From positions 1-24,944 of the forward strand of contig JAAZBQ010000155.1 in the NCBI GenBank assembly GCA_012513725.1: a stretch of DNA of 24,944 bases. Reading direction: 5' to 3'. Within the stretch, counting starts at the first letter, position 1. Each line of letters begins with the position of its first letter. The notes under the pieces are model-generated. The model worked only from the letters and a program-made list of their open reading frames with translations. It ran no database searches and was not told where the DNA came from. This DNA comes from Chloroflexota bacterium (GTDB lineage: Bacteria; Chloroflexota; Anaerolineae; UBA1429). Shown piece after piece: positions 1 to 24,944 of this stretch. The position numbers were made by a program, and so were the translations under genes.

Positions 1-406
1 ATTCCTGGGCGGCGGCGGGCGCCGTATAGGCGCCGGCGTGGACGGAGCCCATCGGCACGCTGCCGGCCCAGTAGGCCGGCCAGCCATAGTAGGCGTGCAG
101 GTCGGCCAGCGCCTGCTGAGAGACGGTCTGGGCGAGGTCCACGTCGGGGCTGTCCTCGATCTGGCGCTTGGTCAGCTCGACGGGGATGACCTTCTTTTCC
201 CAATGCAGGGGCATAAAGGAGGCGGGGGAGATGAGCACCTTGCGCCCGGTGAGCCAGCCACCGGTGTCCACGACGGCGTAGCGGACCGTCCAGTTCTCCT
301 CCTCAAAGTAGAGGTCGGTGATCGTGCCGGCCTCGTCCAGTTTGCCCGTCTCCTCATCACGGGCGACGATATCAAAGCCGAATAGGTCACTTACTCTGCG
401 CAGCAT
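1..406 (-). CDS. PRC-barrel domain protein (3' end runs off the window)
   Basis: Not in the ORF track; translated by hand. AGGAGG RBS, then ATG at 406: MLRRVSDLFGFDIVARD...TDLYFEEENWTVRYAVVDTGGWLTGRKVLISP...IEDSPDVD...YYGWPAYW. Open to position 1. Matches the tandem PRC-barrel family pattern. Confidence 0.85.
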   Translation of the reverse strand, partial: MLRRVSDLFGFDIVARDEETGKLDEAGTITDLYFEEENWTVRYAVVDTGGWLTGRKVLISPASFMPLHWEKKVIPVELTKRQIEDSPDVDLAQTVSQQALADLHAYYGWPAYWAGSVPMGSVHAGAYTAPAAAQE

Positions 407-649
407 GTCTTTCCTCCTGGGCCCGCGGTTCGCCGGGGTGGGGAGGGTGCAGGGGCGGATGCGTGCCGCGAGCGGGCACAATGCCGACTCCTCGTCGATG
501 GACAAGCACAACACAGAACGCGCACCGGAGCAGCATGGGCGAGCGAGGTCAGGGGCAGAAAGGGGAGCGTTGCGGCGCGCCGTGCTCCAGATCTCGAGCA
601 GCGGCGGCGAATGCGTATCGATTTGAACAGGCGCAGAGGGCGGTAGCCC

Positions 650-1864
650 TCAGGCGCCGAACTTGGCCAGGCGCAGGCCGTTGGCCAACATCAGGGGCAT
701 CAGGTCCACGGCACGAAAGCGCGGCCCCAGCGCGCCATGCACACAGGCCCGCTCGCCGAACCGTTCGACGTCATCGGCTCGGCAATGGGGCGACCACAGG
801 AGCACCGGTACCGGGTGCCACGAGTGTGCCTTGAGCAGGGCGGGCGTGGAATGATCCCCCGTCACCACCACCACATCGGGCTGTAGGGCCCGCAACCGGG
901 GCACCAGGGCATCCACCTCGGCGATGCGCTCCTTCTTGCGCGCCCAGTCGCCGTCCTCACCCGCCGCGTCGGTGGGCTTGACGTGGACGAAGAACAGATC
1001 GTAATCAGCCCAGTGGCGCTCGAGGACGCCAAACTCCTCGGCGGGCTCGCTGCCGGTCTCCAGCACATCCATGCCCAACAACCGGGCCAGCCCCCGGTAC
1101 ATGGGGTACCCGGCGATGGCCGCGCCGCGCACGCCGTACAGATCCTCGATCGTCGGCCAGTTGGGCTTGCGCGCAAAGCCGCGCAGGAGGAGCATGTTCG
1201 CCGGCTGCCGATCGGCCAGCGCCTCCCGAGCCTGCCGCACAAAATCGGCCACCAGCCGAGCGGTCCGCTTGCCGGCGGAGGAGGAGGCCTTGGGCTCCAG
1301 CACCTGTTCGCCGACCATCTGAGGGTCGGTGTCCTCCACGTCACCGGAGAGCCCGTTGCCGCGCAGCACCAGGAGAAAGCGATAGTCGCGCACCGGCTGG
1401 ATAAAGCAGGTGACGTTGGCCAGCTGCACCTGCTCGCGCAACAGGTCGCACAGCGCCGCACACTGCTCGGTCGAGATGCGCCCGGCGCGGCGATCCAGGA
1501 CGATGAGGTCTTTGTCGACGGTGCAAAAGTTCCCCCGCGCCGCCACATCATGGGGGCCCAGGTCAAACCCCACGCCCAGGGCGGCGAGGGCCCCGCGCCC
1601 CACGTCGTGGCGCAGTGGGTCATAGCCAAAGAGTGCCAGATGCGAGGGACCGCTCCCCGGGGTAACTCCTGGACCGATGGGTTCATGGAGCCCACAGATC
1701 CCCTCTCGCGCCAGCGCGTCGAGGTTGGGCGTCTCGGCGGCCTCGAGCGCCGTGAGCCCGCCGGGCTCCATCGGCAGCCCGCCCAGGCCGTCCATCACCA
1801 GCAGCACGATCTTGGACGTCGCGGGTTGGGCAAGGTCGCGGTAGAACTCCAGATCCAGATCCAT
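650..1864 (-). CDS. apgM: 2,3-bisphosphoglycerate-independent phosphoglycerate mutase (ApgM/archaeal-type iPGM)
   Basis: KIVLLVMDGLGG, TPNLDALA, PGSGPSHLALFGYDP, HVKPTDAAGEDG, VTGDHSTP, HSWHPVP motifs; AGGAG RBS. Confidence 0.93.
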   Translation of the reverse strand: MDLDLEFYRDLAQPATSKIVLLVMDGLGGLPMEPGGLTALEAAETPNLDALAREGICGLHEPIGPGVTPGSGPSHLALFGYDPLRHDVGRGALAALGVGFDLGPHDVAARGNFCTVDKDLIVLDRRAGRISTEQCAALCDLLREQVQLANVTCFIQPVRDYRFLLVLRGNGLSGDVEDTDPQMVGEQVLEPKASSSAGKRTARLVADFVRQAREALADRQPANMLLLRGFARKPNWPTIEDLYGVRGAAIAGYPMYRGLARLLGMDVLETGSEPAEEFGVLERHWADYDLFFVHVKPTDAAGEDGDWARKKERIAEVDALVPRLRALQPDVVVVTGDHSTPALLKAHSWHPVPVLLWSPHCRADDVERFGERACVHGALGPRFRAVDLMPLMLANGLRLAKFGA

Positions 1865-1955
1865 ACCGACTGCTCCTCATCGTCACAGCGGTAACGTATA
1901 GGTTCTTGTAGTTTACTCTATCCGCAGGTGCGTGCGCAAATGCTGCGCGAGGGGG

Positions 1956-2408
1956 CTAGCCCTCGGGCTCAAACCGCACCGGCACCTGCCGACGCCGGAA
2001 CTCCTCACGCTTGGGCAGGCGCACCTGGAGGACGCCCTGCTCCAGGCGGGCCTGTATGGCGTCGGTGTCCAGGCCGCGGGGCAGGATGATCGTGCGCTGC
2101 GAGGTTCCGTAACGGCGCTCGCGGACGAGGGGACGGGCGGCGAGGAACTCCTCGTTCGGCCGGGTCTCCCCAGAGATGGTCAGCGCGTCGGAGGTCACGG
2201 AGATCTGCACATCCTCCTCGGCAACGCCGGGCATCACGGCGCTGATGATCACCTCGGTGTCCGTTTCGTATATATCGACTGCGACGTAGGGGCCGAGGGC
2301 GACGCGTTCCGTTGCGCCCGGGCGCCCAAAGCTCTCGTTCACCAGGCGGTTCATGGCCTCGTGCAGCGTGATCATGTCGCGCAGCGGATCCCATCTGCTG
2401 ATCGTCAC
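1956..2408 (-). CDS. Hsp20/alpha-crystallin small heat shock protein
   Basis: GGAGGAG RBS before GTG at 2408. SRWDPLRDMITLHEAMNRL N-terminus, VDIYET...PGV..EDVQISV, ERRYGTSQRTIILP, A.LEQGVL.V.LPK, C-terminal VPV (IXI-type) motif. Confidence 0.92.
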   Translation of the reverse strand: MTISRWDPLRDMITLHEAMNRLVNESFGRPGATERVALGPYVAVDIYETDTEVIISAVMPGVAEEDVQISVTSDALTISGETRPNEEFLAARPLVRERRYGTSQRTIILPRGLDTDAIQARLEQGVLQVRLPKREEFRRRQVPVRFEPEG

Positions 2409-2551
2409 GGTTCTCCTCCCGGCGCCTGCCGGCTGCCGCCAGACATCACAAGGGGGCCCGCGGGACCCCCCCAAGGCGGACACCGCGCGAGCCACATGGC
2501 GCTCGCCACCGGTCCGGCGGCACCACCGGCCCGCTGACAGGCCCTGCCCAT

Positions 2552-2560
2552 AGCATATCA
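2552..2560 (-). promoter_or_regulatory. Candidate extended -10 promoter (TGnTATGCT) for the Hsp20 gene
   Basis: Minus strand TGATATGCT about 145 nt upstream of the start codon; no good -35 at 17 bp. Confidence 0.35.
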
Positions 2561-2739
2561 GAAACGCGCACGGTTTCCTGGTGCAATGGGTTGGCAGTGC
2601 CGTTGCGCCGGGTTGCGCCGCGTTGGATATGCGTTGGAGGTCGTGGGCACCGCCGCGGTACGAGTGGATGTGCCTGTATTCCCTCCGTATCGGTCGTTAT
2701 GGGTCGGGCTCCGCCCGAATGGGCTCTCCTGTGCCGCGG

Positions 2740-2768
2740 TTGACAGGCGCGGCGCATCGTGATAAACT
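2740..2768 (+). promoter_or_regulatory. Sigma70-type promoter upstream of rpsC
   Basis: TTGACA (2740-2745), 17 bp, TAAACT (2763-2768), with TG at 2760-2761 (extended -10). Confidence 0.75.
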
Positions 2769-3021
2769 CTCGCCCATAGAGCGGCGGGACGAACGCGCGC
2801 CGGCCATCGGCCGGCAGCGCTGGCGAGCCCGGGCCCTCGGTGGATCGGCCCGGGTCGGCGTGGAGTACGGACTCGGCTTCTTCTGAGCTTCCCACACCTG
2901 GCTCGTCCGCCGAGCGGCTGTTGGCGGGTATACGAGTTGTGGCGCCGATCGATCCCTTGGCTTCTATGGGGCAGGGGCGCCGCGCAGCGTGACGAGTGGG
3001 TACGGAGGTCAGGAGGAGACT

Positions 3022-3702
3022 ATGGGTCGCAAGGTCAACCCTATTGGGTACCGATTGGGTATCATCAAGGATTGGGATTCCAAGTGGTTCGCGGAGGGCG
3101 AGGACTATGCCGCGAACCTTCGCCAGGACTATCAGATCCGCGAACTCGTCCACAATTTCCTCGGGCGGGCGAGTATCTCGCGGATTTTCATCGAGCGCTA
3201 TCCGACGCGCCTGTCGGTCAAGATCATGACGGCCAAGCCCGGTGTGGTGATCGGTCGGCGCGGCTCGACGATCAACGCCCTCAAGGCCGAGCTGGAAAAG
3301 CTCACCGGGATCACGGGCAACAAGCTGCGGGTCGACGTGGAAGAAGTCCGCCAGCCCGATCTCGACGCCAACATCGTGGCCGAGAGCGTGGCCGAGCAGC
3401 TGGAGCGGCGCGTCTCGCAGCGGCGGGCCATGCGCCGGGCGATGCAGCAGGCCATGCGCGGCGGCGCCGAGGGCATCCGCATCATGTGCAAGGGACGCCT
3501 GTCCGGCTCGGAGATGGGCCGCACCGACTGGGTGCGCGAGGGCCGTGTGCCGCTCCACACCCTGCGGGCGGATATCGATTATGGCACCGCCGAGGCCTCG
3601 ACGACCTTTGGCAAGATCGGGGTCAAGGTCTGGGTGTATCGGGGCGAGGTGCTGCCGGGCATGGAGCAGGCCGAGGGCGAGGCGGCCACCACCGCCCGTT
3701 AG
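3022..3702 (+). CDS. rpsC: 30S ribosomal protein S3 (stand-alone copy)
   Basis: AGGAGGAG RBS. MGRKVNPIGYRLGIIKDWDSKWFA, KH-domain TAKPGVVIGRRG, GIRIMCKGRLSGSEM, EGRVPLHTLRADIDYG, TTFGKIGVKVWVY. Confidence 0.97.
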   Translation: MGRKVNPIGYRLGIIKDWDSKWFAEGEDYAANLRQDYQIRELVHNFLGRASISRIFIERYPTRLSVKIMTAKPGVVIGRRGSTINALKAELEKLTGITGNKLRVDVEEVRQPDLDANIVAESVAEQLERRVSQRRAMRRAMQQAMRGGAEGIRIMCKGRLSGSEMGRTDWVREGRVPLHTLRADIDYGTAEASTTFGKIGVKVWVYRGEVLPGMEQAEGEAATTAR

Positions 3703-3721
3703 GGATACATGCGCCTGGCGG

Positions 3722-3775
3722 GAGGGCGGCGAGAGTCTCCGGGGTACCGGGGCTTCTCGCCGCCCTCTCTTGTTG
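3722..3775 (+). terminator. Intrinsic terminator after rpsC
   Basis: GAGGGCGGCGAGA pairs with TCTCGCCGCCCTC (13 bp), inner CCGG-GGTA-CCGG hairpin, followed by TCTTGTT. Confidence 0.7.
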
Positions 3776-3876
3776 CTGGGTGAGCGTTACGCGCGCTGGT
3801 GTCGCGTCTGGCGCTATTCCTCCACGGCTTGGTCACTCATCTCGGAGGTGCCACGTGGGCTGCGCCTTGATGACTG

Positions 3877-4188
3877 TTGCCCCTGCTCCATGCACTGTAT
3901 GTTTTCACTCCTTGGATCAGTGCGACGGTGATAGGTATCACGCCTGCCCAGTGGACGGTCCTGGCTGCCCTGGGACAGCTATTCGCCGGTTTCCTCACGG
4001 TAGTGAGGACTGCGCAAGCGTCGTGGGCTATGGCTCTTGCGTCCAGGCCGTTGAGGCTAGCCGTCGATCCCGACTTTTCGTTCTGGGGCACCCAGTACCT
4101 GAGCATCGTGAACCAGCCTTATGCCAGAGTTGAACTGGTCTTCGTCAATGCTAGATCTGGGATGACGCGCAGATCACATCTCGGCTAG
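3877..4188 (+). CDS. Possible small hypothetical protein or gene fragment with an N-terminal hydrophobic helix
   Basis: 103-aa ORF with a TM-like segment (QWTVLAALGQLFAGFLTVV); start codon and RBS unclear; lies in the low-GC islet. Confidence 0.3.
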   Translation: MPLLHALYVFTPWISATVIGITPAQWTVLAALGQLFAGFLTVVRTAQASWAMALASRPLRLAVDPDFSFWGTQYLSIVNQPYARVELVFVNARSGMTRRSHLG

Positions 4189-4250
4189 AGCCTCGGTGGA
4201 GTGGCTGTGCTGGAAGGTTGGCCTATGACTCGATTAGCGTTACGGGTGCG

Positions 4251-4910
4251 CTACTCGTAGGGGGAAAACCTAGCCACTACGTTCGGCCACTCGTACTTCA
4301 GATCCGCAAAGCAGGGTAGCCAGGATTCCTCGTCAAGTTCCTCCTCGGTCAACGTGATGTCGGTGCTCTTCCCACACTTGAGCGCGTGCAGTCGGTACGC
4401 GTTCACAAAGTTCTGCTCGCTCGCTGTGAGTCCACCGCTGTACCCGAGTGCTCGTGCTACAGCGTGTAGCCGGTACGCCTGTACCCACTCTATGACATAC
4501 CCCAGCAGTACTGCTGCTAGCCTGCCAGCGAGATAAGCCAGTGCCCCTGTCCAGCCGCTCACCACGTAGCCCATAGTCACTCCTGCTAACAAGAAAAAGC
4601 CATAGCCGGTAACATAACTCATGATAGTGGCGAGTGGCACAAGTCCTGGTAGAAACAGCCCAATCGCATTCATGATCATGCCGATGACATGCCCGCCAGC
4701 TACGACTGCTCCTAGCTGTAGTGGGGCTAAGCCGAAGGCATATCCAGCTACGCCGCCTGCGAACGAGAGCAGCCCTGGGATCGTCTCGATTCCCTCAGTT
4801 GTCTTCAGGATTCGGAAGGCCGATACATGGGGATGAAGCCGAGCCATCAGTGCGAAGGCATCGCGCACTGGGACTCGTATTTTTAGGCCGCGGGGTGTGT
4901 AGATGGACAT
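4251..4910 (-). CDS. Hypothetical multi-pass membrane protein (219 aa)
   Basis: GGAGGAG RBS 2 nt before ATG at 4910 (MSIYTPRGLKIR). About 4-5 hydrophobic segments and a soluble acidic C-terminal part. No family recognised. Confidence 0.7.
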   Translation of the reverse strand: MSIYTPRGLKIRVPVRDAFALMARLHPHVSAFRILKTTEGIETIPGLLSFAGGVAGYAFGLAPLQLGAVVAGGHVIGMIMNAIGLFLPGLVPLATIMSYVTGYGFFLLAGVTMGYVVSGWTGALAYLAGRLAAVLLGYVIEWVQAYRLHAVARALGYSGGLTASEQNFVNAYRLHALKCGKSTDITLTEEELDEESWLPCFADLKYEWPNVVARFSPYE

Positions 4911-5196
4911 AGCTCCTCCGACTACTGGTTCGTTCCGGTGTAGGCCACGACTGTATCGATATCGGACATCAACCTGCAGCGCTGCCCCATTTTGGCTGAT
5001 CTCTGCATGCCAAGTATACATCTAGATGTGTGCCTCAAGTAGGATTCTGCCGCTCATGCCGACTTAAACCGACATCTAGTGGTTGATGTCTGTGCGATGA
5101 GAGAAGTCGCTCCTCTGGTCCTAGGCCTGACTAGGGCGAGGCTTTCATGTGTTGGATGCACCACCCTTCAGTCCTACAAGGAACCAGAAAGCCCAG

Positions 5197-5225
5197 TTGA
5201 CACCCCGAGTCCCCGGCCCTACAAT
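5197..5225 (+). promoter_or_regulatory. Sigma70-type promoter of the yigZ unit
   Basis: TTGACA (5197-5202), 17 bp, TACAAT (5220-5225). Confidence 0.75.
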
Positions 5226-5252
5226 GCCGCCTGTCATTCTCCAGGGGGTTTC

Positions 5253-5924
5253 ATGCTAGGTGAAACGGACGCGGGGCCGGCCCCCGCCTACCGCTACCGA
5301 ACGCCGGCGGGCACTGCCGAGGCCGAGATGGTCATCAAGCGCTCGACCTTTATCGGTACGGCGGGCCCGGCGGCCGACGCCGCGTCGGCCGAGGCCTTTG
5401 TCGCCCGGGTGCGCGAGCGTTCCCCGGATGCCAACCACCACGCCTGGGCGTACCGCTTGGGGGGCGCCTGCGGGCAGGCTGAGATCGGCTCCTCCGACGA
5501 CGGCGAACCGGGAGGCACCGCAGGGCGCCCCATGCTGGCGATCCTAGAGGGCAGCGGCCTGCAGGAGATCGTCGTGGTGGGTACCCGCTATTTCGGCGGG
5601 ATCAAGCTCGGCACCGGCGGCCTGGTGCGCGCTTATAGCGCAGCCGCTCGAGAGGCGCTCAAGGCGCTGCCGGTCGAGGAACGGGTGCTGCACGAGGTGT
5701 ACACGTTCTCCGTCGATTACGCCCGGTACGGGGCCCTCCACTACCTGCTCCCCCAGCAGGGCGTGCGCGTGGAGGAGGAGGCGTTTGCCGAGCAGGTGAC
5801 GTTGCGTGTCGCCGTGCCCGCCGAGGCCCACGACGCCGTCGCCGAGATGCTGCGGGAGGCGACGAACGGAGAGGTAAACCTCGCCGACGAGCCGGAGCGC
5901 CGGCGCTACTATGCCGAGGAATAG
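5253..5924 (+). CDS. yigZ: YigZ/IMPACT family protein
   Basis: IKRSTFIG, ANHHAWAYR, SSDDGEPGGTAGRPML, VVGTRYFGGIKLGTGGLVRAY motifs. Start placed at ATG 5253, downstream of the promoter. Confidence 0.92.
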   Translation: MLGETDAGPAPAYRYRTPAGTAEAEMVIKRSTFIGTAGPAADAASAEAFVARVRERSPDANHHAWAYRLGGACGQAEIGSSDDGEPGGTAGRPMLAILEGSGLQEIVVVGTRYFGGIKLGTGGLVRAYSAAAREALKALPVEERVLHEVYTFSVDYARYGALHYLLPQQGVRVEEEAFAEQVTLRVAVPAEAHDAVAEMLREATNGEVNLADEPERRRYYAEE

Positions 5925-5937
5925 GCACGAGCCGCCG

Positions 5938-6912
5938 ATGCGAACGTGTTGCGGGTCCCCGCTGGCCAGCGTCCTGCTGGCGACCAGCGTCCTGCTGGCG
6001 ATGTGCCTCCTGGCCGTGGGCTGCGGTCCCCGCCACGAGGGGGCCGCGATCGTGGTTGCGGCGGGCAGGGGCGAGGAGGCCGACCTCCTCGCCGATCTGA
6101 CGCTCGGGCTGCTCCGCGAGAACGGCTACCCCGTCCAGGCCCGCACGGGCCTCGGCGCCCTCAGCGCGGTGCGCGCCGCCATCGCCGGGGGGCGGGCCGA
6201 CCTCTACTGGGCCTATACGGCGGAGACCTGGCGCCACAGCCTGGCCCACCACGAGCCGGTGGCCGATGCCCGGGTGCTCTTTGAGCGGGTGGCCCTGGAG
6301 GATGGCGAGGCAGGGATCGTGTGGTTGGGGCCGGCATCGGTCGCCTCGCGGCCGACGCTGGTCGTCACCCGAGACTTGGCCGAGGCTGCCGGGCTGCGCC
6401 GCACCAGCGACCTCGTGCGCTACCAGGATGCCGTGAACCCCTACCTGCGCGTCTGCGCGCCGCAGGACATGCAGGGGCTGGCCGAGGGCGTCCGCGGGCT
6501 CGAGCGGGTGTACGGGTTGCGCTTTGAGCGTCGCATCGTCACCCTGCCGGTGGGGGAGGGCTATCGCGCGCTGGAGGCCGACGAGTGCGACTGCGCGCTG
6601 GGGCATACGTCCGACGTCGCGGTGCGCCTGGGAGATCTGACGGCGCTGGACGACGACCGGCGCTTCTTTCCGCCCTCCGAGTTGGCCCTCGGCGTGCGGC
6701 AGGAGCAACTGGAGGCCTACCCCGATCTGGAGGCGCTGCTGGTGCGCCTCGTCGAGGCCCTCGACGAGGATACGCTGGCCACCCTGCAGCGCCAGGTGAT
6801 CGTGCAGGAGATGGATCGGCAGGTGGCCGTCCGCGCATTCTTGAGAAGGAACGAGTTGTTGCCCAGCTGGCCGGTGCTTTCCGGCGGTTGGAGCGCCCGC
6901 GACAGCGGGTGA
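5938..6912 (+). CDS. ABC transporter substrate-binding lipoprotein, OsmF/OpuCC/ProX (glycine betaine-type) fold
   Basis: Signal peptide with lipobox LAVGC. LLRENGYPV...GLG....RAAIAGGRADLYWAYT, YRAL...E.D, LDDDRRFFPP, YPDLEALL motifs. Confidence 0.75.
   Translation: MRTCCGSPLASVLLATSVLLAMCLLAVGCGPRHEGAAIVVAAGRGEEADLLADLTLGLLRENGYPVQARTGLGALSAVRAAIAGGRADLYWAYTAETWRHSLAHHEPVADARVLFERVALEDGEAGIVWLGPASVASRPTLVVTRDLAEAAGLRRTSDLVRYQDAVNPYLRVCAPQDMQGLAEGVRGLERVYGLRFERRIVTLPVGEGYRALEADECDCALGHTSDVAVRLGDLTALDDDRRFFPPSELALGVRQEQLEAYPDLEALLVRLVEALDEDTLATLQRQVIVQEMDRQVAVRAFLRRNELLPSWPVLSGGWSARDSG
5966..6001 (+). repeat. Perfect 18-bp tandem duplication (CCAGCGTCCTGCTGGCGA x2) in the signal-peptide coding region
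   Basis: Seen directly at 5966-5983 and 5984-6001; in frame. Confidence 0.95.
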
Positions 6913-6969
6913 CGTGATACGCCCCGTGGGCACCCTGGCCCAACGGCATCGACCCGGAGGAAGATCCCG

Positions 6970-7812
6970 ATGCAGACTGTCATCCGAAGCAACGCCCAAG
7001 AGGTCATCATCAGCCCCGAGCACCCGACGGTGATCATCGGTGAGCGCATCAACCCCACGGGGAAGAAGCGGCTGGCCCAGGCCCTCGCCGACAAGGACAT
7101 GGAGCGCGTTCGCCGCCTGGCCCTGTCTCAGGTGGCCGATGGGGCCGCGGTCCTCGACGTGAACGTGGGCGCCGCGGGCATCGACGAGGTGGAACTCCTC
7201 CCCATGGCCGTCCGCGCCGTGATGGAGGCCACCGACGTGCCGTTGTGCCTCGACTCGGCGAACGCCGAGGCGCTGCGCGCGGGGCTGGAGGCCTATGAGG
7301 GCAAGGCGCTGATCAACTCGGTGAACGGTGAAGAGGCGTCGCTGGCCCGCGTGCTGCCCCTGGCGCAAGAGTATGGCGCGGCCGTCATCGGCCTGTGCAT
7401 GGACGACGATGGCATCCCCTCCACCATCGAGGGGCGGGTGGCGGTGGCGCAAAAGATCGTCGAGCGCGCCGCCTCGTTCGGCATCCCGGCCGAGGACGTG
7501 GTGATCGACTGCCTGGCGATGAGCGTGTGCACCGACGCCGCCGCGGGCCGGGTGACCCTGGAGGCCATCCGTGCGGTGCGCGAGACGCTGGGCGTGAACA
7601 TGACCCTGGGGGCCAGCAACGTCTCCTTTGGCCTGCCCGACCGCGAGGCCATCAACGAGATGTTTATCGCCATGGCCATGCAGAACGGGATGAATGCCCC
7701 CATCGTGAACCCGACCCAGGCTCGCAAGGGGATCCTGATCGCCGACCTGCTGTTGGGGCTCGACGAGTACGCCATGCGCTACGTCGGCTATGTGCGCTCG
7801 CAGCGCAAGTAG
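6970..7812 (+). CDS. Methyltetrahydrofolate:corrinoid methyltransferase (stand-alone pterin-binding domain, AcsE/MtgA/MetH-like)
   Basis: IIGERINPTGKK, LDVNVG, PLCLDS, LINSVNGE, TLGASNVSFGLPDR...IN..F motifs; GAGGA RBS. Confidence 0.88.
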   Translation: MQTVIRSNAQEVIISPEHPTVIIGERINPTGKKRLAQALADKDMERVRRLALSQVADGAAVLDVNVGAAGIDEVELLPMAVRAVMEATDVPLCLDSANAEALRAGLEAYEGKALINSVNGEEASLARVLPLAQEYGAAVIGLCMDDDGIPSTIEGRVAVAQKIVERAASFGIPAEDVVIDCLAMSVCTDAAAGRVTLEAIRAVRETLGVNMTLGASNVSFGLPDREAINEMFIAMAMQNGMNAPIVNPTQARKGILIADLLLGLDEYAMRYVGYVRSQRK

Positions 7813-7856
7813 CGCCCCACCCACGCCAGCACGCCCCCCAACGATGGGGTGAAACG

Positions 7857-7890
7857 CCACGGGCCGCGTATCGCGCGGCCCGTGGTTCTG
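7857..7890 (+). terminator. Terminator-like hairpin between the methyltransferase and hydantoinase-like genes
   Basis: Perfect 12-bp stem CCACGGGCCGCG/CGCGGCCCGTGG, 5-nt loop, short TTCTG tail. Confidence 0.55.
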
Positions 7891-7925
7891 TCGGAAGGCT
7901 ATAGGTTGTGAACGAGGAGGGACGG

Positions 7926-9941
7926 ATGTCCGTTGCGCTGGGGATCGATACGGGCGGCACCTACACCGATGCGGTGCTTCTGGACGATGCGGATGACCGA
8001 GTGCTGGCCCGCGCCAAGGCGCTGACCACTCGAGCGGATCTGGCGATCGGCATCGGCGAGGCGATGCACCGCGTGCTCTCGGCGGGCGGCGATCACGGTG
8101 TGGCCGCCGGCGAGGTGCGGCTGGTCTCCGTCTCCACCACGCTGGCCACCAACGCCATCGTCGAGGGGCGTGGCGCGCCGGTGTGCGCGTTGCTCATCGG
8201 GTATGGCGGTTGTGTGCGCGATGCGTCCACCCTGGCCCGAGAGTTGGGCACCGATCACTACGCCCTCATCCCCGGCGGCCACGATATCTCTGGCGAAGAG
8301 CAGGAGCCCTTGGACCTCGATGCGGCCCGGGAGGCGATCCTGACCCACGCCCCGCATGTGCAGGCCTTTGCGGTGTCGGGGTTTTTCGGCACCCGCAGCC
8401 CCTCCCACGAGCTGGCCGTCCGCGACCTGGTCCGCTCCCTTACGGATCTGCCCGTCACCTGCGGGCACGAGCTCACCCAGCGCCTGGATGCCCTGCGCCG
8501 TGCGGCCACCGTGGCGCTGAACGCCAGCCTGATCCCCCTCCTGCGCGACCTCATCGCGGCGGTGCAGGGGGCCATGGCCGCCGAGGGGCTCCGCGCGCCG
8601 CTGATGGTGGTCAAGGGCGACGGCTCCCTCATGGCCTCGGCGATGGCCATGGAGCGGCCCATCGAGACCATCCTCTCCGGCCCGGCTGCCAGCGTGGTGG
8701 GGGCCAAGCACCTGGCCGCCTCCGACGACGTCATCGTCGTGGACATGGGCGGCACCACCACCGACATTGCCGCGCTCCGCAACGGCAGGCCGCGGCTGAG
8801 CCCCCAGGGCGCGGAGGTGGGGCGCTGGCGGACGATGGTGGAGGCCATCGACGCCCACACCGTGGGCATCGGGGGCGATAGCAGGGTGTCCCTCGACGAG
8901 CAGGGCGCCCTGCGCGTGGGGCCGCAGCGGGTGGTGCCCATCGCCTGGCTGGCCAGCCGCCATCCCGAGGTGCGCCAAGAGCTCGAGGCCCAGTGGACGC
9001 TCGGCGAGACGCGCCCAGGCGAGGCGACGGGCGAGTTCTACCTGCTGCAACGCGAGCCGCCCCCCGGCGAGCCGGGCGAACCGCCGACGGCGCCCGCCTT
9101 TATGACCGCGCTGCGCGAGGGGCCCTGCGCCGTGCGGCGGGTCCGGTCGCTGCTGCGCTATCCCACGCTGTACGCCGGATACCTCCAGCGCCTCGAGCGC
9201 CACGGTCACCTGGCCCGGGTGGGGCTGACCCCCACCGATGCCGCCCACGTCCTGGGGATCTTTGGCGAGTGGGACGCCGACGCCTCTCGCCTGGCCGCGG
9301 CGCTCTTGGCCCGCCGGCTGGGCTGCGACGTCGAGGCGCTGTGCCGGCGGGTGATCGAGGAGACCTCCCGGCAGATTGCCCGGGAGGTGATCGCCAAGGC
9401 GCTCGCCGACGACGGGCTGAACGGGCACCACCAGGACGTCGACAGCGTTCTGATCGCCGGCGCCCTGTTGCCCCGGCAAGACACCCTTCTCGATCTGACC
9501 CTGCGGCTGCGCCCGACCATCGTGGCGGTAGGCGCCCCGGTCGCCGCCTACTTTCCGCGCGTTGCCGAGCTCCTGCACACGCGCCTCACGGTGCCCCCTT
9601 GCAGCGAGGTGGCCAACGCCGTGGGCGCCGTCGTCGGCAGCGTAGTGGCCCGGGTCCAGGCGCTGGTGACGCCCCAGCACGAGGGCGAGGTGCTGCGGGT
9701 GCACTTGCCCGGCGAGTCGGCCGATTTCCGCGTGTTGCCCGAGGCGCTGGCCTACGCCGAGCGCCGCGCCCGCGAGCTCGCCGAGGCCGAGGCCGTGCGG
9801 GCCGGGGCGGCGGACGTGCGCGTGGAACTGGAGCGCCACGACCACACGGCGCCCGTGGCGAACGGGTTTGGCGCCGATGTGTACGTCGAGACGCGTATCG
9901 TGGCCGCGGCGGTGGGGCGCCCGCGGTTGGCCCCGCGCTGA
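7926..9941 (+). CDS. Hydantoinase/oxoprolinase family protein (A-subunit type, actin-like ATPase fold)
   Basis: GAGGAGG RBS. LGIDTGGTYTDAV, STTLATNAIVEG, PIETILSGPAASV, VVDMGGTTTDIA, GIGGDS, GLTPTDAAHVLG. Confidence 0.88.
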   Translation: MSVALGIDTGGTYTDAVLLDDADDRVLARAKALTTRADLAIGIGEAMHRVLSAGGDHGVAAGEVRLVSVSTTLATNAIVEGRGAPVCALLIGYGGCVRDASTLARELGTDHYALIPGGHDISGEEQEPLDLDAAREAILTHAPHVQAFAVSGFFGTRSPSHELAVRDLVRSLTDLPVTCGHELTQRLDALRRAATVALNASLIPLLRDLIAAVQGAMAAEGLRAPLMVVKGDGSLMASAMAMERPIETILSGPAASVVGAKHLAASDDVIVVDMGGTTTDIAALRNGRPRLSPQGAEVGRWRTMVEAIDAHTVGIGGDSRVSLDEQGALRVGPQRVVPIAWLASRHPEVRQELEAQWTLGETRPGEATGEFYLLQREPPPGEPGEPPTAPAFMTALREGPCAVRRVRSLLRYPTLYAGYLQRLERHGHLARVGLTPTDAAHVLGIFGEWDADASRLAAALLARRLGCDVEALCRRVIEETSRQIAREVIAKALADDGLNGHHQDVDSVLIAGALLPRQDTLLDLTLRLRPTIVAVGAPVAAYFPRVAELLHTRLTVPPCSEVANAVGAVVGSVVARVQALVTPQHEGEVLRVHLPGESADFRVLPEALAYAERRARELAEAEAVRAGAADVRVELERHDHTAPVANGFGADVYVETRIVAAAVGRPRLAPR

Positions 9942-11869
<1,928 letters not shown>

Positions 11870-11872
11870 CCG

Positions 11873-12184
11873 GTGCTCCCCGGCATCGAATTCGCCCTGT
11901 GGCTGATCATCGGCGCGCTGTGCGGTTCGCTCCACCTCCTGGGGCTGCGCCGGGCTGTGGAGCGGATTGGGGGCTGCGAGCCGCAGGAGGCGCAGAGGCG
12001 GTTGGCGCGGGGCTATCCCCTGCGTGTGCTTGCCTGGGTGCCTGTGTTAGCGGGTGCCGCCGTTTCCGGCCTGTACGCCTGCGTGGGCCTGGTGTTCGGC
12101 CTCCTGGCCGGCCGCCTGGCGACCTACCTATACGTATCGCGCTCGACCGTGGACACAACAAGCCACATGGATGGACAGGACTAG
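11873..12184 (+). CDS. atpR: N-ATPase membrane subunit AtpR-like
   Basis: 103-aa hydrophobic protein between atpC and atpB. G.L.G.L...GL...V and LR...GL..GR pattern resembles AtpR as I recall it. Confidence 0.65.
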   Translation: MLPGIEFALWLIIGALCGSLHLLGLRRAVERIGGCEPQEAQRRLARGYPLRVLAWVPVLAGAAVSGLYACVGLVFGLLAGRLATYLYVSRSTVDTTSHMDGQD

Positions 12185-12187
12185 TCG

Positions 12188-12886
12188 GTGAGCATCGAGA
12201 GCCTCTTCCCGCAAACCGTCTTTCACCTTCTTGGCATTCCGGTGAAGGACAGCGTGCTGCAGGCCTTTCTCATCGTGCTCGTGCTTGGCGCGTTTGCGAT
12301 CATCACGTCGCGTCAGTATCGGGTGTGGGGGCCCCGGCCCTGGCAGCTGGTAGTTGAGTACCTCGTCGAGACGGTCGAGAACCTGGTACGCGACACGTCC
12401 GGGCGCTCGCTACCGCAGGTGATACCGTTTCTGACCACGATGATCACGTTCATCGCCGTTGGGAATATCCTGGGGATCTTTCCCCTCCTGCAGGCCCCCA
12501 CGCGCGACCTGAATACGACGATAGCACTATCGCTCGTGGCCCTGGGGTCCTGGGTCTACTTTGGCGTGCAGTCTAGGGGCATTGGCGGCTATGCGCGCAG
12601 CTTCATCGAGCCGGTGGCCCTGATGCTGCCACTGAACCTGTTGGGGTTCTTTAGCCGCGTCCTGTCGATGACCCTGCGTCTGTTCGGCAACATCATTGCC
12701 GCCGAGACGATCAGCGCGGTGCTGTTCGCCCTAGTGCCCGTGTTGGGACCTCTGCCGCTCACCATCTTGGGTCTGCTCACCTCGGTGCTCCAGGCCCTGG
12801 TGTTCACCGTGTTGACCTTTGTGTTCATCGTTGATGCGATGGGCCAGGAAGAGGAACTCGCGGAAACTACTGCGAACACTACATAA
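12188..12886 (+). CDS. atpB: F0 subunit a
   Basis: APTRDLNTTIAL, SRVLSMTLRLFGNII (essential Arg), LQALVFTVLT. Confidence 0.94.
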   Translation: MSIESLFPQTVFHLLGIPVKDSVLQAFLIVLVLGAFAIITSRQYRVWGPRPWQLVVEYLVETVENLVRDTSGRSLPQVIPFLTTMITFIAVGNILGIFPLLQAPTRDLNTTIALSLVALGSWVYFGVQSRGIGGYARSFIEPVALMLPLNLLGFFSRVLSMTLRLFGNIIAAETISAVLFALVPVLGPLPLTILGLLTSVLQALVFTVLTFVFIVDAMGQEEELAETTANTT

Positions 12887-12975
12887 CCGGCCCGATCGCC
12901 CCTCCTCGACGTCGTGCGATGGCAGGAGGGTAGGGGATTACTCGCCAGACTACATTGAGAGGAGTACGCTACGCC

Positions 12976-13242
12976 ATGAATGAAGTCGCCCAGTTTGCCA
13001 TTGTGACCACCGTCGTCGTGGGGGCCGCCATCGTCCTGGGCACCATCGCTCCGGTGCTGATGGAGGGCCGCGCCGTTGCGCGCGCGTTCGACAATATGGC
13101 CCGCCAGCCCTCGGTCGCCGACCGCATCCGCGGGCTTCTGTTCGTGGTGTTGGCCATCCTCGAGTCGGGCGCCATCTATGTGCTGTTGATCTGCCTGATC
13201 CTCCTGTTCGCCAATCCGTTCCAGGGTATGTTGGGCCTGTAG
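12976..13242 (+). CDS. atpE: F0 subunit c, N-ATPase type
   Basis: Helix 1 P.L.EGRAV, loop ARQP, helix 2 LAILESGAIY, C-terminal LLFANPF; AGGAG RBS. Confidence 0.93.
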   Translation: MNEVAQFAIVTTVVVGAAIVLGTIAPVLMEGRAVARAFDNMARQPSVADRIRGLLFVVLAILESGAIYVLLICLILLFANPFQGMLGL

Positions 13243-13251
13243 GAGTTCTGT

Positions 13252-14028
13252 ATGCTTGAATTCGATCTGGCCACCCTGGCCTTTCAAATCGTTAACTTTC
13301 TCGTACTCTTGGCGATCCTGTATTACTTTTTGTTCAGGCCGCTCCGGGGCAGACTGAACGAGCGGAGCCAGGCTCTGGCCGATTCGTTGCAGAACGCCAG
13401 GGACCAGCAGGCCGAAGCCGCCCGATTGCGTGACGAGTACGAACGACGCATTCACGGACTGCGCGAAGAGGCCGACGAGATCGTCGCTCAAGCCCGTCAG
13501 GAAGCGGCAGACCGCGGGGCGGAGCTCATGGAGGAGACTCGCCGACGGATCGACCGGCTCACCGTTGACATGCGCACCGACCTGATGCGCCAGCGCGACG
13601 AGGTGGTGGCGCAGAACTATGAGGGTATACTCGACGCGATCGTGGACCTGAGCGCCAACGTCGTGCAGTCGGTCACCACCCGCCGTACCCACGACGACCT
13701 CGTGCAGAACTTTTGCGCCAGCATCTATCGCCTTCCCCAGGAGGAGGTGAACGAGTACCGGCGCGCCATCGAGGGGCGCTATCCGGTGGCCGTGGTCACC
13801 ACGCCGGTGGCCCTTACCGCCGATCAGACCAAGACGGTGTCCGACACCCTGTCTTCGCTCATCGACCGTCAGGTGGAGCTGCAGGTGCGCGTGGCGCCGG
13901 AGCTCGTGGCCGGCATCCAGGTGCGGCTAGCGAACCGACTGCTGGACAACACGGTCCGGCAGCAACTGAACCGCATCCGCGATCGCGTCCGAGAGGATCT
14001 GGTCGAGCGGATGGGGGCGAGCGCGTAG
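13252..14028 (+). CDS. atpF: F0 subunit b fused to a delta/OSCP-like C-terminal domain
   Basis: FQIVNFLVLLAILYYFLFRPL TM anchor, long coiled coil, then V.T.VAL...V.PELVAGIQV.L....LD.TV..QL delta-like domain. No separate atpH. Confidence 0.9.
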   Translation: MLEFDLATLAFQIVNFLVLLAILYYFLFRPLRGRLNERSQALADSLQNARDQQAEAARLRDEYERRIHGLREEADEIVAQARQEAADRGAELMEETRRRIDRLTVDMRTDLMRQRDEVVAQNYEGILDAIVDLSANVVQSVTTRRTHDDLVQNFCASIYRLPQEEVNEYRRAIEGRYPVAVVTTPVALTADQTKTVSDTLSSLIDRQVELQVRVAPELVAGIQVRLANRLLDNTVRQQLNRIRDRVREDLVERMGASA

Positions 14029-14029
14029 C

Positions 14030-15802
14030 ATGGCCGACCCGACCATCCGCAGCATACCCCCTCAGGATGAGCCTGGCGACGAGGCCCTGAACGACTCCGA
14101 GCACTTTCTGAGCGCCCCGCTAGACGCCGATGTCCCGGGCGGTGACGAGTGGGACGATGCAGACAACGATCGGATGCTCCCGGCCGGCACCCGCCCGCGC
14201 ACCACGATCGACCTATGGGGACCGCCGGTGGAGCCCCTCGGCGGTGAGGTGCCCGAGGAGGCGCTCAGCCGCCTCGTCCACCGTCCCAAGGAAGCGCTGG
14301 ACACGATCCTGGACGGGTTCATTCGCGAAAGTCGCGCCGTTCATCCGGGCATCACCGCCCGCGACGTGGGCACGGTGCGGCAGGTCGGTGATGGCGTGGC
14401 CTCGGTTTGGGGTTTGCCCCAGGCGCGCACCGACGAGCTCCTCTTGTTCTCCTCGGGCGTCATGGGCCTGGTCATGAACCTCGAGACCGACTGGATCGAC
14501 TGCATCCTGCTCGGCTCCGAGGGCGGCATCCAGGGCGGCGATCTGGTTTGGTCCACGGGGCAGCGCATCTCGGTGCCCGTGGGCGAGAGGCTTCTGGGCC
14601 GCGTGGTGAGCGCCCTGGGTTCGCCGGTGGACGGCAAGGGCCGCCTCTTTGTCGACGAGCACCGCTTCATCGAGCGGATGGCGCCGGGCGTCGTCGAGCG
14701 TCAGGCGGTGGACGAGCCACTGAGCACCGGCATCAAGGCCGTCGACGCCATCATCCCCGTGGGCCGCGGTCAGCGCGAGCTGATCATCGGCGACCGGCAA
14801 ACGGGCAAGACCAGCCTGGCGCTGGACGCCATCATCAACCAGCGCGACGAGAACGTCGTCTGCGTATATGTGGCCATCGGCCAGCGCAAGTCCTCGGTGT
14901 TGCAGGTGATGCGCACGCTGGAACAGGCCGGGGCCATGGACAACACGGTGATCGTCACGGCCTCGCCGGATGATCCGCCGGCCCTCATCTATCTGGCGCC
15001 GTACGTGGGGACGACGATCGCCGAGTCCTTTTTGGACCACGGTGGCGACGTGCTGATCGTCTACGACGACCTCAGCCGGCACGCGGACGCCTACCGCGAG
15101 CTGTCGCTCCTCTTGCGGCGGCCCCCGGGTCGCGAGGCCTATCCCGGCGACATCTTTTACCTGCACTCGCGCCTCTTGGAGCGCGCCGTGCGCCTTTCCG
15201 ACGACCTGGGCGGTGGGAGCATCACGGCCCTGCCGATCATCGAGACCCGGCGCGGTAACATCTCGGCCTACATCCCCACGAACCTGATCTCCATCACCGA
15301 CGGGCAGATCTACCTGAGCCCGGAGCTGTTCAACCAGGGCGTGCGCCCGGCGGTGGACGTGGGGCTCTCGGTCTCACGGGTGGGCGGCGCGGCGCAGACG
15401 CCCATCATGCGTCAGGTGAGCGGCCAGCTCAAGCTGTCGCTGGCCCAGTACGAAGAAGTGGCGCACTTTGCGCGCTTTGGCACCGAGATCGACCGCGCCA
15501 CCCAGCAGCAGATCTCCCGGGGCGAGCGGCTGCGCGAGGTGCTCAAGCAGTCGGCCTACGAGCCGCTGGAACTCTGGCAGCAGGTCACCATCATCTATGC
15601 CGCTACCCGCGGCTACCTCGACGAACTGGAACTCCACCAGATCCGCGACTATGAGCGGGGCCTCTGGCAGTACGCCCGGCGGGAGTACCGCTCGGTGACG
15701 CGGCGCATCGAAGAGGATCGCGACCTCACCGACGAGCTGGAGCGCGACCTCGAGGCGCTGGTGACCGAGTTCGGCGATACGTTCGCCCGGAACGAGGAGT
15801 GA
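14030..15802 (+). CDS. atpA: F1 alpha subunit with a long acidic N-terminal extension
   Basis: VGTVRQVGDGVA, Walker A GDRQTGKT, YVAIGQ, YDDLSRHA, RRPPGREAYPGDIFYLHSRLLERA, GLSVSRVGG. Confidence 0.96.
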   Translation: MADPTIRSIPPQDEPGDEALNDSEHFLSAPLDADVPGGDEWDDADNDRMLPAGTRPRTTIDLWGPPVEPLGGEVPEEALSRLVHRPKEALDTILDGFIRESRAVHPGITARDVGTVRQVGDGVASVWGLPQARTDELLLFSSGVMGLVMNLETDWIDCILLGSEGGIQGGDLVWSTGQRISVPVGERLLGRVVSALGSPVDGKGRLFVDEHRFIERMAPGVVERQAVDEPLSTGIKAVDAIIPVGRGQRELIIGDRQTGKTSLALDAIINQRDENVVCVYVAIGQRKSSVLQVMRTLEQAGAMDNTVIVTASPDDPPALIYLAPYVGTTIAESFLDHGGDVLIVYDDLSRHADAYRELSLLLRRPPGREAYPGDIFYLHSRLLERAVRLSDDLGGGSITALPIIETRRGNISAYIPTNLISITDGQIYLSPELFNQGVRPAVDVGLSVSRVGGAAQTPIMRQVSGQLKLSLAQYEEVAHFARFGTEIDRATQQQISRGERLREVLKQSAYEPLELWQQVTIIYAATRGYLDELELHQIRDYERGLWQYARREYRSVTRRIEEDRDLTDELERDLEALVTEFGDTFARNEE

Positions 15803-16704
15803 TGGAAGACCTCGAACGGATCAAGGACCGTCTGGACAACATCCGCAGCGTGGAGCCCATCGTCACCTCGCTGCGGACCATCGCCATGGGCGGCTGGCAG
15901 GTGGCCCTCCGCCGTATGCGGGCGTCCAGCGCGTACCTGAGCAACCTCTCCGAGGTGCTCAGCGTGCTGATCCCTCAGGTCTCGCCCGACGACCTCGCCA
16001 GCGCCAACGTGGTGTTGCGCGCCATGCCGCAGCGCCCGGTGATGTTGGTGATCGCCTCGGAGCGCGGCCTGTGCGGTTCGTATAACGACGTGGTGACCGA
16101 GGGCGCCGCGCGGCTGATCTCCGAGCAGCAGGTGCGCTCGGAGCGCGTCCACGTCGCCACGGTGGGCGCCCGGGCCACCACATACTTCCAGGCGCGGGAT
16201 TGGCCGCTCCTCCTGAGCCACCCGCTGCCCATCACGCGGGTGCCGTCGCTGTCGCTGGTGCGCCGGCTGGCCACGCAACTCCTCGAGCATCTGGCCTCGG
16301 GCGAGATCGACGGAGTATACGTGATCTACTCGCCCTACCGGACGACCACCACCGCCGAGCCCGTGGCGCGCCTGTGGCTGCCCATCGAGGCGGCCAGCCT
16401 CCCGGGTGGCGAGTCGCCGCCCTGGCCGCCGCCCATCGTGGAGACCGAGCCCCGCCTGCTGTTCCGGCGGGTCATCGAGGACCGCATGCTGGTGAACCTC
16501 TTTCAGGTGGTGATGGAGGCCTCCGCCAGCGAGCAGTCGGCCCGCTATCGGGCGATGGACAACTCCTCGAGCAACCTGCAGGAGCTCATCGAGGAACTCA
16601 CCCAGAGCTACCATACGGCCCGGCAGCATGCCATCACGATGGAGATGCTGGACCTCATGGCCGGCAGCGGCGAGTTGCGCCGAGGGCGCGATCGCGAGCG
16701 CTGA
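15802..16704 (+). CDS. atpG: F1 gamma subunit
   Basis: TGATG overlap with atpA. IKDRLDNIRSV..IV.SLR.IA, SERGLCGSYN, SEQSARYRAMD..S.N, ARQHAIT.EM. Confidence 0.93.
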   Translation: MEDLERIKDRLDNIRSVEPIVTSLRTIAMGGWQVALRRMRASSAYLSNLSEVLSVLIPQVSPDDLASANVVLRAMPQRPVMLVIASERGLCGSYNDVVTEGAARLISEQQVRSERVHVATVGARATTYFQARDWPLLLSHPLPITRVPSLSLVRRLATQLLEHLASGEIDGVYVIYSPYRTTTTAEPVARLWLPIEAASLPGGESPPWPPPIVETEPRLLFRRVIEDRMLVNLFQVVMEASASEQSARYRAMDNSSSNLQELIEELTQSYHTARQHAITMEMLDLMAGSGELRRGRDRER

Positions 16705-16726
16705 CGCGCGACACCGGCGTGGAAGC

Positions 16727-16740
16727 TGTGCTATAATCGA
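16727..16740 (+). promoter_or_regulatory. Extended -10 promoter TGTGCTATAAT
   Basis: TG (16729-16730), 1 nt, TATAAT (16732-16737), just downstream of the atpG stop; weak -35. Confidence 0.65.
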
Positions 16741-16743
16741 GCA

Positions 16744-16942
16744 GAGCGTCACAGGACAAAGGAGTGTGGACCAGACATGTTCTCAGCAGAGCCCTCCGAC
16801 CCGGCTAGTACCCCGGCGGACCAACGTTCCGCTCCAGCCCCCCGTGAACGCGATGATCGCCCCGTTCTAGGCTTGTACGGTGGGCCGAACGCCTGCCAGC
16901 GCCCCGGTTTCCCATTGCTCGAACCACAAGTCCTACTGCTGC
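16744..16942 (+). ncRNA. Candidate structured ncRNA or leader (6S-RNA-like architecture, unconfirmed)
   Basis: Starts right after a strong promoter. Hand-found pairings give an interrupted rod with an internal bubble and a GAAC/GTTC hairpin. No covariance-model search was run. Confidence 0.3.
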
Positions 16943-16943
16943 C

Positions 16944-16981
16944 ACCGCGCGGCGTCTTTGCGACCGCGCGGCGTCTTTGCG
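16944..16981 (+). repeat. Perfect 19-bp tandem repeat ACCGCGCGGCGTCTTTGCG x2
   Basis: Seen directly at 16944-16962 and 16963-16981; each unit contains the palindrome CCGCGCGG. Confidence 0.95.
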
Positions 16982-17049
16982 CGTCCATAGGCTAGGTCGC
17001 CTGGTAGGCATGCTGCCCGCCAGCGGGCCATTCGCCCTGGGCGGGCTCA

Positions 17050-17082
17050 TGCCACGCGGTGGCGCGTGCCACGGCGTGGCGC
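17050..17082. repeat. Tandem palindromic boxes TGCCAC-N3-GTGGCGC x2 (17-bp period)
   Basis: TGCCACGCGGTGGCGC at 17050-17065 and TGCCACGGCGTGGCGC at 17067-17082. Confidence 0.85.
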
Positions 17083-17099
17083 AGGATGGGGAAATGGGC

Positions 17100-17690
17100 A
17101 TGAGCATCAGTCTCAAGCTGCGCGAGTTCGGTGAGTACCGACGGCTGGCGGCCGTCGACGAGATCGGCCGGCGGTACCTGGCGATGAACGCCTTCGACGG
17201 CATCCTCACGATGATCGGCGTGGTGATGGGCTCCTATGTGGCCGGAGTTCTGGAGCCCCGGGTGGTGCTGGCCACCGGGCTGGCCACGTCGCTGGCCATG
17301 GGCGTGTCGGGTCTGTGGGGCGCGTACATGACCGAGTCCGCCGAGCGCCAGCACGAACTCCACGACCTGGAGCAGGCCATGCTGACCGACCTCCACGACA
17401 CCAGACAGGCCCGCGCCTCGCGGTTTGCGGTGGTGGTGGTGGCGATCATCGACGGCCTGGCCCCCTTGCTGGCGGGCGCTGCGGTACTGGTTCCCTTCTT
17501 GTTCGCCGGGTGGGCGGGCAAGGAGACCTGCTACGCGACGTCGCTGGGCGTGGCGCTGGTGATGCTCTTTGGGCTGGGCGCGTTTCTGGCCCGGGTCGCG
17601 CGCACCAACCTGCTGCGCTCCGGGATCCGAATGATCGTGGCGGGCCTGGTCTGCGTGGTCCTGAGCCTGCTGTTGAACGTGTCCGGGTAG
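17100..17690 (+). CDS. VIT1/CCC1 family metal transporter (TIGR00267-like); alternative start 17094
   Basis: RRYLAMNAFDGILT.IG, LA.SLAMGVSGLWGAYMTESAER..EL..LE.AML, DGLAP, LFGLG.FLA..A.......G.RM...G. Confidence 0.82.
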   Translation: MSISLKLREFGEYRRLAAVDEIGRRYLAMNAFDGILTMIGVVMGSYVAGVLEPRVVLATGLATSLAMGVSGLWGAYMTESAERQHELHDLEQAMLTDLHDTRQARASRFAVVVVAIIDGLAPLLAGAAVLVPFLFAGWAGKETCYATSLGVALVMLFGLGAFLARVARTNLLRSGIRMIVAGLVCVVLSLLLNVSG

Positions 17691-17703
17691 GGGTACAGCA
17701 GCC

Positions 17704-18594
17704 GTGTGGAACCGCGTCGTTCTCCTCATCGCCGGCGTAGCATGCGGCTGGAACCTCGTTCACGTCCTCTCGGCGCCGGCCGACCGGGCGCGGCGCCACC
17801 GGGTGTGGGTCGCACTCGCCGTCGTGGCGGGCATCGGGATGAGCGCCGCGCTGGTGCCCTCCGGCGGCGTAGGGGCGTTCGTGTTGGGGCTGGTGGTGTT
17901 CTTGGGCAGCGCAGTGGTGGCCTATGCCGGCAACGCCCGGGAGCTGGGCAAGGAGGAGGACCCCCTGCCGCGGCCGCGCCCCGAGCCCCCCACCTCCGGA
18001 GATCCGCGTCCGGTGGTGATCCTGGTGGCCGACGGCGAGCCGGAGACCTACACGGGGCCCGGCCCGTGGGCCCGCGAGTGGCGCCGGCGGGCCCACGCCG
18101 GCCCAGAGGCCGCGCCGCACTGGCTCCTCCGCCCCCTGACCTATACGCGCATCCGCGCGGCCTATGGCGTGCTGCCTCCAGAGGAGACGGTCCAGGGCTG
18201 GCTGAGCACCCTCGCCCGGCGGCTTGACCGATCCCTCGGTGGCGAGTATCGTGTGCAGGAGGCGTTCCTGCGCATTTCCCCTTCGCTGGCCTCTACGCTG
18301 TTTCATCTTGCCGAAGACGGCCACCGCACGGTGCTCCTGGTTCCGGTCGGCTATGCTCAGGACGTTGCCGCACCCTTGCGCGAAGTGGTGACGCGCTCGC
18401 GGGTGCGTGAGGTGGGCGTCTCGGTGGACTATGCACCGGTGCTCGGCATCGATTCGGACGTTGCCGATGTACTGGGCGCCCGCCTGCCCGCCCTGGCCCG
18501 CGGTCAGGCGCCGCCCCGACTGGCGGACTATGCCGACGCCCTGCAGGCCGAAGCGGAGCAACGCGTCGCGGCGTGGGACGTACGGCCTTCCTGA
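17704..18594 (+). CDS. Membrane-anchored protein with a ferrochelatase/class II chelatase-like domain
   Basis: Three N-terminal hydrophobic helices, Pro-rich linker, then [12 protein letters not shown] ... RIRAAY ... V.EAFL...PSL...L..L...G...VLLVPV, which resembles the first Rossmann-like domain of HemH. Confidence 0.6.
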
Positions 18595-18632
18595 CGCGGC
18601 TCGGCGGGCGTCCGAAAGGAGAGCGACTGGCT

Positions 18633-20108
18633 ATGGCCTCCACGAGCGCGACCACCGACCCCTGCACCGTAGTCGTCTTTGGTGCATCGGGCGACCTCAC
18701 CCATCGCAAGATCGTGCCGGCGCTCCACAGCCTGAGCTGCGAGGGGCTCCTCGACGAGCGCACCCGCATCGTGGGGGTGGCCCGTAGCGAACTCACCGAT
18801 GAGCAGATGCTCGAGGGGCTGTTCGAGGGAGTGCAAGATTACGCTCGGCTGGACCCCCACGCCTGCGACCTGTGGCCCGCCTTTGCCCCGCGGATCACCT
18901 ACCTGTCCGGTGGGTACGACGACCCCGATACCTACCGCCGGCTGGGGCGCCATCTCGAGGAGCTGGACGCCGAGCACGACACCGGGGGCAACCGCCTGTA
19001 CTACCTCGCCGTGCCCCCCCAGGTGTACGTCCAGATCGTCCGCCAACTGGGCGATGCGGGGTTGTGCCGCAGCGACAAGGGCTGGGTGCGCATGATCGTG
19101 GAAAAGCCCTTTGGGCACGACCTGGCCAGCGCCGAGGCCCTGAACGACGAGATCCATACCGTCCTCGACGAGGAGCAGATCTTTCGCATCGACCACTATC
19201 TGGGCAAAGAGACGGTCCAGAACCTGCTCCTGTTTCGCTTTGCCAACGCCATCTTTGAGCCGCTCTGGAACCGGAACTATATCGACCACGTGCAGGTGAC
19301 CATGGCCGAGTCGGGCGGCGTGGGGCATCGCGCCGGGTACTATGAGCGGGCCGGGGTGCTGCGCGACGTCTTTCAGAATCACCTCCTGCAACTCGTCACC
19401 CTGACCACCATGGAGCCCCCCAGCGCCCTGAATGGCAAGACCCTGCGTGACGAGAAGGTCAAGGTGCTGCAGGCTATCCGGCCGCTGGATCCAGAGGACT
19501 GCATCCTCGGCCAGTATGACGGGTACCGGCAGGAGCCGGGGGTGGACCGACGCTCCATGACCCCGACCTTTGCCGCGCTCAAGCTCCACGTGGACAACTG
19601 GCGGTGGCAGGGGGTGCCGTTCTACGTGCGCGGCGGCAAGGCGCTGGCTGCCACCACGACGGTGATCACCCTGCAGTTCAAGCGGGTGCCGCACCTCCTC
19701 TTCCTGGGGAACGCCGAGCCGCAGCCCAATCGGCTCTGCCTGTTCATCCAGCCCGACGAGGGCATCAGTCTGACCTTTGATACCAAAGTGCCCGGTGGGG
19801 GGATGCGCTCACAGCCGGTGAGCATGACCTTCCGGTACGACGAGACCTATGGCGAGCGGGCCCTGCCCGAAGCCTATGAACGGCTCCTCCTGGACGCCAT
19901 GCAGGGCGACGCCGGGCTGTACGCCCGCTCCGACGAGATCGAGTTGGCCTGGGGATTGATGGAGCCCCTGCTGGACCGCGGCATCCCGCACCTCTACACC
20001 TGGGGCAGCCGGGGGCCGGCCGAGGCGCAGGCGTTCATGGCGCGCGATGGGCGCCAGTGGGTCGACGCGCAGTGTGAGGCCGCCGGCGTGCGCTGCGGCG
20101 AGCGCTGA
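18633..20108 (+). CDS. zwf: Glucose-6-phosphate 1-dehydrogenase
   Basis: [62 protein letters not shown]; AAAGGAG RBS. Confidence 0.97.
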
Positions 20109-20136
20109 GCCCCGGCCACGGAGCGGCGCAACGGAT

Positions 20137-20180
20137 ACGGGCACTCTAGAGCGATGCTCTATAGAGTGCCCGTTCGTTTC
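20137..20180. terminator. Intrinsic terminator between convergent zwf and the AAA+ gene
   Basis: 12-bp stem ACGGGCACTCTA/TAGAGTGCCCGT plus inner GAGC-GAT-GCTC, followed by TCGTTTC. Confidence 0.7.
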
Positions 20181-20200
20181 TGTGCGGCGCCGGCGCGGGG

Positions 20201-21394
20201 TCAGCGTCGGTCGCGGGGTTCCTGCTTGTTCGTCGAGGTCTGCTGGGTCGAGCCGCCGCCCGATCCGGTGGCCACGGCCTTGCCGTCTCCAGATGACTCT
20301 TCCCTGGCCCGCTCCATCTCGCGCTCGTGCTCCAGGGCGATGGCCAGGAGTCGCTCGCTGCGCTCATAGTAGATGGCCAGCTCCTTGCCGAACTCCGTCT
20401 CGCCGGTAGCGTCGATCCAGACCTCGGCGCCCTTGGGTATGCCGCCGGAGGCCAGCATGTCGGCCAGGGGGGCCTCTACCTCTTTCATCAGCCGGGCCCG
20501 CAAGGGGCGCGCGCCGAACTCGGGCGTAAAGGCCTTGTGCAGCACCAGGTCCTTGGCACGCTCCGTCATGTGCACCTGCAGGCCCTGCTTCAGGTAGCTC
20601 TCATTGGCCTCCTCGATCATGCTGTCGAGGATCATCTGCAGCGTTTCGAACGAGAGGGGCCGGAAGGCGATCGTCTCGTCGATGCGGTTGAGCCACTCGG
20701 GCGAGAACACCTTTTGCAGCGACTCGCTCCCGATGGAGTAGATGTTGGCCCCCATCTTCTCGGCCGTGTCGGCGCGCGAGGCAAAGCCCAGCCGGCGACC
20801 CTGGATGTAGTCCACCATCTCCCGTGCACCCGAGTTGGTGGTCATGATGATGATGCTCTGGCGAAAGTTGACGCGCTGGCCGCCGTTCAGCAGGGTGACT
20901 TCGCCGTCCTCCATGATCTGGAGCATGAGGTGGCGGAACTCGGTCGACGCCTTTTCGATCTCGTCGAACAGGATGACGCTGTTCGGGATGCTGATGATCT
21001 CGGGGTCAAAGAGCGGCTTCTGGTCGCGCCCGACATAGGCCGGGGGCGCGCCGACGAGCGCCGCGATCTCGTGTCCCTGGCTAAAGAGGCTGCAGTCGAT
21101 CTTGAGGAACGCCTTCTGATCGGGATGCAGGTACTCGGCCAGACGCTTGGCCGTCTCCGTCTTGCCTACGCCCGTGGGGCCCAGGAAGAGGAGCACGGCG
21201 ATCGGACGATCCACCCGACCCGCCGCAAAGCCGTACTGTGCGCGGTTGAACGCACGGACGATGCTCTCGATCGCGCGCTCCTGCCCAAAGATCCGCTTGT
21301 GCAGAAAAGCATCCAGCCGATCCAGAGGGTTCTCCTGCCCGCGCTCGGCCTTTTGCGCCGTGGCGGGGATCGTCACCTGGGTATCGTTCTCCAT
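20201..21394 (-). CDS. Single-domain Clp/Hsp100-type AAA+ ATPase (NBD2/D2 only, 397 aa)
   Basis: IFGQERAIESI..A, LFLGPTGVGKTE.AK.LA, IDCS, LVGAPPAYVG, ILFDEIEKA, IIMTTNSG, PEWLNRID, FGARPLR. No N-domain, NBD1 or M-domain. Confidence 0.88.
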   Translation of the reverse strand: MENDTQVTIPATAQKAERGQENPLDRLDAFLHKRIFGQERAIESIVRAFNRAQYGFAAGRVDRPIAVLLFLGPTGVGKTETAKRLAEYLHPDQKAFLKIDCSLFSQGHEIAALVGAPPAYVGRDQKPLFDPEIISIPNSVILFDEIEKASTEFRHLMLQIMEDGEVTLLNGGQRVNFRQSIIIMTTNSGAREMVDYIQGRRLGFASRADTAEKMGANIYSIGSESLQKVFSPEWLNRIDETIAFRPLSFETLQMILDSMIEEANESYLKQGLQVHMTERAKDLVLHKAFTPEFGARPLRARLMKEVEAPLADMLASGGIPKGAEVWIDATGETEFGKELAIYYERSERLLAIALEHEREMERAREESSGDGKAVATGSGGGSTQQTSTNKQEPRDRR

Positions 21395-21428
21395 ACAACT
21401 CCGTCCTTCCAATACGTGATCTCGCACG

Positions 21429-21445
21429 TTTAGATGGTATCTAAA
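21429..21445. promoter_or_regulatory. Perfect palindrome TTTAGAT-N3-ATCTAAA (candidate operator)
   Basis: 7-3-7 inverted repeat between the minus-strand -10 box and the RBS of the AAA+ gene. Confidence 0.55.
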
Positions 21446-21455
21446 TCGTTGCATG

Positions 21456-21469
21456 TCGATTATAGCACA
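21456..21469 (-). promoter_or_regulatory. Extended -10 promoter TGTGCTATAAT of the AAA+ gene
   Basis: Minus strand TGTGCTATAATCGA, identical to the 14-mer at 16727-16740. Confidence 0.65.
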
Positions 21470-21557
21470 AGGGGGCAGTTCGGGCGAGAATCGTGTATAC
21501 GATAATACTACTGTCTACATCGTTGGCGTGTTAGCGCCCGTAGGGCCGCGAAACCGC

Positions 21558-21585
21558 TTGACGTAAGCCTGGAGGCGGGTATACT
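21558..21585 (+). promoter_or_regulatory. Sigma70-type promoter of gltX
   Basis: TTGACG (21558-21563), 16 bp, TATACT (21580-21585). Confidence 0.6.
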
Positions 21586-21698
21586 CGCCCCTGGAAGAGG
21601 CAAGGACGTCTACCGTGCCCCCGCAGCGATGCCGCGCGGGGGCAGGTTCGTCCCCACGCAAGAGCAGTGGCCTGGGGTCGGAGCGGAAAGGGGATGAG

Positions 21699-23207
21699 GT
21701 GAGCGATACATCACGGCCGGTGCGGGTGCGCATCGCGCCCAGCCCCACGGGCAACGCCCACGTGGGCACGGCGCGCAACGCGCTCTACAACCTACTGCTG
21801 GCCCGCCAGCACGGCGGCCAATTCATCCTACGCATCGACGATACGGATGTCAAACGCTCCACCGCCGCCTCGGAACAGGGGGTATACGAGGGCCTCCGCT
21901 GGTTGGGCCTCGACTGGGACGAGGGGCCCGACGTCGGCGGTCCCCGGGGACCCTATCGCCAGTCGGAGCGCCTGCCCCTCTACCGCGCGGCGGCCCAGCG
22001 CCTCTTGGACGCCGGCCGCGCCTATCGGTGTTTCTGCACCCCGGAGGAGCTCGCCGCCGAGCGCCAGGCGGCCCGGGCGACCGGGCGCCCGCCGGTGTAC
22101 AGTGGGCGCTGTCGGCGGCGCTCCGCGGCCGAGGTGGAGGACCTCCTGGCCCGGGGCAGGTCCCACGTCCTGCGTCTGGCCATCGAGCCCGGCATGATGG
22201 CCTTCACCGACCTGGTCCAGGGGCGCGTCGAGCAGGACGCCGGGCTGTTGAGCGACCCGGTGATCGTCAAGGCCAATGGCGTGCCCGTCTACTCGTTCGC
22301 CACGGTGGTGGATGAGCAGGAGATGGCCATCTCCCACGTCCTGCGCAGCGCCGAGCACATCTCGAACACCTTTCCCCAGTTGCAGATCTACGAGGCGCTG
22401 GGCTACCCGCCGCCCGAGTTCGCCCACCTGGGGCTCCTGCTGAACCCCGATCGCTCCAAGATCTCCAAGCGCACCGGCGCCGTCTACATCGGCGAGTTTC
22501 GCGACGAGGGCTACCTGCCCGAGGCCATGATCAACCACCTGGCGCTCAGTGGCTGGAGCCCCGGCACCGATCGGGAGATCTACTCCCTCGACGACCTCCT
22601 AGAGGCATGGTCCCTCGAGCGCTGCAGCGCGGCGAACGCCATCTTTGATCGCCAGAAGCTGTTGTGGCTGAACGGCCACTACCTGCGGCGCCTGCCGGTG
22701 GACGACCTCGCCCGGCGCGCCTGGCCGTTCCTCCGGCGCGCCGGCCCGGTGGGCGAGGCACCCACCGGTGGAGATGTGGCCCGGGTGCGGGCCATCGCCG
22801 GCCTGGAGCAGGAGCGCCTCAAGACTCTGGGCGAGCTGCCCGAGGCGGCGGCGTTCTTTTGCCAGGACCCATCCCCCGCCGATTCCCTCGCGGCGCTCCA
22901 GGAGAACCGCTTTGCCCGGCGCCACACCCTGGCGGAACACCGCGAGGCGCTGGAGGGCTTGGCGGAAGCCCTCGATGAGTTGCCCCCCGCCGACTGGGCG
23001 CCGGAGGGCATCGAGGGCGTGCTCGAGGCGCGGGTCGAATCCCTGGGGTGGAAGCGGGGCGAGGTGTACATGCCCGTGCGCATCGCCGTCAGCGGGCGCA
23101 CGGCAACGCCCTCGCTGCCCGAGACGATGGCCCTGATCGGCCGGGAGGCCGTGCTCCGCAGGGTGCGGGCCCTGGTAGCGTGGATTGATGAGCAGGCGAT
23201 CGGGTGA
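21699..23207 (+). CDS. gltX: Glutamate--tRNA ligase
   Basis: RVRIAPSPTG, HIGH-like HVGT, LRIDDTD, GPYRQSER, CFCT...CR Zn motif, HVLR..EH..NT, KMSKS-like KISKR. GTG start with GAGG RBS. Confidence 0.95.
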   Translation: MSDTSRPVRVRIAPSPTGNAHVGTARNALYNLLLARQHGGQFILRIDDTDVKRSTAASEQGVYEGLRWLGLDWDEGPDVGGPRGPYRQSERLPLYRAAAQRLLDAGRAYRCFCTPEELAAERQAARATGRPPVYSGRCRRRSAAEVEDLLARGRSHVLRLAIEPGMMAFTDLVQGRVEQDAGLLSDPVIVKANGVPVYSFATVVDEQEMAISHVLRSAEHISNTFPQLQIYEALGYPPPEFAHLGLLLNPDRSKISKRTGAVYIGEFRDEGYLPEAMINHLALSGWSPGTDREIYSLDDLLEAWSLERCSAANAIFDRQKLLWLNGHYLRRLPVDDLARRAWPFLRRAGPVGEAPTGGDVARVRAIAGLEQERLKTLGELPEAAAFFCQDPSPADSLAALQENRFARRHTLAEHREALEGLAEALDELPPADWAPEGIEGVLEARVESLGWKRGEVYMPVRIAVSGRTATPSLPETMALIGREAVLRRVRALVAWIDEQAIG

Positions 23208-23282
23208 GCGCCCGGCGACGTGGCCGAACGCGTCCGGTACACGACATAACGAGTGAATCGTGTCAGATAGGAGGGTACGGCC

Positions 23283-24335
23283 ATGATCGTTGAGATGCGG
23301 CGGGGAGCCACCCAAGAGCAGGTGGACGCGGTGGTGGAGCGCGCCCGCTCCTACGGCTGCGAGGTGCAGCTGAACATCGGCACCGACAAGGTGGTGGCGG
23401 CCATCTTGGGGAGCGACACGGGCAGCCTCTCCACGGATATGTTCGCCGTGCTGCCCGGGGTGCAGTCCGTCACCCGGGTGATGGTGCCCTACAAGCTCGC
23501 CTCCCACGAGTTCAAGCCCGGGCCGACGGTGGTGCACATCGGTGGCGCGGCCATCGGCGGGCCGCACCTGGTGGTGATGGCCGGGCCCTGCTCCATCGAA
23601 TCCCACGAGCAGTTGCTCTCCACCGCCCGGCACGTCCGTCGGGTGGGCGCCACCGTCCTCCGCGGCGGGGCGTTCAAGCCGCGCACCTCGCCGTTCTCCT
23701 TCCAGGGCATGGGGCTCGAGGCGGTGCGTCTCCTGGACGTCGTCCGGCAGGAGACGGGCCTGCCCGTGGTCAGCGAGATCACCAGTCCCTCCCTCCTCGA
23801 CGCCATGGTCGAGCACGTGGACGCCTTGCAGATCGGCACGCGCAACATGCAGAACTATGCGCTCCTCAGCGCCGTGGGGCAGAGCGGCAAGCCCTGCATC
23901 CTGAAGCGCGGGCTGGCGGCCACCGTCACCGAGTGGCTGCAGGCCGCCGACTATTTGCTGGCCACGGGGAACGACCAGGTTATCCTCTGCGAGCGGGGCA
24001 TCCGCACGTTCGAGACCAGCACGCGGTTCACCCTGGATATCGCGTCCGTTGGCGTGGTCAAGCGTGCGTCGCACCTGCCGGTCATCGTGGACCCCAGCCA
24101 CGCCGCCGGCCACTATGCCCTGGTGCCGACCCTGGCCCGCGCGGCGGTGGCGGCCGGCGCCGACGGGCTGCTCATCGAGGTGCACCCCGACCCGGTGAAC
24201 GCCCTTTCCGACGGCCTCCAGAGCCTGACCTTCAGCGACTTTGAGCGGCTGATGGGCGAGATCGGCGCCCTGGCCGCCGTGATGCAACGGCCCCTGGCGC
24301 CCGTCGCCGTGGAGGAGGGCCCTGCCGGTGACTAG
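23283..24335 (+). CDS. aroF: 3-deoxy-7-phosphoheptulonate (DAHP) synthase, type I-beta with N-terminal regulatory domain
   Basis: AGPCSIES, LRGGAFKPRTSP, QIGTRNMQN, LKRG, LCERGIRTF, VDPSH, EVHPDP, SDG; AGGAGG RBS. Confidence 0.95.
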   Translation: MIVEMRRGATQEQVDAVVERARSYGCEVQLNIGTDKVVAAILGSDTGSLSTDMFAVLPGVQSVTRVMVPYKLASHEFKPGPTVVHIGGAAIGGPHLVVMAGPCSIESHEQLLSTARHVRRVGATVLRGGAFKPRTSPFSFQGMGLEAVRLLDVVRQETGLPVVSEITSPSLLDAMVEHVDALQIGTRNMQNYALLSAVGQSGKPCILKRGLAATVTEWLQAADYLLATGNDQVILCERGIRTFETSTRFTLDIASVGVVKRASHLPVIVDPSHAAGHYALVPTLARAAVAAGADGLLIEVHPDPVNALSDGLQSLTFSDFERLMGEIGALAAVMQRPLAPVAVEEGPAGD

Positions 24336-24350
24336 TGCCCGGCGCTCCGC

Positions 24351-24944
24351 CTAGAACTCTGCCGTAGCGCCTCCCGCGAACGACTCCACCCGCCCGCCGT
24401 ACTCGCGCGTCAGGTAGTCGATCACGTTGCTGCCGGTGCAGTGGTTCAGGTACAGGTCGGGGCGCCCCTCGCCGGCCAGGTTCTCGACGATGGCCTCCAG
24501 TTCCGCAGGAGCGGCGTCTCGGAGGTGGGTGCCCCCGACGATCGCGCGTAGCGGCTCGTGGTGCGTGCGGCGCATCGTGGCCAGGGTGTTGCGCAGGCCG
24601 GCGTGGCAGCAGCCGCACAGGAGCACGATGCCCTCGCCCGCGCGGAGCACCAAGGAGATGTCGTCCGCGTAGGGGTCCGCCACGAGGCGTCCTCCCTGCA
24701 ACGTCTGGTGGAGGGGACTGCCGCCCGTTGGAAAGGGTCGCGGGTCGATGGTTGCGGTGGTCGTCACGCCCGGCAGCATCTCCTGCGGTTCCGCACAGAG
24801 GTGCAGGTCGGCATGGGCGGCCAGCGCCTCCATGTGTAGCGTGAGCCCGACGGCATAGAGCCCCTCGCGCACGCTGAAACGGGGGCGGCCGATCTCCGCG
24901 TGGGCGTAGATGGGCAGCCTCGGGCGCTCCTTTAGGAGGGCGGC
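24351..24944 (-). CDS. MBL-fold metallo-hydrolase (COG1237-like), 5' end beyond the window
   Basis: Frame open to 24944 (LPIYAH...PRFS). DDISLVL, LLCGCCHAG, IVGGTHL, HCTG motifs. Confidence 0.85.
   Translation of the reverse strand, partial: AALLKERPRLPIYAHAEIGRPRFSVREGLYAVGLTLHMEALAAHADLHLCAEPQEMLPGVTTTATIDPRPFPTGGSPLHQTLQGGRLVADPYADDISLVLRAGEGIVLLCGCCHAGLRNTLATMRRTHHEPLRAIVGGTHLRDAAPAELEAIVENLAGEGRPDLYLNHCTGSNVIDYLTREYGGRVESFAGGATAEF

Follow-up and report, generated by a model that had tools for sequence, protein, structure and literature searches.

The rpsC locus and its neighbours

The window analysed here, a stretch of 24,944 nucleotides, comprises contig C809 in full. The contig belongs to a metagenome-assembled genome (MAG) of an uncultured Anaerolineae (Chloroflexota) bacterium, with 1011 contigs, 94.5% completeness and 6.81% estimated contamination. 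The features at and around the window's gene for ribosomal protein uS3, rpsC, are listed in Table 1.

Table 1. Features at the off-operon rpsC locus (positions are those of the window)
Feature	Position	Strand	Evidence or remarks
hsp20 (small heat-shock protein), divergent upstream neighbour	1956..2408	-	Pfam HSP20, 6e-17
Sigma-70-type promoter-like site	2740..2768	+	TTGACA, 17 nt, TG-extended TAAACT; 10/12 matches
Predicted 5' leader, about 250 nt	2775..3021	+	Two GGAGG motifs (3004-3008, 3012-3016) before ATG
rpsC paralog (uS3, 226 aa, off-operon type)	3022..3702	+	TIGR01009, 286 bits; paralog-clade placement
GC-rich terminator-like hairpin (core stem 3720-3769)	3720..3778	+	-57.2 kcal/mol, z -6.6; weak U-tract
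Strain-variable foreign low-GC islet, neighbour outside the rpsC unit	3777..5259 (about)	.	Between the rpsC hairpin and yigZ
Membrane-like ORF, 256 aa, within the islet	4251-5021	-
yigZ/IMPACT-family gene, next native gene downstream	5253..5924	+	Pfam and NCBIfam matches; promoter-like site 5197-5225

The rpsC frame is the sole long, high-GC3 frame in the 2.5-3.8 kb region of the window. Its product scored 286.2 bits on the TIGR01009 (rpsC_bact) model (cutoff, 114.5), with a match that extends over positions 1-210 of the 212 in the model, and contained an N-terminal KH_2 domain (PF07650, 3.6e-15) followed by a Ribosomal_S3_C domain (PF00189, 2e-34). The protein aligned end to end with the solved uS3 structures of Escherichia coli, Bacillus subtilis and Thermus thermophilus, and was about 50-57% identical to the canonical proteins of E. 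coli and B. subtilis in the alignments. Residues R134, R135 and R138 of the window S3 align to E. coli positions 131, 132 and 135, which we take to be R131, R132 and K135, the basic residues of the mRNA-entry helicase helix (numbering of Takyar et al. 2005). By the HMM cutoff, the KH type-2 and S3 C-terminal domains and the basic residues, the protein belongs to bacterial uS3, and the first-pass annotation of this DNA, which had called it a full-length, intact S3, was borne out. The window copy thus shares with the canonical, S10 operon-encoded uS3 (TIGR01009) its family, length, two-domain architecture and basic mRNA-entry residues. The named homologues of the window S3 come from Anaerolineae/Chloroflexota MAGs.

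As a universal core protein, uS3 makes up part of the mRNA entry channel and of the helicase. Bacterial rpsC usually lies between rplV and rplP in the highly conserved S10 operon, the gene order of which is among the most conserved known. The window gene lies outside the rplV-rpsC-rplP position, which is the usual context of the family and does not define it. A search for other ribosomal protein genes across the 24.9-kb contig, including rplV and rplP, found none besides rpsC, in agreement with what had been noticed at first.

The neighbours had been described as hsp20 and a foreign-looking islet, and both descriptions hold. The hsp20 gene was called as a 150-aa gene in independent assemblies, and it is the same neighbour in the lineage with a 92% identical S3. 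In 5 of the 7 informative same-species assemblies, about 86 nt stood in place of the islet. The tetranucleotide distance of the islet was 0.064, as opposed to a 99th percentile of 0.044, and its codon adaptation index (CAI) was 0.34, as opposed to a genome 5th percentile of 0.57. Searches of the islet ORFs against Pfam, NCBIfam, PHROG and PADLOC gave no match.

Expression signals of the window rpsC

The predicted promoter of rpsC, which had been presented as a consensus promoter, is near-consensus rather than consensus (Table 1). Its -35 and extended -10 elements are kept in L169, a species with a 92% identical S3, although the remaining leader has diverged. The ATG start codon of rpsC lies 3 nt downstream of a strong Shine-Dalgarno sequence, AGGAGGAG, at positions 3011-3018. 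The operon-borne rpsC genes of nearly all members of the family (e.g., L002:1501) start with TTG, whereas the off-operon copy of the window starts with ATG.

A structured regulatory RNA in the leader was considered and found to be unsupported. An Rfam E-value search of window positions 2300-5300 returned two chance-level matches only and none for the leader, and the leaders of three lineages folded no better than shuffled sequences (z of -1.56 for the window, and +0.86 and +1.03 for the other two). Between lineages, only about 55 nt around the promoter could be aligned, and no sequence conservation was seen in the leader beyond the promoter and a CU-rich stretch. This CU-rich, anti-Shine-Dalgarno-like stretch lies at window positions 2873-2892, about 130 nt 5' of the Shine-Dalgarno sequence, and is also present in the leaders of L169 and L172. 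The minimum-energy fold of the window leader pairs it with the Shine-Dalgarno sequence, a pairing that was not consistently predicted across the three leaders. No degenerate rpsU remnant was found in the window leader, and no HrcA/CIRCE operator was matched within 3 mismatches between hsp20 and rpsC.

Downstream of rpsC, the strong terminator that had been reported stands as a very stable hairpin, but its U-tract, UCUUGUUGC, is weak. The hairpin is kept in L169 and L171, where the stem arms carry base differences. In the strains that are free of the islet, yigZ lies 154 nt after rpsC and has its own promoter-like site. Since rpsC has a promoter and a hairpin of its own and yigZ is preceded by its own promoter, the rpsC unit looks monocistronic from the arrangement of its signals. 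Of the earlier suggestion that this S3 is separately regulated, the part that stands is the conserved promoter and hairpin, which point to separate transcription.

A second rpsC in the S10 operon of the same MAG

The S10 operon was located on contig C591 of the same MAG, in the order tuf-rpsJ-rplC-rplD-rplW-rplB-rpsS-rplV-rpsC-rplP-rpmC-rpsQ-rplN...secY. The canonical slot is filled: rplV and rplP still flank an rpsC, which is intact, encodes 225 aa and is 68-70% identical to the window copy. The first-pass annotation had left the choice between excision of S3 from the operon and a second S3 paralog. Excision is rejected for this MAG by the operon copy on C591, although it does occur in a sister genus (see below). 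The paralog reading is confirmed, and the paralog is much older and more widespread than could be seen from the window. While the canonical rpsC sits between rplV and rplP, the window gene is a second, apparently monocistronic copy with its own promoter and hairpin.

All other ribosomal proteins tested in the MAG were single-copy. The rpsU gene (bS21) is present in 2-3 copies in many genomes of the family; the copies in this MAG (G000) are at C703:8849-9031 and C528:7-108, one of them being cut by a contig end, and G008, a genome of a sister genus, has rpsU in three places. The CAI values of the two S3 copies were 0.709 and 0.713. Codon usage does not separate the two copies, and codon adaptation is uninformative as a proxy for their expression.

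Off-operon rpsC in relatives

The survey covered 42 species genomes of one Anaerolineae family and 251 genomes of the class sampled across 59 families. An off-operon cluster of the order rpsU-rpsC-(rplP)-carD was found in four or five genera of the family (example loci, L026:2654-4788, L022:8055-9551 and L036:6952-8867), and most genera of the family are without an off-operon S3 copy. In genus g24, the extra S3 was present in all four genomes in the order rpsU-rpsC-carD. In genus g3, it was present in five of six genomes in the order rpsU-rpsC-rplP-carD. Operon copies were also present in both genera. Genome G010 carries the rpsU-rpsC-rplP-carD cluster, and G011 carries a partial form (rpsC fragment-rplP-carD) at a contig end. 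The off-operon contig of g24 also bears the only rplS of the genome, which ties this contig to the main genome. Genomes with the off-operon cluster, and some others, have a duplicated bS21, L16 is duplicated only where the rpsC-rplP pair exists, and L19 is never duplicated.

Two genomes show other forms of the site. In G044 (genus g3), the off-operon rplP is truncated to about 55 residues (L039:6013-6177) and the adjacent rpsC is intact, an arrangement that resembles a step on the way to a solo rpsC. In G020, a complete genome without the S3 paralog, rpsU is followed directly by carD (L188), which by its gene order is the empty form of the off-operon site.

Synteny of the window with relatives was found in part. 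The gene order hsp20-rpsC-yigZ-OpuAC-pterin-hydantoinase of the window recurs on a 67-kb contig of the species with a 92% identical S3, but the rpsU and carD context of the other genera is absent in the window lineage: neither rpsU nor carD adjoins rpsC in the window, and the same was seen in its closer relatives L169, L172 and L174.

In the sister genus g8, the off-operon rpsU-rpsC-rplP-carD cluster (L152, L153) holds the only rpsC and the only rplP. The S10 operon of g8 (L157:3500-4650, L158 and L159, from three genomes) reads rpsS-rplV-rpmC-rpsQ-rplN, with rpsC and rplP missing and a gap of 83 nt where they would sit. Since g8 is left with the off-operon pair alone, the off-operon type can be the sole uS3 of a cell.

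Among the 251 class genomes sampled, the S3 paralog clade was confined to the one Anaerolineae family. Two S3 matches were also seen in four families outside it, and S3 duplication elsewhere in the class was rejected for the genomes examined there. Family f35 has one gene with an insertion, and the second match in G083 is a contig-end fragment; the matches in the two-match genomes G142 and G195 look fragment-like from their weak E-values. In f35, split S3 matches were found in 7 of 7 sampled genomes (L177-L184, e.g., G152:C1:3384618-3385331), and in the four genomes examined there is a single S3 gene, the product of which carries about 20 inserted aa behind residue 45.

Phylogeny and selection

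An S3 tree, which had been proposed as a check, was built by maximum likelihood (LG+C20). The off-operon copies and the window copy formed one clade (support, 89/90) that is sister to the operon copies of the family, and the whole family had a support of 87/89. The outgroup of the S3 comparison consisted of distant Bacillota S10 operons, the only loci returned by the related-locus search. An expanded tree included seven metagenomic relatives with 73-92% identity to the window copy, which break the long branch of the window. In the expanded tree, the window copy and its 92% identical relative grouped with a support of 100, these two and the other six with 97, and all off-operon copies with an SH-aLRT support of 91; the in-family value was 93. 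The three added relatives that were examined are all solo rpsC genes, and one of them again adjoins apgM. The AU test rejected a grouping of the window copy with the operon copy of its own genome (delta lnL, 28.3; p, 0.0098), and with it a recent in-genome duplication of rpsC.

The membership of the window copy in the off-operon clade is moderately supported, by branches of 83-91 and by shared residues. Eight alignment positions split the paralog from the operon S3 proteins, and the window copy has the paralog state at seven of them (D19, E58, R63, R134, R139, K157 and G166), K16 being operon-like. Positions 134 and 139 correspond to E. coli positions 131 and 136, on the mRNA-entry helix.

Within genera, dN/dS was 0.05-0.18 for the paralogs and 0.04-0.09 for the operon copies. 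These ratios indicate that the S3 paralogs are under purifying selection that is mildly relaxed. All seven polymorphic rpsC sites among the same-species assemblies were synonymous third positions, in a set that is biased by its look-up through the identical protein.

The L16 tree was poorly resolved, with the off-operon L16 of g3 grouping weakly with the g3 operon L16, and its resolution was too poor to show a single block duplication.

Proposed origin and role of the off-operon uS3

The window gene is an intact second uS3 under selection, with conserved expression signals of its own and of a type that is capable of serving as the sole S3. We consider it probable that, as a whole, the locus represents a functional off-operon uS3 with its own transcription, which arose by an old duplication and would provide a supply of uS3 that is uncoupled from the operon. 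An rpsC duplication, probably of rpsC-rplP, would have occurred in the stem of one Anaerolineae family, and the duplicate would have been placed between a second rpsU and carD in several genera. In the window lineage, only the rpsC of the duplicate appears to have survived, relocated beside hsp20, apgM and yigZ. There, rpsC would be transcribed alone from a housekeeping-type promoter, with transcription ending at its own hairpin, and the canonical copy would stay in the S10 operon.

Because g8 lives with the off-operon rpsC-rplP alone, such an S3 can probably build working 30S subunits. The uS3 of the window may likewise enter the 30S subunit, either together with the operon copy or in its place. 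The most likely role of the window gene would be that the separate promoter uncouples the supply of uS3 from the control of the S10 operon. As uS3 is a late-binding protein on the wall of the mRNA entry channel, the extra copy could be drawn on under certain conditions to assemble, repair or remodel ribosomes.

uS3, bS21 and uL16 are late-assembling ribosomal proteins, and uL16 is placed close to the tRNA sites. The action of CarD is to stabilise the open complexes that form at rRNA promoters. Late assembly together with the role of CarD makes a condition-specific ribosome module plausible. A bolder form of this idea is that the rpsU-rpsC-rplP-carD cluster, with the solo rpsC of the window as its remnant, constitutes a zinc-independent "alternative ribosome" module of late ribosomal proteins with their own regulation and CarD. 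We offer this form tentatively and think it rather doubtful. If it were true, ribosomes could be refitted in stress or slow growth at the sites where mRNA enters and leaves and in the neighbourhood of the peptidyl-transferase centre.

Alternative explanations

It is conceivable that the second S3 is a redundant duplicate in slow transit, in which a gene is relocated by duplication and then reciprocal loss, and that this lineage has simply yet to lose a copy without a distinct role. The loss of the off-operon copy from most genera, the reciprocal outcome in g8 (where the operon copies were lost), the truncated rplP paralog of G044 and the equal codon adaptation of the two S3 copies would all fit such a course. 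The retention of the paralog since before the genera split fits it poorly, as do a dN/dS of about 0.1 in at least five genera beside an intact operon copy and the conservation of promoter and hairpin. The fixed differences from the operon copy, moreover, include the two positions on the mRNA-entry helix. We therefore regard passive persistence as unlikely, and a retained, functional uS3 as the better description of the paralog.

Eukaryotic uS3 has been reported to bind or repair nucleic acids outside the ribosome. An extraribosomal job of this kind (e.g., nucleic-acid binding or repair) in an off-operon S3 that is no longer mainly ribosomal would be in keeping with its somewhat faster evolution than that of the operon copy, and with the stress- or transcription-related nature of its neighbours (hsp20 and, in relatives, carD). 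However, g8 depends on the off-operon type as its only S3, the whole uS3 sequence is conserved, including the 16S-binding and mRNA-entry regions, and no domain has been gained or lost. A mainly extraribosomal protein is thus very improbable, and a ribosomal role remains the reading that we favour.

The first-pass annotation had named a misassembly or a chimeric contig as what could overturn it. The protein identical to the window S3 was found on 12 contigs, and the 10 that were examined were assembled from independent read sets and match the window at 99.2-99.8% DNA identity. Contigs of sufficient length among them carried the junction hsp20-rpsC or rpsC-yigZ, and L126 extends across apgM-hsp20-rpsC-yigZ. 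C809 holds the only yigZ and the only apgM of the bin, apart from rpsC no gene of C809 is matched by a close copy elsewhere in the bin, and yigZ was found in five of five relatives tested. From yigZ rightward, C809 is syntenic with G008 at 55-87% protein identity, and in the S3 tree the operon copy on C591 has its closest relative in the operon S3 of G008. The tetranucleotide profiles of C809 and of its first 3.8 kb are typical of the bin. The reproduced junctions, the single-copy genes, the synteny and the composition make chimerism or contamination unlikely, and we rejected either as the main reading. A closed genome with both S3 copies was sought in the family and none was found; the three single-contig genomes have one S3 each. 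An artefact in which two Anaerolineae genomes were merged in one MAG, or in which the contig is chimeric, could draw on this and on the fragmentation and estimated contamination of the bin, but with the recurrence of the junctions, the completeness of a bin in which nothing else of C809 is duplicated, the two-copy pattern in 4/4 and 5/6 species of two genera and the observation that off-operon contigs never bear any other S10-operon gene, its probability is slight indeed.

Relation to known systems and significance

To our knowledge, nearly every bacterial ribosomal protein paralog to which a role has been assigned is either bS21 or a small zinc-ribbon protein, and we know of no Zur link for the off-operon S3 cluster. 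Our literature search found no description of a conserved uS3 or uL16 paralog and none of an S10 operon without rpsC-rplP; a published account of the arrangement, which had been named at first as another way in which the observation might fall, did not come to light. Few paralogs of bacterial ribosomal proteins were recorded by Yutin et al. (2012; PMC3353972), and all highly diverged ones were zinc-ribbon proteins; S3 is not among the proteins listed there as never duplicating.

The zinc-independent alternative ribosomal proteins (C- paralogs of bL31, bL33, bL36, uS14, bS18 and bL28; mycobacterial AltRP operon, PMC5912738) are also diverged off-operon paralogs, are clustered like the genes in the relatives described here, and are presumed to be swapped into ribosomes in a condition-dependent manner. 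The C+/C- logic, however, is inapplicable to uS3, uL16 and bS21, which are without a Zn-ribbon, and the partner gene here is carD. Each of the two S3 proteins has just one Cys, which falls in the same column of the alignment, and a CxxC motif is absent from both, so they do not form a zinc-ribbon paralog pair. Paralogs of the zinc type are below 50% identical (PMC3353972), whereas the divergence of the window S3 is moderate, at about 70% identity.

The bS21 paralogs of Francisella tularensis (PMC13374519) also concern a late-binding 30S protein near the mRNA path, and the loci related to the window carry a second rpsU. They involve another protein in another phylum, however. Extra genes for core ribosomal proteins are likewise found in Leptospira borgpetersenii and Bartonella bacilliformis as identical operon duplications (PMC3353972). 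Those copies are nucleotide-identical and are recent or assembly artefacts, in contrast to the window S3, which is old, diverged, under selection and common to several genera.

The findings call for caution with CheckM-style contamination estimates, rp16 phylogenies and other marker-gene methods that take S3 and L16 to be single-copy and linked in the operon. For the family itself, the deletion of rpsC-rplP from the S10 operon of g8, and life on the off-operon copies, amounts to a natural complementation experiment. A conserved second uS3 under selection would extend ribosome heterogeneity to core functional sites, to which the relatives of the window add uL16, bS21 and carD.
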